From NCBI GenBank assembly GCA_963814375.1, contig CAWFCQ010000007.1, positions 160,001 through 224,000 of the forward strand: 64,000 bases of DNA, written 5' to 3'. Positions within the stretch are counted from its first letter, which is position 1. Every line of letters begins with the position of its first letter. The notes below the pieces were generated by a model that saw only the letters and a program-made list of their open reading frames with translations, did no database searches and was not told where the DNA came from. Source of the stretch: an uncultured Chloroflexia bacterium. Lineage in GTDB: Bacteria; Chloroflexota; Limnocylindria; QHBO01. Both the position numbers and the translations under genes were made by a program. Below, one piece after another: positions 1 to 64,000 of the stretch.

Positions 1-389
1 CCGCCTCGTCCACCGTCGCGACGCTGCTGCCGGCGCCGGCAATGGTCCTCCGCGACCGAGTGCCTCCGGCGCGGGAGCTGCTCGACGCCGGCGCGCGGCT
101 CGCGTTGGCCAGCGACGCGAATGCCGGCACCTACGGCGGCTTCGGGACGATGCCGCTGATCGTCGGCCTCGGCGCGACGATGCTCTGGATGACCGTCACG
201 GAGGCGCTCGTCGCCGCCACGGCCGGTGGGGCATCGGCGTTGCGGCGCCCGGAACTTGGCCGCCTGGAGGTCGGCGCAGCAGCCGACCTGGTGGCGTGGG
301 AAGCCGAGCACGAAGGGGCGTTCGCCCTTCGGCTCGGCGCCGTGAAGCCGATCCGGGTCTGGATCGGCGGTGAGGAGGTCGCCCCCTAG
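1..389 (+). CDS. hutI: Imidazolonepropionase / amidohydrolase, C-terminal part (5' truncated by window)
   Basis: C-terminal amidohydrolase motifs: TLLP, ALASDAN, EAL.AAT.GGA.AL, GRLEVGAAADLVAW. Frame is open to the window start. Confidence 0.7.
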   Translation, partial: ASSTVATLLPAPAMVLRDRVPPARELLDAGARLALASDANAGTYGGFGTMPLIVGLGATMLWMTVTEALVAATAGGASALRRPELGRLEVGAAADLVAWEAEHEGAFALRLGAVKPIRVWIGGEEVAP

Positions 390-625
390 CTGCTCAACCG
401 CCCGCGCAGCGCCTCGAGCAGCTGCTCGGCGTGGCGCGCCTCGTCGTTGGCCAGGCTCTGGAAGAGCTGACGAACCTCGCCGTCGGCGTCCTCCTCGTAC
501 TTGGCATACGCCTCGATCGCCTCGCACTTGCTGGTGAGCGCCTGGAGCAGGTCGTAGGTCTGGTTGTCGACGGGCGAATGCACCTCACCGGTCGAGGTGT
601 AGTGATGGCTGGTCTGGACGGTCAT
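386..625 (-). CDS. Small ferritin-like / rubrerythrin-like helical protein (79 aa)
   Basis: ATG at 625 with AGGGGAG RBS. Sequence YDLLQALTSKCEAIEAYAKY..D....LF..LANDEARHAEQL contains an ExxH ferritin-like motif. Confidence 0.7.
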   Translation of the reverse strand: MTVQTSHHYTSTGEVHSPVDNQTYDLLQALTSKCEAIEAYAKYEEDADGEVRQLFQSLANDEARHAEQLLEALRGRLSS

Positions 626-711
626 GCGGAGATCTCCCCTGTTGGTTTCGGCGTGAGCCACCATCCATCGCAGGCTGCATGCCACCCGGAGTCCTCCCCT
701 AACATGCCGCC

Positions 712-2058
712 ATGGACCGATTCGACATCGTCGTCATCGGCGCGGGCGCGGCCGGCGAGGCTGCCGCTCACCTGGCTCGGGAGCGCGGCGCATCGGTGGC
801 GATCATCGACCGCGGCCTGTTCGGCGGCTCGTGCCCGTTCTGGGCCTGCATGCCGTCGAAGGCACTGGTCCACGCCGCGGCCGTCCACCACGCCGGCGGG
901 GACTACCCCTGGAAGCGGGCTTCCGATTTCCGCGACTACATGATCAACCGCGAGAAGATCGACGAGCCGGACGACTCCGGTCACGTCAAGAGCCTGGAGG
1001 GCGCCGGGGCGACCGTCATCCGCGGCTCGGCTTCCCTGGACGGACCGGGGCGCGTCCGCGTCGGCGATCGGCTCCTGGAAGCCGAGGCGGTGATCGTGGC
1101 GGTCGGTTCGGTGAGCCGCGTGCCGGACCTGCCCGGCCTGGCCGAGGCGCGTCCGTGGACGAACGTCGAGGGCACCGGCACCCGGGAGCTGCCCCGGTCG
1201 CTCGCCATCCTCGGCGCCGGGCCGACCGGCGTCGAGCTCTCGCAGGTCTACGCCCGCTACGGCGTCCCGGTGACGCTCGTTCATCCGCGCGACCAGGTCC
1301 ACGATCGCGAGCACCGGCGCTCGACTCGGCTGCTCGGCGAGGCCCTCGAGAACGACGGCGTGACCCTGCGCCTCTCGACGCGCGCCACGAGCGTCAGAGC
1401 CGGCGAGGGCGCCGACGGCGCGCACGTCATCGAGCTCAGCGAGCGTGATCCGATCGAGGCGCACCAGATCCTGCTCGCCATCGGGCGCGACCTCCCACTC
1501 GACGGGCTCGGCCTCGATACCGTCGGCGTGACGCCCTCGAAGGGGCGACTGGAGCCGGACGAGAAGCTGCGCATCGCCGATGGGGTCTACGCCGCGGGCG
1601 ACGTCGCGGGGCCGGAGCTCCACACCCATCTCGGCCACTACACCGGCGAGGCCGCCGCGCGCATCGCGCTCGGCGACGACTACACGCCGTTCCTCGATGC
1701 CATCCCGCGCGCCACCTACACCGATCCGGAGGTTGCCTCGGTCGGGCTCCTTCTCGACCAGGCGAAGGAGCGCGGCATCGACGCCGCCGAGTACAGCATC
1801 GACCTCGCCACCAGCTCGAAGGGCTACACGGCCGAGGCGAAGGGCCACGCAACGATCGTCGTCGACCGCGCCGAGAAGCGCCTGGTGGGAGCATTCATGG
1901 CCGGCCCCGCCGCCAGCGAGGGCATCCACGAGTGCGTCCTGGCCATCCGGGCCGGCATTCCCATCTCCACCCTCGCCGATACGATCCATGCCTTCCCGAC
2001 CTTCGCGCGCGTCCTGGGCACCGCCTTCGTCGAGGCCGATCGAGCGCTCTCGGCCTGA
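712..2058 (+). CDS. Pyridine nucleotide-disulfide oxidoreductase (dihydrolipoamide dehydrogenase / MerA-like class I)
   Basis: GAGAAG FAD motif, redox-active GGSCPFWACMPSK, GAGPTG NAD motif, C-terminal HAFPT. No MerA C-terminal CC pair. Confidence 0.9.
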   Translation: MDRFDIVVIGAGAAGEAAAHLARERGASVAIIDRGLFGGSCPFWACMPSKALVHAAAVHHAGGDYPWKRASDFRDYMINREKIDEPDDSGHVKSLEGAGATVIRGSASLDGPGRVRVGDRLLEAEAVIVAVGSVSRVPDLPGLAEARPWTNVEGTGTRELPRSLAILGAGPTGVELSQVYARYGVPVTLVHPRDQVHDREHRRSTRLLGEALENDGVTLRLSTRATSVRAGEGADGAHVIELSERDPIEAHQILLAIGRDLPLDGLGLDTVGVTPSKGRLEPDEKLRIADGVYAAGDVAGPELHTHLGHYTGEAAARIALGDDYTPFLDAIPRATYTDPEVASVGLLLDQAKERGIDAAEYSIDLATSSKGYTAEAKGHATIVVDRAEKRLVGAFMAGPAASEGIHECVLAIRAGIPISTLADTIHAFPTFARVLGTAFVEADRALSA

Positions 2059-2085
2059 GGGCCGCATCGGCGTAGGATCAGCCGT

Positions 2086-2637
2086 ATGAGCGACTTCGTC
2101 GGGGTCACGACCAGCGTCCTGCGCCGCACGCCTCAGCTGCTGCGCACGCTGCTCGTCGGCCTGCCGGAGGACTGGACCGACACGACCGACATACCGGAGA
2201 ACGGCTGGCGGCCGCATGACGTGGTCGGCCACCTCATCACCGGCGAGCTGACGGACTGGATCGAGCGCACCCAGCGCATCCTCGAGCACGGCACCGCGGT
2301 GCCATTCGACCGATTCGACCGGTTCGCGCACGAGGGCCGCGACGCCGATACCAGCCTCGATGCCCTCGTCGAGCACTTCGCGCGGCTGCGCGCCGAGAAC
2401 CTGGCGCGCCTGGACGAGCTGGTGACGGAGGAGGACCTGGACCGGCGCGGCATGCATCCGACCCTCGGCGAGGTGACGCTCCGCGAGCTGCTGGCCACGT
2501 GGGCGGTCCACGATCTCGACCACGTGTCACAGATCTTCGCCGGCATGGCCGGCAGCCACGACGCCGAGGTCGGCCCCTGGAAGGCGTATCTCGGCATCCT
2601 CCTGCGCCGGGAGGACCCCGCCGCCGTCGCAGGGTGA
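2086..2637 (+). CDS. DinB family protein
   Basis: W...DVVGHL and WAVHDLDH His motifs typical of the DinB/YfiT superfamily. Confidence 0.85.
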   Translation: MSDFVGVTTSVLRRTPQLLRTLLVGLPEDWTDTTDIPENGWRPHDVVGHLITGELTDWIERTQRILEHGTAVPFDRFDRFAHEGRDADTSLDALVEHFARLRAENLARLDELVTEEDLDRRGMHPTLGEVTLRELLATWAVHDLDHVSQIFAGMAGSHDAEVGPWKAYLGILLRREDPAAVAG

Positions 2638-3374
2638 CGCCCGAGAGCATCCTCCTTGCGGCGCTCTTCTTCGCCGCGGCGCTGCTCTACGCGAGCGTCG
2701 GTCACGCAGGAGCGTCCGCATACCTGGCGGCCATGGCGCTCGTCGGCGTCGCGCCAGAGACGATGCGGCCGACAGCCCTCGTTCTCAACCTCTTCGTGGC
2801 GACGATCGTGGTCGTCCGCTTCGCGATGGCCGGCCACCTTCCGTGGCGTCAGCTCGTACCGCTGGCGATCGGATCGGTGCCGATGGCATTCCTGGGCGGA
2901 AGCATCGCGCTGCCGGATGAGGTGTACCGCCCCCTGGTCGCCGCGGTGCTCCTCGTCGCCGCCTGGCGGCTGTTCACCGCACCGGTACCGGTCGATGACA
3001 CGGATCGCCCGGGCGTCCCATTCCTCGCCGGCGTCGTGGCAGGCGCCCTCATCGGCCTCCTTGCCGGCCTGACCGGAACCGGCGGCGGCATCTTCCTGAC
3101 CCCTCTCCTGGTCCTCGCCGGCTGGACGGGGACGCGCGATGCGGCCGGGCTCTCGGGGTCGTTCATCCTCGTGAACTCGATCTCCGGGTTAGCCGGGCTG
3201 ATGACCGGGGGTTTGGTCCTGCCGCCGGCCCTGCCGATCTGGGTGGGATCGGTGGTGGCCGGTGGGCTCATCGGCTCGTGGTTCGGCGCAGCCCGCTACA
3301 GCGTGCTGAGCCTCCGGCGGGCATTGGCGTTCGTCCTCGTGCTGGCGGCCGCCAAGCTCGTATTCCTGCCGTGA
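2634..3374 (+). CDS. Sulfite exporter TauE/SafE family membrane protein
   Basis: GTG at 2634 overlaps the upstream TGA. Multi-TM protein with YASVGHAGAS and GLTGTGGGIFLTP repeats. Confidence 0.85.
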   Translation: MTPESILLAALFFAAALLYASVGHAGASAYLAAMALVGVAPETMRPTALVLNLFVATIVVVRFAMAGHLPWRQLVPLAIGSVPMAFLGGSIALPDEVYRPLVAAVLLVAAWRLFTAPVPVDDTDRPGVPFLAGVVAGALIGLLAGLTGTGGGIFLTPLLVLAGWTGTRDAAGLSGSFILVNSISGLAGLMTGGLVLPPALPIWVGSVVAGGLIGSWFGAARYSVLSLRRALAFVLVLAAAKLVFLP

Positions 3375-3397
3375 CAGCGGGGGTAGGATGGGCGCCG

Positions 3398-4822
3398 ATG
3401 ACGGCCCCCCAGCAGCCCGCGTTGCACGGCAGCGACCGCCTCCGCCTCGTCGGCGCCGAGACCGAGGTGCCGCTCGTCACGGGCGGCACCCGTCGCTACG
3501 TCAACCTCGATTACGCCGCATCCGCGCCGGCGCTGGTCGCCGTCCACGACGCGGTGGAGGAGCTGCTCGGCTGGTACTCGAGCGTCCACCGCGGTGCCGG
3601 CTTCAAGTCGCGCGCCTCGACCGCCGCCTACGAGGGCGCCCGCGAGTCTATTCGGCGGTTCGTGAATGGCCGCGCCGACGACGCCGTGGTCATCACCCGC
3701 AACACGACCGACTCCATCAACCTCCTGGCCGGAACCCTTCCCGAGGGCACCCACGTCGTCGCCTTCGCCGGCGAGCACCACGCCAACCTTCTCCCCTGGC
3801 AGCGATGCGGCGTGCGCTACATGGGCGTGCCCCAGAGCCCGGCCGAGATGCTCGAGACGCTCGAGGCGACGCTGCGCGAGCTGCCGTCCTGCGAGGACCC
3901 GCACCTGGTTGCGACGACCGGCGCCAGCAACGTGACCGGCGAGATCTGGCCGCTGGGCGAGATGGCACGCATCGCCCACGACAACGGCGCCCGGCTGCTC
4001 GTCGATGCCGCACAGCTCGCTCCGCATTCGCCCATCGACATGCAGCGCGACGGCATCGACTTCCTGGCGCTATCCGGCCACAAGCTGTACGCCCCGTACG
4101 GCGCGGGCGCGCTCATCGGCGAGCGCGACTGGCTGATCGCCGGCGACCCGTTCCTGCGCGGCGGCGGCGCGGTCAAGCTCGTGACGGTCGACGAGACGGT
4201 GTGGGCCGATCTCCCCGATCGCCAGGAAGCTGGCTCACCGAACGTGATCGGAGCGGTCGCCCTGGGCGTCGCCTGCGACACGCTGGCCGAGGCCGGTATG
4301 GACCGCATCGCGGCCGAGGAAGCCGAGCTCCTGGCCTATGCTCGCGAGAAGCTCGCCACGATCGACGGATTCCGCCACTACCACGTCTGGCCGTCCGATC
4401 ACGCCCGCGTCGGCCTCCTCACCTTCAGCCTGGGCGAGGTCCCGTACGATCTCCTCGCCGCCTGCCTCTCGGCCGAGCACGGCATCGGCATCCGCCACGG
4501 CTGCTTCTGCGCCCACCCCCTCATGGTCCGTCTGCTCCGCGTCGACGACGGGGAGGTCGACCGCCTGCTCGACGAGACCCGCGCCGGCCACCACCTGCGC
4601 CTCCCGGGAGCCGCCCGCATGAGTCTCGGGCTCGGCTCGACCCGCGCGGACATCGACGCCCTCGCCGATGCGCTGCGCGCCATCGCCACCGAGGGGCCGC
4701 AGTGGACGTACCGCGTCGATCCCCGGACCGACGAGTACGAGCCCTACCCCGATCCTCGCCCGCTTCCGCCGCTGCCGATGCGCCTCGTTGACCACCCGCA
4801 TGGCCACGGGGAGTCGGCGTAG
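3398..4822 (+). CDS. Class V PLP-dependent aminotransferase / cysteine desulfurase-like (SufS/CsdA type)
   Basis: YVNLDYAAS, SVHRG, EHHAN, DAAQ, SGHKLYAP (PLP Lys), RHGCFCAHP (catalytic Cys). TAGGAT -10 lies 8 nt before ATG 3398. Confidence 0.9.
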   Translation: MTAPQQPALHGSDRLRLVGAETEVPLVTGGTRRYVNLDYAASAPALVAVHDAVEELLGWYSSVHRGAGFKSRASTAAYEGARESIRRFVNGRADDAVVITRNTTDSINLLAGTLPEGTHVVAFAGEHHANLLPWQRCGVRYMGVPQSPAEMLETLEATLRELPSCEDPHLVATTGASNVTGEIWPLGEMARIAHDNGARLLVDAAQLAPHSPIDMQRDGIDFLALSGHKLYAPYGAGALIGERDWLIAGDPFLRGGGAVKLVTVDETVWADLPDRQEAGSPNVIGAVALGVACDTLAEAGMDRIAAEEAELLAYAREKLATIDGFRHYHVWPSDHARVGLLTFSLGEVPYDLLAACLSAEHGIGIRHGCFCAHPLMVRLLRVDDGEVDRLLDETRAGHHLRLPGAARMSLGLGSTRADIDALADALRAIATEGPQWTYRVDPRTDEYEPYPDPRPLPPLPMRLVDHPHGHGESA

Positions 4823-4870
4823 GGGGTTGAGCGCGCACATGCGCCGCGTCACCGCTACCGTATCGGTCAC

Positions 4871-5527
4871 ATGAGGATCGGTGCGGCCTTGGGGAGCCAT
4901 CGGCCTGCGATCGCCTTCTGGGCGGTGGCTGCGCTCGCCCTGCTCGCCAGCCACGACGCGATCTTCCTCGTCCAGGTCGGTCCGGGCGAGGAGCTCGCGC
5001 GCCTGCTCCGAAGTGCGGGCCACGGCTACTGGGGACTGGCCAGCACCATCATCGGCGTCGCCGGCATTGGTGTCGGAATCGCCGCAGCCCTCCGCCTTCG
5101 GGCGTTGCGACGCCGGGCAGCCGGCCTGCCGGCGGCACCCATCGGATCGCGGGGCGTCAGGGACATCCTGCCGATCTGGGGCCGCCTGCTCGCCGTCGTT
5201 GCCGTCGGCTTCATGGTCCAGGAAAACGTCGAGCACTTCATCGCGCACGGCCACGTGATGGGACTCGCCGCATTGGCCGGCCCGGAGTATCCGCTCGCGA
5301 CGCCCGTCATCGGCCTCATCTCGTTGGCCGCTGCCATCGTCGTCGGGTTGTTCGTCCACCACGAACGGGCTCTGCTGGCATCGATCGAGGCGGCGCTGCG
5401 CGTCAGCCTCCGCCCGGTTCGGGCACTCGTCCGCGCTCCCGGCCAACTCCGCGTCCATCCGGCGACCGGCCTCGCCCAGCCGGGCGCCGGGCGCGCCCCT
5501 CCTCTCGTGCCGCTCAGGATCGGATAA
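4871..5527 (+). CDS. His-rich 4-TM membrane protein with C-terminal RAPP motif; putative ribosome-arrest leader of the copper operon
   Basis: Four hydrophobic segments; His motifs SHD, GHGYW, QENVEHFIAHGH; ends GRAPPLVPLRIG. First gene of a same-strand cluster with CopCD. Confidence 0.7.
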   Translation: MRIGAALGSHRPAIAFWAVAALALLASHDAIFLVQVGPGEELARLLRSAGHGYWGLASTIIGVAGIGVGIAAALRLRALRRRAAGLPAAPIGSRGVRDILPIWGRLLAVVAVGFMVQENVEHFIAHGHVMGLAALAGPEYPLATPVIGLISLAAAIVVGLFVHHERALLASIEAALRVSLRPVRALVRAPGQLRVHPATGLAQPGAGRAPPLVPLRIG

Positions 5528-5574
5528 CCAGAGCAAGCGGGCGCGGGACTCAGCCGCGACCCGGCACAGAGGAG
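5499..5574 (+). promoter_or_regulatory. RBS-sequestering stem: CTCCTCT(C)GTGCCG (5499-5512) pairs with CGGCACAGAGGAG (5562-5574)
   Basis: 13-bp complementarity with one bulged C, read directly from the sequence. The 3' arm contains the GAGGAG SD of the gene at 5585; the 5' arm is the PP-L-V-P codons of the RAPP leader. Confidence 0.7.
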
Positions 5575-5584
5575 TCATCAACCC

Positions 5585-6175
5585 ATGCACAGTCGCATCG
5601 GACGGGCTGCCGTCCTCTCCATGCTGCTCGTCGCCCTCGCCGGAATTGGCACGGCGAGCGCCCACGAGGAGCGCGAGGTCGGCGATCACACCTTCGTCGT
5701 CGGCATGCTCGACGAGCCGGTGTTCGCCGGCCAGAAGAGCGGCCTCGAGCTGCGGGTCTCGCACGAGGGCACTGAGCCGGTCGAGGGCCTCGAGGAAACC
5801 CTCCAGGCCGAGGTCACCTTCGGCGGCGAGACGCGCGAGCTCGAGATCTCGCCGATCTTCGGTGAGCCGGGCGCCTACCGCTCGGTCTTCTTCCCGACCG
5901 CCGCGGGACCGTATTCGTTCCGCATCTTTGGCGAGGTCGAGGGCGAGCCGTTCGACGAGACCTTCACTGCCGGACCGGACACCTTCGGGGAGGTCCAGGA
6001 CGCTGCCGGCGGGCAGTTCCCGGTCCAGTACCCGCCTACCGGTGACATCGTGAGCGACGCAGAGGCCGGTGCGGCAGCCGGAACGACCGCCACGATCGCC
6101 CTGGTCCTCGGCTCGGCCGGCCTCCTCGCGGGCGTCGCCGCACTCGGCCTCTCGCTGGCACGCCGGCGAAGCTGA
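5585..6175 (+). CDS. Secreted, C-terminally anchored protein with mature N-terminal His (putative copper-binding)
   Basis: Signal peptide ending ASA|HEER, beta-rich body, C-terminal TM plus RRRS. Its stop overlaps the copCD start. Confidence 0.7.
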   Translation: MHSRIGRAAVLSMLLVALAGIGTASAHEEREVGDHTFVVGMLDEPVFAGQKSGLELRVSHEGTEPVEGLEETLQAEVTFGGETRELEISPIFGEPGAYRSVFFPTAAGPYSFRIFGEVEGEPFDETFTAGPDTFGEVQDAAGGQFPVQYPPTGDIVSDAEAGAAAGTTATIALVLGSAGLLAGVAALGLSLARRRS

Positions 6176-8064
6176 TGCCCCGGCTCCGCCGCTGGCGCTG
6201 GGCCGCGGTCGGCGCCTTCGTCGCGTTGCTGGCGCTCCCGGCGGTGCCGGGTGGCGCGGGCAGCCGCGTGCTGGCTCATGCCCAGCTCGTGGCGAGCTCG
6301 CCGAGCCCGGGCACGATCCTCGAGGAGCCTCCCACCGAGCTGCGGCTCGTCTTCAGCGAGCCGCTCGAGTCCCAGGTCACTTCGCTCGACCTCGTCACGC
6401 AGGACGGGACCGAGCTGCTGGTACGCGCCGGCGAGATCGACCCCAACGATCCCTACGCCCTCGTTGCCACCGCCCCCGGCCTCGCCGACGGGGTGTACTC
6501 GGTCACGTGGCGCACCCTGTCGGCTGCCGACGGGCACACCATCGAGGGCTTCTTCACCTTCGGCGTGGGTGAGATCGAAGGAGGGCTGCCACCCGTCGGT
6601 CCTGGCTCGGCCCACGCCGAGACCGACGCGATCGGGGTCCTCGGGCGGTGGCTGACCTACATCGGGCTGCTCCTCGCCATCGGCCTCGCCGCCTTCCATC
6701 GGTTCGTTGTTCGAAATGGCCCGATGCCGGTCGCCCTCGTGCGCCTCATCGCGGCCGGGCTCGCCGTCTCGGCGGTGGCGACGCTGGCGACGGCGGTCGG
6801 ATCAGCCGTGGCAGCCGGCGCGGGCGTCGACTACCTGCTCGGCACGCGCAACGGCGCGCTCCAGCTCGCTCGCGCGGCCGTTGCCGCGCTCGGCGCCATC
6901 TCGCTCCTCGTCGCCCCGCGTCGCTTGACGGGCGCCCTCGCGGCGGCCACGGGACTCATCGGCGTCGTGCTGCTCGCCGCCGCCGGGCACGCGGCCGCGC
7001 TGCCGGGTCCGGTCCCGGTGATCAGCCAGGCCGTGCATGTGGTCGCGGCCGGCATCTGGATCGGCGGGCTGGCCGGGCTGCTGATGCTCCTGGTTGCACC
7101 GGCGGTGATCAGCGAGGAGGGGCGGATCGAGATGCGCAGCGTCGTGCCGCGCTTCTCGGCGCTGGCGCTGGGATCGATCGGCATGGTGGTGCTGACCGGC
7201 GCGTACGCCGCGTGGATGGAGATGGGTGCGCTCCTCGACGTCGGCACCGAGTACGGCCGCACACTGCTGATGAAGGCCGGCCTCGTCGCCGGCGCGCTCG
7301 CCCTCGGCAGCCTCAACTACTTCGACGGCGGCCGGATGCGGCCATGGCTCGACGGATTCCGCACACGGCTCTCGGTGGAGGTCATGGTCGCGGCAAGCGT
7401 GCTGCTGATGACCGCCGTGCTGGCCACGACGCCGCCGATCCACGCTGCCGGCGGTGTCGCCATCGAGCCGGTCCCGGATGCCTTCGGGAACGTGGCGCCG
7501 CAGATGGAGATGCACGTAGTGCCGGGCCGGCCCGGCGTGAACCGTGTCGTCGTCACCACGACCGACGCCCTTGCATCGGCTGCGGGGATGGAGCTCGGGT
7601 TGGATCGGCTCGATACCGGCACGAGCACACGCGTGCCGCTCGTCCTCGAGGGGACCCAGGGCATGGGCGGCATGGAGGGAATGGACCACGCCGACGCGGC
7701 CACCGCCGATGGCGACGACAGCGTCGACTGGGTCGCCGATGCCCTGATCCTGCCCGCCGGAAGCGACTGGAGCACCAGCGTCCGGATCCTCGCCACCGAT
7801 GGAAGCGAGCTGTCGCGCCAACGGTTCGACTTCGCGCTGGGGCCGGATGGAATCTCCGAAGGCGAGGTCCGGGACCTACTCAATCCGGCAACGCTCATTG
7901 CAATCGCCCTGGCTCTCGGAGGCGCGCTCGGCATCGGCCTTGGCCTGGGCGGCTTCATCATCCCGCGCTGCGAGGCGCTCGCGTCACGCGTTGCCCTGGT
8001 GGGCGGCGGCGTCACGGCCATGGTCCTCGGCTTGTTGATGGGCATCAACGGGCTGATCGCCTGA
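6175..8064 (+). CDS. copCD: Copper resistance/uptake CopC-CopD fusion protein
   Basis: AHAQLVASSP...FSEP...W.TLSAADGH CopC motif; CopD TMs (GHA, HVVAAGIWIGGL, RFS.LA, YGRTLLMK); Met/His patch MGGMEGMDH. Confidence 0.9.
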   Translation: MPRLRRWRWAAVGAFVALLALPAVPGGAGSRVLAHAQLVASSPSPGTILEEPPTELRLVFSEPLESQVTSLDLVTQDGTELLVRAGEIDPNDPYALVATAPGLADGVYSVTWRTLSAADGHTIEGFFTFGVGEIEGGLPPVGPGSAHAETDAIGVLGRWLTYIGLLLAIGLAAFHRFVVRNGPMPVALVRLIAAGLAVSAVATLATAVGSAVAAGAGVDYLLGTRNGALQLARAAVAALGAISLLVAPRRLTGALAAATGLIGVVLLAAAGHAAALPGPVPVISQAVHVVAAGIWIGGLAGLLMLLVAPAVISEEGRIEMRSVVPRFSALALGSIGMVVLTGAYAAWMEMGALLDVGTEYGRTLLMKAGLVAGALALGSLNYFDGGRMRPWLDGFRTRLSVEVMVAASVLLMTAVLATTPPIHAAGGVAIEPVPDAFGNVAPQMEMHVVPGRPGVNRVVVTTTDALASAAGMELGLDRLDTGTSTRVPLVLEGTQGMGGMEGMDHADAATADGDDSVDWVADALILPAGSDWSTSVRILATDGSELSRQRFDFALGPDGISEGEVRDLLNPATLIAIALALGGALGIGLGLGGFIIPRCEALASRVALVGGGVTAMVLGLLMGINGLIA

Positions 8065-8111
8065 GCGTGCCCACGTTGCGCCCGGGGCCGCAGACTGCGA
8101 CGATCAGGCCG

Positions 8112-9131
8112 ATGCCCGCTGACCTAACCGTGCTCGATACCTTGGGTCGGCCCATGCGCGACCTGCGCGTCAGCGTCACCGATCGGTGCAACTTCCGCTG
8201 CACGTACTGCATGCCGAAGGAGGCTTTCGGGCCGGATCATGCCTTCCTCGCGCGCGAGGAGACCCTCACCTTCGAGGAGATCTTCCGAATCGTCCGCGCC
8301 GCCGTCGGGCTCGGGGTCCGCAAGGTCCGCCTCACCGGTGGCGAGCCCCTCGTCCGCCGCGGTCTCGAGCAGCTTGTCGGTCTCCTCGCGCCGATCGAGG
8401 GAATCGAGGACCTCACGCTCACGACGAACGGCTCGCTCCTCGCGGCCCGCGCATCGGCCCTCGCGGCGGCGGGGCTCCAGCGGGTCACGGTGAGTCTCGA
8501 CGCGCTCGACGACGAGACGTTCATGGCCATGAACGACGTTGGCTTCGGCGTTGCCCGCGTGCTCGAGGCCATCGATGTGGCCCAGTCCGCCGGCCTCGGG
8601 CCGATCAAGGTCAACACGGTCGTCAGGCGCGGCGTGAACGAGCACGCGATCGTCGATCTCGCCGCTCATTTCCGCGGCCACGACACGACGGTGCGCTTCA
8701 TCGAGTACATGGATGTCGGGCACACGAATGGGTGGCGCCTCGACGAGGTCGTCCCCGCGGCCGAGATCGTGGCAACCATCGATGCTCGCTGGCCGCTCGA
8801 ACCGGTGGATCCCGGCTATCGCGGCGAGGTGGCGCAACGCTATCGGTACCGGGACGGAGCCGGCGAGATCGGCGTCGTCAGCAGCGTGACCCAGCCGTTC
8901 TGCGGCGATTGCACCCGCGCGCGGCTCTCCGCCGACGGCCACCTGTACACGTGTCTCTTCGCGACCGTCGGCCATGACCTGCGCACCCTGCTGCGCTCCG
9001 GCGCGGATGACGCGCAGCTGACCGAGGCGCTGCGGATCCTGTGGGCCGGCCGCTCGGATCGCTACTCGGAGCTCCGATCGCTCGAGACTATCGGACTTCC
9101 GAAGGTGGAGATGAGCTTCATCGGCGGCTGA
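8112..9131 (+). CDS. moaA: GTP 3',8-cyclase (radical SAM, molybdopterin biosynthesis)
   Basis: LRVSVTDRCNFRCTYCMP, FCGDCTRARL, C-terminal MSFIGG. Confidence 0.97.
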   Translation: MPADLTVLDTLGRPMRDLRVSVTDRCNFRCTYCMPKEAFGPDHAFLAREETLTFEEIFRIVRAAVGLGVRKVRLTGGEPLVRRGLEQLVGLLAPIEGIEDLTLTTNGSLLAARASALAAAGLQRVTVSLDALDDETFMAMNDVGFGVARVLEAIDVAQSAGLGPIKVNTVVRRGVNEHAIVDLAAHFRGHDTTVRFIEYMDVGHTNGWRLDEVVPAAEIVATIDARWPLEPVDPGYRGEVAQRYRYRDGAGEIGVVSSVTQPFCGDCTRARLSADGHLYTCLFATVGHDLRTLLRSGADDAQLTEALRILWAGRSDRYSELRSLETIGLPKVEMSFIGG

Positions 9132-9189
9132 GCTGGCCCGGGGCGTGCGGTAGGCCACACGTCAATTCCATCAAGGGAGAGCGAAGCTC

Positions 9190-9378
9190 ATGTGCCTGAA
9201 CTGCGGCTGCATGCGTGCCCATGACGACATGGGCAAGCCCGGGGTCAACATCACCTACGAGGACGTCAAGGCCGCCGCCGATGCCAACGGCACGACGGTC
9301 GAGGAAGCGCTGGCCACGATCGCCCGCACTGCCGACAAGGATCGCGGCGACCATCCCCAGGAGTACGCGTCCGCCTAA
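9190..9378 (+). CDS. Small Cys/His-rich protein (MCLNCGCMRAHDDMG), putative metal-binding
   Basis: AAGGGAG RBS, typical high-GC codon usage, N-terminal CxxCGCxxxH. Confidence 0.75.
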   Translation: MCLNCGCMRAHDDMGKPGVNITYEDVKAAADANGTTVEEALATIARTADKDRGDHPQEYASA

Positions 9379-10395
9379 TCGTGGATCGAGCCCGGTCGCT
9401 CACGAAGCCGGCCGCCGCGTCGGCCATGGAGCACGGCCAGGATCTCGGCGACGATCGCGGTCGCGACCTGCTCAGCGCCATCGGCGCCGATGTCGAGGCC
9501 GGCTGGCGCGTGGATCGCGGCAAGGTCGGCGGGTGACGGCGCCCGCTCCAGCTCCGCGATGATCCGCTCGGTGCGGTCGCGCGGGCCGAGGATGCCCAGG
9601 TAGGCCACGCCGCGGCCGACGAACCCGCGACACGAAGTCCGCATCGCGCAGGTAGTCGTGGCTCATGACCACGGCGGCGGTCCATTCGCCGGCGCCCGAT
9701 GCCTCCCCCGCCTCGGCCGGTTCGGCGTCGAGAAGCCGAGTGCCGGGGAATCGCTCCGGCCGCAGGAAGGAGCGTCGCGAGTCGGCGACGTCGACGCGCC
9801 ATCCCTGGCGCACCGCGGCAGAGACGAGCGGTCCCGCGTCCGGCCCTGCGCCGCACACCACGAGATGGAGCGGCGGCAGAATCGGGTCGAGGACGGTCTC
9901 GCCGAGGAGCACCGGACGGCCGTGGGCGACGGCCAGCGCGGCTCGCTCGCCGAGCGCATCGGCTTCGGTGGCGGTCAGCCGTCGTCGCTCGCCGTCGAGG
10001 GTCGTCATCTGGTACGTCGCTTGGCCCTCGCGCCGGGCCGCGGCGAGCGCATCCAGCGTCTCGGCCGCGAGGGCGGGCGGCTCGGCCAGCAGGTCGATCA
10101 CCCCGCGGCACCCGAGCCCCATCCCCCACAGCTCGTCGCCCTCCGCCGAGTGGTCGATGGTGACGAGCAGCGGCACGTCCTCCGCCAGCGCGGCCCTGGC
10201 GAGCCGCGCGGCCTCCTCCTCGAGGCAGCCTCCGCTGATCAGACCGATCGGCGCTCCCTCCTCCGGCACCAGTAAGCGTGCGCCGGGCCGGCGATACGAC
10301 GAGCCGCGGACCGATACGACCGTGGCCAGCGCCACGCGTGCACCGCGAGCCTGGTGCTCGGCGGCCGCCTTGAGCAGTGCATCGATCTCGCTCAT
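9375..10395 (-). pseudogene. xdhC: XdhC/CoxI family Moco insertion chaperone, frameshifted near 9628 (probably a sequencing error)
   Basis: GSSYRRPGA, ISGGCLE, GLGCRG, SHDY. C-terminal YLGILGP...HAPAGLDIGA...IVAEIL continues in another frame (9375-9644). Confidence 0.85.
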
Positions 10396-10602
10396 GCATC
10401 GACTCTACCGGGCCGCTGGCGCGATCCGCGCTGTGCTCGCTCAATAAGGCGCTTTCCACCGAGGCTCTATCCGCGCGTCGGATGCTCGATCCATCGAGCG
10501 CTGGACAGCATGAGGGACGCATCGGAGCGAGGCTCACGCGTCCAGGTGCCCGCCACGGCGAGCACTCGGCGCGCACCACGTCACTCCGGAGAAGAACCGG
10601 CG

Positions 10603-12015
10603 ATGAACCGAGCAGCTGACCCGGGCGCGACTACCATCCCAGCCGTGAGCGCGTTCCTCGACGACCTGAGAGCGGAGCTGCCGAACCTTCGGCTCCTCAC
10701 CGACGCCGCCGATCGCGAGTCGTATCGGCGCGACGAGACCGCCCACTTCGAGCCTGGGCTGCCGCTGGCGGTGGCGCTGCCGGCGAGCATCGACGAGGTC
10801 GCCGCGATCATGCGGCTGGCCACCGCGCATCGCACGCCCGTCGTTCCCCGCGGCGCGGGGTCGGGCCTTTCGGGCGGATCGGCCGGCGTCGAGGGCGCGC
10901 TGACGGTCGCGCTCACGCGCATGGACCGCATCCTCGAGATCGATCGAGACAACCTCGTGGCGGTAGTGCAGCCGGGCGTCCTCAACGCTGACCTGAAGGC
11001 AGCCGCCGCCAAGGAGGACCTCTTCTACGCGCCCGATCCGGCGAGCTACGAGTTCTGCTCCATCGGCGGCAACATCGGCACCAACGCCGGTGGGCTGTGC
11101 TGCGTGAAGTACGGCGTCACGCGCGACGCGGTGCTCGGGCTCGAGGTCGTGCTGGCGGACGGTCGCGTCATTCGCACCGGCGGTCGCAATGTGAAGGACG
11201 TGGCCGGCTACTCGCTGACCCATCTGTTCGTCGGCTCGCAGGGAACCCTGGGGATCGTGACCGAGGCGACGCTGCGCCTTCGCCCGGCCCCGCCGCCGCA
11301 GCAGACGATGCTCGCCTTCTTCCCGACGATCGTCGCCGCCGGAGAGGCGGTGGCGGCGATGACCCGGGCGGGGATCGAGCCGTGCACGCTCGAGCTGATG
11401 GACCGGGTGACGATCGCGGCCGTGGACGATTGGCACAACCTCGAGCTGGACCGGACCGCCGCCGCCCTCCTGCTCGTCGAGTCGGATCGCCCCGGGTCGG
11501 CCGCGACCGAGGAGCTCGAGCGAGCCGCCGACGCGTGCACCGATGCCGGCGCCACCCAGGTCGTCCGCGCCACCGACCCGGCGGAGGCCGACTGGCTGCG
11601 GCAGGTGCGGCGGATGGCGTTCCGCGCCCTGGAACGCTTGGGCGTTGCGCGCATGGAGGACGTCGGCGCGCCTCGCTCGCGGCTCCCCGACCTGCTGCGC
11701 GACATCGAGCGAATCGCCGCCTCCCATGACGTCCGATGCGGGACGTTCGGCCACGCCGGCGACGGGAACCTGCACCCGACCTTCGTGTGGGACCGTGGCG
11801 ACACCGCCGCCGAGGAGCGGGCGCACCTAGCCTCCGAGGAGCTCTACCGTGCCGCGATCGCCATGGGCGGAACCGTGACCGGCGAGCACGGCATCGGCGC
11901 CGCGCGACGGCCGTTCCTCGAGGAGCAGGTAGGTGCGGAGGCGGTGGCGGTCATGCGGGCAATCAAGGGCGCGCTCGACCCGCTCGGTATCCTCAACCCC
12001 GGCAAGGTGATCTGA
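10603..12015 (+). CDS. FAD-linked oxidase, GlcD / D-lactate dehydrogenase family
   Basis: PRGAGSGLSGG, YAPDPAS, GGNIGTNAGG..CVKYGVTRD, GHAGDGNLH, GEHGIG, DPLGILNPGK. Confidence 0.92.
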   Translation: MNRAADPGATTIPAVSAFLDDLRAELPNLRLLTDAADRESYRRDETAHFEPGLPLAVALPASIDEVAAIMRLATAHRTPVVPRGAGSGLSGGSAGVEGALTVALTRMDRILEIDRDNLVAVVQPGVLNADLKAAAAKEDLFYAPDPASYEFCSIGGNIGTNAGGLCCVKYGVTRDAVLGLEVVLADGRVIRTGGRNVKDVAGYSLTHLFVGSQGTLGIVTEATLRLRPAPPPQQTMLAFFPTIVAAGEAVAAMTRAGIEPCTLELMDRVTIAAVDDWHNLELDRTAAALLLVESDRPGSAATEELERAADACTDAGATQVVRATDPAEADWLRQVRRMAFRALERLGVARMEDVGAPRSRLPDLLRDIERIAASHDVRCGTFGHAGDGNLHPTFVWDRGDTAAEERAHLASEELYRAAIAMGGTVTGEHGIGAARRPFLEEQVGAEAVAVMRAIKGALDPLGILNPGKVI

Positions 12016-12018
12016 GCG

Positions 12019-13620
12019 TCAGCCCAGGCTGTAGCCCTCGAGATCGGCGCTCGGCTTGACGTCGGGCAGACGCATCATCCGGAACGAGTTGAACAGCCCG
12101 ATGAGCCCGGCCAGGAGCGGGACCAGCAGCGCGACCTGCAGTGCCAGCGGCCTCGCCTCGGTGTTGATGCGGATGATCTCGGCCTCGACCTCTGGCGGCT
12201 GGTTGACGATCGCCTCCTCGAGGCCGGTGTTGCTCATGAGCTGGGCATCCTCGTCCAGTGCCGTCGCGACCTGCTGGGCCTGCTCCGTCGTGAATACCTC
12301 GCTCGACTCGGCCAGGTTCGTGAAGCTGAAGGCCAGCGTCGCCAGCATGATGGCGCCGGACACGGCAAGTCCGAATGACAGGCCGAAGGACCCGCCCGCG
12401 GAGTTCACGCCGGCCGCCTCGCTGATGCGCTCCTCCTCGATGGGCGCGAGCGTGTAGTTGTTGAGCTGCGAGACGAGCAATCCGAGACCGCAGCCGGCGA
12501 TCGCCAGGGGGATCGCCATCCACCATCCGGAGTCCGCCCGCGGCACGATCGGCAGCAGAATCGCGACCCCGATGACGAGAAGGACGAAGCCCGCGCGAAT
12601 GATGCTTGCGGGCCGTCGGTTCCCCGCCCGCCTGCCGGCGATAACGGCGACGAAGAACATGCTTAGGGACAGTGGGGCGAGGGAGAGCCCCGCCTGGAGC
12701 GCGTTGTACTCGAGGACCATCTGGAGGAAGATCGGCAGGGCGATCATCATTCCGCCGAGCGCGATCTGCTGCATCATCTGCCCCTGGATCCCGATCCTGA
12801 AGGTCTTCGATGCGAACAGGACAGGATCGAGCAGGACCGGCTTTCCCTCACGCTTGCGCCGCTGAAGCCAGTAGGTCAGCGCGGCGAGCGCAACGATGCC
12901 GATGGCGATGAGGAGCAGGACGCGCTCACCGCCCTCCTGCCAGACGAGCACGCCAAGCACGATGCCGCCCATTCCCAGGACCGAGAAGAGGGCGCCGGCG
13001 AGGTCGATGCCGCGCGAACCGGTATAGGGAACTTCCTTGATCCTGCCGATCCCGGCCAGCACGATCGCGATGACGACGATCTCCAGCGCGAATCCGACCC
13101 GCCATGACAGGAATGTCGTGATGAATCCGCCGACCAGGGGGCCGACGGCCGCGGCGATCGCCGCCGCCGCCCCGACCAGCGCGTAGACCCGTCGCTGGGC
13201 CGCGCCCTCGAAGTTGCCGTGGATGAGCGACTGCATCGAAGGCAGCAGCAGCGAGGCGCCCAGGCCGCCGAGGATCGCCCAGAAGATGATGACGGGAAGG
13301 AGACTGTTGGCGAGGACCATCGCGCCCGCGCCGATGGCGTAACCGATCAGGCCCAGCACATAGGCCCGCTTCCGGCCGAAGAGGTCGCCGATCTTGCTGC
13401 TGATCAGGATGAACGCGGCCGAGACCAGCGCCTCGAGCGCGATCGCGGACTGGACGCCGCTGACGGTCGTCCCCAGGTCCTGCACAACCGCAGAGATCGA
13501 CACATTCATGAGCGAGGTGTCGACGACGAGGACGAACATCGCCGCGGCCAGCAGGAGCCCGAGGCGCATGTCGCCCGCCGCCTCTTCGGGTGCGGTCGTG
13601 GTGGTGGCCTGCTCGGTCAT
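12019..13620 (-). CDS. MFS transporter, 14-TM DHA2 type
   Basis: VDTSLMNV, GDLFGRKR motif A, many TM segments. Confidence 0.9.
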   Translation of the reverse strand: MTEQATTTTAPEEAAGDMRLGLLLAAAMFVLVVDTSLMNVSISAVVQDLGTTVSGVQSAIALEALVSAAFILISSKIGDLFGRKRAYVLGLIGYAIGAGAMVLANSLLPVIIFWAILGGLGASLLLPSMQSLIHGNFEGAAQRRVYALVGAAAAIAAAVGPLVGGFITTFLSWRVGFALEIVVIAIVLAGIGRIKEVPYTGSRGIDLAGALFSVLGMGGIVLGVLVWQEGGERVLLLIAIGIVALAALTYWLQRRKREGKPVLLDPVLFASKTFRIGIQGQMMQQIALGGMMIALPIFLQMVLEYNALQAGLSLAPLSLSMFFVAVIAGRRAGNRRPASIIRAGFVLLVIGVAILLPIVPRADSGWWMAIPLAIAGCGLGLLVSQLNNYTLAPIEEERISEAAGVNSAGGSFGLSFGLAVSGAIMLATLAFSFTNLAESSEVFTTEQAQQVATALDEDAQLMSNTGLEEAIVNQPPEVEAEIIRINTEARPLALQVALLVPLLAGLIGLFNSFRMMRLPDVKPSADLEGYSLG

Positions 13621-13681
13621 GGGCGCAGTATGGTGCCCCGCGCCACGTCCGTGGCGCCTGTCGCGGGCACGTCACCGAGGC

Positions 13682-14500
13682 CTAGCTCTGCCGGTGCTCG
13701 TCCAGGAACCCGCGCAGCGCGCTGTTGAACCGCTCCGGCTGCTCGAGGTTGAGCATGTGGGCCGAGCCCTCGAAGACCTCGAGGCGTGCGCCGGGTACCG
13801 CATCGGCCAGGTGGCGCATCGACTCGGACGTGCCCGGCTCGTCGAGCGTGCCGAGCATGACGAGGAGCGGCGCGCGAAGGGCCGCCAGCCGGCCGACGGC
13901 CGGCGGATCGAGTGGTAGCGGCGTCCCCTCCTCCTTCAGCGCCCGGTAGGTGGTGAGTATCCAGTCGTGGACACGTTCGCGGACGACCGGGTCGACGCGG
14001 TCCGGCGGCTGTCCCGGCCCATCGGCCCAGAACGCCGTCTCCCAGTCGGCGAGGCCCTCCCAGTTCTGGGCGGTCGCAAACGCCTCCGGCTCGTCCCAGG
14101 TCTCTCCCGGCATCTCGTCGGGCGACTCGTAGCCACCGATGCCGCCGGCCGCTACGACGAGCGACCGCACCCGATCCGGCGACTCGATCGCGAAGTCGAG
14201 CGCGATCTGGCCGCCGCGAGAGAGCCCCACGACGTGGGCGCTGTCCTCGCCCAGGTGGTCGAGCAGCGCCGCGATGTCGGCCCGGTTCGAGAACTCGACG
14301 GCATCGGTCTCGGTGCTCCCGTAGCCGCGGGTGTCGTAGCGGATGACCCGATACGCGTCGGAGAGGACCGGCACCTGCTCGTCCCACATCCGCAGGTTCG
14401 CCACGCCGGCGTGGATGAGCACGACGGGCTCGCCGCTGCCCTCGACCTCGTAGTAGATCCGCGCGCCGTTGGTCTCGAAGGTGCCGGTCTCGTTCGTCAT
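13682..14500 (-). CDS. Alpha/beta-fold hydrolase
   Basis: LIHAG, YDTRGYGST, GLSRGG nucleophile elbow, AHMLNLEQP. TAGCAT -10 lies 7 nt before ATG 14500. Confidence 0.9.
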   Translation of the reverse strand: MTNETGTFETNGARIYYEVEGSGEPVVLIHAGVANLRMWDEQVPVLSDAYRVIRYDTRGYGSTETDAVEFSNRADIAALLDHLGEDSAHVVGLSRGGQIALDFAIESPDRVRSLVVAAGGIGGYESPDEMPGETWDEPEAFATAQNWEGLADWETAFWADGPGQPPDRVDPVVRERVHDWILTTYRALKEEGTPLPLDPPAVGRLAALRAPLLVMLGTLDEPGTSESMRHLADAVPGARLEVFEGSAHMLNLEQPERFNSALRGFLDEHRQS

Positions 14501-14544
14501 GGGCGGCATGCTACGGCCGCTACGTGACGCGACGTGTCAGGTAT

Positions 14545-15444
14545 TCACGGGTGACCGCCCTGCTCCAGCCGCTGCCGATCGATCGACTCGAGCTGAATAG
14601 TCGAGTGCTCGAAGTCGAAGTCATCAGTCAGGCACGCGCACAGCTCGTCGAGCACGGCCGGAGGATCGGCGTCGGCGCGGATGACGACATGGGCGGAGAC
14701 GACGTGCTTGCCCGATGTCAGGGTCCAGGCGTGCAGGTCGTGGATGTCGACGACGCCCTCCGCTCCAAGCAGGTGGCTTCGCACTTCCCCGATGTCGACG
14801 CCGCGCGGCGTTGCCTGGAGCAGGACGTCGCTCGCCTCGCGCAGCAGGCTCCATGTTCGCGGCACGATGAGCAGCGCGATGACGATCGAGGCGATCGGGT
14901 CGATCGGCGACCAGCCGGTGGCCAGGATCACCACGCCCGCCACGATCACCGCCACCGAGCCGAGCAGGTCCCCCACCACCTCGAGGTAGGCGCCGCGCAG
15001 GTTGAGGCTGTGCCGCGCGCCGGCGTGCAGGAGGCGGATCGAAACGAGATTGACCACCAGACCAAGGGTGGCGATCACCAGCATCGGCAGGCCGATCACC
15101 TGCGGCGGATTGGCGAGGCGCTGCACCGCTTCGATGACGATGACGAGCGCAACGCCGAGGAGGACGACCGCGTTGACGACCGCGGCGAAGATCTCGACCC
15201 GGTAGTACCCGAACGACTTTGCGGGCGTCGCCGGACGGCGGGCGAACCAGATCGCCAGCAGCGCCAGGAAGATGCCGGCCGCGTCGGTGGCCATGTGGCC
15301 TGCATCGGCCCACAGCGCCAGGCTGTTGGTCGCGATGCCGCCGATCACCTCGACCACCCCGAAGGCCAGCACGAGTAGCAGCACGACGCCGAGCCGCCGC
15401 GCTCCTGCTGCGGCGGCGCTTTCCGCGTGCGAGTGGGTCGTCAT
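14545..15444 (-). CDS. czcD: Cation diffusion facilitator (CzcD/ZitB-like Zn/Co/Cd exporter)
   Basis: SLALWADAGHMATD, SFGYYRVE, NLRGAYLEVVGDLLGS, HDLHAW, HSTIQ. Confidence 0.9.
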   Translation of the reverse strand: MTTHSHAESAAAAGARRLGVVLLLVLAFGVVEVIGGIATNSLALWADAGHMATDAAGIFLALLAIWFARRPATPAKSFGYYRVEIFAAVVNAVVLLGVALVIVIEAVQRLANPPQVIGLPMLVIATLGLVVNLVSIRLLHAGARHSLNLRGAYLEVVGDLLGSVAVIVAGVVILATGWSPIDPIASIVIALLIVPRTWSLLREASDVLLQATPRGVDIGEVRSHLLGAEGVVDIHDLHAWTLTSGKHVVSAHVVIRADADPPAVLDELCACLTDDFDFEHSTIQLESIDRQRLEQGGHP

Positions 15445-16808
15445 TCGGCGAAGAGCACGCCGGGGTTGAGGATCCTCTTCGGATCCCAGGCGCGCTTGAT
15501 GGCGCGCATGGCGGCCACGGCAGGCTCGCCGCGATCGCGAGCCAGCCAGGCGACTTTCGCCACCCCGATGCCGTGCTCGGCGCTGATGCTGCCCCCGAGC
15601 TCCAGCACGAGCTCCAGGATGGCGTTGTCGACATGCTCGTCATCAGGTGCCGGCCCGATGACGTTGACGTGCACGTTCGCGTCGCCGAGATGGCCGTAGA
15701 CGATGGTGCGAGCGGCGGCGTCCGTCGCGGACACGACGGCGGGCGCGCGCTCGACCATCTCGGCATATCGGCCCAGGGGCACCGACACGTCGAGCTTGTG
15801 CGGGATGCCCTCGGCATTGACCGCCTCGGTGAGCCGCTCGCGGAGCTGCCACAGCCGATGCCGGCCAGCCTCGTCGGCGGCGATGGCAACCGCGTCGCTG
15901 GGCTCGAGGCGATCGAGCGCCGCCACGAGGCCGTCCGTCGGATCCTCCTCGTCGGCGCCGGCCTCGACGAGGAGGTAGACCGGGCAGCGATCCGCGAATG
16001 GTGGCGGGATGGCGGCGTGACGCATGACGAGGTCGAGCGCGGCATCGGTGAAGAGCTCGATCGCGAGCACTGTTCCCAGCTCGCGCCGCAGGTTCCCGGC
16101 CGCGGCGACAGCGGCGGCGGCATCGGCGAGGCCGATGACCGCCACGGCACGTCGGCGCAGCTGCGGCACGAGACTGAGTCGCACGGCGGTGATGACGGCA
16201 AGGGTGCCCTCGCTTCCGGCCAGCAACCCACCGAGGTCGTAGCCGGTGTTGTCCTTCGGCATCCCCGGCAGGCGACGCAGGACGGTGCCGTCCGCCATCA
16301 CGGCCTCGAAGCCGACGACCTGCCGCCGCATCGGGCCATGGCGGAGGACGTTCACCCCTCCGGCGTTGGTGGCGACCATGCCGCCGATCGTGGCCGAGTC
16401 GCGAGCGCCGAGGTCCACGCCGACGTCCCAGCCGGCCGCTCGCGCCGCCGCCTGGACCGCTCCGAGGGTCGCTCCGGCGCCGACGGTCATCTCCCCGGCG
16501 TCCGCGTCAACGTCGCCGATGGATCCCAGCCGCAGGAGGCTCATGACGACTTCACCGCCACGCGGTACCGAGCCTCCGACCAGGCTGGTGTTGCCGCCCT
16601 GCGGCACGACTCCGATGCCGGCATTGGCGCAGGCGCGCAAGCAGTCGCCAACCTCCGACGCGCTGCCCGGACGCACGACCGCGAGCGCCGGGCCGCCGAA
16701 CCGGCGGGTCCAGTCGGTCTCGTACGAGGCGCGCATGGCCGGCTCGGTCAGGAGGTGGCGATCACCGACGATCCGGCGCAGGTTATCGACCAGCCGCTCT
16801 TCGGTCAC
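15441..16808 (-). CDS. FAD-binding oxidoreductase (D-2-hydroxyacid dehydrogenase-like)
   Basis: VPQGGNTSLVGGS, ATNAGG, KDNTGYDL, GSEGTL, GHLGDANVH, SAEHGIG. Confidence 0.9.
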   Translation of the reverse strand: MTEERLVDNLRRIVGDRHLLTEPAMRASYETDWTRRFGGPALAVVRPGSASEVGDCLRACANAGIGVVPQGGNTSLVGGSVPRGGEVVMSLLRLGSIGDVDADAGEMTVGAGATLGAVQAAARAAGWDVGVDLGARDSATIGGMVATNAGGVNVLRHGPMRRQVVGFEAVMADGTVLRRLPGMPKDNTGYDLGGLLAGSEGTLAVITAVRLSLVPQLRRRAVAVIGLADAAAAVAAAGNLRRELGTVLAIELFTDAALDLVMRHAAIPPPFADRCPVYLLVEAGADEEDPTDGLVAALDRLEPSDAVAIAADEAGRHRLWQLRERLTEAVNAEGIPHKLDVSVPLGRYAEMVERAPAVVSATDAAARTIVYGHLGDANVHVNVIGPAPDDEHVDNAILELVLELGGSISAEHGIGVAKVAWLARDRGEPAVAAMRAIKRAWDPKRILNPGVLFAE

Positions 16809-16817
16809 ACGGTGATG

Positions 16818-17612
16818 CTAGGGCTTCCGGCGTCGCTTTCGGGCGAACGCTTCGACTCCGTCCAGATACCGCTCGAGCCCGAACCTGAAGTCGTCCTCGA
16901 TGAACTGAACGTTGTAGTTCTCCGTCCCCTCCGGCACGTCGAACCCGCCTCCCTGGGCTATGCGGCCTGAGATCGGATACCGATCCGGTGACATCTTCTC
17001 CGCGAGGATCGCGTCGCGCTCCGTCCACCACTCCAGCTCGGTCCGCCCGGTGACTCGCTCCGCCATCGCCGCCTCGACCGAGTCGCGCGCGGCACCCCGG
17101 ACGAAGATCGAGAGCGCATCAACCACGCCGACGGCGTCGCGGGCGGGCACCCCGATGTCGGCGACCACCGACAGAGCTGCCTCGTAGGAGTCGAGCTCGT
17201 TCGGACCGAGCACGGCTCGGCCTGAGGCGATGTAGAGGGTCCAAGGGTGTCGATGGTGGAAGTCCCATTGGCTGCGGGCCATCGCACGCAGCTGTTCGCG
17301 ACGCGTGCCCTGAAGTTTCGCCTCGTCGCGGCGCTCGCTGTAGACGGTGTCGAGCATGAGGTCGAGCAGCTCGCCCTTGCCCGGGACATACGTGTAGAGC
17401 GACATCGTCGCGATCCCGAGCCGCTCGGCCACCCGGCGTATCGAGACAGCCTCGAGCCCGTTCGCATCGGCGAGCTCGATCGCGGCGCGCACGACCGACT
17501 CGAGGTCGAGCGCGGGCTTCGGTCCGCGCGTCGGCTTCGTCGTGCGGCCCCACAGCAGCTCCATGCTGCGAACGGCGTCGCCACGCCCGCTGTACTCGGG
17601 GGCCATCGGCAT
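16818..17612 (-). CDS. TetR family transcriptional regulator (TetR_C type), divergent from the ABC exporter
   Basis: HTH AAIELAD..GLEAVSIRRVAERLG.ATMSLYTYV; C-terminal F.FGLE..LDGV. Confidence 0.92.
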   Translation of the reverse strand: MPMAPEYSGRGDAVRSMELLWGRTTKPTRGPKPALDLESVVRAAIELADANGLEAVSIRRVAERLGIATMSLYTYVPGKGELLDLMLDTVYSERRDEAKLQGTRREQLRAMARSQWDFHHRHPWTLYIASGRAVLGPNELDSYEAALSVVADIGVPARDAVGVVDALSIFVRGAARDSVEAAMAERVTGRTELEWWTERDAILAEKMSPDRYPISGRIAQGGGFDVPEGTENYNVQFIEDDFRFGLERYLDGVEAFARKRRRKP

Positions 17613-17621
17613 CGTTCCTTC

Positions 17622-17680
17622 TTGACAAACTCCGTATGGCGTACGGTATCATAGCCCATCCAACCTCGTACACCGTACCG
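17622..17680. promoter_or_regulatory. Divergent promoter with two TetR-type operator palindromes
   Basis: TTGACA at 17622; CCGTA-tggcg-TACGG (17632-17646) and the related TCGTACACCGTACCG (17666-17680), between tetR and the ABC genes. Confidence 0.6.
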
Positions 17681-17697
17681 ATTATCAGGAGATGGGG

Positions 17698-18678
17698 ATG
17701 GAACAAGGGACGAACACGGTGGTCGCCGAAGGCCTCGTGAAGCGCTACGGATCGACTACGGCGCTGGATGGCTTCGATCTGGTGGTGGGTCGCGGACGGG
17801 TCGTCGGCCTGCTCGGACCGAACGGCGCGGGCAAGACGACGGCGATCCGGATCCTGGCGACCCTGCTGCTGCCGGACGGCGGCAGGGCCGAGGTGGCCGG
17901 GTTCGACGTGGTGCGCGACGCTGGGCGTGTCCGGCAGCGGATCGGCCTCGTCGGCCAGAACGCGGCGGTGGACGAGGTCCTGAGCGGACGCCAGAACCTC
18001 GTGATGTTCGGGCGCCTCTTTCACCTGGGCGCGAAGCGGGCGGCCGCGCGCGCGGACGAGCTTCTCGAGCACTTCGCCCTCGCCGACACCGGCCGCAAGC
18101 CGGTGAAGCAGTACTCCGGCGGAATGCGGCGCCGCCTCGACCTCGCCGCCAGCCTCATCCTCGCGCCCGAGGTGCTGTTCCTGGACGAGCCGACGACCGG
18201 CCTCGACCCGCGCGGTCGCAGCGAGGTCTGGGACTCGATCCGCCAGCTGGTTGCGGGCGGTACGGCAGTCGTGCTGACCACCCAGCACCTGGACGAGGCG
18301 GACCAGCTCGCCGACCGCATCTGCATCATCGACACCGGACGCGTGATCGCCGAGGGCACGCCGGACCAGCTCAAGTCACAGATCGGCGGCGACCGGGTCG
18401 ACGTCGTAGTGCGGCAGGTCGCCGACCTGGCCGCGTGCGCAGCCGTCGTCGAGAGGGCCGTAGGCGTGCCGGCCGAGACCGATCACGACCTGCGCCGCAT
18501 CAGCGCGCCGGTGGCCGATCGCGTCGGCGCCATGAGCGAGATCTTCGCGGGACTGAGCGCGACCGGAATCGAAGCGGAGGACCTCGCCGTGCGCCGGCCG
18601 ACCCTGGACGAGGTCTTCATGGAACTCACCGGGCATCCGGCCGAGCCGGCGCCCGACACCGAGGAAGCAGCCGCATGA
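17698..18678 (+). CDS. ABC exporter ATP-binding subunit, DrrA-like
   Basis: [48 protein letters not shown]. Confidence 0.93.
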   Translation: MEQGTNTVVAEGLVKRYGSTTALDGFDLVVGRGRVVGLLGPNGAGKTTAIRILATLLLPDGGRAEVAGFDVVRDAGRVRQRIGLVGQNAAVDEVLSGRQNLVMFGRLFHLGAKRAAARADELLEHFALADTGRKPVKQYSGGMRRRLDLAASLILAPEVLFLDEPTTGLDPRGRSEVWDSIRQLVAGGTAVVLTTQHLDEADQLADRICIIDTGRVIAEGTPDQLKSQIGGDRVDVVVRQVADLAACAAVVERAVGVPAETDHDLRRISAPVADRVGAMSEIFAGLSATGIEAEDLAVRRPTLDEVFMELTGHPAEPAPDTEEAAA

Positions 18679-19520
18679 CCACCACGACCCGACCCGCCGT
18701 TGCCGTTCCGGAGACCTCCGGCTCGCCGCTCGCCCGCCTGCGGTGGACAGCGGCTGACGCCTGGACCTTGACCCTGCGCGGCATCAACCACTGGATCCGT
18801 CAGCCGCTGACCGTCATCGGCGGGCTGGCGTTCATGATCATGCTGGTCGCCCTCTACGGGCTTCTCTTCGGCGGCGCGATCAACGTCCCGGGCGGCGGCT
18901 CCTACATGGAGTTCCTCCTGCCCGGCATGTTCGTGATGGCGATGGCCTTCGGCATCGGCGAGACGATGACCTCGGTGTCGGTCGACGCCGAGCGCGGCGT
19001 GACTGATCGGTTCCGCTCCATGCCGATGGCATCCTCGGCCGTCGTCGTCGGCCGCAGCATCACCGACATGATCTACTCGACCGTCGGGCTGGCCGTGATG
19101 ATCGGCGCGGGGTTGGTGCTCGGCTGGCGCTGGCACGGCAGCCCGGCCGAAACGGCTGCGGCTATCGGCCTGCTCCTGCTGCTTCGCTTCGCGATGCTGT
19201 GGGTCGGGATTTACCTGGGGCTCATCGTCCCCGGTCCGAACGCGCTCAACGCGGTCTGGACCATCCTCTTCCCGCTCACCATGGTCACCGCCGCATTCGC
19301 GCCGCCGGAGACGATGCCACCCTGGCTGGGGTTCATCGCCGAGTGGAACCCGCTGACGGCGACCGTCTACGCCACCCGCGACCTGTTCGGCAACCCGGGC
19401 GCGGACGGCACCTCGTTCGTCGCGCAGAACGCGATCCTCCTGGCCATCGTGTGGCCGATCGTCATCGTCGCGATCTTCCTGCCGCTCTCGGTCAATCGGT
19501 ACCGCAACCTGAGCCGTTGA
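18675..19520 (+). CDS. ABC-2 type permease, DrrB-like
   Basis: ATGA overlap with the ATPase gene; DRFRSMP, WNPL, 6 TMs. Confidence 0.9.
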   Translation: MTTTTRPAVAVPETSGSPLARLRWTAADAWTLTLRGINHWIRQPLTVIGGLAFMIMLVALYGLLFGGAINVPGGGSYMEFLLPGMFVMAMAFGIGETMTSVSVDAERGVTDRFRSMPMASSAVVVGRSITDMIYSTVGLAVMIGAGLVLGWRWHGSPAETAAAIGLLLLLRFAMLWVGIYLGLIVPGPNALNAVWTILFPLTMVTAAFAPPETMPPWLGFIAEWNPLTATVYATRDLFGNPGADGTSFVAQNAILLAIVWPIVIVAIFLPLSVNRYRNLSR

Positions 19521-19540
19521 TCGCGCGCTAGCATCGGTCG

Positions 19541-19927
19541 ATGGCGAACCAGGCCGATGTGCGCCGCATCCTCCTTGCGTTGCCGGAGGTGACCGAGGAC
19601 GCCGGCTCCTTCCACTTCCGCGTAGCAGGCAAGCAGATCGCCTGGGTCTACCCCGAGCGGGTCGACCCCAAGCGACCGCGGGTGCCGAACCCGGACGTAC
19701 TCGTCGTGTGGACCGGCGACGACCTCGACAAGCGGGCCCTGCTTGCACTCGACGCGCGGAAGTTCTTCACGACCGCGCACTACGACGGGTATCCGGCGGT
19801 CCTCGTCCACCTGCGCAAGGTCGGCGAGGCGGAGCTGACCGGCCTCCTCACCGATGCCTGGCGCAGCCGCGCCCCGAAACGCCTGGTGCGCGCGTGGGAG
19901 CAATCGCCGTCATCACCGATGAGTTGA
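19541..19927 (+). CDS. MmcQ/YjbR family DNA-binding protein
   Basis: LALPEVTE, FRVAGK, FFTTAHYDGYPAVLVHL, LTDAWRSRAPKRL. Confidence 0.85.
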   Translation: MANQADVRRILLALPEVTEDAGSFHFRVAGKQIAWVYPERVDPKRPRVPNPDVLVVWTGDDLDKRALLALDARKFFTTAHYDGYPAVLVHLRKVGEAELTGLLTDAWRSRAPKRLVRAWEQSPSSPMS

Positions 19928-19946
19928 GAGACGAGGAGCGATCCTT

Positions 19947-20594
19947 ATGGGCATGAGCAAGGTAAGGGTGCACATCTCGACATCGCTGGACGGCTACGTT
20001 GCCGGCCCGAACCAGAGCCAGGAGGAGCCCCTCGGCGAGGGCGGCGAGGATCTTCACAACTGGGTGATCAAGCTGAAGGCGTGGCGCGAGGCCGCCGGTC
20101 TGGAAGGCGGTGAGGAGGACGCCAGCAGCGCCGTGGTGGCGGAGGAGCACGCGAACGTCGGCGCCGAGATCATGGGTCGGGGCAAGTTCGGCCCGGCCAG
20201 CCGCGGCCCATGGGGCGACGATCCCTGGCAGGGCTGGTGGGGCGACGACCCGCCATTCCACAAGCCGGTTTTCGTCCTCACCCATCACGAGCGGGAGCCG
20301 CTGATCCTCTCGGACACGAGCTTCACCTTCGTCACCGATGGCATCGAGCCTGCCCTGGAGCGAGCGAGGGAGGCCGCCGGTGACAAGGACGTCTTCATCG
20401 GCGGCGGCGCCGATGTCATCAACCAGTACCTGGCGGCGGGCCTCGTCGACGAGGTGGAGCTGCACATCGTCCCGCTTCTGCTGGGAGGCGGCGCACGCCT
20501 CTTCGAGGGCGTCGGCCCGGATCTGAAGCTCGAGGAGGTCCGCGCAATCGAGGCGCCCGGGGTGGCGCACCTCAAGTACCGCGTCGTCAAGTGA
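19947..20594 (+). CDS. Dihydrofolate reductase-like (RibD C-terminal domain) protein
   Basis: STSLDGYVAGP, MGRGKF, PVFVLTH, GGGA, GLVDE..LHIVPLLLGGGARLF. Confidence 0.9.
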   Translation: MGMSKVRVHISTSLDGYVAGPNQSQEEPLGEGGEDLHNWVIKLKAWREAAGLEGGEEDASSAVVAEEHANVGAEIMGRGKFGPASRGPWGDDPWQGWWGDDPPFHKPVFVLTHHEREPLILSDTSFTFVTDGIEPALERAREAAGDKDVFIGGGADVINQYLAAGLVDEVELHIVPLLLGGGARLFEGVGPDLKLEEVRAIEAPGVAHLKYRVVK

Positions 20595-21258
20595 GACCGA
20601 GGCTGCGCGGCGGCTCGACCGCGCGCAGCAGGTGCGGACCGTCGTTCGCGACGTGGTTCACGTCGGTGCTCACCGGCCAGATGCGAAGCGTCTCCTCCGG
20701 CGCCGGCCCGAGCATCGGCTCCAGCTCCACCAGCTCGGCGGCCGGATCGAGCCAGGCGTCGAGGAGGTCGGGGCGAAGGATCACCGGCATTCGGCTGTGA
20801 ATCGACTCGACCAGCGCGTTGGGCCGCGTCGTGAGGATCGCCATGGTCGGCGCCTCGTGGCGTGAGTGGCTCCAGATGCCGGCCAGCGCCAGCATCGCGC
20901 CTTCCATGGCCGGCCCGATGGCGTACGGCTGGCGCGGCGTCCGCGCGCGATCCCACTCGTAGAAGGCATCGGCCGGGATCACGCAGCGCTGCCCGCGCAG
21001 CGCCGGCCCGAAGGCCGGTGACGCAGCCGCCGTCTCGGCGCGGGCGTTGATCCAGGATCGTGTTGCATCGGTCCAGAACGGCCGGAAGCCCCATTTCGCG
21101 GCGGCCAGCCGGCGCTCGCCGTCGCGCTCGACGATGATCCGGACCATCTCGGTGGGTGGCACGTTGTAGATGCCGTCGGGCAGGTCGTCATCGGGGTAGG
21201 CGCCGAAGTAGTCACTGATGTGGCGCGACGGCTCGCCCTGGCTGAATCGGCCGCACAT
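20587..21258 (-). CDS. SOS response-associated peptidase (SRAP/YedK/HMCES), abasic-site crosslinking protein
   Basis: N-terminal MCGRF (catalytic Cys2), INARAET, RC.IPADAFYEW, IHSRMPVIL. Confidence 0.95.
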   Translation of the reverse strand: MCGRFSQGEPSRHISDYFGAYPDDDLPDGIYNVPPTEMVRIIVERDGERRLAAAKWGFRPFWTDATRSWINARAETAAASPAFGPALRGQRCVIPADAFYEWDRARTPRQPYAIGPAMEGAMLALAGIWSHSRHEAPTMAILTTRPNALVESIHSRMPVILRPDLLDAWLDPAAELVELEPMLGPAPEETLRIWPVSTDVNHVANDGPHLLRAVEPPRSLGLT

Positions 21259-21261
21259 CCG

Positions 21262-21780
21262 TCAGGTCCATCCCAGCCAGGCGACGATCTCGGCCGCGAC
21301 CTCGCTGATCGGGCGGTCGTTGTCGACGACGAGGTCCTCGAGCCCCTCGCCGTCGCGCGCCGCGATCTGCTTGCGTGCCACCTCGAGATCGTGCTGGCGC
21401 CCGGCCGTGGGGTTGGGGCTCAGCCGCTCCTCGACCACGCTCAGCGGGACGGTGAGGCGCACCACCTGCAGCGGCATCTCCAGGGTTGCGCGGAGGCTCT
21501 CCAGCTCCGCTCGCGTGGCGTAAGAGCCGGCGAGGACGAAACGGCGCATGCCCGCTTCGCGGAAGTTCGCGAGCATCGGCGCGAGGTTGGCGAGCATGAG
21601 GCGGTTCCCCGCCTCGCCGTGCCCATCGGGGATGTTCGCCCACGACAGCCAGTCGAGGTCGATCGCGGCGTACCGAACATCAGCCGCCTCGAGCACCTCG
21701 GCGATCTCCTCGGCCACCGATGACTTGCCGCTGCCGTACACGCCGATGAGGAGCACGGCGTCGAGCTCGCGATCATCCAT
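21262..21780 (-). CDS. Small P-loop nucleotide kinase-like protein (AAA_33 / APS-kinase-like)
   Basis: LLIGVYGSGKSS Walker A, IDLD. Stop lies 3 nt before the SRAP start. Confidence 0.75.
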   Translation of the reverse strand: MDDRELDAVLLIGVYGSGKSSVAEEIAEVLEAADVRYAAIDLDWLSWANIPDGHGEAGNRLMLANLAPMLANFREAGMRRFVLAGSYATRAELESLRATLEMPLQVVRLTVPLSVVEERLSPNPTAGRQHDLEVARKQIAARDGEGLEDLVVDNDRPISEVAAEIVAWLGWT

Positions 21781-21814
21781 GCGGCGAGTATGGACGGCAC
21801 GTTGGCCCAGAGAG

Positions 21815-22471
21815 TCAACCCGAAGGCGAGGCGCGTCCCGAGAGCCATCGAGCCGCTGCCGCGAGGTCGGCCACGAGCCCGGCGTAGGTCTCGTCGCGCA
21901 CGTCGTCCGGTGCCCGCAGGACAGCGGACGGATGAATCGTGGCCAGCACCAGGCCGAGCCGCGACTCGATCACCTCGCCGTGCTGGCGCGTGACGCGGAA
22001 GTCCCGACCCAGAACGGCCTGGGCCGCGGTCGCGCCGAGGCAGACGACGAGCTCCGGCCGGATCCGCGCAACCTCGGCCTCGAGCCAGGGCAGGCATGCC
22101 TCGACCTCGCCACGGTCCGGCTTCTGATGGATGCGCTTCTTGCCCGATCGCGCACGGCGCCACTTGAAGTGCTTCACCACATTCGTGAGATAGGCATCCG
22201 AACGCTCGATCCCAGCTTCAACGAGCGCGCGATCGAGCAGCCGCCCCGCGGAGCCGATGAATGGCACGCCCTCCAGGTCCTCGCTGTTCCCGGGCTGCTC
22301 GCCCACGATCAGCAGGCGCGCCCTCGCGGGACCATTGCCAAAGACGGTCTGGGTGGCACGCGACCACAGCTCGCAGGCGCGGCAGCCGCTGGCGAGCTCG
22401 CGCAGCTGCGAGACCGTCGTCGCGTCGGCGAGAGCCTCGTCCCGCTCGGCCCGGTCCAGCCCTTCGCTCAT
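21815..22471 (-). CDS. udgX: UdgX family uracil-DNA binding protein (family 4 UDG-like, Fe-S)
   Basis: CRACELW, GEQPG, PF.G.AG.LL, TNVVKHFKW, GKKRIHQKP (UdgX R-loop His), HPSAVLR. Confidence 0.9.
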   Translation of the reverse strand: MSEGLDRAERDEALADATTVSQLRELASGCRACELWSRATQTVFGNGPARARLLIVGEQPGNSEDLEGVPFIGSAGRLLDRALVEAGIERSDAYLTNVVKHFKWRRARSGKKRIHQKPDRGEVEACLPWLEAEVARIRPELVVCLGATAAQAVLGRDFRVTRQHGEVIESRLGLVLATIHPSAVLRAPDDVRDETYAGLVADLAAAARWLSGRASPSG

Positions 22472-22546
22472 GCCACAGCCTCAGCACAAGTTCGGCCACC
22501 CGGCGCGGCTCTTGCATGAGCAGCGATCAAGGAGGACCACAGGACC

Positions 22547-22747
22547 ATGACCGATGAGCTCGACCGCCGCGAAGGCGGCGCCTGGATCGGCCAGCACCCC
22601 GATCCGAACACCGAGGAGGTTCGCCGGAACCTCGACCCCGCTGCCGAACGCGTCGCCGTCACCGACAACCAGGTCGGGGATCCACGCGAAAGCGACGACC
22701 AGCCGCACGGCCATGCGGAGCCCGGCCCCGCCGACGGGGCGGACTGA
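22547..22747 (+). CDS. Small acidic hypothetical protein (66 aa)
   Basis: AAGGAGG RBS; D/E-rich; high-GC codon usage. Confidence 0.65.
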   Translation: MTDELDRREGGAWIGQHPDPNTEEVRRNLDPAAERVAVTDNQVGDPRESDDQPHGHAEPGPADGAD

Positions 22748-22756
22748 GGAGGAGCA

Positions 22757-22927
22757 GTGGAACAGGAGCGCGACGCAGGCAAGGTCAACGAGCCGACCGG
22801 CGAGGCACCCGATGCAGGGCTCGCCTACGACCCGGCCATGACCGATACGGACGAGGCAAACATCCCGCCGGCGACCGAGGCCGATCCTCACGAGGAGGGC
22901 CCGATCGAGCGCGAGGACAAGGGCTAG
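22757..22927 (+). CDS. Small acidic hypothetical protein (56 aa; not in the ORF track)
   Basis: GAGGAGGAG RBS then GTG; MEQERDAGKVNEPTGEAPDAGLAYDPAMTDTDEANIPPATEADPHEEGPIEREDKG. Fills the gap between two genes. Confidence 0.65.
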   Translation: MEQERDAGKVNEPTGEAPDAGLAYDPAMTDTDEANIPPATEADPHEEGPIEREDKG

Positions 22928-22939
22928 GAAGGGACAAGG

Positions 22940-23377
22940 ATGGTCGACGTTTCCGCACGATCGACGCTCGAGGAGAACAAGGCGGTGGTCCGCCGCTTCA
23001 TCGACGAGATCTTCATGAAGGGCGACTTCGACGCCGTCGACGAGCTGCTGACCGATGACTTCACGCCGCATACCTGGGGACCGATGCCGCCCGGACGCGA
23101 TGGCCTCAAGGACGCGATCGAGCGCGTCAAGTCCGGAATCTCCGACCCGAAGATGACGATCGAGGACGTCATCGCGGAGGGCGACCTCGTTGCGGTGCGG
23201 CTCACGTCATCGGCGACGCACACCGGCGAGTTCATGGGCATGCCGGCCACAGGCAAGACGTACGAGATGGGCGAGATCCACATCTTCCGTCTCCGAGACG
23301 GACAAGTTGCCGAGCATTGGCACCAGGCCGACTTCATGGGGATGATGAAGCAGCTCGGAGCGGCTCCCGGCGGCTGA
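22940..23377 (+). CDS. SnoaL-like ester cyclase (NTF2-like)
   Basis: EENKAVVRRF, IAEGDLVAVR, THTGEFMGMPATGK, EHW. Confidence 0.9.
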   Translation: MVDVSARSTLEENKAVVRRFIDEIFMKGDFDAVDELLTDDFTPHTWGPMPPGRDGLKDAIERVKSGISDPKMTIEDVIAEGDLVAVRLTSSATHTGEFMGMPATGKTYEMGEIHIFRLRDGQVAEHWHQADFMGMMKQLGAAPGG

Positions 23378-23413
23378 GCGACAAACGCCCGGGAAAGGCC
23401 TAGCATCGGTGGC

Positions 23414-24301
23414 ATGGCCCTCCGCAACGACCCTGACTCGAAGCTCGCCGATTACGCCCACCCCGAGCGCCTCGTCACGACCCATTGGCTGGCGGAGCAC
23501 CTCGACGATCCTGGCCTCGTGGTCGTCGAGTCCGACGAAGACATCCTCATCTACGACACTGGGCACATTCCGGGCGCCGTGAGGGTCGACTGGCACACCG
23601 AGCTCAACGATCCGATCACCCGCGACTACCTGGAGGCCGATCGCTTCGCCGCGCTGATGGGCGAGAAGGGCATCGGCCGCGACACCACCGTCGTCTTCTA
23701 TGGGGACAAGAGCAACTGGTGGGCCGCCTACGCTCTGTGGGTCTTCAGTCTCTTCGGCCATTCCGACCTGCGCCTCCTGGACGGCGGCCGTGCCAAGTGG
23801 GAGGCCGAAGGTCGACCCATGACGACCGATGCTCCCAGCCGCGTTCCCACCGACTACCCGGTGGTCGGGCGTGACGACTCGCGCATCCGCGCCTTCCGCG
23901 ACGAGGTGACCGCGCACCTGGGCAATCCGCTCGTCGACGTCCGCTCGCCGGACGAGTACAGCGGCAAGCTGCTCCACATGCCGAACTACCCGCAGGAGGG
24001 AGCGCTGCGCGGCGGCCACATCCCCGGAGCGAAGAGCGTGCCGTGGGCGAAGGCCGCCAACGAGGACGGAACCTTCAAGTCCCGCGCGGAGCTCGAGTCT
24101 CTGTACCAGGACGAGGTCGGACTTGCGTCTTCCGATGACGTGGTCGTCTACTGCCGCATCGGCGAGCGCTCGAGCCACACCTGGTTCGCGCTGACGCACC
24201 TGCTCGGGTTCGAGAAGGTCCGCAACTACGACGGCTCGTGGACCGAGTGGGGCAATGCCGTCCGGATGCCGATCGAGCGCGAGGTGGAGACCGCAGGATG
24301 A
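23414..24301 (+). CDS. sseA: Tandem-rhodanese thiosulfate sulfurtransferase (SseA/CysA type)
   Basis: GHIPGA twice, YCRIGERS active site, [10 protein letters not shown]. Confidence 0.93.
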
Positions 24302-24732
24302 CGGTCGAGGCGCTGCCGCCGCCGCTGGCCGAGATCGTCGACCTGTTCGCGACCTCTCCGCCGCGCGACCGGCTCGAGCTGCTGCTGGAGTACTCCCAAC
24401 AGCTCCCGCCGTTGCCGGCTCGATACGCCGAGCACCCCGAGCGGCTCGAGCCAGTCCCGGAATGCCAGTCGCCCCTCTTCGTGGCCGCCGAGGTGGGCGA
24501 GGATCGGCTGGTTCACCTGTTCGTGGATGCCCCGGCGGAGGCTCCCACCACGCGCGGCTTCGCCGGGATCTTCCACGCCGGCCTCGAGGGCCTGTCCGCC
24601 GAGGACGTGCTGGCCGTGCCGCAGGACATCACCGGCCGGCTCGCACTGGCGGAGGTCGTCAGCCCGTTGCGCCTGCGCGGCGCCGCGGCCCTGCTCGGGC
24701 GGATCCAGCGCCAGGTGCGAGACCAGACCTAG
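24298..24732 (+). CDS. sufE: SufE family sulfur-acceptor protein
   Basis: ATGA overlap with sseA; [23 protein letters not shown]. Confidence 0.9.
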
Positions 24733-24754
24733 GGCCGCGGCTCACCGAGGTTGA

Positions 24755-25426
24755 TCAGCAGTCGACGTCGAATCCGCCCTGCGGATGCTGGATGACCTGG
24801 CAGAAGTAGCGGATCTGCTCGAGGGTGGCGTCGGTCGTGGGCGAGAGCTCGACTTCGGCGCCCGCGATGGTGACCGATCCCGAAGCCGTCGCCCCGGCGC
24901 TCAGGCCATGAGAGAAGGTGTGAACTCGGGCGCCGCGCTTCTCGCCCACGGGGAACCATTCATTGCTCGAGATCTTCGAGCGCTCGAAGCCGCCGATGGC
25001 TGCCCATTCCAGCTGGAGCCCGATCACGACCGGGTTGCCATCGCCATCTGTGCCGTTCAGCTGAACGTCGATCGACGCCGTGTCGAACCGCGGGCTCGTG
25101 ACCAGCTTGTCGAGCGATTGGGCATCGGCGCTGAACACCACCGGGAAGCGCGGACCGGGGCCGTCGCATATGTCGAGCTCGCGGTAGAAGACGCCGACCA
25201 GGCCCTGCTTGTTGACCGGGCCGCGCCGGCTGCCGAACTTGGCATCCATGGCGCTGACGAAGACTTCGACCTGGCGGCAGCCGTCGACCTGGACGAATGT
25301 CGCGCCGGCGTGGCGCGAGCGGATGACCCGAGCGTAGTCCTCGACCCTGGCGCCGACCGGAGCCGCGGCCGCCAGGAGGATGCCGATTGCTACGAGAGCA
25401 GGGAGGAGCGGGTGAAGGCGGCGCAT
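24755..25426 (-). CDS. Hypothetical secreted protein
   Basis: N-terminal signal peptide (LVAIGILLAAAAPVGA), beta-rich body with four Cys. Confidence 0.65.
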   Translation of the reverse strand: MRRLHPLLPALVAIGILLAAAAPVGARVEDYARVIRSRHAGATFVQVDGCRQVEVFVSAMDAKFGSRRGPVNKQGLVGVFYRELDICDGPGPRFPVVFSADAQSLDKLVTSPRFDTASIDVQLNGTDGDGNPVVIGLQLEWAAIGGFERSKISSNEWFPVGEKRGARVHTFSHGLSAGATASGSVTIAGAEVELSPTTDATLEQIRYFCQVIQHPQGGFDVDC

Positions 25427-25510
25427 GGTGCGATCCTCGATACCACCGCGCCGGAGGATCGGCGTCGGGCTGGCCCTGGGACGCGCGCCACCCGGACGGC
25501 GTTACGGCGC

Positions 25511-25780
25511 CTAGGCTGCAGCTCCGCTCGAACGCCCCGCCCACCAGCGCCACAGCGCCGTCACGATCACCGCGCCGATCAGTGAGCCGATGATCCCGCT
25601 GGCGCGCAGCTCGAGGCCGTCTCCCGCGAGCAGGCTGAACAGCAGCCCGCCGACGAACGAGCCGACGAGCCCCGAGACCAGGGCGATGCCCCAGTCGATC
25701 TGACCGCCCCTGCGCCCGAGAATGAGCTGGGCCCCCGCCCCGATGAGCATGCCGAACAGAATCAGGCCGATGATGAGCAT
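25511..25780 (-). CDS. GlsB/YeaQ/YmgE family stress-response membrane protein
   Basis: MLIIGLILFGMLIGAGAQLI...GLVGSFVGG...GSLIGAVIV. TATACT -10 lies 7 nt before ATG 25780. Confidence 0.85.
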   Translation of the reverse strand: MLIIGLILFGMLIGAGAQLILGRRGGQIDWGIALVSGLVGSFVGGLLFSLLAGDGLELRASGIIGSLIGAVIVTALWRWWAGRSSGAAA

Positions 25781-25806
25781 GGGCGCGAGTATAGGGACCG
25801 GGAGAG

Positions 25807-26931
25807 TCAGCGCGCCGCGGCCAGCACCGAGCGTCGCTCCCGGCCGAGGGCGGTTGATCGGTCGTAGAGGACGACGATCAGGCTGAGCACCCCGATCAGG
25901 AAGAGGAACTCCACCAGCGGCAGAGCCTGGGCGGCCGGCAGCAGCAGACCGATCCCGATCCCGATCGCGGCGTTCACGGCCGTCATCGCCACGAACTCGA
26001 CGCCCAGCGAGGTCCAGCTCACGCCGCGGCCGGCCAACCAGTGGCTGACGAGGGTGCTGGCGCCGATGATGAGCAGCACCGCGATGGCGACCTGGAGCGG
26101 GCTGCCCTCGATGCCGGGCAGCATCCGGCTGAAGATGAAGACCATCAGGCTGAGGAGCACCACCTTCTCGACGAAGGTGCGATCGAATGCGGCGGATGGG
26201 GCGGCCGCGGCCGGTCGCGGCGGCCATCCGAGATGCTCGGACTGCCGATCGGCCGAGAAGGTCGCGGGCCAGTCGGCCGGAGGCAGGAATCGGGTCGCCC
26301 ACCGCGCGAGCAGCACCGCGGCGACGAGCGCGACGACGATGGCGACCGCGACGAGCGGGCGATTGGCGATGGCATCGGTCCAGGAGCTGGTGGGGGCGAC
26401 GCCGAAGATCGTCTCCTTCATGAAGTCGGTGAAGTCCAGCTGCGCGATGTGGATCCACCACTCCTGCGGAAGCTTGATGAAGATCCAGATGAAGGCGGCG
26501 ACGCCGATGACCGCCCCCACGGCGAGCCGAAGGTGGCTGCGCGAGATCTTGAAGGCCTCGATGGCGTCGAAGAAGTACTCGAACGTGTTCGGGAAGACGA
26601 AGAGAATCCACCGCGCCCCGGTGCTCTCGAACAGCGCGACGCCGATGAGGCGGTAGTACCAGAGAAACCGCCCGACGACGAAGGCGGGGCCCTGCACCCA
26701 GTTCGCGATGGTCGAGACGTAGGCGATGGCGAGGTAGTAGATGTCGAGCGCCTTGTCGTAGGTCTGGTATCCGGCGAGGTCGGATTCGAGGGTGAGCGAG
26801 AAGACCGTCTGGTCGATCCCGTCGAGCACCATGGCGACAAGGATGGCCGGCAGCGGATAGGCCGGGATGAAGAGCGGAACGATGAGCCGCGCCGCCACGA
26901 CGGCGACCGGGATGATCAGCGCCAGCTCCAC
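25807..26931 (-). CDS. Multi-TM hypothetical membrane protein
   Basis: About 9 TMs; LDGIDQ and YQTYDKALDIYYL motifs; follows the aminotransferase on the same strand. Confidence 0.75.
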   Translation of the reverse strand: MELALIIPVAVVAARLIVPLFIPAYPLPAILVAMVLDGIDQTVFSLTLESDLAGYQTYDKALDIYYLAIAYVSTIANWVQGPAFVVGRFLWYYRLIGVALFESTGARWILFVFPNTFEYFFDAIEAFKISRSHLRLAVGAVIGVAAFIWIFIKLPQEWWIHIAQLDFTDFMKETIFGVAPTSSWTDAIANRPLVAVAIVVALVAAVLLARWATRFLPPADWPATFSADRQSEHLGWPPRPAAAAPSAAFDRTFVEKVVLLSLMVFIFSRMLPGIEGSPLQVAIAVLLIIGASTLVSHWLAGRGVSWTSLGVEFVAMTAVNAAIGIGIGLLLPAAQALPLVEFLFLIGVLSLIVVLYDRSTALGRERRSVLAAAR

Positions 26932-26941
26932 GACCGGTCGC

Positions 26942-28111
26942 TCAGGCCGGCTTGGCGCTCGCCACGCGAGAAAGGCGGCTCGCGGCCTCGGCCAGCGTCT
27001 CGGCGCGCTTGGGGAAGGCGAAGCGGATCTTGGTCCTGCCGAGCTCCGGGCGGGAGTAGAACGATGAGCCCGGGACGGTCGCGACGCCGGGATCGGCGGT
27101 GAGGCGCCGCGCGAAGGTCACGTCGTCGTCGGTGGTGAGGTCGGTGATATCGGTCATGACGTAGTACGCACCGTCGGGCGTGAAGGAGCGCAGTCCCGTC
27201 GCGCTCAGCGCGCCGAGGATCGTGTCACGCCGCTCGCGGTAGGCCGTGGCGAGCCGCTCGTAATAGGCATGCGGCATGTTCATGGCGACGGTCCCGGCTG
27301 CCTGGAGGGGTGCAGCCGCGCCGACGGTGAGGAAGTCGTGGACCTTGCGGATGCCGTTGGTGAGGCGAGCCGGTGCGATGACCCACCCGACCCGCCAGCC
27401 GGTCACCGAGTACGTCTTCGACAGCGAGTTCACCGCCACCGTGCGCTCGGCCATCCCCGGCAGGGTTGCGAGCGGGATGTGCTCCCCGGCAAAGACGATG
27501 TGCTCGTAGATGTCATCGGTGAAGGCGACGACGTCGTGCTCGCGGCACAAGGTGGCGATGAGCTCGAGCTCGGCCCGCGAGAAGACCTTGCCGGTCGGGT
27601 TGTGCGGGGTGTTGAGGACCAGGCCGCGCGTCCGAGGCCCGAACGCTGCCCGCAGCTCGGCCTCGTCGATCGACCAGTCCGGCTCGTGGAGCGTCACGTA
27701 GCGCGGGACGGCGCCCGAGAGGATGGCGTCCGGGCCGTAGTTCTCGTAGAACGGCTCGAACACGACGACCTCGTCCCCTGGATCGAGGACCGCCATCATC
27801 GCCGCGATCATCCCTTCCGTGGCGCCGCAGGTGACGGTGACATCGGTCTCCGGATCGACCGCCCAGCCCGGGTAGTGGCGAGTCGTCTTGGCGGCGATGG
27901 CCTCGCGGAAGTCGCGTGCGCCCCAGGTGATCGCGTACTGGTTGATGTCGGCGTCGATCGCCGCCTTGGCCGCCTCCTTCAGCTCGGGCGGGCATGCGAA
28001 GTCGGGGAAGCCCTGCGCCAGGTTCACCGCGTCGTGCGCCATCGCCAGCCGCGTCATCTCACGGATGACGGACTCGGTGAAGGACGCGGCCTTTCGGGAG
28101 ATCTCAGCCAT
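26942..28111 (-). CDS. Class I/II PLP aminotransferase (YbdL / methionine-kynurenine aminotransferase-like)
   Basis: VNLAQGFPDF, GATEG, NTPHNPTGKVF, DDIYEH, SLSKTYSVTGWRVG. Confidence 0.93.
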   Translation of the reverse strand: MAEISRKAASFTESVIREMTRLAMAHDAVNLAQGFPDFACPPELKEAAKAAIDADINQYAITWGARDFREAIAAKTTRHYPGWAVDPETDVTVTCGATEGMIAAMMAVLDPGDEVVVFEPFYENYGPDAILSGAVPRYVTLHEPDWSIDEAELRAAFGPRTRGLVLNTPHNPTGKVFSRAELELIATLCREHDVVAFTDDIYEHIVFAGEHIPLATLPGMAERTVAVNSLSKTYSVTGWRVGWVIAPARLTNGIRKVHDFLTVGAAAPLQAAGTVAMNMPHAYYERLATAYRERRDTILGALSATGLRSFTPDGAYYVMTDITDLTTDDDVTFARRLTADPGVATVPGSSFYSRPELGRTKIRFAFPKRAETLAEAASRLSRVASAKPA

Positions 28112-28145
28112 CGGTTCATTGTCGCCGACCGACGCTGCGCGCGGC

Positions 28146-28523
28146 CTACCCGGAGGTGATCAGGACGACGTTGCCGTCGGGATCGTCGACCATCGCGGCG
28201 TAGGGACCGGAGGTCCTCGCCGGCGCCATGCGCCCGTGATAGCCGAGCTCCGTCATCTCGGCGTACTTCGCGTCGACGGCGGCGTCATCGGCCAGGAAGA
28301 ACTCGAGCATGACCTGGTAGCCGCCGCTGGGCCATGTGCGCGTTGGGTCGTGCTGGTCCGCCCAGAAGGTGTCCCAGAAGATCGTGACGCCGCTCTCCAT
28401 CCGTACCTGGACGAAGCGCTTCTCGTCGGCGTCGGCTGGGATGTCCATCCCAAGCCGGCGATAGAACGCCAGCGAGGTCGCCATCTCGCGCACCATCAGA
28501 CCGACCATGCTCAGCTGCACCAT
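28146..28523 (-). CDS. VOC / glyoxalase family protein
   Basis: SLAFYRRLG, VDAKYAE, YAAMVDDPDGNVV. Confidence 0.88.
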   Translation of the reverse strand: MVQLSMVGLMVREMATSLAFYRRLGMDIPADADEKRFVQVRMESGVTIFWDTFWADQHDPTRTWPSGGYQVMLEFFLADDAAVDAKYAEMTELGYHGRMAPARTSGPYAAMVDDPDGNVVLITSG

Positions 28524-28588
28524 CGATTCACTCTAGCCAGCGACGCCGTCGGTCGACGGAAGGCAGCGCCAGCCGGTAGGCTGGGACC

Positions 28589-29638
28589 ATGCGACTCGGC
28601 CGCGGAGCGCGACGGGTATTGATGGTCGTCTTGGCGTTGCTGGTGTCGGTCTCGCCGATTCGGGCCGAGCCGGCCGCCGGGGCGACGGTCCTGCTGCCCA
28701 ACCTGCGCATGGTCCACATCAACCAGTACGACCCTCTGGTGATCCAGGTCGTGAACGGCAGGCGGCTGCTGCGGTTCACGACGATCATGGTCAACCTGGG
28801 GCAGGGACCGTTCGAGGTGCGTGGTCATCGAGCGAGCTCGTCGGTCCCGACGATGACTGCCACGCAGGTGCTCTACAACGACATCGGCAGCTCGAACGCC
28901 TATCCGGTGGGCGCCAAGATGCAGTGGTCCGGCGACGGCCACAACCATTGGCACGTGCTGGGAGCGATGTCGTACGAGCTTTACAACGCCAGCGGACCGA
29001 TCACCGTCCGGCGCGGCGCGAAGCTCGGGTTCTGCATGCTCGACTCGACGCCGTACAGCCTGGGACTGCCGCGAGCGCCGCAGGCACCGGTGTACCGCGG
29101 AGGAGGCTGCGGCAGCCAGACCGCGACGAGCCTGCGAACGGGCGTCTCCGTCGGCTGGGGCGACGAGTACCCGTGGAACTTCGCCTACCAGTGGATCGAT
29201 ATCACCGGCGTCGCGGCGGGCACGTACGTCCTGCGGGCCACGGCTGACCAGCAGAGCTTCTACTACGAGACGAACAACCTGGACAACTGCGTCTGGGCCC
29301 GCATCACGATCAACGCGTCCGGCTCGAGCGTTCCCGTCCAGGCCAGAGGTTCGAACTGCGGTCCGTCGTCGGTGACGTCGGTCTCGACCTTCCCCGGAGC
29401 GTTCACGTGGAGCTCGCCCCGCCGACTCGCGTTCGAGGCGGGCTCGTATGTCGGCTATCGCTTCAACTCGATCGGGACGGTGCTGCGGACAAAGACGATC
29501 ACGCTGTCTGCGGCGTCGGGGGCGAGCACGAGGGCGCGCGCCATCCCGATCGGGCAACCCACGAACTGGTTCTACATGGTCGACGGAGCGCTCGCCGGTT
29601 ATTGGGTCAAGGACACCGGCCGCATCGACATGCCCTGA
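28589..29638 (+). CDS. Secreted lysyl oxidase family protein with an extra C-terminal domain
   Basis: Signal peptide; LLRFTT..VNLGQGP; Cu-binding HNHWH; AKLGFCMLD (LTQ Lys); GWGDEY...QWIDIT (LTQ Tyr); ETNNLDN. Confidence 0.88.
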   Translation: MRLGRGARRVLMVVLALLVSVSPIRAEPAAGATVLLPNLRMVHINQYDPLVIQVVNGRRLLRFTTIMVNLGQGPFEVRGHRASSSVPTMTATQVLYNDIGSSNAYPVGAKMQWSGDGHNHWHVLGAMSYELYNASGPITVRRGAKLGFCMLDSTPYSLGLPRAPQAPVYRGGGCGSQTATSLRTGVSVGWGDEYPWNFAYQWIDITGVAAGTYVLRATADQQSFYYETNNLDNCVWARITINASGSSVPVQARGSNCGPSSVTSVSTFPGAFTWSSPRRLAFEAGSYVGYRFNSIGTVLRTKTITLSAASGASTRARAIPIGQPTNWFYMVDGALAGYWVKDTGRIDMP

Positions 29639-29641
29639 AAG

Positions 29642-29716
29642 TGGCTGGGGAGGAAGGATTCGAACCTTCGGTCTCCTGATCCAGAGTCAGGCGCCTTACC
29701 GCTTGGCCACTCCCCA
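29642..29716 (-). tRNA. tRNA-Gln (anticodon CTG)
   Basis: Reverse complement TGGGGAGTGGCCAAGCGGTAAGGCGCCTGACTCTGGATCAGGAGACCGAAGGTTCGAATCCTTCCTCCCCAGCCA folds as a cloverleaf with GTTCGA T-loop and encoded CCA. TACAAT -10 upstream near 29753-29758. Confidence 0.97.
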
Positions 29717-29914
29717 ACGCGCGCTCGACGAGCCGACGCTCGGAGCCGATCGATTGTAGCCGAGACCTCCCGCTCATGCCCCCAGAGCTCCCTGATTCCG
29801 GGCGCCCGCGCCACGGCCGTCAGAGGTCCGGGACACCCGGACAATGGGATTTGACAGCGGGAGTAGAACGGTATTGCCAGATCACGTGCCGGACCACCGA
29901 GAAGGAGGCCGTCT

Positions 29915-31006
29915 ATGGCAATCGATTCCAGCAAGGTCCCGACGGAGTTCCGTCGCCGGGCCGCCCAGCACCTCGAATCCCTGAAGGGGACGCCGATGGC
30001 GCCGTTTGGCGACGGGGCCGTCATCGGCAACGAGGTCTGGCCCATCTATCGCCCGGACCTCGACGAGCCGGCCTATTACGAGTTCTCGGTCGAGCTCGCC
30101 TCCAGCCACGTGCGGCTGGCCACCTCCGCTGCCAGCCTCGCGACGTTGCTCCAGCAGAGGGAGGGCAGCCGCGTGCGCGTAAAGAAGCCCGCTGCCAGAG
30201 CTGAACCTATCCGCGAGAGGCCGAGCGTGAGCGGGCGAGGGTTCATCGTCGTCGCGGCCGGTCCGCACGACTTCCCGATCCCGCACTGGAGCCTGGACCG
30301 ACCACCTATCAGCGCGCAGCTGGCCGCCGATGCCGAGGGCGGCGCGATCGAGCGGATCGTCAAGATCGACAGCCTGGCGTACGTCGGCGAGTCGAAGGAC
30401 GGGTCCTTGGTGGCCCGCGTCGGTCAGCTGCCCGCGCTACTGGCAGGGCTGCCGCACGATCTGAGCCGCGCCGACCGGGGCGTTTCGACGCTCGTCGCCG
30501 AGCCCGCGGTCTCCATCGCGAGCGACGATGCCGCCGAGGGGATCGAGCACAGCGCCAAGCGCGACGGCCCGCGACCAGCAAAGCTCGAGGCGGTCGGCGT
30601 CGACGACTGGGCGGGATTCCGGGAACGCTACCCCGACTCGTTCGGCCCGTTCTTGGATGACCTGCGTCGCCAGGCGGCCAGTGCGTGGGACGTCGAGGCG
30701 CTCATCGAGGAATTCGGCGAGGGGATCCGCGTCGGGCAGCCGCATCGCGTCGCCCTCCTCCAGGCCGACGCGGTCGTCGAGATCGGTGGACCGGCCGCAT
30801 CGCTGGTCAGGGCGAGCATCGATGAGCAGGGAGGGGCCGCCGCGCTGATCATCGAGGCGCCCGAAGGCACAGTGATCGAACAGGAGGCCGACCTCGACGT
30901 CGTCGTCCGCTACCCCGACGGCCTGACCGAGCGCCTCCGCTTCTTCGTCATCAGCGACGGCACGCCGTCGAACCGGCGCAGCAAGCCGGCCGAAGGGAGG
31001 GAGTAG
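29915..31006 (+). CDS. Hypothetical protein with C10-peptidase prodomain / Spi inhibitor-like motif
   Basis: AAGGAGG RBS; AYYEF...RGFIVVAAGPHDFPIPHWS resembles the GFVIVS.D....PILGYS prodomain motif of streptopain-family proteases. Confidence 0.6.
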   Translation: MAIDSSKVPTEFRRRAAQHLESLKGTPMAPFGDGAVIGNEVWPIYRPDLDEPAYYEFSVELASSHVRLATSAASLATLLQQREGSRVRVKKPAARAEPIRERPSVSGRGFIVVAAGPHDFPIPHWSLDRPPISAQLAADAEGGAIERIVKIDSLAYVGESKDGSLVARVGQLPALLAGLPHDLSRADRGVSTLVAEPAVSIASDDAAEGIEHSAKRDGPRPAKLEAVGVDDWAGFRERYPDSFGPFLDDLRRQAASAWDVEALIEEFGEGIRVGQPHRVALLQADAVVEIGGPAASLVRASIDEQGGAAALIIEAPEGTVIEQEADLDVVVRYPDGLTERLRFFVISDGTPSNRRSKPAEGRE

Positions 31007-31008
31007 CC

Positions 31009-31653
31009 GTGGCCTATTCCTATTGGTGGGCACCCGGCGCCCAGCCGCTCTACAACCAGTACAGCTACGGGGGATGCCAGATCGGCTGCGGTCCGGTGGC
31101 GTGGACGATGCTCTTCGGATGGGCCGATCGCCAGGCAGGCACCGGCAATTCCTACTGGGCCCCGCGCAATGGCCTCTACCGCCAGAACGGGGGCTACGGC
31201 GCCGATGCGCTCGCCCCGATCAACCAGGACCAGGGCATCCGTAATGTCATCCAGGAGGTCCGCGGCTACGTCGGCACCTTCTGCATATCGGACTCCGGGG
31301 CGACGTGGCCGTGGGAGATGGCCGACGCCTGGCTCTACTTCAACGGCCGCACCGGTACCCAGCTCCGGGCGGGCTGGAACAGCCTCGGCATCCACCAGGA
31401 CTGGCTCCGCGATCGAGCGCGGGACAGCATCAAGTACCGCGGCACGCCGGCGGTCATCGGCACCGGCTGGCTGAGCCACTACCCGATGGCGTTCGGCTAC
31501 GCCTACCAGGAGCGGACGGTCCGTTACTGCTTCATCTGGTGCTGGACGGACACCGTCTACGACCGATGGTTCTACGTGAACCAGGGCTGGGGTGGTGCCG
31601 GCAACGAGTGGGTCTCCGCGAGTACCTGGTTCGCGGGCGAGATCTTCCCGTAG
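31009..31653 (+). CDS. Papain-fold cysteine protease catalytic domain, peptidase C10 (streptopain)-like
   Basis: YNQ (oxyanion Gln), GCGPVAW (Cys), SHYPMAFGY (His), FYVNQGWGG (Asn). GGGAGGGAG RBS before GTG. Confidence 0.75.
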   Translation: MAYSYWWAPGAQPLYNQYSYGGCQIGCGPVAWTMLFGWADRQAGTGNSYWAPRNGLYRQNGGYGADALAPINQDQGIRNVIQEVRGYVGTFCISDSGATWPWEMADAWLYFNGRTGTQLRAGWNSLGIHQDWLRDRARDSIKYRGTPAVIGTGWLSHYPMAFGYAYQERTVRYCFIWCWTDTVYDRWFYVNQGWGGAGNEWVSASTWFAGEIFP

Positions 31654-31712
31654 CGCGAGCGACTGGAGGCTAAGGGCCGGCGTCGCTTGGGCTCGATCTA
31701 AGAGCGCGGTGG

Positions 31713-32459
31713 TTAGTCGCTGACCCTCGACACCGGCCGGGTCGCTCCCTCCCATAGCATCGTGAGCGCGGCACGCGCCGCCCCAGCTGGATCCGCGCTG
31801 GGCCTGGTCGGGTGCTCTGCCGAAAGACATTGGTTCAGCCATAGGCCCTCCCGCAGGCTGACGATGGCGCTGGCCACATCAAGCGGAGTCCAGGGAGGTC
31901 GAGGCTCCAGCTCGAATCGCGCAAGGGCAGGGCGGACGAGCTCACGTTCGATGCGTTCGGCGGAGTGCTGGAACTCGCGCATGCTGGGGGCTGCGATTCG
32001 CTCACTCCAGACGCCATACGGCACCTGGCTGAGCCACAGGACCCAGCTCATCGCGTAACCCTCTGCCGGCTCCATCCCATGAGATGGTCCTCGCCTCGCC
32101 TCGGCGGAGGCAACCGCCTCGATCCAGTCTTGCGCTTCCTCGAAAGCTCTCGGATCCGGGGGAACCGCAGCGTCCACATTCGGGTCGTCCAGCACAAGCG
32201 CCATCGCGTCCAGCTGAAACTGGCGTTGGCTCTTGAACAGGTTCGTGATGGCCCCGCGGCTCTTGCCGTCAGCGCTGGCGGCGACCTCCTCAGCGTTCAG
32301 CCGCGCGAAGGGGCCGACCGCGACGCGGCGCGCGTCGTCCTCCCGATCCAGGCGGCGCGCATCCAGTCGGATCTGGGTCAGGAGCGCCGTTTCGGCAAGC
32401 TGCAGGTAGCGCTTCTTTGCCTCATCGCGCGAAAGGGACGACCTGTGACGTCGCTTCAT
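31713..32459 (-). CDS. Divergent TetR-like transcriptional regulator
   Basis: HTH-like FARLNAEEVAASADGKSRGAITNLF; C-terminal EGLWL; divergent from the SMR gene; codon usage more AT-rich than neighbours. Confidence 0.6.
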   Translation of the reverse strand: MKRRHRSSLSRDEAKKRYLQLAETALLTQIRLDARRLDREDDARRVAVGPFARLNAEEVAASADGKSRGAITNLFKSQRQFQLDAMALVLDDPNVDAAVPPDPRAFEEAQDWIEAVASAEARRGPSHGMEPAEGYAMSWVLWLSQVPYGVWSERIAAPSMREFQHSAERIERELVRPALARFELEPRPPWTPLDVASAIVSLREGLWLNQCLSAEHPTRPSADPAGAARAALTMLWEGATRPVSRVSD

Positions 32460-32467
32460 TGGGCACC

Positions 32468-32516
32468 TTGACATACGGACGGTACGTATGTAACGCTACG
32501 TACCAACGGTATGCAC
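32468..32516. promoter_or_regulatory. Divergent promoter with inverted-repeat operators
   Basis: TTGACA at 32468 overlaps ACATACG-gacggta-CGTATGT (32471-32491); a second related site, TACGTACCAACGGTATGCA, follows. Confidence 0.6.
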
Positions 32517-32573
32517 GTTAGCGCATTTCGCCGAGAAGCAGAGACCAGGACGCGCGCCAGGAGGCCGATCGAC

Positions 32574-32948
32574 ATGTTGTATTTCGGAATGGCGGTGATG
32601 GCGGCGCTCGCGTTCACCGTCGGTGGCATCTTCATGAAACTTTCGAATGGCTTCACACAGCCGCTCCCCTCGCTGATCGTCCTGGGCCTGTTCGCGATTG
32701 GTGCAGCGATCACGGCGCTCGCGATCCATGTTCGTGGCGAGCTTGGACCCGCGTACCTGATCGTCCTCGGCCTCGAGGCCGTGCTTGCCTTCCTCTTCGG
32801 TGCCGCGCTGTTCGGCGAGCAAGCCAACCTGGGTCGAGTCGTCGGTCTCGCACTGTTGGTTAGCGGCATGATCCTGCTCGAAGGCTGTGCTTCATCGCCG
32901 CAGGACTCGCGGCTGCCGGCTGGGGCAATCGGTTCGCGTACAGCCTGA
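32574..32948 (+). CDS. SMR/DMT family small multidrug-type transporter
   Basis: AGGAGG RBS; 4 TMs, MKLSNGFT, AY....G, LFGE. The canonical TM1 Glu is not evident. Confidence 0.75.
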   Translation: MLYFGMAVMAALAFTVGGIFMKLSNGFTQPLPSLIVLGLFAIGAAITALAIHVRGELGPAYLIVLGLEAVLAFLFGAALFGEQANLGRVVGLALLVSGMILLEGCASSPQDSRLPAGAIGSRTA

Positions 32949-32962
32949 CCGGTATTGGCGGC

Positions 32963-33413
32963 TCAGTCCGCGTCCCAGCGCTCGTAGCGCGGCGGCCAGT
33001 CGTTGGCGCTGTCGCGCCGGCCGATCACTGCGCTCTCGATCCCGAAGGCGAAGAGCCGATACGACTCGTCGGGGCTGAACGACCACCCGGCAACGGCGGT
33101 GGCGCGGAAGGACTCGTCGGTCACCTCTCGGGCTCGGCCACGGACGAGGAACTCGTTGGGCACATCCGGATCGAGATGGGCGTGAAGCGCGTACCTGCCG
33201 TCGCTGACGAGGTCATCGAGCTTCGCCGACCGAAAGATGAAGGCGCACAGCACGTCACCCACGATCCCGACGCTGATCGGGTGAATCCGCGGTGCTTGCA
33301 CCGTCTCGGACAGTGGCGAGCATCGCCTTGCCGTGGCCGTCGCGCTGCAACAGCTCCCGTCCGGCCGATGCGATCCCGGGCGCGGCAGCCTCGAGCTCAG
33401 CCCAGCTCGCCAT
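32963..33413 (-). pseudogene. Pyridoxamine 5'-phosphate oxidase-like (split barrel) protein, frameshifted near 33297
   Basis: MASWAELEAAAPGIA...AMLATVRDG joins APRIHPI...SAKLDDL..DGRYALHA...EF.VRGRA when one extra base is removed. Confidence 0.8.
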
Positions 33414-34360
33414 GCGTTGCCTCCCGCGTGGGACCCGCCTGGTCCGCCTCCGCCGGCGCCTCCCGCGCATGGCGCCGGAGCGGGATCCGCCAGTTGACGA
33501 GCGCGATGCCGGCGATCACGAGGGCGGTGCCGAGGAGGAGGCGGGTATCGATCGGCTCGGAGAGGACGAGCGCCCCGAGCATGATTCCCCAGATCGGCAG
33601 CAGGTATGCGACGAGCGAGGTCCGAGTCGCGCCCCATCGGCCGAGCAGCCGGAAGAAGATCAGGTACGCAGCACCGGAGCCCAGGAGGCCAAGCCAGACC
33701 ACCGCCCCCAGCGCCTCCAGGGTAATACCCGTCTCCCACGGACGCTCGATCAGGAGCGCCGGGATCGACATCATCACCAGCGCGAAGGCGACCTGGAAGA
33801 GTGCCGGGATCATCGGGCGCAGGCCGCGGACGTTTCGCCTCGCATAGACACCGCCGATGGCGTACGACGCCGCCGCCGCGATAAGCGCCACCTCCGCAGC
33901 CAGCTCGCTGCCCGCCAGCGAGGCCGGGTCGAAGCCAACGACGATGGCGACGCCGAACCAGCCCGACGGCGATACCGAGCAAGCCGTTCAGCGTGATGCG
34001 CTCGCTCGGCAGGAACAGCGCCGCGAACGGGATGACGAAGAGCGGGACGGCCGCGGTGAGCACCGCCGCAAGGCTGGAGTCGACGCTCGTCTCGGCCCAG
34101 GTGATCAGGCCGAATGGCAGCGCAACGCTGAAGAACCCGAGCACCACGAGGTGGCCATACGTTCGGCGATCCCTCGGGAGCGCCTCGCGTGCGACCGCCA
34201 CGACGGTCGCGAGCAACGCCAGGCCGAAGAGGAGGCGGATCGAGACCAGCGTGAACGGTTGAAGGCCCGCTTCCAGGCCGATCTTGATGAAGAGGTAGCT
34301 GCTGCCCCAGAAGAAGCCGAGCAGGACGAAGAGGAACCAGTCGAGGCGGGCGGAGCTCAT
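33397..34360 (-). pseudogene. EamA/DMT family transporter, frameshifted near 33956
   Basis: LGFFWGSSYLFIKI, PFGLITWAE, ER. Second half (ASYAIGGVY, GSGAAYLIFF, LSEP) is in a shifted frame. Confidence 0.85.
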
Positions 34361-34611
34361 GGGGCCACCGGTGCTTTGTATTTCAAAGGATACGGCCAGC
34401 GGGCGCGCGGCGCGCCGTGTGTAAATCTGGAACGCGGTGGAAGGTCTCGCCGTGAGATCGACCGGATCGCGATGGTCCGCATCGGTGCGGTGCGGTCTCG
34501 GGCTGACGTAGGTAAGCCCGCGCATAGCCGGAACGGTCACTCGCCGAGCAAGCCCGCGGCTCGTACCGTCATCGGCGTTGGAGCCAGCCGTCTGACACGC
34601 GAAAGGGACCG

Positions 34612-34983
34612 ATGCAGGAGGTTCAACCGCACGAGTGGCGCAGGTACGGGTTCGGCGGTCCGCCGGAGCCGTGGGAGCATGGCGCCCAGCGCGACCTGGA
34701 TCGGCTGGCGACGTCGTACTACGTCGACATCCTCGAGACGCGGCGGATGATCAGCGCGATGCAGCCGGACGAGGGCGTGCGGGCGCGCGTCGAGGACCTG
34801 TTCGCCACCGCCACCCGTCACAAGCACGAGATCGACTACACCCTTCGCCACTGGGCCACGCCCGTGGAGCGTGTCCGCGTCGAGGACCGGCTCGGGTCGC
34901 TCATGCGCGCCGGCATGCGACTGCGCGAGATCCGAGAGGCGCCCATGGCTGGTCCGGCACCGGAGCCGCTCCCCGCAGCCTGA
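34612..34983 (+). CDS. Hypothetical protein
   Basis: AAAGGGA RBS; clean high-GC codon usage; helical 123 aa with no recognised family. Confidence 0.7.
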   Translation: MQEVQPHEWRRYGFGGPPEPWEHGAQRDLDRLATSYYVDILETRRMISAMQPDEGVRARVEDLFATATRHKHEIDYTLRHWATPVERVRVEDRLGSLMRAGMRLREIREAPMAGPAPEPLPAA

Positions 34984-35019
34984 GACTCGGGTCGCCAGGT
35001 CGCGTGCGACACTCTGGCC

Positions 35020-35994
35020 ATGCCCCGCTTCCCGACGCTCGCCGATGTCAACGCAGCGCGTCATCGGCTCGAGGGGATCGCGCAGCACACGCCGCTCGAG
35101 CCGAGCCCTGAGCTGACCGAGGCGACCGGCGCGGCCGAGGTGCGCCTCAAGCGCGAGGAGGTGCAGCCGACCGGCGCTTTCAAGACGAGGGGCGCGCACA
35201 ACAAGGTCGCGGTGGTGGCCGAGGAGCGCCCGGAGGCGGCACTGGTGACGGCGAGCAGCGGCAACCACGGGATCGCGGTGGCGACTGCGGCCATCCGCCA
35301 CGGCATGCGACTCACCGTGCTGGTCGGGCACAGCATCTCGCCGGCCAAGCTCGAGCGGCTGCGTGCGCTCGAGACGAGCCGCGTCACCGTGGAGCTGTCG
35401 GGGGACGACACCGATGCGGCCGAAGCCGAGGCTCGACGTCGCGACGACGCCGGCCAGGCGATCTACATCCCGCCCTACAACGATCCCGAGGTCGTCGCCG
35501 GCCAGGCGACGGTGGGGGTCGAGATCCTCGCGGACTGGCCGGAGGTCGACACGATCGTGGTGCCCATCGGCGGTGGTGGGCTGATCTCTGGCATCGGCCT
35601 GTGGGCGAAGGCCGTCAAGCCGGGGCTGCGCCTCATCGGCGTCCAGCCCTCCGCCAGCCCGCCGATGTACGGCTACTTCGCGACCGGCTCGACCGACCCG
35701 ATGCCGATCGCGCCGACGCTGGCCGATGGTGTCGCGGGCAACATCGAGCGCGACAGCATCACCTGGAAGATGTGCCGCCAGCTGGTGGACGAGGTCGCCG
35801 TGGTGGAGGAGGAAGCGATCGCCACGGCGATGCGCTGGGCGGTCGAGGTTCCGCACCTCCTGCTCGAGGGCAGCGCGGTGCTCGGAATCGCCGCCCTCCA
35901 GGCCGGGCAGTTAGCGGCGGCCGGACGTCGCATCGCGGTCGTCACCACGGGACGGAACGTGACGGCCGAGCTGCTTCGCGGCGTCCTGGCATGA
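35020..35994 (+). CDS. Threonine/serine dehydratase (catabolic type, PLP)
   Basis: LKREEVQPTGAFKTRGA, ASSGNHG, PIGGGGLISGI, ADG. No ACT domain. Confidence 0.9.
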   Translation: MPRFPTLADVNAARHRLEGIAQHTPLEPSPELTEATGAAEVRLKREEVQPTGAFKTRGAHNKVAVVAEERPEAALVTASSGNHGIAVATAAIRHGMRLTVLVGHSISPAKLERLRALETSRVTVELSGDDTDAAEAEARRRDDAGQAIYIPPYNDPEVVAGQATVGVEILADWPEVDTIVVPIGGGGLISGIGLWAKAVKPGLRLIGVQPSASPPMYGYFATGSTDPMPIAPTLADGVAGNIERDSITWKMCRQLVDEVAVVEEEAIATAMRWAVEVPHLLLEGSAVLGIAALQAGQLAAAGRRIAVVTTGRNVTAELLRGVLA

Positions 35995-36404
35995 CGTCCG
36001 AGGAGGCTCGCCGGCGGTTCGTGGAGGCACGCGTCGCCCGCCTCGCCACCGTTGCCGCCGACGGCTCGCCGCACATCGTGCCGGTGACCTTCGCGCTCGA
36101 GGGCGATCGAATCCTCACCGCGGTCGACGCCAAGCCCAAGCGGGGCGGGCGCCTCCAGCGCATCGCGAACGTCGGCGTCAATCCGGCAGTCTCGCTGCTC
36201 GTGGACGAGTACGACGCCGACTGGACCCGCCTGTGGTGGGCTCGGGCCGACGGGACGGCCTCCGTGATCACGGCCGGTGCGTCCCTCGACCACGCGCTGC
36301 TGCTCCTCGTCGCACGCTATCCGCAGTACGCCTCGACCGACCTCACCGGGCCGGCGATCGCGATCCGCGTCGACCGATGGAGCGGATGGAGCGCCGCCGG
36401 CTGA
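35991..36404 (+). CDS. PPOX class F420-dependent oxidoreductase (Rv0121-like)
   Basis: ARVARLATV..DG.PHIVPVTFA, AVDAKPK, LLVDEYDADWTRLWWARADG, RYPQY. Confidence 0.88.
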   Translation: MTSEEARRRFVEARVARLATVAADGSPHIVPVTFALEGDRILTAVDAKPKRGGRLQRIANVGVNPAVSLLVDEYDADWTRLWWARADGTASVITAGASLDHALLLLVARYPQYASTDLTGPAIAIRVDRWSGWSAAG

Positions 36405-36413
36405 CGCGCGGGC

Positions 36414-37341
36414 TCATTCCGAGGAGCCGATCCAGCCGAGCTCGTCATCGGCGCGCACTTCCAGCGGCTCGAGGCTGGTGAGGGCGCCCACCGCCAGGGC
36501 AAGCGCATCCCGGGCTTCCTGGATGGAGACTGATGCGAACGTCAGCGAGTCGCCGGTTCGCAGCTGGGCCACGCGACCGATGTCGGCCCGAATGACGCAC
36601 GCGGGCACGAGGTAGCCGCCCGTGACGGGGCGATCGGCGAGCATGACGATCGGGCGCCCATCGGGCGGCACCTGGATCGCCCCGAGCGGAAGCCCCATCG
36701 AGGGCACCTCGCCTCCCGCGACGGATCGGTCCGTCGAGGCGGACGCCGGCGCGATCGGCCTCGACGCCGACGGTCCACGTCGCCCTGATCAGGGCGTCGA
36801 CGCTTCCGGGATGTGGACCATCGACGATCCGGATCGGTCCGTCGGAGGCGGTCAAGCGCGCGCTGAACGCCCGCCCGTCGGCGGTTCGCGTTGGAAGGCG
36901 ATCACCGGCCCGCAGTGCCCGGCCTTCGAGGCCGCCGAACCCGGTCCGCAGATCGGTCGACGGCGAGCCGAGGACCGGATCGGCCACGAAGCCGCCGGCG
37001 ACTGCCAGGTAGCCGCGCGCCCCGTCGCCCGGGTCGAATCGGATCGTTTCGCCGGCGCGCAGACTGCGCGCCTCGCCCGGCGCGAGGGCGATCCCGTCCA
37101 CGTAGACGCTCAAGCCGCCCGCCGCGGCCACCACCATGGGCTTGTCCGTGCGGAACGCCGCACCGCCGAGCGTGACCTCGACCAACGCCGCATCGTCGGG
37201 GTTGCCGACGAGCCGGTTCGCCAGCAGCGCGCTCCAAGGGTCGGCCGCTCCGCCGACCGGCACGCCGAGGTGCCGCCAGCCCTCACGCCCGACGGCGTCC
37301 TGCAGCGACGAGAGCGGTCCCGGATCCAACACCTCGATCAC
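36414..37341 (-). pseudogene. pxpC: 5-oxoprolinase subunit C (allophanate hydrolase subunit 2-like), frameshifted near 36726
   Basis: LQD..GR, GAADP, ANRLVGN, GARGYLAVAGG, DRAGVRL. GAIQVPPDGRPIVMLAD..TGGY follows in the next frame. Confidence 0.88.
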
Positions 37342-37961
37342 GACAGGATCGGCTCGAAGCGGACCACGTCACCCGGCATGAGGTGGGCGGGCGGATCGGC
37401 GAGCGGGTCGAACAGCCGGATGCTCGTCCGCCCGATGATCGGCCACCCGCCGGGAAGGTCCGCTGGGTAGACCCCGGTCATCGGCCCCGCGACCGCGACC
37501 GAGCCCGTCGGGGTGTGCGTTCGCGGCCTGGCCAGACGGGGGACATGCAGCTCGGCTGGCAGGTCGCCGAGATAGGCGAATCCCGGCGCGAAGCCACAGA
37601 ACAGAACGCGCAGCTCGGTGGCGGCGTGGCGCTCGATCACCTCGCCGGCAGAGAGTCCGCACTGCTCGGCCACCGACTCCAGGTCGGGTCCATGCGCACC
37701 GCCGTAGACGACCGGGATCGTCCGTCGCCGTCCTTCCGGGAGCTCCCCGGAGACGGCCGCCAGGCGCGACTCGATGACCGCCCCGATCGCGTCGGCGGCC
37801 GCGTCCTGCAGCTCCAGCTCGACGAGCAGCGAGGCCAGCCCGGGGACGACGGCGCCGATACCCGCGATCGGCGCGGCACGCAACGAAGCGGCAAGCGCCT
37901 GCGCCCGGCCCGGACCGTCTGTCTCGACCAGCAGCGCAGACTCGCCGAAGTCGTGGATCAC
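37338..37961 (-). CDS. pxpB: 5-oxoprolinase subunit B
   Basis: GESALLVE, IPVVYGG..GPDL, GFAPGFAYL, PGGWPIIGRT. Confidence 0.92.
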   Translation of the reverse strand: MIHDFGESALLVETDGPGRAQALAASLRAAPIAGIGAVVPGLASLLVELELQDAAADAIGAVIESRLAAVSGELPEGRRRTIPVVYGGAHGPDLESVAEQCGLSAGEVIERHAATELRVLFCGFAPGFAYLGDLPAELHVPRLARPRTHTPTGSVAVAGPMTGVYPADLPGGWPIIGRTSIRLFDPLADPPAHLMPGDVVRFEPILS

Positions 37962-38707
37962 GGCGGGCCGATGGTGACGCCCGACGCCTCCAGCGCGGCA
38001 CGAACGGCGGCGGCGATGGCCACTGCGCCCGGCGTGTCCCCGTGGCAGCAGATGCTCTCTGCTCGGAGAGTGACCTCCGATCCGTCGACGGCGGTCACCG
38101 TGCCCTCCGATGCGATGCGCGCCGCCTGCTGCGCGGCGGCGTCCGCATCGGTGATGAGCGATCCGGGTTCCGACCGAGACTGGAGCGACCCGTCGGGCAT
38201 GTAGCGGCGATCGGCGAAGGCCTCGGGCACGAAGCGCAGGCCGGCGTCGGCGGCCGCGGAAGCCATCGGCTCCGAGGACGCCAGGCCGAAGAGCGCGAGG
38301 TCACGGCTGAAGCCGGCGGTGGCGCGAGCGATCGCGGCTGCCAGCTCCGGGTCCGCCGCTGCCTGGTTGTAGAGCGCGCCGTGCGGCTTGACGTGGCGCA
38401 GCTCGACACCGGCGGCGCGGCAGAAGGCCTCCAGCGCGCCGACCTGGTACCGGACCATCGACTCCACCTCGTCAGGCGCGAAGTGCATCGGCCGTCGACC
38501 GAAGCCGAGCAGATCGGGATAGCCCGGCTGCGCTCCCACGGCAACTCCCACGCTCGCACAGAGGCGCACGGTCGCCTCCATGACCCGGAAGTCGCCGGCA
38601 TGGAAGCCGCAGGCAACGTTCGCGCTGCTGATGTGGGCCACCAGTCCCCCATCGTCGCCGAGGGTCCAGCTGCCGAAGCTCTCGCCGAGATCAGCGTTGA
38701 GGTCCAT
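37958..38707 (-). CDS. pxpA: 5-oxoprolinase subunit A (LamB/YcsF)
   Basis: MDLNADLGESFG, SSANVACGFHAGD, HVKPHGALYN, EAFADRRY, CCHGDTPGA. Confidence 0.95.
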   Translation of the reverse strand: MDLNADLGESFGSWTLGDDGGLVAHISSANVACGFHAGDFRVMEATVRLCASVGVAVGAQPGYPDLLGFGRRPMHFAPDEVESMVRYQVGALEAFCRAAGVELRHVKPHGALYNQAAADPELAAAIARATAGFSRDLALFGLASSEPMASAAADAGLRFVPEAFADRRYMPDGSLQSRSEPGSLITDADAAAQQAARIASEGTVTAVDGSEVTLRAESICCHGDTPGAVAIAAAVRAALEASGVTIGPP

Positions 38708-38755
38708 CGGCGCCATCGTACGGCCGGCGATTGCCGGGGGGCGTAGGATCGAGCC

Positions 38756-39328
38756 ATGTCGGAGCCCACCTCGACCGAGCAGCCGAACGAGCCGGCCGGG
38801 ACGTCAGCGCTGGGGCTTGGCGCGGCGCTCGTCGTCGTGGGGCTGCTGCTCTTCGCCGGACAGGTCGCCGGCTTCGGGGTCGACGACCTCGGTTGGCCGC
38901 TGATCGTCATCGGCGTCGGGATCGTGATCCTGGTGCTGGGATTGTTCGTGACCAACGAGCAGGGCATGGTCATCGGCGGAACGATCGCGACCACGGTTGG
39001 CCTTGTGCTCCTCTACCAGAACGAGACGGGGCGATGGGAGAGCTGGGCGTATGCATGGGCTCTCGTCGGACCTGCCGCCAGCGGGCTCGGACTGGCGCTG
39101 TGGGGGGTGCGCACCGGCAATGGCGGCGACGTCCGCAACGGCACCTGGGGCCTGCTCGGCGGCCTCGGCATCTTCATCGTCGGCTTCCTCTTCTTCGAGG
39201 GGGTGATCGGCATCAGTGGTGAGCCCTTCCCGCTGCCGGAATGGCTGCTGCCGGCGGTGGTGATCGCGATCGGCGTGGTGCTGCTGGCTCGCGGGCTGCT
39301 CGAGCGCAGGGAACCCGAAGCAGGCTGA
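38756..39328 (+). CDS. Hypothetical membrane protein (LiaF/DUF5668-like)
   Basis: About 6 TMs with WPLIVIGVG and WESWAYAWAL motifs; leaderless TAGGAT promoter. Confidence 0.7.
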   Translation: MSEPTSTEQPNEPAGTSALGLGAALVVVGLLLFAGQVAGFGVDDLGWPLIVIGVGIVILVLGLFVTNEQGMVIGGTIATTVGLVLLYQNETGRWESWAYAWALVGPAASGLGLALWGVRTGNGGDVRNGTWGLLGGLGIFIVGFLFFEGVIGISGEPFPLPEWLLPAVVIAIGVVLLARGLLERREPEAG

Positions 39329-39388
39329 CGTCGCGGTAGCGACCAGATGTGGGCGAGGGTGTGGCACGCACCGTATCCTTGAGCGGAC

Positions 39389-43021
<3,633 letters not shown>

Positions 43022-43044
43022 TGGCGGCTTCCTATACTCGCGGC

Positions 43045-44079
43045 GTGACCACCCCTCTTCTCGAGCGATATGGCGTGCTGCTGGCCGGGGACGGCGAAAC
43101 CTTCCCGATCACGCTCGGGGAGGGCGACACGCCTCTCGTCCACGCGCGGAGGCTTGGCGCGGAGCTCGGGCTCGCCAATCTGCACCTCAAGTTCGAGGGC
43201 ACCAACCCGACTGGCTCGTTCAAGGACCGCGGCATGGTGCTGGCGGTGAACCGGGCGGTGGCCAGCGGAGCGCGGGCCATCGTGTGCGCCTCCACCGGCA
43301 ACACCTCAGCCTCGGCGGCGGCGTATGCGGCCGCGGCCGGCCTCCCCTGCCACGTCATCCTGCCCGCCGGCAAGGTCGCGCGCGGAAAGCTGGCGCAGGC
43401 GCTCGCCGCGGGCGCGCGACTGACGATGGTCGACGGCAACTTCGACGCGGCGCTGACCGCGGTGCGGCGGCTGGGAGAGGAGGGCGTTGCGGTCGTCGTC
43501 AACTCGATCAACCCGGATCGGCTCGAGGGGCAGCAGACCGCCGCGTGGGAGGTCGTCGACGGCCTCGGGCGCGCTCCGGACGCCCTGGCGCTCCCGGTCG
43601 GCAACGCCGGCAACATCACGGCCTACTGGCGCGGTTTCAACCGATATGACCGGGGGCGGCCCCGCATGCTCGGCTTCCAGGCGGAGGGCGCAGCCCCCAT
43701 CGTGCGCGGTGCCCCGGTCGAGTCGCCGGAGACGGTGGCAACGGCGATTCGCATCGGCAACCCGGCCTCCTGGGAGGGCGCGACCGCCGCGCGGGACGAG
43801 TCCGGCGGCCTGATCGAGGCGATCGGCGACGACGACATCCTGGAGGCGCAGCGGCTCGTGGCCCAGCTGGAGGGCATCTTCTGCGAGCCGGCGTCGGCCG
43901 CCGGAGTGGCCGGCGTGCGCCGCCTCTCCGCCGAGAAGCGAATCGGCCGGGACGAGGTCGTCGTCTGCGTGCTGACCGGCCATGGTCTGAAGGACACCGA
44001 TGCCGTCCAGGCGATGGAGGGCACGCTCACACCGATCCCGGCCGAGCTCGATGCGATTCGCGAGGCGATGGCGCTCTAG
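43045..44079 (+). CDS. thrC: Threonine synthase
   Basis: ITLGEGDTPL, NPTGSFKDRG, CASTGNTS, PVGNAGN, LTGHGLKD. TATACT -10 lies 6 nt before GTG 43045. Confidence 0.95.
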   Translation: MTTPLLERYGVLLAGDGETFPITLGEGDTPLVHARRLGAELGLANLHLKFEGTNPTGSFKDRGMVLAVNRAVASGARAIVCASTGNTSASAAAYAAAAGLPCHVILPAGKVARGKLAQALAAGARLTMVDGNFDAALTAVRRLGEEGVAVVVNSINPDRLEGQQTAAWEVVDGLGRAPDALALPVGNAGNITAYWRGFNRYDRGRPRMLGFQAEGAAPIVRGAPVESPETVATAIRIGNPASWEGATAARDESGGLIEAIGDDDILEAQRLVAQLEGIFCEPASAAGVAGVRRLSAEKRIGRDEVVVCVLTGHGLKDTDAVQAMEGTLTPIPAELDAIREAMAL

Positions 44080-44082
44080 CGG

Positions 44083-44481
44083 TCAGCGCTCGCAGCAGGC
44101 GTCGATGATGGCGCTTGCGAACTCTTCCGGCGCAGCGCTCTTGCTGACGTAGGTCCTCGACACGCCATCGATCAGCGAGTGACCCTCGGCGTCGCTCCAG
44201 CCGGTGAGAATGATGCGCAGCGACGGCCTCGCGCGGCTTAGCCCGGTGACGAGGGCCAGTCCCGCCTCGATGTCGGGCAAGCGTGGGTCGACGAGGACGA
44301 CGTCGGGGCTGACGCGGTCGACCTCCTCCAACGCGGCACGCACGTCGCCGGCGCGACCGACGACGTCCACCTCACCGGCCACGCCGAGGAGGTCCGCGAG
44401 GCTCTGCTGAACGCGGCGATCGGCATCGACGATCACCACCCTCGGGGGTGAGGGCACAACGTGACGCGCGGTTGCCGGCAT
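44083..44481 (-). CDS. Stand-alone response regulator receiver domain
   Basis: VVIVDAD, PDVVLVDPRLPD (phospho-Asp), ILTG, YVSKS. Confidence 0.85.
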   Translation of the reverse strand: MPATARHVVPSPPRVVIVDADRRVQQSLADLLGVAGEVDVVGRAGDVRAALEEVDRVSPDVVLVDPRLPDIEAGLALVTGLSRARPSLRIILTGWSDAEGHSLIDGVSRTYVSKSAAPEEFASAIIDACCER

Positions 44482-44540
44482 GCGAAGAGGATATGACGCG
44501 CGCCGGCCCGGTCGCGACGGCGCGATGGCGCAGCGGCGGC

Positions 44541-44556
44541 TACGTCATTCGGCCGA
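44541..44556. promoter_or_regulatory. Operator-like box TACGTCATTCGGCCGA (copy 1 of 4)
   Basis: Same core recurs at 49722, 51634 (reverse) and 57084 (reverse, one mismatch); lies upstream of the receiver gene. Confidence 0.55.
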
Positions 44557-47500
44557 GCCGTCGGCCGGCACGGCCGCCTCGATCGTCGTCCCCTCGCCCG
44601 CCTCGCTCTCGACGCGCAGCTCCCCGCCGACGAGGTCCACCCGCTGGCGCATGCCGATCAGGCCGAGGTGGCCGCGCGGCACGTCCTCCGGCTCGAATCC
44701 CGCGCCATCGTCGATCACCGAGAGGAGCACGCGGTCGCCGTCGCGCCAGATCTTGATCGTCGCGTTCGACGCGTTGGCGTGCTTGACCACGTTGTGGAGC
44801 GCCTCCTGGCCGATGCGGTACAGGGCCTCCTCGGCCGCGAGCGGCAGCCGGTCGATCGGCTCGGCGTCGATCACGATCACCAGGCCCGTTCGGCGCTGGA
44901 CCGCGGTGGCGTGGGTGCGCAGCGCCTGGACCAGGCCGTCGGACTCGAGCGAGGACGGCCGCAGCTCGAAGATGAGCGTGCGCATCTCCGCCAGCGCGTC
45001 CTTCTGGAGCTCCCGCAGCTCGACCAGCTTCCCCCGGGCGGCCTCGTCGTCGGTGCCGAGCAGGAGCTCGAGCGTGCGCAGCGTGAGCCCCATGCTGAAC
45101 AGCGCCTGGGTGACGGAGTCGTGGAGCTCGCGTGCCAGGTGCGCGCGCTCCTGGCTGGCGGCCAGCTCGGCCGCCTGGCTGCGGAGGTCGCCCTCGAGTC
45201 GCTCGCGTTCGCTGATATCGCGGACCGAGCCGTGCGCGCCGGCGAATCGACCGTCGGCAACGGTCCCGGTCATCGCCACCTCGGTCTGGGCAACGCGACC
45301 GTCGGGAAGCGGCAGGTCGAGACGGACGCGCTGCTCGCGGTTGGGATTGGTCTGCAGGGCTTCCCACGCCTCCGCCGCCGCAGCCAGCGTCGACTCGCCG
45401 GCGAGGGCGGTAAACGGCTGTCCCAGCAGCTGCTGAGGCCGCCAGCCGGTGCGCGACTCGAGGGAATCGGAGAAGAAGGTGAAGCGGCCATCGGCGTCGA
45501 CGCTCCACACGATGTCCGGCGAGTTGTCGACGAGATGCCGGTATCGGCGCTCGGACTCCTCGACCTCGGCGTAGAGGCGGGCGTTGGTGAGCGCGATGGC
45601 CGCCTGGTCGGCGAGGAGGCTGAGCAGCTCGGCGTCATCGGCGCCGAACGCGTTCGGCTCCTGTGCCTGGATCGTGATCGTACCGATGAGCCGGTCGGGC
45701 CCGAGCAGTGGCGCCGACATCATCGAATGGATCTCCTGCGCCTCGATGCGCGCGTCGCCCTCGTCGTGCGGGAACCCCTCGTCCGACAGGTAGTCGCCGG
45801 TCCAGCGCACGCGGCGCTCGGCGGCTGCCATGCCGGCGATGCCGGACCCGATCGGGACGGTCACGTCATCGGGCGAGGGTGGGATCGGGGCCGCGGCGAT
45901 CGGACGATCGAGCCGCTGGGAGTCGTCCGCAAGCAGGTTGACCTGGGCACGGTCGGCGCGCAGGAGGCGAGCGGCGTCGGCGACGGCGCGCTGGATGACC
46001 GTCATCGGATCGTGGAGCCCGGCGATCTGGGCGGCGATCTCGGCGAGCGACCGCTGCGCGTCCACGCGCCCGCGCAGCTGCTCGACGAGGCGAGCGTTGG
46101 TGATCGCCACCGCGGCCTGGGTGGCGAACAGCTGCACCAGCTCGAAGTCCGCCTCGCTGAATGCGACCTCGGTGCCACCCGAGCGGCTGATGTTCATGGC
46201 CCCGACCACGTCGTCGCCGGAGATGAGCGGCACGACGATGATGGCCTCCTCCTCGACCGGCGTGTTCGGGATCTGGAGGAGCCGTGGATCGCCGAGGGCC
46301 TGGTCGAGCATGGCCGGCTCGCGGTGCTCGATCGTCCACCACGCCAGTCCGCTGCCGCGCGGCACCGGGAAGCCGAGCACGGCGTCGGCATTCCGATCGC
46401 GGGCGAGGATCGGCTGGAGGAACTGTTCGGAGTCGTCCATCCGGTAGATGCTGAGGTTGTCGTACCACACGACGCTCTTGAGACCGTCGGCGATGAGCTC
46501 CAGCACGCTCGCCGGCTCGAGGGTCGACAGCAGCCGGCGGTTGATCTGGAGGAGGCGGCGCTGGGAGTCGGTCTGGCGCTCCAGCGCCGCGGACTCCTCT
46601 CCCAGCTGCTCGTAGAGGCGCGCGTTGGTGACGGCGATGGCGGCCTGGCTGGCGAGCACCTCGAGCAGCTCCGCGTCCGAAGGATCGAACGCGTCGCGCG
46701 CCTGCGAGTGGACGGTCAGCGAGCCGATGGCACCCTCGTCGCCGATGATCGGCGCGCTCATCACCGAGCGTATGCCGTGCTGACGGATGTACCGGTCCGG
46801 AGCCTCGGCGTGGATGAAGCCCTCATCGGTGAGGTAGTCGCCGGTCCGCACCACGCGGCGCTCGTGCACGGCTCGGCCCGAGACGCCCTCGTCGGCGGCG
46901 AGCACCGCCTCGCCGGCGCCCCGCTCGATGGGCAGATCGATGGCCGAATGGCCGAAGGCCCAGGTCAGCCCACCCTCCTCCTCGGAGACGAGCTCGATCC
47001 GGCCGCCGTCCGCGTCAAGCAGGCGCACCGCCTCGTCGAGCGTGCGCTGAAGGACGTCTCCGGGGTCGCGGATGGCGGTGATCCTGGCGGCGATCTCGCC
47101 CAGCGAGCGCTGCGCCTCGACCCGGCGCTCGAGCTCCTCGTACAGCCGGGCGTTGCCGAGCACGATCGCCGCCTGGCTGGCGAGAGCGCCGATGAGCTGC
47201 GAGTCGTCTTCGTCGAACGCGTCGCCACGCGACGAGTAGGCGCTGATCGCCCCGAGCGGGCCCTCCTCTCCGATGAGGGGAGCGCTCATCTGCGAGCGGT
47301 AGCCGAAACGGGTGATCCACTCGTCGGCCTTGGTCGTGTGCGGGAAGGAGGTATCGGCGAGGTAGTCGCCGGTCCAGGCCACCGTCTGCTCCGAGATGGC
47401 GCGGCCTGCGATGCCCTGGCCGATGCTGACGGTCACGTCGTCGGCGGGCGGCGTGTCGGGACCGACGTTGAAGTGCTCGCGATAGTCGGCCAGCTCCAGG

Positions 47501-49680
47501 GTCCCAGGTCGCACCTGGTGGATGATCACGTGATCGGCGTGAAGCAGTCGCTTCGCCTCGTCGATGGTGCGGGACAGCACCGCCGAAGGGTCGCGCAGCG
47601 AGGTGATCGCCGCGGCGATCTCACCCAGCGAGCGCTGTGCCTCCACCTGGTGCGCCAGCTGATCGGCGGTGACCTCGGCCTCGGCGTTGAGGCGGGCGTT
47701 GGTGAGCACGATGGAGGCCTGGTCAGCGAGGAGGCGGAGAAGCTCGCCGTCGTCGGCGTCGAAGGCGCCCGGACGCTTGGCGTAGACCCCGATGGCGCCG
47801 ATCGGCTCGCCCTCGGCGAGCAGCGGCGCCGCGATGACGGCACGGATCCCGAGACGCCTCACCTCGTCGTCCGACGGCGCATCGTGCGTGAAGGTCGTGT
47901 CGGCCAGGTAGTCGTCGGTCCACGCCGCGGCGCGTTCGCGGACCGCGCGGCCGGAGACGCCGTTGTCGACCTGGCTGTGGTCCTCCTTCCTGAACGCGAC
48001 GCGGTGCCCCCCAACCAGCGAGTGTCCGTCGCCCCAGCGCACGACGCCCTCGTCGTCGGTCATGACCATGCCGATCTGACCGCCATCGCCCTTCAGGAGC
48101 CGGGCAGCGGCGCGGAGGGTGTGGGTCAGAACCTCCGAGGGGTCGCGCAACGATGTGAGCTGCGCCGCCATCTCGGCCAGAGTGCGCTGCGCCTCGACCC
48201 GATCGGCGAGCTCGGCGGCCTGGGCGCGCAGGTCCTCCTCCAGCCGGGCGATCTCGGTGATGTCACGGTTGGTGCCGTGGGCGCCGACCATGCGGCCCTC
48301 GGAGTCCACGATGCCGGTGCCGCGGATCTCGACCGGCAGCAAGCTGCCGTCCTTGCGCGGCTCCAGGATGCGGAGCCGATAGACCATCTCGGGATGCTCC
48401 TGGAGGCCGGCGAAGGCGGCCTCGACGACCGGCATCGACTCGGGCGCGGTCGCCATCGAGACATGCTCCCCGATGAGCTCGCTCGGCCGGAACCCCGTCA
48501 GCCGCTCGACGCTGTCGCTGATGTAGGTGAACCGCGCCTCCGCGTCGACGGACCACATGATGTCGACCGACTCGTCGACGAGGAAGCGATAGCGCTCGCG
48601 TGAGCGCTTCAGCTCCTCCGTCAGGCGGGCGTTGCCGATCGCGATCGCGCCCTGGTCGGCAAGCCCCTGGAGGAGCGCCAGCTCGTCCTCACCGAACCGA
48701 TGCGGCCGCTCGAAGGAGACCGCCAGGGTGCCCATCACCTCGCCCTCCGCCGCACGCAGCGGCGCCGCCGCCATGCCACGCAGCTCGAGACGCTCGGCCA
48801 CCGACTGGTCGGCCGGCTCGTGCGGAATGCGCGGATCGACGAGGTAGTCCTCGGTGGCGATCACGGTGTTGCCTCCCGCCGCGAGGCCATTGATACCCTC
48901 GTTCAGCGGGAATTCGAGCTGCGCCAGCCAGTCCTCGGTCCAGGCCTCGTTGCCGCCGACGACCACGGTCGGCCTCAGGAACCTGCGCCCCGGAACGACC
49001 AGCGTGAGGTGCGCACCGTCCGACCCGATCAGCCGCCTGGCGGCGTCGACGACCGATCGCAGCACCTCGTCCGGGTCGCGGATCACCGCTATCCGGGCGG
49101 CGATCTCGCCCAGCGTGCGCTGCGCGTCGACGCGCTTGGCCAGCTCGGCCTGGGAGCGGGCGAGGCGATCGATGAGGCGCTGGTTGGCGATCGCTCCGGC
49201 GGCATGGTCGGCGAGCGCCTGGAGGAGCGCGAGCTCCGCCTCGTTGAAGTCATCGATCGTGGACGAGTACGCCCCGAGCGCGCCGAGCACCTCGCCCTCG
49301 GCGATCAGGGGCGCCGCGGCCATCGACCGCATGTTGGCGATGAGGACGATGCGGTCTGCGACCGCTGAATGGTCGAAGCGCTTGTCGCGCCGATAGTCGC
49401 CCGAAACCACGAGCTCGCCGGTCTCTGCCGCGTGGCCGAAGAGGCCGACGCCGATCGGCAGCACGAGGTCGCGGATGAGCTGCTGCGCCTCGGGATTGCG
49501 GATACCGGCGTCCACGGCGAAGCGCATCTGGCCGTCGTCGACGAGATAGACCATGGCGCCGTCCGCCTTCAGGAGGCGGGCCGCCTCCTCCACCGCATGC
49601 TCGAGCAGCGCCCGGGTCTCCGCCAAGTCGGAGCTGGGGAGCGACGATATCGGCTCGGATCGGGTGGGTGCGCGGGTCAT
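44545..49680 (-). CDS. Giant cytoplasmic sensor histidine kinase: about 7 GAF + 2 PAS + HisKA_3/HATPase (NarX/DesK class)
   Basis: Repeated QRSLGEIAA.I...RDP..VL linkers; PAS RYRFLVD and RYRHLVD; H-box ERAHLARELHDSVTQ; QEALHNVVKHA; DDGAGF; GLIGMRQR. Confidence 0.93.
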   Translation of the reverse strand: MTRAPTRSEPISSLPSSDLAETRALLEHAVEEAARLLKADGAMVYLVDDGQMRFAVDAGIRNPEAQQLIRDLVLPIGVGLFGHAAETGELVVSGDYRRDKRFDHSAVADRIVLIANMRSMAAAPLIAEGEVLGALGAYSSTIDDFNEAELALLQALADHAAGAIANQRLIDRLARSQAELAKRVDAQRTLGEIAARIAVIRDPDEVLRSVVDAARRLIGSDGAHLTLVVPGRRFLRPTVVVGGNEAWTEDWLAQLEFPLNEGINGLAAGGNTVIATEDYLVDPRIPHEPADQSVAERLELRGMAAAPLRAAEGEVMGTLAVSFERPHRFGEDELALLQGLADQGAIAIGNARLTEELKRSRERYRFLVDESVDIMWSVDAEARFTYISDSVERLTGFRPSELIGEHVSMATAPESMPVVEAAFAGLQEHPEMVYRLRILEPRKDGSLLPVEIRGTGIVDSEGRMVGAHGTNRDITEIARLEEDLRAQAAELADRVEAQRTLAEMAAQLTSLRDPSEVLTHTLRAAARLLKGDGGQIGMVMTDDEGVVRWGDGHSLVGGHRVAFRKEDHSQVDNGVSGRAVRERAAAWTDDYLADTTFTHDAPSDDEVRRLGIRAVIAAPLLAEGEPIGAIGVYAKRPGAFDADDGELLRLLADQASIVLTNARLNAEAEVTADQLAHQVEAQRSLGEIAAAITSLRDPSAVLSRTIDEAKRLLHADHVIIHQVRPGTLELADYREHFNVGPDTPPADDVTVSIGQGIAGRAISEQTVAWTGDYLADTSFPHTTKADEWITRFGYRSQMSAPLIGEEGPLGAISAYSSRGDAFDEDDSQLIGALASQAAIVLGNARLYEELERRVEAQRSLGEIAARITAIRDPGDVLQRTLDEAVRLLDADGGRIELVSEEEGGLTWAFGHSAIDLPIERGAGEAVLAADEGVSGRAVHERRVVRTGDYLTDEGFIHAEAPDRYIRQHGIRSVMSAPIIGDEGAIGSLTVHSQARDAFDPSDAELLEVLASQAAIAVTNARLYEQLGEESAALERQTDSQRRLLQINRRLLSTLEPASVLELIADGLKSVVWYDNLSIYRMDDSEQFLQPILARDRNADAVLGFPVPRGSGLAWWTIEHREPAMLDQALGDPRLLQIPNTPVEEEAIIVVPLISGDDVVGAMNISRSGGTEVAFSEADFELVQLFATQAAVAITNARLVEQLRGRVDAQRSLAEIAAQIAGLHDPMTVIQRAVADAARLLRADRAQVNLLADDSQRLDRPIAAAPIPPSPDDVTVPIGSGIAGMAAAERRVRWTGDYLSDEGFPHDEGDARIEAQEIHSMMSAPLLGPDRLIGTITIQAQEPNAFGADDAELLSLLADQAAIALTNARLYAEVEESERRYRHLVDNSPDIVWSVDADGRFTFFSDSLESRTGWRPQQLLGQPFTALAGESTLAAAAEAWEALQTNPNREQRVRLDLPLPDGRVAQTEVAMTGTVADGRFAGAHGSVRDISERERLEGDLRSQAAELAASQERAHLARELHDSVTQALFSMGLTLRTLELLLGTDDEAARGKLVELRELQKDALAEMRTLIFELRPSSLESDGLVQALRTHATAVQRRTGLVIVIDAEPIDRLPLAAEEALYRIGQEALHNVVKHANASNATIKIWRDGDRVLLSVIDDGAGFEPEDVPRGHLGLIGMRQRVDLVGGELRVESEAGEGTTIEAAVPADGSAE

Positions 49681-49721
49681 TGCGGTACGAGAGGATACGC
49701 CATCGGCCCCCGCGGCTGGCC

Positions 49722-49737
49722 TACGTCATTCGGCCCA
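49722..49737. promoter_or_regulatory. Operator-like box TACGTCATTCGGCC (copy 2), between the kinase and the divergent membrane gene
   Basis: Exact 14-nt match to copies 1 and 3. Confidence 0.6.
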
Positions 49738-49881
49738 TCCGGACTCGGCACGGATGCCGGGTATGGCGTCGCGCACCTGCCGGATTCGGCGCGCGTTGCG
49801 CTCCGGCGAGACTGAGGCCATCGAAATGACAGACCGATGCCGATCCACGGCGTCGCCAACGACCTGGAGGTTCACCGCACG

Positions 49882-50313
49882 ATGTCCGCGATCTTCCGCA
49901 GCCGCACCTTCGGCGCCGTCCTGACGGTCGCCATCGTCGGCCTGACCCTCGCCACCGCCTACATCCACCTCAGCCTCGGCGGCATGCTCTTCACGCTCAA
50001 CGGCCTCGGCTACCTCGGCCTCGCCGCCCTGATCGTGATCGGTGCCGCGGCGCCGATGCCGATCGTCGAGCGCTTCAGCTGGTTCCCGCGCGTCGCGCTC
50101 ATGGGCTACGCCGCGCTCACCATCGTCGGCTATCTGGTGATGGGCCCGTACTTCACCCTCGGTTTCATCGCCAAGGGCGTCGAGGTCACGCTGATCGCCC
50201 TGCTGGTGGTCGACATCTTCCGGGTCTACGGCAGCCCGATGGGCCTGGTCCGCACCGCCCTCGACTCGGTCGAGCCGATCATCCCGGATCGGTTCCGCCC
50301 GACCGCCGCCTAA
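49882..50313 (+). CDS. Small 4-TM hypothetical membrane protein
   Basis: GGAGG RBS before ATG 49882; TAYIHL..GG..FTLNGLGY, KGVE. Confidence 0.75.
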   Translation: MSAIFRSRTFGAVLTVAIVGLTLATAYIHLSLGGMLFTLNGLGYLGLAALIVIGAAAPMPIVERFSWFPRVALMGYAALTIVGYLVMGPYFTLGFIAKGVEVTLIALLVVDIFRVYGSPMGLVRTALDSVEPIIPDRFRPTAA

Positions 50314-50325
50314 CCTCTCTCCCTC

Positions 50326-50360
50326 ACGCCCCGTCCGGGTCCTCCGGGCGGGGCGTTTTC
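50326..50360 (+). terminator. Intrinsic terminator hairpin
   Basis: ACGCCCCGTCCGG-gtcct-CCGGGCGGGGCGT followed by TTT, between convergent genes. Confidence 0.8.
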
Positions 50361-50379
50361 GTGCCTGCGGGGCGCAGCC

Positions 50380-51612
50380 TCAGACGAGCTTGTGCTCGAC
50401 GGCGTAGAGGGCGGCCTGGGTGCGCGAGGCGAGGCCGAGCTTGCCAAGGATGTTCGAGACGTGGGTGCGGGCCGTGCGCTCGGTGATGCCGAGCTCGTAG
50501 GCGATCTCCTTGTTGGAGGCGCCCTTCGCGAGCTGCGAGAGCACCTCCTTCTCGCGGCCCGTCAGCGGCTCGACCGGCTCCGCCTCCTTGCGCTGCCGCA
50601 TGCGCTGGGCGAGCAGGCGCGAGACGGCCGGATCGAGGTGCACCTCGCCGTTGTAGGCCGCGCGAATGGCCTGGGCGACCTCTTCCGCCTCGGCGTCCTT
50701 GAGCAGATATCCCGACGCGCCGGCCTCGAGTGCCGACGTGACCTTCTCCTCCTCGATGAACGAGGTGACCGCGACGATCTCGATCTCGGGGTGGGCCTGC
50801 TTGATGGCGGCGATGGCCTCCAGGCCGCCCATCTCGGGCATGAGCAGGTCCATCAGGATGACGTCGGGAACGAGCCGGTCGGCCGCGGAGACACCCTCAC
50901 GACCATTCTCCGCCTCGCCCACCACGTCGAAGTCCTTCAGCAGCTCGAGAAAGCCTCGCAGGCCTCGACGGACGACGGCATGGTCGTCCACGAGCAGCAC
51001 CCGGATCGGCCCTTCTTCGTCGGTCACGCTCTGGATTCCCTGCCTCGCATCGGGTTCGTCTGGCGCATCGGCTGATCGCGCGCGGGAAGTATGCACCAGC
51101 GCAAAGACCCGTTCCGGCTCGGGCACGTCACGCAGTCGCTGGGTGCCAAGGTCGCGCAGGATCGTGCTGTCGGGCAGGAAGCCACCGAGCTCCGCAACCG
51201 TGGTGGCCGCGAGGAACGTCTCTCCCCCGTTGGCCAGGCCCTGGAGTCGGGCGGCCCGGAAGAGCGGCCTGCCGTAGTACCGATCGCCGCGAACCTCGAC
51301 GTCGCCGCTGACGATGGCAATGCGGATCCGCATCCGCCCGATGGCACCCCAATCGTGGTCGGCGATCGCGGACTGGAGCGCGTCGGCGGCGGCCACCGCC
51401 GACGGCGCATCGGTGAAGCACGAGTACGCCCCGTCGCCGATCCGCTCGAACAGGATGCCCCCGTGGCGACCTGCCGTCTCCGCCACGAGCTCGTGGTAGC
51501 GCGACAGCGCGGCGCCGGCTTCGGCACCGTGTTCCTCCATGAGGCGCGTGCTGCCCTCGACATCGGCGAACAGGAAGCTGAGGTGCTTCGTCTCGGGGGT
51601 GGGGTGATCCAC
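50380..51612 (-). CDS. Class III nucleotide cyclase-like domain fused to a NarL-type response regulator (REC + LuxR HTH)
   Basis: FLFADVEGST...GDG...RAARLQ...LRDLG...LRD...PERVF cyclase; VLLVDDH..VRRG, DVILMDLLMP; LTGREKEVL...SNKEIA...HVSNILGKLG. TATCCT -10 lies 6 nt before GTG 51612. Confidence 0.88.
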   Translation of the reverse strand: MDHPTPETKHLSFLFADVEGSTRLMEEHGAEAGAALSRYHELVAETAGRHGGILFERIGDGAYSCFTDAPSAVAAADALQSAIADHDWGAIGRMRIRIAIVSGDVEVRGDRYYGRPLFRAARLQGLANGGETFLAATTVAELGGFLPDSTILRDLGTQRLRDVPEPERVFALVHTSRARSADAPDEPDARQGIQSVTDEEGPIRVLLVDDHAVVRRGLRGFLELLKDFDVVGEAENGREGVSAADRLVPDVILMDLLMPEMGGLEAIAAIKQAHPEIEIVAVTSFIEEEKVTSALEAGASGYLLKDAEAEEVAQAIRAAYNGEVHLDPAVSRLLAQRMRQRKEAEPVEPLTGREKEVLSQLAKGASNKEIAYELGITERTARTHVSNILGKLGLASRTQAALYAVEHKLV

Positions 51613-51631
51613 GCGCGAAGGATACCGGCGG

Positions 51632-51647
51632 CGGGCCGAATGACGTA
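51632..51647. promoter_or_regulatory. Operator-like box GGCCGAATGACGTA (copy 3, reverse orientation)
   Basis: Reverse complement of copy 2; lies between the cyclase-RR gene and the small-protein pair. Confidence 0.6.
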
Positions 51648-51760
51648 CGCGCGCATCGGCGCAAGATCGCGGGCCGATGCGGGACCGCCCGCCGACGCGT
51701 CGAGCACGCAGTGGGTGCACCATCAGAGCATCAGACAACCAACAGAAAGGAGGCAGCACG

Positions 51761-51961
51761 ATGTTCCTGGCATACGGCGCGCTCGCGCTCTCACCCACCG
51801 ACGTCTTCGCGCAGCCTCCGCATCGGCCGAGTCGGTCGGAACGGAGGTCGCAGGGGGACGGCGGAGTGTCCCACCTGGTCCAGTCGTTCCACCGCACGGT
51901 GGCCCAGGCGACTGATGCGTCCCTTTCCTGGCTTCCCCGCATCAGCCGCTACCCGTACTGA
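51761..51961 (+). CDS. Small hypothetical protein (66 aa, ends RYPY)
   Basis: Strong AAAGGAGG RBS before ATG 51761. Confidence 0.65.
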   Translation: MFLAYGALALSPTDVFAQPPHRPSRSERRSQGDGGVSHLVQSFHRTVAQATDASLSWLPRISRYPY

Positions 51962-51996
51962 GCCACTCTCGATCATCTGACACGGAGGTCAGACCG

Positions 51997-52176
51997 ATGC
52001 ATCCCCTCGGAGCACTGATGCTCTCGCGCTACATGGAAGACCAGCGCGACGCCGCGCTCGAGCGCCGGCGGCGCAGCCACCAGCAGAAGGAGCCGAGCAC
52101 CCGCGCGGTTCGCGCTGGAGCATGGTCGGCGATCCTCGAGTTCCCTCGATTCAGGGCTGCCGGCTCCAAGAGCTGA
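51997..52176 (+). CDS. Small basic hypothetical protein (59 aa; not in the ORF track)
   Basis: GGAGG RBS; MHPLGALMLSRYMEDQRDAALERRRRSHQQKEPSTRAVRAGAWSAILEFPRFRAAGSKS; followed by a hairpin. Confidence 0.6.
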   Translation: MHPLGALMLSRYMEDQRDAALERRRRSHQQKEPSTRAVRAGAWSAILEFPRFRAAGSKS

Positions 52177-52190
52177 GCGCCTCCCCAGCC

Positions 52191-52223
52191 GATGCGCCCG
52201 GGCCCTCCGGCCCGGGCGTCGTC
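52191..52223 (+). terminator. GC-rich hairpin, probable terminator
   Basis: CGCCCGGGCC-ctcc-GGCCCGGGCG after the small-ORF pair; no U-tract. Confidence 0.55.
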
Positions 52224-52252
52224 GTGCCCGCCCGGCGGGCTATCCTCGCCGG

Positions 52253-53620
52253 GTGACGCGTCCCACCCTCTCCGGCACGCCCGACGCGGTCCCGACGGTC
52301 GAGCTGTCGGAGCTGCTCGACGACGGCAACCTCGAGCTCATCGACCGATGGCTGGCCCAGGCCGACGTCGTCGAGATCGCGGACGAGCTGTCGCGCGTGC
52401 CGCGCGAGCAACGCGCGGTGCCGTTCCGCCTCCTGGCACGCGATCGTGCCCTCGAGGTGTTCGAGGCGCTCGATCCCTCGCTCCAGCAGGAGCTGCTGGA
52501 GGGCCTGCGCGAGCAGAACGTTCGCCAGCTGTTCGAGGAGATGGATCCCGACGACCGGGCACGCCTCACCGAGGAGATGCCGGCGAAGGTGGCGCGCCGC
52601 CTGCTGGCCGGCCTCTCGCCGAACGAGCGGCGCCTCACCGCGACCCTTCTCGGCTACCCGGAGGACTCGGCCGGCAGGCTCATGTCGCCCGAGGTCGCCA
52701 GCCTGCGAGCAGGGATGGCCGCGGGGGAGGCGCTCGACCGGCTGCGCCGCATCGGGCGCTCGGCGGAGACGATCTACGCGCTGCCGGTCACGGACGACTA
52801 CCGGCGCCTGGTCGGCGTGCTCGGTCTGCGCGACCTCGTCCTGGCCGATCCGGCCACACAGGTCGGCGAGCTGATGGACACGGAGGTCTACTCCGCCCGC
52901 GTCGACACCGACCAGGAAGAGGCAGCCCGGCTGATGCGCGAGGCGGACCTGCTGGCCCTGCCGATCGTCGACAGCGAGGACCGCCTGGTCGGCATCGTCA
53001 CGGTCGACGACGCGATGGAGGTCCTCGAGGAGGAGGAGACGGAGGACCTTGCACGCGCCGGCGGCGCGGAGCCGTTGGGTCGTCCGTATCTCGCAACGTC
53101 GATCCTCCAGATCGCCCGCTCGCGCGTCGTCTGGCTGCTCGTGCTCATCGTCGCCGCGACCCTCACCGTCAACGTCCTGAGCGCGTTCGAGACGACGCTG
53201 AACCAGGTCGTCACGCTCGCGCTGTTCATCCCCCTCGTGATCGGCACCGGCGGCAACACCGGCTCGCAGGCGGCGACCACCGTCACCCGCGCGATCGCCG
53301 TCGGTGAGGTGCGGTTCGACGACCTCGGCGTCGTCGTGCTGCGCGAGGCACGCGTCGGGCTGCTGCTCGGCGCCATGCTCGGCGTGCTGGCCTTCGTCCC
53401 TGCCTGGCTCTTCGTGGGCAGTAGCATCGCCATCGTCGTCAGCCTGACGCTGCTCTCGGTCTGCACGCTGGCCGCGCTGGTCGGCTCTCTGCTTCCCCTC
53501 GTTGCGCGCCGTATCGGCGTGGACCCCGCGGTCATGAGCGCTCCGTTCATCACGACCCTCGTCGACGCGACCGGGTTGGTCGTGTACTTCCTCATCGCGC
53601 AGGCGGTGCTGGGGTTGTGA
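52253..53620 (+). CDS. mgtE: Magnesium transporter MgtE
   Basis: YPEDSAGRLM, CBS pair, GIVTVDD, GTGGNTGSQ, DPAVMSAPFITTLVDATG. Confidence 0.95.
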   Translation: MTRPTLSGTPDAVPTVELSELLDDGNLELIDRWLAQADVVEIADELSRVPREQRAVPFRLLARDRALEVFEALDPSLQQELLEGLREQNVRQLFEEMDPDDRARLTEEMPAKVARRLLAGLSPNERRLTATLLGYPEDSAGRLMSPEVASLRAGMAAGEALDRLRRIGRSAETIYALPVTDDYRRLVGVLGLRDLVLADPATQVGELMDTEVYSARVDTDQEEAARLMREADLLALPIVDSEDRLVGIVTVDDAMEVLEEEETEDLARAGGAEPLGRPYLATSILQIARSRVVWLLVLIVAATLTVNVLSAFETTLNQVVTLALFIPLVIGTGGNTGSQAATTVTRAIAVGEVRFDDLGVVVLREARVGLLLGAMLGVLAFVPAWLFVGSSIAIVVSLTLLSVCTLAALVGSLLPLVARRIGVDPAVMSAPFITTLVDATGLVVYFLIAQAVLGL

Positions 53621-54189
53621 GCGAACCCGCCCGCTGCGCGTGGGCGACGAGCGACCCGATCTACATCGCGTACCACGACGAAGAGTGGGGCGTGCCGATC
53701 CATGACCCTCGCGCCCTGTTCGAGCTCCTCTGCCTGGAGGGCGCACAGGCCGGGTTGGCGTGGATCACGATCCTGCGCAAGCGTGACGCCTACCGCTCCG
53801 CCTTCGACGGGTTTGACCCTGAGCTCATCGCCGCCTATACCGATGCCGATCGGGCGCGCCTCCTGGCCGATGCAGGGATCGTGCGCAACCGCTCGAAAGT
53901 GGATGCCTTCATCGGCAACGCGCGAGCATTCCTCGAGATCGACGACTTCGCGCACCTGGCCTGGTCGTTCGTCGACGGCGAGACGATCCGGAATCGCTGG
54001 CGCTCGGTCGAGGAGGTGCCTGCCGCGACGGGCGCCTCGCAGGCAATGTCTCGAGGCCTCAAGGCGGCTGGCTTTCGGTTCGTCGGTCCCACGATCTGCT
54101 ATGCGTTCATGCAGTCGGCCGGGCTCGTCAACGACCACGTGGTCGGATGCTTCCGCCACGCCCAGCTGAGGAAGATTTCTCCCCGCTGA
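53617..54189 (+). CDS. tag: DNA-3-methyladenine glycosylase I
   Basis: RCAW, YHDEEWG, LEGAQAGLAW.TIL.KR, IVRNRSK, GFRFVGPTICYAFMQ..G.VNDH...C. Confidence 0.96.
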   Translation: MSEPARCAWATSDPIYIAYHDEEWGVPIHDPRALFELLCLEGAQAGLAWITILRKRDAYRSAFDGFDPELIAAYTDADRARLLADAGIVRNRSKVDAFIGNARAFLEIDDFAHLAWSFVDGETIRNRWRSVEEVPAATGASQAMSRGLKAAGFRFVGPTICYAFMQSAGLVNDHVVGCFRHAQLRKISPR

Positions 54190-54238
54190 AGCTGGCACGC
54201 GGCGTGCTGCGAGGTCGCCAACCGCGCACCGTGAACGG

Positions 54239-56155
54239 ATGAGCGCACTCGAGCTGATCAGCCTCGCCAACCAGGTGCTGTTCCTCGGCCTCTTCGTGGC
54301 CGTCCTGTGGCATGCGTTGAAGCGGCCATCGCGATCGGCCTGGGACACCGTCCTCCTGTTCGGCCCGATCGCGGCCGTCGTCGTGCTGGCACCGATCGCG
54401 ACAGTTATCGGGGTCGGGGATGCGCCATGGTTCGTGAGTCTCCAGCTCCTCCTGATCAACGTCGTGCCGTTCGCGATGATCAGGCTGGTCGATGACTTCA
54501 GCCGCACGCCTCGATGGCTGGTGCCTGCCGGGGCAATCGGCCTCGTCGTGGTCGGCGCGCTGGGCTTCACGGCCTTCGGGGCCGACCAGCGCCTGTTCGA
54601 CATCGTGACCATCGCCTGGTTCACGATCGTGGGCGGCTTCTCCGCCGTCGCCTTCAGCCGACGAGCAGTCGAGGCCCGAGGCATCACGCGCAGGCGAATG
54701 ACCGCGGTCGCCGTCGGCGCGATGCTCTTCGTCGTGGCGGTCGTGGTCATCTTCGCGAACGCGCTCCTGCCCGCAGTGGACCTCGGGCTGATCGTCCAGC
54801 TGTTGGCGCTGGCTGCTGCCATCGGCTTCTTCCTTGGCTTCGCCCCACCAGCCTGGATTCGCCGCGGCTGGCGCGAGCCCGAGCTGCGGCGCTTCCTCGA
54901 GCGATCCATTCACCTGGTCGGCGCGACGGATGAGCGACGTGCGGTGATGGAGCTCCAGACGGCCGCGGCGGCGGCTTTCGGCGCCAACGGCGCCGCAATC
55001 GGCCTGGCGGACGATGAGCGCCGGATCATGCGCTATCTCGATCGAACCGGCATCTGGGCGGAGTATCCGCAGGACGCCTTCGTCGGTGGAAGGGCCTACC
55101 GAGAGCAGCGGCGCATCGTGGCGGCCGATGCGGCCACCGAGGACCCGGAGAACGCGGGCGTTTACCGACGCAGCGCCGCGGACGCGGTCATCGCCGCGCC
55201 GATCACGCTCGAGGACCGGCCGATCGGCGTGCTGACCGTCTACGCCGAGCGAGCGCCGATCTTCGTCGAGGACGACCTGTGGCTGCTGGAGCTTCTCGCG
55301 GACCAGACCGCGGTCCTGCTCGAGGCGCGCCTCCGTTCGGCGGACGAGGCAGATCTGCGGGCGAGGGAGGACTCCGCTCTGCTCAAGGAGGAGTTCCTCT
55401 CCGCCGCGGCGCATGACCTGCGAACGCCGCTCACCGTCGTGCTCGGCCAGGCCGAGCTGCTCGAGCGCCGGCTGGCCCGCGACCCGGCGGCGCCGGTCGA
55501 CGCCGCGGGCGTGGCACGACTCGGCCGAGAGGCCCGCCGGCTGCGGGACATCGTGAGCGAGCTGCTCGACGCCCAGCGCCTGGAGCAGGGGGGCGCGGTC
55601 ATCGACCTGGAGCAGACCGATCTGCGTGGCATCGTCGAAGGGGTGCAGCAGCGCCTCCACGAGCGCGGCCTCGACCTCCGCGCCGACGTGCCCAACGACG
55701 AGCTGATCGGGCTGGTCGACGCGGCGCGCATCGGCCAGGTCCTCGACAACCTCGTCGAGAACGCGATGAAATACACCTCCAGTGGCGAGCTCCCGGAGCT
55801 GCGCCTGGACGCCGTCGACGGCGATGCGAGGTTCTCGGTCATCGATCGGGGGATCGGCATCCCGGAGGACCAGCGCGAACGCATCTTCGACCGCTTCTAC
55901 CGCGCCACCAACGTCCAGAGCATCACCGACACCGGGATCGGGCTCGGCCTCTACATCTGCCGCCGCATCACCGAGGCGCACGGCGGCCGGATCTGGGCGG
56001 AGCCGACGCCGGGCGGCGGAAGCACCTTCGTCGTGGCCCTGGCCCTCCAACCCGCCATCCAGCGATCAGGCTCCGGAGACCGGCAACCCTCGCAGACGTC
56101 GGACCCGATCATCAGCGTCGAGCCGGCCGGCGAGGGAGCGGTTGCGGATGCCTGA
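54239..56155 (+). CDS. Membrane sensor histidine kinase (about 7 TM + GAF + HisKA/HATPase)
   Basis: N-terminal TMs; H-box AAHDLRTPLT; NLVENAMKY; DRGIGI; IFDRFYR; GLGL. Confidence 0.93.
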   Translation: MSALELISLANQVLFLGLFVAVLWHALKRPSRSAWDTVLLFGPIAAVVVLAPIATVIGVGDAPWFVSLQLLLINVVPFAMIRLVDDFSRTPRWLVPAGAIGLVVVGALGFTAFGADQRLFDIVTIAWFTIVGGFSAVAFSRRAVEARGITRRRMTAVAVGAMLFVVAVVVIFANALLPAVDLGLIVQLLALAAAIGFFLGFAPPAWIRRGWREPELRRFLERSIHLVGATDERRAVMELQTAAAAAFGANGAAIGLADDERRIMRYLDRTGIWAEYPQDAFVGGRAYREQRRIVAADAATEDPENAGVYRRSAADAVIAAPITLEDRPIGVLTVYAERAPIFVEDDLWLLELLADQTAVLLEARLRSADEADLRAREDSALLKEEFLSAAAHDLRTPLTVVLGQAELLERRLARDPAAPVDAAGVARLGREARRLRDIVSELLDAQRLEQGGAVIDLEQTDLRGIVEGVQQRLHERGLDLRADVPNDELIGLVDAARIGQVLDNLVENAMKYTSSGELPELRLDAVDGDARFSVIDRGIGIPEDQRERIFDRFYRATNVQSITDTGIGLGLYICRRITEAHGGRIWAEPTPGGGSTFVVALALQPAIQRSGSGDRQPSQTSDPIISVEPAGEGAVADA

Positions 56156-56510
56156 CGTCCGCGTGCTGATCGTCGACGACGAGCCGGACATTCGGGCGAC
56201 GGTGTCGGCAATGCTCGAGATCGAGGGCTACGCCGTGGCCGAAGCCTCCAACGGAGCCGATGCACTGCGGCTCGTCGAGGAGCGCCCGCCCGACATCATC
56301 CTGCTCGACATGCGCATGCCGATCCTCGACGGCTGGGGATTCGCGGCCGAGCTGCGAAGGCGGGGCCACCGGACGCCGATCGTCGTCATGACGGCCGCGC
56401 GTGACGCCGCGCGCTGGGCCGCCGAGATCGCGGCCACCGCCTTCGTGGCGAAGCCATTCGGGTTCGAGGACCTCATCAGGGCCGTGCAGCAGGTGCACCC
56501 GCCCGCCTGA
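56148..56510 (+). CDS. CheY-like single-domain response regulator
   Basis: VLIVDDE, PDIILLDMRMP..DG, VMTA, AKPF; overlaps the kinase stop. Confidence 0.92.
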   Translation: MPDVRVLIVDDEPDIRATVSAMLEIEGYAVAEASNGADALRLVEERPPDIILLDMRMPILDGWGFAAELRRRGHRTPIVVMTAARDAARWAAEIAATAFVAKPFGFEDLIRAVQQVHPPA

Positions 56511-56529
56511 GCACGCGGTGGTGCCTGGG

Positions 56530-57000
56530 TCAGGTCGCCATCGCTCCGCCGCGCTCCCAGCCCCGCCCGCCGTACCCGAGGAAGCGCGTCGGCTTCAGGA
56601 CGATCGGTTGGGAGTAGACCTCCGCGAAGCGCTGAGCGGAGAGGCCGGCGCGATGGAGCAGCTCTCGGTACTTCGCACCGAACCCACTCGGCATGAGGCT
56701 CGAAGCCGGGGTGTCCGGCAGCTCGGCGGTGGCCTCGATCAGCTCGACCTCGAACTCGGGACCGGGCGTCCCGACCGCCAGCATGACGCTCGGGCTGTTG
56801 CGGAGGTTGTCCACCTTCTTTGCGTGCGGCTTGCTGAAGGCGACGATCGTGTCACCGTCCCAGTGGAACCAGACGGGCACGAGGTGCGGTCGCCCGTCGG
56901 CCTGCACCGAGCTGAGCCAGACGACCGGGTCGTTGCGCAGGGCGGCCTCCGCCGAAGGGCGGCAGCTGGCCTGGTCGGATGGCTGGGCGGAGCGGTTCAT
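56530..57000 (-). CDS. PPOX class F420-dependent oxidoreductase (Rv3369-like)
   Basis: VVWLSSV..DGRPHLVPVWFHWDG, KKVDNLR..P.V, AKY, YSQPI. Confidence 0.85.
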   Translation of the reverse strand: MNRSAQPSDQASCRPSAEAALRNDPVVWLSSVQADGRPHLVPVWFHWDGDTIVAFSKPHAKKVDNLRNSPSVMLAVGTPGPEFEVELIEATAELPDTPASSLMPSGFGAKYRELLHRAGLSAQRFAEVYSQPIVLKPTRFLGYGGRGWERGGAMAT

Positions 57001-57081
57001 GGCCGAGAGTGTCGCAGCGCCGCTGCGCCGGACCCAGCGAGAGACGTCGCATGGCCGACCGGACGTTGGCCGATGGTCGAT

Positions 57082-57097
57082 GCGGCCGGATGACGTA
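57082..57097. promoter_or_regulatory. Operator-like box GGCCGGATGACGTA (copy 4)
   Basis: 13/14 match to the other copies; lies between the PPOX gene and thrB. Confidence 0.55.
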
Positions 57098-57122
57098 GGG
57101 GCGACCCTATACTCCGCCACGC

Positions 57123-58037
57123 ATGCCGCCCATCGCCAGCGTCGACGTCCCCGCCTCGAGCGCCAACCTGGGCAGCGGATTCGACTGCTTCGCGGCGGCC
57201 CTCTCGCTCAAGATGCGCGCCGAGCTGTGGCCCGGCGACGAGCCCGGCATCGTGCTCAACGCGCGCGGCGAGGGCGCCCCCGCCGACGATGAACGGCCGG
57301 ACGACAACCTCCTGATCCGCGCCTTCCGGGAAGGGCTGCGCGTCTCGGCGGCACCCGGGGCGGCGGCCTGGAGGGTCGACGTCTCGAGCATGATCCCGGC
57401 CGCTCGCGGCCTGGGCAGCTCCGCGGCCGCGATCGTGGCGGGCGCGGTGCTCGGGGCGGCCGTCGGCCGCCGCAGCGTGGATGCCGACGAGCTGCTGCGG
57501 CTGGCTGCGCGGCTGGAGGGCCACCCCGACAACGTCGCGGCCGCGCTGTACGGGGGCTTCACCGTTGCGCTCGCCGAGCCCGACGGGCACATCGGCCTGC
57601 GCCGGTTCCGGGTGCCCGAGGCGTGGATCCCGGTCGTCTTCATCCCGCAGCGCGAGAGCAGGACCCAGGAGATGCGGGCCGCGCTCCCGGCGGCCGTGCC
57701 CCACGCCGCCGCGGCTCGCCAGGCGGGCCGCAGCGCACTGCTGGCGACGGCCGTGATCACGTCCGATGCCGGCCTCCTTCGCGCGGCGATGCGAGACGAG
57801 CTGCATCAGCCCTTCCGCCTGCCGCTCCTGCCCGGCGGCCGCGAGCTGATCGACCTGGCCTACGAGCGCGGGGCGGCTGGTGCCTGCCTTTCCGGCGCCG
57901 GCCCGGCCATCCTCGCCATCTGCGACTCGCCGCCGAGCGCTCACGCGGTCGAGAAGGCGTGGAACGCCGCCGGAGTCATGGGCATGGCCACGCGGCTGCG
58001 CTTCGACACCTCGGGAGCGAAGCTGGAGGCCGCCTAG
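57123..58037 (+). CDS. thrB: Homoserine kinase
   Basis: [51 protein letters not shown] -10 upstream. Confidence 0.95.
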
Positions 58038-58131
58038 CCGAGCTGCCATCGCCGAGCGCCGGTGTGGCCCAGCGGCGACCTGGCGCGGGCGTCCCGCCGT
58101 CACGAGCGGCCGCTACCATGCGAGGCATCCC

Positions 58132-60147
58132 ATGAGCCTCGTCACCCTTGCGGGCGTGTCCAAGAGCCACGCCGCGCAGCACCTCTTCAGCGACGTCGGG
58201 CTGATGATCAGCACCGGCCGTCGCATCGCGATCGTCGGCCCCAATGGGGCGGGCAAGACGACGCTGCTCGAGATCGTCACCGGGGACCAGCAGGCCGACG
58301 CGGGGACCGTCACCCGCGCCAGGGAGGTCGTGATCGGCTACCTGCGCCAGGAGGTCGCCGAGTCTGCGGGACGCAGCGCCATCGCCGAAGTGCTGGCCGG
58401 TGCGGGCGAGGTGAGCGGCATCGAGCGACGCATGCGCCATATCGAGGTGGAGCTCGAGGAGGCGGCTGACGACGACGAGCTGCACGAGCTAATGGACGAG
58501 TACGGCAGGCTTCAGCATCGGTTCGAGGCGATGGGCGGTTACGGGCTCGAGGCCGAAGCGCGCCGGATCCTGGCCGGACTCGGTTTCGCCGATGCCGACG
58601 TGGAGCGCGACATCGGCGAGTTCAGCGGCGGCTGGATGATGCGGGTCGCTCTCGCGCGGCTGCTGCTCCAGAACCCGGATGTGCTCCTCCTCGACGAGCC
58701 GACGAACCATCTCGACCTCGCCTCCGTCGAGTGGCTGCAGGGCTTCCTGGCGCAGTACGCCGGGGCGATCGTCCTGGTGAGCCACGACCGCGACTTCGTC
58801 AACGAGGTCGTCAACCGAGTGGTCGAGCTGCACGACGGGCGGGCGACGGAGTACGTCGGCGACTACGCCGACTTCGTCGAGCAGCGCGCCGAGCGCATGG
58901 CACAGCTCGAGGCCGCCGCCAAGAACCAGCAGCGCAAGATCGCGCACACCCAGGCATTCATCGATCGATTTCGCTACAAGGCATCGAAGGCGCGACAGGT
59001 CCAATCGCGCGTCAAGGCGCTCGAACGTCTCGACCGGGTCGCCCCGACGCCTCGGCGCCAGAGGAGCGTGAAGTTCCGCTTCCCGGATCCTCCGCGCAGC
59101 GGGCGGACGGTGATCACGCTGAGCGACGTCGAGAAGCGATATGGCGACAACGTCGTCTACGACGGCGACCTCGACATGGTGCTCGAGCGCGGCCAACGCG
59201 TTGCGCTCATCGGGCCCAACGGCGCCGGCAAGTCGACGCTGCTCAAGATTCTGGCCGGCGTTCTGCCGTTCGAGGGCGGCACCCGCGAGCTCGGCTCGAA
59301 CGTGCGAGTCGCCTACTTCGCCCAGCACCAGATCGACGCACTCAACCCGGCGAACACCGTCTTCGAGGAGCTCAACGACGCGGCGCCGATGATGGCCACC
59401 GCCGAGATGCGAAGGCTGCTCGGCGCCTTCCTGTTCGCCGGCGACGCCGTAAACAAGCGCGTCGGGGTGCTGTCGGGCGGTGAGCAGACCCGCCTCGCAC
59501 TGGCCAAGCTCCTCGCCGATCCAGCGAACCTGCTGTGCCTCGACGAGCCGACGAACCATCTCGACATTCAGTCGCGGGACGTCCTGGAGGATGCGCTCAA
59601 CGCGTTCAGCGGCACGATCGTGCTGATCACCCACGACCGCTACCTGATCCGGAGCGTGGCAAACGCGATTGTCGAGGTCAACGATGGCCGCGCGACGCTG
59701 TATGCCGGTGACTTCGAGTACTACGCCGCCAAGCGCGGTGTCGACATCGAGACGCGTGGGGCGGTGGAGGGTGCTCGAGCCACGCCGCGCGGCGTGGTCG
59801 CCAGCGCGCCGAAGGCGCGGGAATCGGCGCGGGCCGCCGCGGATCGCAAGCGGCGCGAGGCCGAGGAGCGCAACGCGCGCCACGCTCGAACCCGAGAGCT
59901 TCGCTCCGCGCTCGAAGGGACGCGCGCGCGGTTGGCCTCGGCCAGGATCGCCCTCGACGAGGCAGCCGAGCGCCTCTCGGACCCGGCCACCTACGCCGAA
60001 CCCGACCGCGTTCGCGAGCTCGTGGCGAGCCACAACGGCTCGCTCGATCTCATCTCAACGCTGGAAAGCGAGGAGCAGCGCCTCGCGCTGGCGCTCGACG
60101 CGGCCGATGCGCCGGTCGAGGACGGTGTCGCCGGCGCGCGTCCGTGA
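58132..60147 (+). CDS. ABC-F family ATPase (YheS/Uup/YdiF-like, ribosome-associated)
   Basis: Two ABC domains (GPNGAGKTT / FSGGW / LDEPTNHLD; GPNGAGKST / LSGGE / LDEPTNHLD), inter-domain linker, C-terminal coiled coil, no TMs. Confidence 0.93.
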
Positions 60148-61113
60148 GGCGGGGCGACAGCCTCACCGGCGCCGGACTCATCGTCGTGGCGGCCGTGTGC
60201 TTCGCCACGCTTGGGCCGCTGAGCCGGTTCGCGGGCGATGCGGGAGTGGAGTCGCTGACGCTGGTGACCTGGCGCGCGTGGCTGGGCGCGGCGGTCGTAT
60301 CGGTCTTCATCGGCATCAGGTTCTTCGCCGCCGGCGTCCGCCCCCGGACGCTCCGTTCGGTTCCGGTGCGCGACCGGTGGTTCATGCTCGCCGCCGCCGT
60401 CGCGAACACGATCCTCAACTTCGCTGCCTTCGTGGCGTTCGAGCGCATCTCGATCGCACTGACCCTGCTCGTCTTTTACCTCTACCCCGCCGGGGTCGCG
60501 GTGGTGTCGACGGTCTGGTTCGGTGAGCGGCTGGGTCGCGCTCAATGGCTGGCGCTGGCCGTCTCGCTCATCGGCATGGCACTCGTGGTGGCGGGGGCCG
60601 GATCGCTGGGTGAGCTCGACGCGCTCGGCATCGGCCTGGCATTCGTCGCCGCGCTGGCACAGGTCTTCTACGTCCTCGCCGCCCGCCACGGCTTCGCCCA
60701 CGTGCCCGGCTCGCAGGCGGCGGTCCTCACGATGGCCGGCGCCGGATGCCTGTACCTGCTGATCGGCCTCCTCGCCGGGACGCCTCAACGATCTGGCGCA
60801 GCCGCTCGCGTCGAGCGCCGCGCTGTGGCCGGTCGCTTTGGCCGGCGTCATCGGCGCGGGAATCCCGACGCTGTGCTTCATCGCCGGGATACGAAGGCTC
60901 GGCCCGTCGCAGGCCGCGATCCTGGCCACGCTCGAACCAGTCGTCGGCGTCGCGCTGGCTGCCTGGCTGCTGGGCGAGCAGCCGGCCCCGGTCCAGCTCG
61001 TCGGCGGTGCGCTGATCCTGGGCGCCGCAGTCGTGCTCCAGCTGCGGCAGCTCGGGACGCTCGCCGACCATGAGGGAGTCGTGACGGTGGAGAAGAGGGA
61101 TCCCGCGCCCTAG
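60144..61113 (+). pseudogene. EamA/DMT family transporter, frameshifted near 60783
   Basis: YLYP, GERL. Removing one C gives GTLNDLAQPL...AGVIGAGIPTL..IAGIRRLGPSQAAIL.TLEP...LGE. Confidence 0.85.
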
Positions 61114-62153
61114 CCGGCCTCCTCCGAACCGGCGCGTCCGCGCATGAAGCTGGCGTGCACCGCCTGAGCGGCCGATGCGGCCGATGCCAGCGGCACCTCT
61201 GCCCACACGACGCGCATCCCGCCCTCGTCAAAGGAGCCCTCACCGTGCGCCGGGAGAGGAAGCACCTCGGGCATCAGGCCCGCCGGGCCGACGAGGCTGA
61301 TGCGGGCCATCCGCTCCTTCCGATCGACCGCGAGCATCAGGACGCCCTCATCCTCACGGGATGCGGGTCGGACCATCGTCTGCGGAGCGTCGTCGGCGAG
61401 CGCGCGGACCACGAGGGCCAGGCGGCCACGCCGCGCCCGGCGCACCGCCACCGGGTGGACGATCTCGGCGCCCATCTCCGCCAGCAGCTCGAGCTGGAGC
61501 GCATCGACCGCCGCGAGGTGACGGGCGGTGGGCACGAGCTGGGGATCCGCCTCCAGCACGCCGCCGACGTCCTTGAAGAGCTCGCAGCGCTCCGCCCGCA
61601 GGGCCACCGCCAGCGCAACGGCGGAGAGATCGGTGCCACCGCGCCCGAGGGTCGTGAGCTCGCCGTGGGTGCCGATGCCCTGGAAGCCGGCGACGACCGG
61701 CACGAGCCCATCGGCCAGCGCCGCGCGAAGCGGACGTGACAGGACCCGGCGAACCTCGGCCCCGAGATGCGCCGCCGCGGTGCGGATGCCCGCCTCCGCG
61801 CCGGAGAAGGATCGGGCGGGGATGCCGCGGCCCTGGAGGCCGAGGGCGAAGAGCGCGGCCGAGAGTGCCTCGCCGGTCGCCAGCGCGCGATCTGTCTCGC
61901 GGGCGAGGCGCGAGTCCGGATCGTGGGCGGACTGGCTAAGGGACTCCCCGCGGTCGGGCAGCAGCACCCGCGCCGCTCCGAGGATCGTATCGGTGACGCC
62001 CTCGAAGGCGCTCACGACCACGACCGGGTGGAGACCTGAAGCCCGCTGGCGCGCAACCACCTCGACGGCGGCTGCGACGTCGTCGGGCTGGCGCAGGACC
62101 GACCCGCCGAACTTGTCGACGACGACGCCGTCGGATCGGAGCGCGCGCCTCAT
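61110..62153 (-). CDS. lysC: Aspartate kinase (short; degenerate ACT region)
   Basis: KFGGS, VVVVSA..GVTD, GE.LSA, VAGFQG, TTLGRGGTDLSA, KDVGGV..ADP. Confidence 0.85.
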   Translation of the reverse strand: MRRALRSDGVVVDKFGGSVLRQPDDVAAAVEVVARQRASGLHPVVVVSAFEGVTDTILGAARVLLPDRGESLSQSAHDPDSRLARETDRALATGEALSAALFALGLQGRGIPARSFSGAEAGIRTAAAHLGAEVRRVLSRPLRAALADGLVPVVAGFQGIGTHGELTTLGRGGTDLSAVALAVALRAERCELFKDVGGVLEADPQLVPTARHLAAVDALQLELLAEMGAEIVHPVAVRRARRGRLALVVRALADDAPQTMVRPASREDEGVLMLAVDRKERMARISLVGPAGLMPEVLPLPAHGEGSFDEGGMRVVWAEVPLASAASAAQAVHASFMRGRAGSEEAG

Positions 62154-62168
62154 GGGCGATCCCGCGCC

Positions 62169-63317
62169 TCAGCTGCTCGAGGGGATGACCCGGATGATCC
62201 TGTCGTTCGATCCGTTGGAGGTCGTGAGGTAGAGGAGGTTGTCCGGGCCTAACACCGCGCCGCGAAGGCGGCCCCACAGGTTGTTGAAGAACGTGTTCCT
62301 GTAGCCCGCCACGCCGGGCGAGGCCGGGACGAGGTCGAATCGGCGCAGGTCGGACTCCTTGAGCTGAGAGACGAAGAAGTCACCGGCGTAGCTCTGCCAG
62401 TTCGTGCCCGCCACGATGGCAGCGCCCGACACGGCGATGGTGCCGTTGCCCGAGGCCCACACCGGGTTGGTGAAGGTTCCCGAGCACGACTGGTACGGCC
62501 GGTTGAAGCCCGTGCGGCACGGCCATCCATAGTTGCGACCCGGGAGGATCCAGTTGATCTCGTCGTCACGCTCCGGCCCGTGCTCGGGGACGTACACGCG
62601 GAACTGGGCCGTCGGCGTGAACGCGATTCCCTGCGGGTTGCGATGGCCCATCGAGTACACGAATGTGCGCGACGAGTTGCCCGGCATGATCGGGTTGTCG
62701 CTCGGAATGGTCCCGTCCCGATTGATGCGCAGGATCTTCCCGTTGAGGCTGTTGCGATTCTGCGCTCGCGAGGGCACGGCGCCGTCGCCAGTCGACACCC
62801 AGATCTTTTGGTCCGGGCCTTCCTCCACCGCGCACCCGTTGTGGATCGTGCTGGCGAAGATGCCGGTCGCCACGAGGTTCCGATCGTGCGCCAGCGTCCA
62901 GCTGGAGGTGACTCTGAAGCGCATGACCTGGTTCACCCACTGGCCGCCGAACATCCGCGAGGCGCAGATGTACACGAGCCGGTTCGAATGGAAGAGGTGG
63001 TCGACCGTGATGCCCATCACGCCCGCTTCGCCCTCGGCCCGAACCCCGAAGAGGTTGGTCGTCCCGAGCAGCGCCGCGCCGGGCTGGCTGCTGGCGTAGA
63101 TCCTCACGCGCCCGGGTCGCTCGGTGACGATCATCAGCCCACCGGGCAGGAAGTCGAGATCCCACGGGTGGACGAGGCCCGACCGTACCACCACCCCGCG
63201 CACCACGGGATTGGCTCCGAGAACCGTGGAGGGGAGGGCAGCCGTGGCGAGCATGAGGAGCGAGAGCAGGATCATGAGAGCGCGGCTCTTGCGAGCGCTG
63301 CGGGGAAGTGAGGTCAC
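62169..63317 (-). CDS. Secreted PQQ-dependent sugar (aldose/sorbosone) dehydrogenase
   Basis: Signal peptide; PWDLDFLP, TERPG, HNG, TGD, LNGKILRI..DG..P.DNP, GHRNPQG, EHGP..DDEIN, NYGWP, GRLR. Confidence 0.9.
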   Translation of the reverse strand: MTSLPRSARKSRALMILLSLLMLATAALPSTVLGANPVVRGVVVRSGLVHPWDLDFLPGGLMIVTERPGRVRIYASSQPGAALLGTTNLFGVRAEGEAGVMGITVDHLFHSNRLVYICASRMFGGQWVNQVMRFRVTSSWTLAHDRNLVATGIFASTIHNGCAVEEGPDQKIWVSTGDGAVPSRAQNRNSLNGKILRINRDGTIPSDNPIMPGNSSRTFVYSMGHRNPQGIAFTPTAQFRVYVPEHGPERDDEINWILPGRNYGWPCRTGFNRPYQSCSGTFTNPVWASGNGTIAVSGAAIVAGTNWQSYAGDFFVSQLKESDLRRFDLVPASPGVAGYRNTFFNNLWGRLRGAVLGPDNLLYLTTSNGSNDRIIRVIPSSS

Positions 63318-63359
63318 GATATCGGGGTCCTCTGCGGGGATGATGCAACGGGCGACACT

Positions 63360-64000
63360 CTACCTTGACGGGTCGCCGGCTGACGGCGCGACCCGGCGCG
63401 ACGACGGCCGATCCCCTTCGGGAGCGGCCACGCCCCGCGGGAGCGGCCCGCCCGCGCGGATGATCGCCGGGATCTCGTCGAGCGTCGTGATGCGACGGAC
63501 GTCGGCGGGAATCGGCTCATCTTCTGGCGTGATGCTGATGCCCTCGCGGCGATCGAGCCAGGCGGCGTCAATCCCGGCCGACCATGCACCGAGTACGTCG
63601 GCGCGGTAGGAGTCACCCACCATGAGCGCCTCGCTCGGGCCGACGTCGGCGGTTTCCAGGGCAACCCGAAAGAACGCCGGGTCGGGCTTGGACAGTCCGA
63701 CGGCACCGGACGGAAGGACGAAATCGAGATACGCGTCGAGGCCGAGATCGGCCAGGATCCCGCGCAGGTTCGATCCCCAGTCGCTGACGATGCCGATGCC
63801 GATCCCCATCTCGCGCACGTCGCGCAGCATCGGTTCGACGTCGGGGTATGGCTCCCATGAGTCCGATGCGAACTGGCTCGCCAGGATGCGGTCCAGCACT
63901 TCGCGCCGCGCATCGACGCCGATTCGATCGAGCATCACGGTGTGGTACCGGCGCCAGTACTCCTCGATCCTCCCGTCGTCCGACCACGTGTCGTTGCCGG
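63360..64000 (-). CDS. HAD-superfamily hydrolase (5' end beyond window)
   Basis: GIVSDW, SKPDPAFF, MVGDSYRADVLGA. Frame is open to the window end. Confidence 0.85.
   Translation of the reverse strand, partial: GNDTWSDDGRIEEYWRRYHTVMLDRIGVDARREVLDRILASQFASDSWEPYPDVEPMLRDVREMGIGIGIVSDWGSNLRGILADLGLDAYLDFVLPSGAVGLSKPDPAFFRVALETADVGPSEALMVGDSYRADVLGAWSAGIDAAWLDRREGISITPEDEPIPADVRRITTLDEIPAIIRAGGPLPRGVAAPEGDRPSSRRVAPSAGDPSR

Follow-up and report, generated by a model that had tools for sequence, protein, structure and literature searches.

[quoted passage not shown] The ycnKJI operon of Bacillus subtilis encodes a CopC-CopD importer (YcnJ), its copper-binding partner (YcnI), and a repressor (YcnK). 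According to Fujiwara et al. [quoted passage not shown] Transmembrane (TM) proteins with RAPP or RGPP are described there upstream of genes for YcnI-family, PCuAC, SCO, and CopC proteins, and arrest was obtained with all seven of the S. lividans proteins that carry the motif at the C-terminus. Arrest both in vitro and in vivo was shown for the S. lividans protein SLIV_18480, in which four TM segments and a copper site built on His are predicted. CruR of Bordetella pertussis (Bp2923; Roy et al., mBio 2022, PMC9426467), a secreted member of DUF2946, carries a CxxC motif and acts through termination by Rho within a 162-nt intergenic region. CutF of Rhodobacter capsulatus, also a DUF2946 protein (Ozturk et al., bioRxiv 10.1101/2025.02.05.636593), combines a signal peptide with a CxxxC motif and stalls on an EF-P-sensitive PPP repeat (PEPEGPPPRL); its stall is induced by copper and turns on a detoxifying oxidase. 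The initial annotation of the present locus had counted CutF among the RAPP leaders, which is incorrect. Control of copper genes by RAPP membrane leaders is thus of a kind already described in other bacteria.

The locus analyzed here, in which a gene designated X precedes a gene designated Y and a CopC-CopD fusion (CopCD), lies in a window of 64,000 nt from an uncultured metagenome-assembled genome that is 89% complete. The hosts of X form a group of soil Chloroflexota of the Limnocylindria type. Protein X resembles the SLIV_18480 type in its small size (<300 aa), in a RAPP or RGPP motif a few residues from the C-terminus, and in the copper-related gene that follows on the same strand. Four TM segments and a His-based metal site are predicted for both proteins. 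Compared by description, the core of the X site has 2 His and 2 Glu (plus a further His) with neither Cys nor Met, whereas that of SLIV_18480 has 3 His and 1 Met, with two Cys. The neighbor of X is not YcnI by Pfam, unlike the YcnI-family neighbors in PMC12992588, and SLIV_18480 belongs to the Actinomycetota. The motif QEN[VLIA]EH of X does not occur in eight supplement files of that paper; "Shine-Dalgarno" and "stem-loop" do not occur in its text, where mRNA pairing is not discussed.

Like CruR, X carries RAPP near its C-terminus, shortly before the stop codon, and heads a copper operon (an acquisition operon in the case of CruR). The spacing between RAPP and a metal-binding motif, putative in X, is conserved in both proteins, with 45 residues in CruR and 91–92 residues from QENxEH in X. 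In both cases the downstream genes are proposed to stay on through arrest, which copper relieves. Unlike CruR, X is polytopic, Cys-free, and not a DUF2946 protein, and its 57-nt intergenic region holds a predicted SD-masking stem. In CutF, as in the scheme proposed for X, the nascent chain serves as a sensor for extracytoplasmic copper on the far side of the membrane, and stalling of the ribosome opens a stem that masks the SD of the next gene; since X precedes genes for uptake and assembly, a sign opposite to that of CutF is more likely. SecM and MifM monitor machinery encoded downstream and have poorly conserved N-terminal parts, whereas X has a conserved polar site and is followed by copper genes. 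The features of the locus are collected in the table.

Features of the locus, with window coordinates
Feature	Position	Strand	Basis
Gene X (ATG to TAA), 218-aa four-helix membrane protein with predicted C-terminal arrest module	4871..5527	+	ORF, translation, AlphaFold2
Codons for H28, H51, W54, E118, E121, H122; candidate extracytoplasmic metal site	4952..5254	+	conservation, helix limits
Arg/Pro-rich disordered linker ending S-x-L-A-x-x-x-A-G-R-A-P-P; predicted arrest peptide	5381..5503	+	pLDDT, conservation
RAPP codons CGC GCC CCT CCT; predicted stall site	5492..5503	+	sequence
Stem 5′ arm (anti-SD): last Pro-codon bases and next three codons	5499..5512	+	MFE folds
G+C-rich inner hairpin, enclosed by the anti-SD stem	5539..5562	+	MFE fold
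Stem 3′ arm with SD of Y (GAGGAG), 10 nt before ATG 5585	5562..5574	+	MFE folds
Gene Y, secreted C-terminally anchored Ig-like protein	5585..6175	+	alignment, AlphaFold2, Foldseek
CopC-CopD fusion, YcnJ-like	6175..8064	+	Pfam CopC PF04234 (E 1.5e-18), CopD PF05425 (E 3.4e-13)

Topology, candidate metal site, and RAPP motif of X

Gene X encodes a real, conserved protein. The GC3 of its reading frame is 0.84, compared with 0.87–0.89 in the neighboring genes, and the GC content by codon position is gene-like. Homologues at E ≤ 1e-3 number 141, and representatives number 311. No Pfam family was matched at E ≤ 0.1 and no NCBIfam family; the sole Pfam match at E ≤ 10 is unrelated (0.36), and PF11162 (DUF2946) is not matched. 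Among solved structures, none was found with a fold resembling X. The AlphaFold2 model (mean pLDDT 77.6) has helices at residues 2–36, 52–83, 99–126, and 143–180, with pLDDT values of 85–95 over helices 3–4, and a disordered tail at residues 181–218. An N-in/C-in orientation is predicted from the positive-inside pattern of the sequence. A signal peptide is absent, four TM helices being present in place of a cleavable signal.

The initial annotation described X as a Cys-free four-TM protein with the His clusters SHD, GHGYW, and QENVEHFIAHGH and a RAPP motif near its end, and each of these statements agrees with the sequence. Cys is likewise absent from 87 of the 120 listed homologues. The assignment of X to a sensor class different from DUF2946 holds for that comparison, given the lack of a PF11162 match, of Cys, and of a signal peptide; its novelty was overstated, because a four-TM protein of the RAPP/RGPP kind with a predicted His-based site appears in PMC12992588.

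From the helix limits of the model and the positive-inside rule, the near-invariant polar residues of X are predicted to lie at the outer ends of helices 1–3. Conservation among 114 family representatives is 100% for H28, 99% for H51, 95% for W54, 98% for E118, 98% for E121, and 80% for H122. The values for H126 and H128 are only 54–61%, and one paralogue lacks H122, H126, and H128. The conservation expected of the His residues is found at H28, H51, and the QENxEH motif and is weaker at H126 and H128. On this pattern, H28, H51, E118, E121, and H122 are the candidate metal site of X. The distance from QENxEH to RAPP is 91–92 residues in 110 of 133 sequences.

The motif R208-A-P-P211 is part of G-R-A-P-P and is followed by seven codons and TAA. 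RAPP lies 12 or fewer residues from the end in all 120 listed homologues. Of 61 genomic loci, 57 have it near the end, as RAPP (55) or RGPP (2), at identities as low as ~33%, and one or the other is present in 124 of the 148 listed 50%-cluster representatives. Conservation near the C-terminus, which had been proposed as a check, is thus borne out. The tail after RAPP has seven residues in 91/133. Crude gene calling on the 89%-complete genome gave no ORF other than X that has R[AG]PP near its C-terminal end. The preceding linker has pLDDT values of 52–58 (AlphaFold2) and conserved positions at −9 (S), −7 (L), −6 (A), −2 (A), and −1 (G) relative to RAPP. X shares with the RAPP/RGPP class a conserved C-terminal motif, TM segments, and a close downstream gene on the same strand. 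By analogy with the published tests of RAPP and RGPP, we infer that X very probably stalls its own ribosome at this motif. From the CruR toeprint in PMC12992588, the predicted register puts Pro210 in the P site, with Pro211 in the A site.

Downstream genes and copper context

Protein Y has a signal peptide ending in A-H-E and a C-terminal TM anchor. In an alignment of 32 sequences H27, E44, Y98, Y110, and D124 are invariant, and H27, directly after the A-x-A site, is the mature N-terminus. The AlphaFold2 model (pLDDT 85.4) is a β-sandwich followed by a TM helix at residues 152–195, for which Foldseek returned DUF4426 (7.6e-5), CrdA (1.6e-4), and FetP/P19 (~1e-3). CrdA and FetP/P19, among the nearest solved folds to Y, are copper proteins. 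YcnI is absent among the Foldseek matches listed for Y, no Pfam match was obtained (PF07987, DUF1775/YcnI, included), and DUF1775 was not found anywhere in the genome. Sequence and model together suggest that Y likely binds copper as a partner protein and is functionally analogous to YcnI. The NCBIfam CopD and CopC matches of the fusion fall below the equivalog cut-offs. The ATG of CopCD shares one base with the TGA of Y (TGATG). The identification of a secreted N-terminal-His protein followed by CopCD thus stands.

Y and CopCD match the structural genes of ycnKJI, namely a C-terminally anchored protein with an N-terminal His and a CopC-CopD fusion. In B. subtilis control is by a DNA-binding repressor, whereas at this locus a RAPP leader is found instead, and Y is not DUF1775 by Pfam. 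No regulator gene adjoins the operon; the RAPP leader occupies that place.

The stop codon of X and the start codon of Y are 57 nt apart; the distance is 39–62 nt in the close clade and ~90–170 nt in the distant clade. Y is directly behind X at 58 of 61 loci. CopCD follows at 50 of 61; among the other 11, the locus ends first in nine, and the rest are L059 and L061. The conservation of copper-gene neighbors that had been anticipated is therefore observed. Genome G124 has four X paralogues, which stand ahead of CopC and Caa3_CtaG (twice), of SCO1/SenC and PCuAC, and of a BNR protein and thioredoxin. A remote relative of X with RGPP is located ahead of a canonical DUF1775/YcnI gene. Copper genes are behind X in every context seen, and never sec or yidC.

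Pairing between the predicted stall footprint and the SD of Y

The pairing with one bulge that had been noted between the end of the RAPP codons and the SD region of Y appears in the minimum-energy (MFE) fold of two different sub-windows. CTCCTCT (5499–5505) pairs with AGAGGAG (5568–5574), and GTGCC(G) (5507–5511/12) pairs with (C)GGCAC (5562/3–5567); C5506 is bulged, and the stem has 12–13 bp. A z value of −2.35 was obtained for the 151-nt fold, with 3 of 200 shuffles equally stable. The pairing of the SD in the window is 1.00, compared with a mean of 0.12 over 30 synonymous recodings of the arrest region, none of which reaches it. The predicted energy for opening the ribosome-binding site (RBS) is 13.3 kcal/mol in the free mRNA and 6.0 kcal/mol with the footprint masked. 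The 5′ arm falls between +1 and +14 nt relative to the P-site codon and so, given known ribosome footprints, would lie under the stalled ribosome. G+C-rich hairpins of other sequence are found at the analogous place in most close-clade loci.

The pairing was also computed for 52 loci of the family. The mean pairing probability between the SD and the stall footprint is 0.53, compared with 0.13 after synonymous recoding, and exceeds the recoded control in 38 of the 52 loci (Wilcoxon p 3e-7, a value that treats related loci as independent, with kinship not corrected). With 90 nt of upstream context the value is 0.46, versus 0.08 and 0.02 for equal-sized upstream windows. The duplex of each footprint with its own RBS averages −12.97 kcal/mol, versus −11.35 kcal/mol across loci, and the own duplex is the more stable in 33/52. 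A pairing probability of at least 0.5 is reached in only 25–28 of the 52 loci. Masking of the footprint leaves the SD mostly paired in the predictions (mean 0.81 to 0.70); with this masking the RBS opening energy drops by at least 3 kcal/mol in only 7 loci and by at least 1 kcal/mol in 22, with a median of 0.2. RNAalifold detected neither a consensus helix for the SD nor compensatory pairs in either clade, and the register of the stem is not fixed.

The prolines of RAPP had been remarked upon for their CCT codons, and these are indeed rare: CCT makes up 4.2% of Pro codons elsewhere in the family ORFs and 10 of 134 in six window genes. The first Pro of RAPP is CCT in 24 of 52 loci against this background, and the Ala is GCT in 16 of 52, compared with 6%. 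Where the first Pro is not CCT, the anti-SD is found immediately after it, in tail codons or in the stop codon. These codons could slow decoding instead of serving as an anti-SD. Of the suggested conservation of the stem, a preference of the SD for the stall footprint and a CCT/GCT bias are seen, but no helix of consensus structure, and the stem is weaker across the family than had been claimed. Overall, the earlier interpretation is partly supported; the loss of RAPP and of the anti-SD pairing among homologues that would have refuted it was for the most part not seen.

Proposed mechanism and alternative explanations

The conservation, synteny, codon bias, and predicted pairing are direct observations. 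We hold with moderate confidence that X is a RAPP-type arrest leader fused to a four-helix membrane sensor domain, and that it controls Y and CopCD. A ribosome on X would stall with Pro210 and Pro211 in the P and A sites when all four helices are already outside the tunnel and inserted in the membrane. It would occupy the Pro codons and the next 12–15 nt; since these bases pair with the SD of Y in the free mRNA, the stall would expose the SD and Y would be translated. Translation of CopCD would be coupled to that of Y through the overlapping TGATG. Protection of the C-rich 3′ end of X against Rho may be a further effect of the stall. In arrest-peptide force profiles, membrane insertion pulls hardest at 30–40 residues. 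The end of TM4 lies ~47 residues before Pro211, beyond this range, so that release may depend on something other than the plain force of insertion. Filling of the outer-face site (H28/H51/E118/E121/H122) may alter the pull on the fixed-length linker and so set the duration of the stall. Copper would most likely shorten the stall and turn the operon down, a sign suggested by the analogy with CruR and by the role of the controlled genes in copper acquisition and cuproenzyme assembly. Metal sensing by X, and its sign, are hypothesized from these analogies.

The same RAPP arrest could be coupled to transcription, as in CruR. Stalled and queued ribosomes would then cover a rut-like 3′ end of X and block Rho, release would lead to intergenic termination, and SD pairing would be secondary; we regard this as rather unlikely. 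C exceeds G by 0.13 to 0.23 at 5385–5501, a C-rich coding stretch, and C exceeds G in the linker at all 52 loci (mean +0.12, versus +0.02 over the remaining ORF), but this richness follows from the Pro/Arg/Ala composition, so that selection is not required. The genome encodes Rho, and CruR operates through it (PMC9426467); the intergenic region of the close clade, however, is short (39–62 nt) and strongly structured, which is unfavorable for Rho. The weak predicted effect of the anti-SD on opening energy in most loci leaves room for such coupling, yet a rut site does not explain the synonymous CCT/GCT bias or the relocation of the anti-SD.

It is improbable that X is mainly a working copper-uptake subunit, such as a copper relay in the membrane or a reductase that partners Y and CopCD, with a RAPP pause that tunes stoichiometry or co-translational assembly and no sensing. 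The folded domain is well conserved, with confidently modeled helices 3–4 (pLDDT 85–95) and conserved polar residues, but X, at ~50% identity, diverges fastest among the genes of the same loci (Y, 70%; CopCD, 60%; upstream aminotransferase, 82%). X is constantly found alongside extracytoplasmic copper proteins, but the copper proteins of the operons it heads are unrelated to one another (CopCD, CopC-CtaG, Sco-PCuAC), as would be expected more of a regulator than of a dedicated subunit. The avoidance of RAPP in ordinary proteins (PMC12992588) also speaks against a subunit. Slightly less probable still is a membrane-insertion monitor of the MifM/SecM kind, released by the insertion force of its own helices and not by metal: X has four TM helices, and such action is described for RAPP arrest peptides that precede sec/yidC genes and carry a signal sequence or TM segments (PMC10987492, PMC12992588), but the genes downstream are copper genes in every context, the near-invariant His and Glu of the TM domain would not be needed, and with TM4 ending ~47 residues before the stall site insertion should be over by then.

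For X as an arrest leader with a sensor domain, a more detailed version is offered tentatively, as possible. The Cys-free 2-His/2-Glu site of the inserted four-helix domain would read extracytoplasmic copper and signal across the membrane, by way of the fixed-length linker, to the peptidyl-transferase center. The Pro-Pro and following codons (six to fifteen nt) would double as the anti-SD, and the leader would have been reused before at least four different copper-delivery operons in one bacterial class. If this is true, one short element would be both the brake and the mask of the RBS.

The Leader Family and Its C-Terminal Motif

Gene X encodes a putative arrest leader, and its main features are collected in the table below together with those of the downstream genes. 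The G+C content of the window is 70%, and the codon-position G+C values of X (0.77/0.53/0.84) are like those of the flanking genes. The translated protein ends in G-R-A-P-P-LVPLRIG, and it contains the His stretches and the Cys-free sequence reported in the initial annotation. No match to X was obtained with the Pfam and NCBIfam models.

Features of the leader operon, with residue conservation scored in 114 full-length representatives of X
Feature	Window position	Strand	Description
X	4871-5527	+	ATG to TAA, 218 residues, translated ORF
RAPP codons of X	5492-5503	+	CGC GCC CCT CCT
Y	5585-6175	+	Signal peptide, mature N-terminal His, C-terminal anchor
CopC-CopD fusion (CopCD)	6175-8064	+	Behind Y
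H28 of X			100% conserved
H51 of X			99% conserved
W54 of X			95% conserved
Q117 of X			87% conserved
E118 of X			98% conserved
N119 of X			91% conserved
E121 of X			98% conserved
H122 of X			80% conserved
H126 of X			54% conserved
H128 of X			61% conserved

Homologues of X were collected using a word-indexed search (141 proteins at E ≤ 1e-3) and an exhaustive HMMER search (311 cluster representatives, of which 117 reach E ≤ 1e-10). RAPP appears within 12 residues of the end in 120/120 of the word-search matches listed (of 141), and 124 of the 148 HMMER representatives listed (of 311) have RAPP or RGPP no more than 16 residues from the end; the representatives that lack a terminal motif are mostly fragment-like or frame-shifted calls. 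Genomic loci were retrieved using the family alignment as the query, which gave 61 loci; the single X protein as the query returned nothing. RAPP is found near the stop codon in 55 of these loci and RGPP in 2, and the remaining four (L055, L059, L060, and L061) are frame-shifted or truncated by the contig end. The proposed conservation of RAPP/RGPP near the C-terminus is upheld in 120/120 listed homologues and 57/61 loci. Within the 89%-complete genome that contains the window, R[AG]PP occurs 20 times and is C-terminal only in X, as judged by a crude ORF scan.

The titles of nearly all 61 loci name Chloroflexota or Candidatus Limnocylindria MAGs, apart from two contigs binned otherwise and one "uncultured bacterium". 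With the window's genome counted, X is present in 12 of 401 sampled Chloroflexota genomes, all from two families of one class. No match was found among plasmids using tblastn. In the ESM Atlas, the nearest clusters (score 0.96-0.97) consist of hypothetical proteins without names, whose Actinomycetota or Vulcanimicrobiota labels are based on few members and serve as a lead only. No sequencing run contained half of the sampled words; one metatranscriptome and one run guessed to be RNA matched only short pieces of relatives.

X, Y, or CopCD is broken across frames in several copies (L055, L059, L060, L048, and L046), which could be assembly errors or decayed genes; in L055 the reading frame continues 61 residues beyond RAPP. 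Across L001-L037, compared with window positions 3278-8064, X shows about 50% identity, far below the 77-87% of the upstream aminotransferase, the roughly 60-77% of Y, and the roughly 55-63% of CopCD.

An AlphaFold2 model of X was built from 35 sequences (mean pLDDT 77.6). Helices appear at residues 2-36, 52-83, 99-126, and 143-180, and the tail is disordered from residue 181. Positive charge is concentrated at the N-terminus, in the 77-100 loop, and in the C-terminal tail, so we infer an N-in/C-in topology. In the model, the residues of the table are placed where helices 1-3 reach their outer ends; from this location they would face outside, and the most conserved of them may form a metal site at the outer face. 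The expected His conservation holds for H28, H51, and H122 and falls off at H126 and H128. Among 133 motif-matching sequences, 110 place RAPP 91-92 residues from QENxEH, 91 have a 7-residue tail behind RAPP, and 102 are free of Cys; in the 10 residues before RAPP, positions -9, -7, -6, -2, and -1 prefer S, L, A, A, and G, respectively. A Foldseek search of the PDB with the model returned nothing at E ≤ 0.001, the top entries being generic helical bundles.

The Anti-SD Stem and Synonymous Codon Choice

The hairpin proposed between the RAPP codons and the SD of Y was recovered in the MFE folds of two sub-windows. In the fold of 5470-5620, CUCCUCU, a bulged C, and GUGCC(G) at 5499-5512 are paired with (C)GGCAC-AGAGGAG at 5562-5574. 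This structure has an energy of -70 kcal/mol (z = -2.35) and was matched in stability by 3 of 200 shuffled sequences. The second sub-window contains the identical stem enclosing two inner hairpins. The anti-SD stem of the window is real.

Folding was extended to the 52 loci in which the leader is intact and the start of Y can be identified, using as the footprint the 28 nt covered by a ribosome with the first Pro codon in the P site. The mean SD-footprint pairing probability is 0.53 versus 0.13 after synonymous recoding with family codon usage. The observed value is the higher one in 38/52 loci (Wilcoxon p 3e-7, which overstates the significance because the sequences are related). With 90 nt of extra upstream context, the footprint value is 0.46, and two windows of equal size farther upstream give 0.08 and 0.02; pairing in this context is at least 0.5 in 25 of the 52 loci.

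The first Pro codon is CCT in 24/52 loci against a background of 4.2%, the second is CCT in 14/52, and the Ala codon of RAPP is GCT in 16/52 against 6.0%. This bias has the direction needed for pairing with GGAG or GAGGAG. Thirteen loci pair strongly although they use a codon other than CCT for the first Pro; there the anti-SD lies in the following codons, for example CTC CTC GTC opposite ACGAGGAG. In the distant clade, a subgroup with a 3-residue tail, the anti-SD spans the stop codon (CCTGA opposite TCAGG). The duplex of a footprint with its own RBS is modestly more stable than cross-locus duplexes (-12.97 versus -11.35 kcal/mol; 33/52 loci). The logic of the stem is mirrored in family-wide codon choice.

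Covariation of the stem was not seen: MAFFT alignment and RNAalifold of leader-IGR segments (34 close-clade and 10 distant-clade) gave neither a consensus SD helix nor compensatory pairs. The arms change register between loci, and per-sequence folding was therefore used. When the footprint was masked in silico, the SD mostly remained paired (0.81 to 0.70). Opening the RBS of Y in the window then costs 7.2 kcal/mol less; among the 52 loci the saving is at least 3 kcal/mol in only 7 and at least 1 kcal/mol in 22, with a median of 0.2 kcal/mol. Taken together, the results give good support to SD masking beneath the predicted stall site in this window and in roughly half of the family, support that does not reach to the whole family.

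Copper Genes Downstream of the Leader

The copper-gene neighbors anticipated for X are retained. Y follows X directly in 58/61 loci; of the other three, L014 and L061 are cut off by the contig edge and L059 carries a broken copy. CopCD is next in 50/61 loci, and in 9 more the locus ends earlier. In the close clade, the class-V aminotransferase on the upstream side and MoaA on the downstream side are syntenic as well, and the block shared by the distant clade is X-Y-CopCD only.

Y has no match in Pfam or NCBIfam and is not called YcnI by Pfam. Its invariant residues are H27, with which the mature protein is predicted to begin, E44, Y98, Y110, and D124. The AlphaFold2 model is a confident Ig-like beta-sandwich (pLDDT 85.4), for which the closest solved folds among the matches listed are DUF4426 and the copper proteins H. 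pylori CrdA and FetP/P19 (Foldseek E 8e-5 to 1e-3). Y looks like a copper-binding protein missed by current models, and it can be named a YcnI-like copper protein that Pfam overlooks.

One genome of the Limnocylindria class (G124) carries four X paralogues on four contigs (L063-L066), each terminated by RAPP. Two precede CopC and Caa3_CtaG, one of these beside a MerR-family regulator; another, without H122, H126, and H128, precedes SCO1/SenC and PCuAC; the last precedes a BNR-repeat protein and a thioredoxin-like protein. A remote relative in another genome of the class (L067:751-1323, + strand; 190 aa, four hydrophobic segments, RGPP plus 3 residues) lies 57 nt before a canonical DUF1775/YcnI gene (L067:1381-2070). 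Its hhalign comparison with the X family gave E 2.7e-4 and a probability of 42%, with the H28, GH-W, and E-x-x-E motifs aligned. The Leu-Leu codons right behind RGPP are paired with the YcnI SD in an MFE fold that is not beyond shuffles (z 0.63). DUF1775 was not found in the window's genome and is present in just 4/401 Chloroflexota genomes. Extracytoplasmic copper handling is the common theme of the X-linked operons.

The stop codon of Y (TGA) overlaps the copCD start codon (ATG) by one base (TGATG, 6173-6177), which suggests translational coupling. CopCD has a C-terminal extension of about 200 residues without a Pfam match, with the Met/His-rich segment G-M-G-G-M-E-G-M-D-H (7660-7689) and two further hydrophobic segments at its end; it may be an extra copper-binding domain resembling the YcnJ type. 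Just behind the MoaA-like gene, a 62-aa ORF (9190-9378, + strand) with the Cys-rich start M-C-L-N-C-G-C-M may encode a small metal-binding protein. The aminotransferase stop and the X start are separated by 48 nt (4823-4870), and no SD is recognizable before ATG 4871. A promoter/terminator consensus scan of 4500-8400 gave no sigma-70-like promoter and no other match.

Proposed Coupling and Relation to Known Regulators

An arrest motif, its fixed spacing to a polar site, copper neighbors, and an anti-SD beneath the predicted stall site are seen together at X. According to the survey by Fujiwara et al. 2025 (52,895 genomes; PMC12992588), arrest at RAPP/RGPP is robust, is not relieved by EF-P, and depends little on context; the ribosome stalls with the P and A sites on the two Pro codons. 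With a ribosome stalled at 5498-5503, residues of X to about 180 would already be beyond the tunnel, and the four-helix domain would be membrane-inserted and able to bind metal at its outer face. The stall would free the SD of Y, and CopCD would be translated through translational coupling. Metal occupancy would alter the tension on the fixed-length linker, the disordered Arg/Pro-rich segment before RAPP, and hence the lifetime of the stall. By analogy, copper would shorten the stall and turn the operon down; this sign is slightly preferred over the opposite, CutF-like sign because the controlled genes serve copper uptake and cuproenzyme assembly, and CruR acts likewise.

Rho may also contribute to the coupling of X and Y. 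C is in excess in the stretch that encodes the linker (C minus G up to +0.23 at 5424-5501, positive in 52/52 loci), the window's genome encodes Rho, and a C-rich region of this kind serves as a rut site in CruR (PMC9426467).

Nascent-chain control of copper genes is recent, with CruR in 2022 (PMC9426467), CutF in 2025 (bioRxiv 10.1101/2025.02.05.636593), and the S. lividans survey in 2025 (PMC12992588). Functional studies are known only for DUF2946 members: CruR combines CxxC, RAPP, and Rho, and CutF combines CxxxC, PPP, and an SD-shielding stem. X is not a member of DUF2946, and in this respect the suggestion of a different sensor class stands; the kind of regulator itself has recently been described (CruR, CutF, and Fujiwara et al. 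2025).

In the survey (PMC12992588), small membrane or secreted RAPP/RGPP proteins are enriched before YcnI-family, PCuAC, SCO, and CopC genes, those preceding YcnI genes being mostly transmembrane. One protein shown there to arrest comes from S. lividans and has four TM segments and a predicted 3-His plus Met site; compared by description, X is of the same kind and may or may not be homologous. The downstream mRNA mechanism is not treated in the survey. The searchable supplement files include an actinomycete YcnI-upstream RAPP protein and lack the characteristic motif of X; the X family may be listed in the remaining files (appendix PDFs and several large files). No description of the X family was found in literature on arrest peptides with YcnI, ribosome stalling, CopD, or uORF. 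X is, as judged from sequence, a genuine, well-conserved putative RAPP arrest leader with a candidate metal sensor before copper genes. The protein family is new, whereas the kind of regulator to which it belongs has recently been described.

The family is compact, Cys-free, and polytopic, with a clean signature of four near-invariant polar residues, the 91-92 spacing, and GRAPP. It supplies natural replicates before different copper operons and an mRNA element whose logic is legible from synonymous codons. X would be a good system for asking how a ligand bound across the membrane alters the duration of arrest. Unannotated "hypothetical" genes that Chloroflexota carry ahead of CopCD, Sco, or PCuAC genes probably encode regulators.
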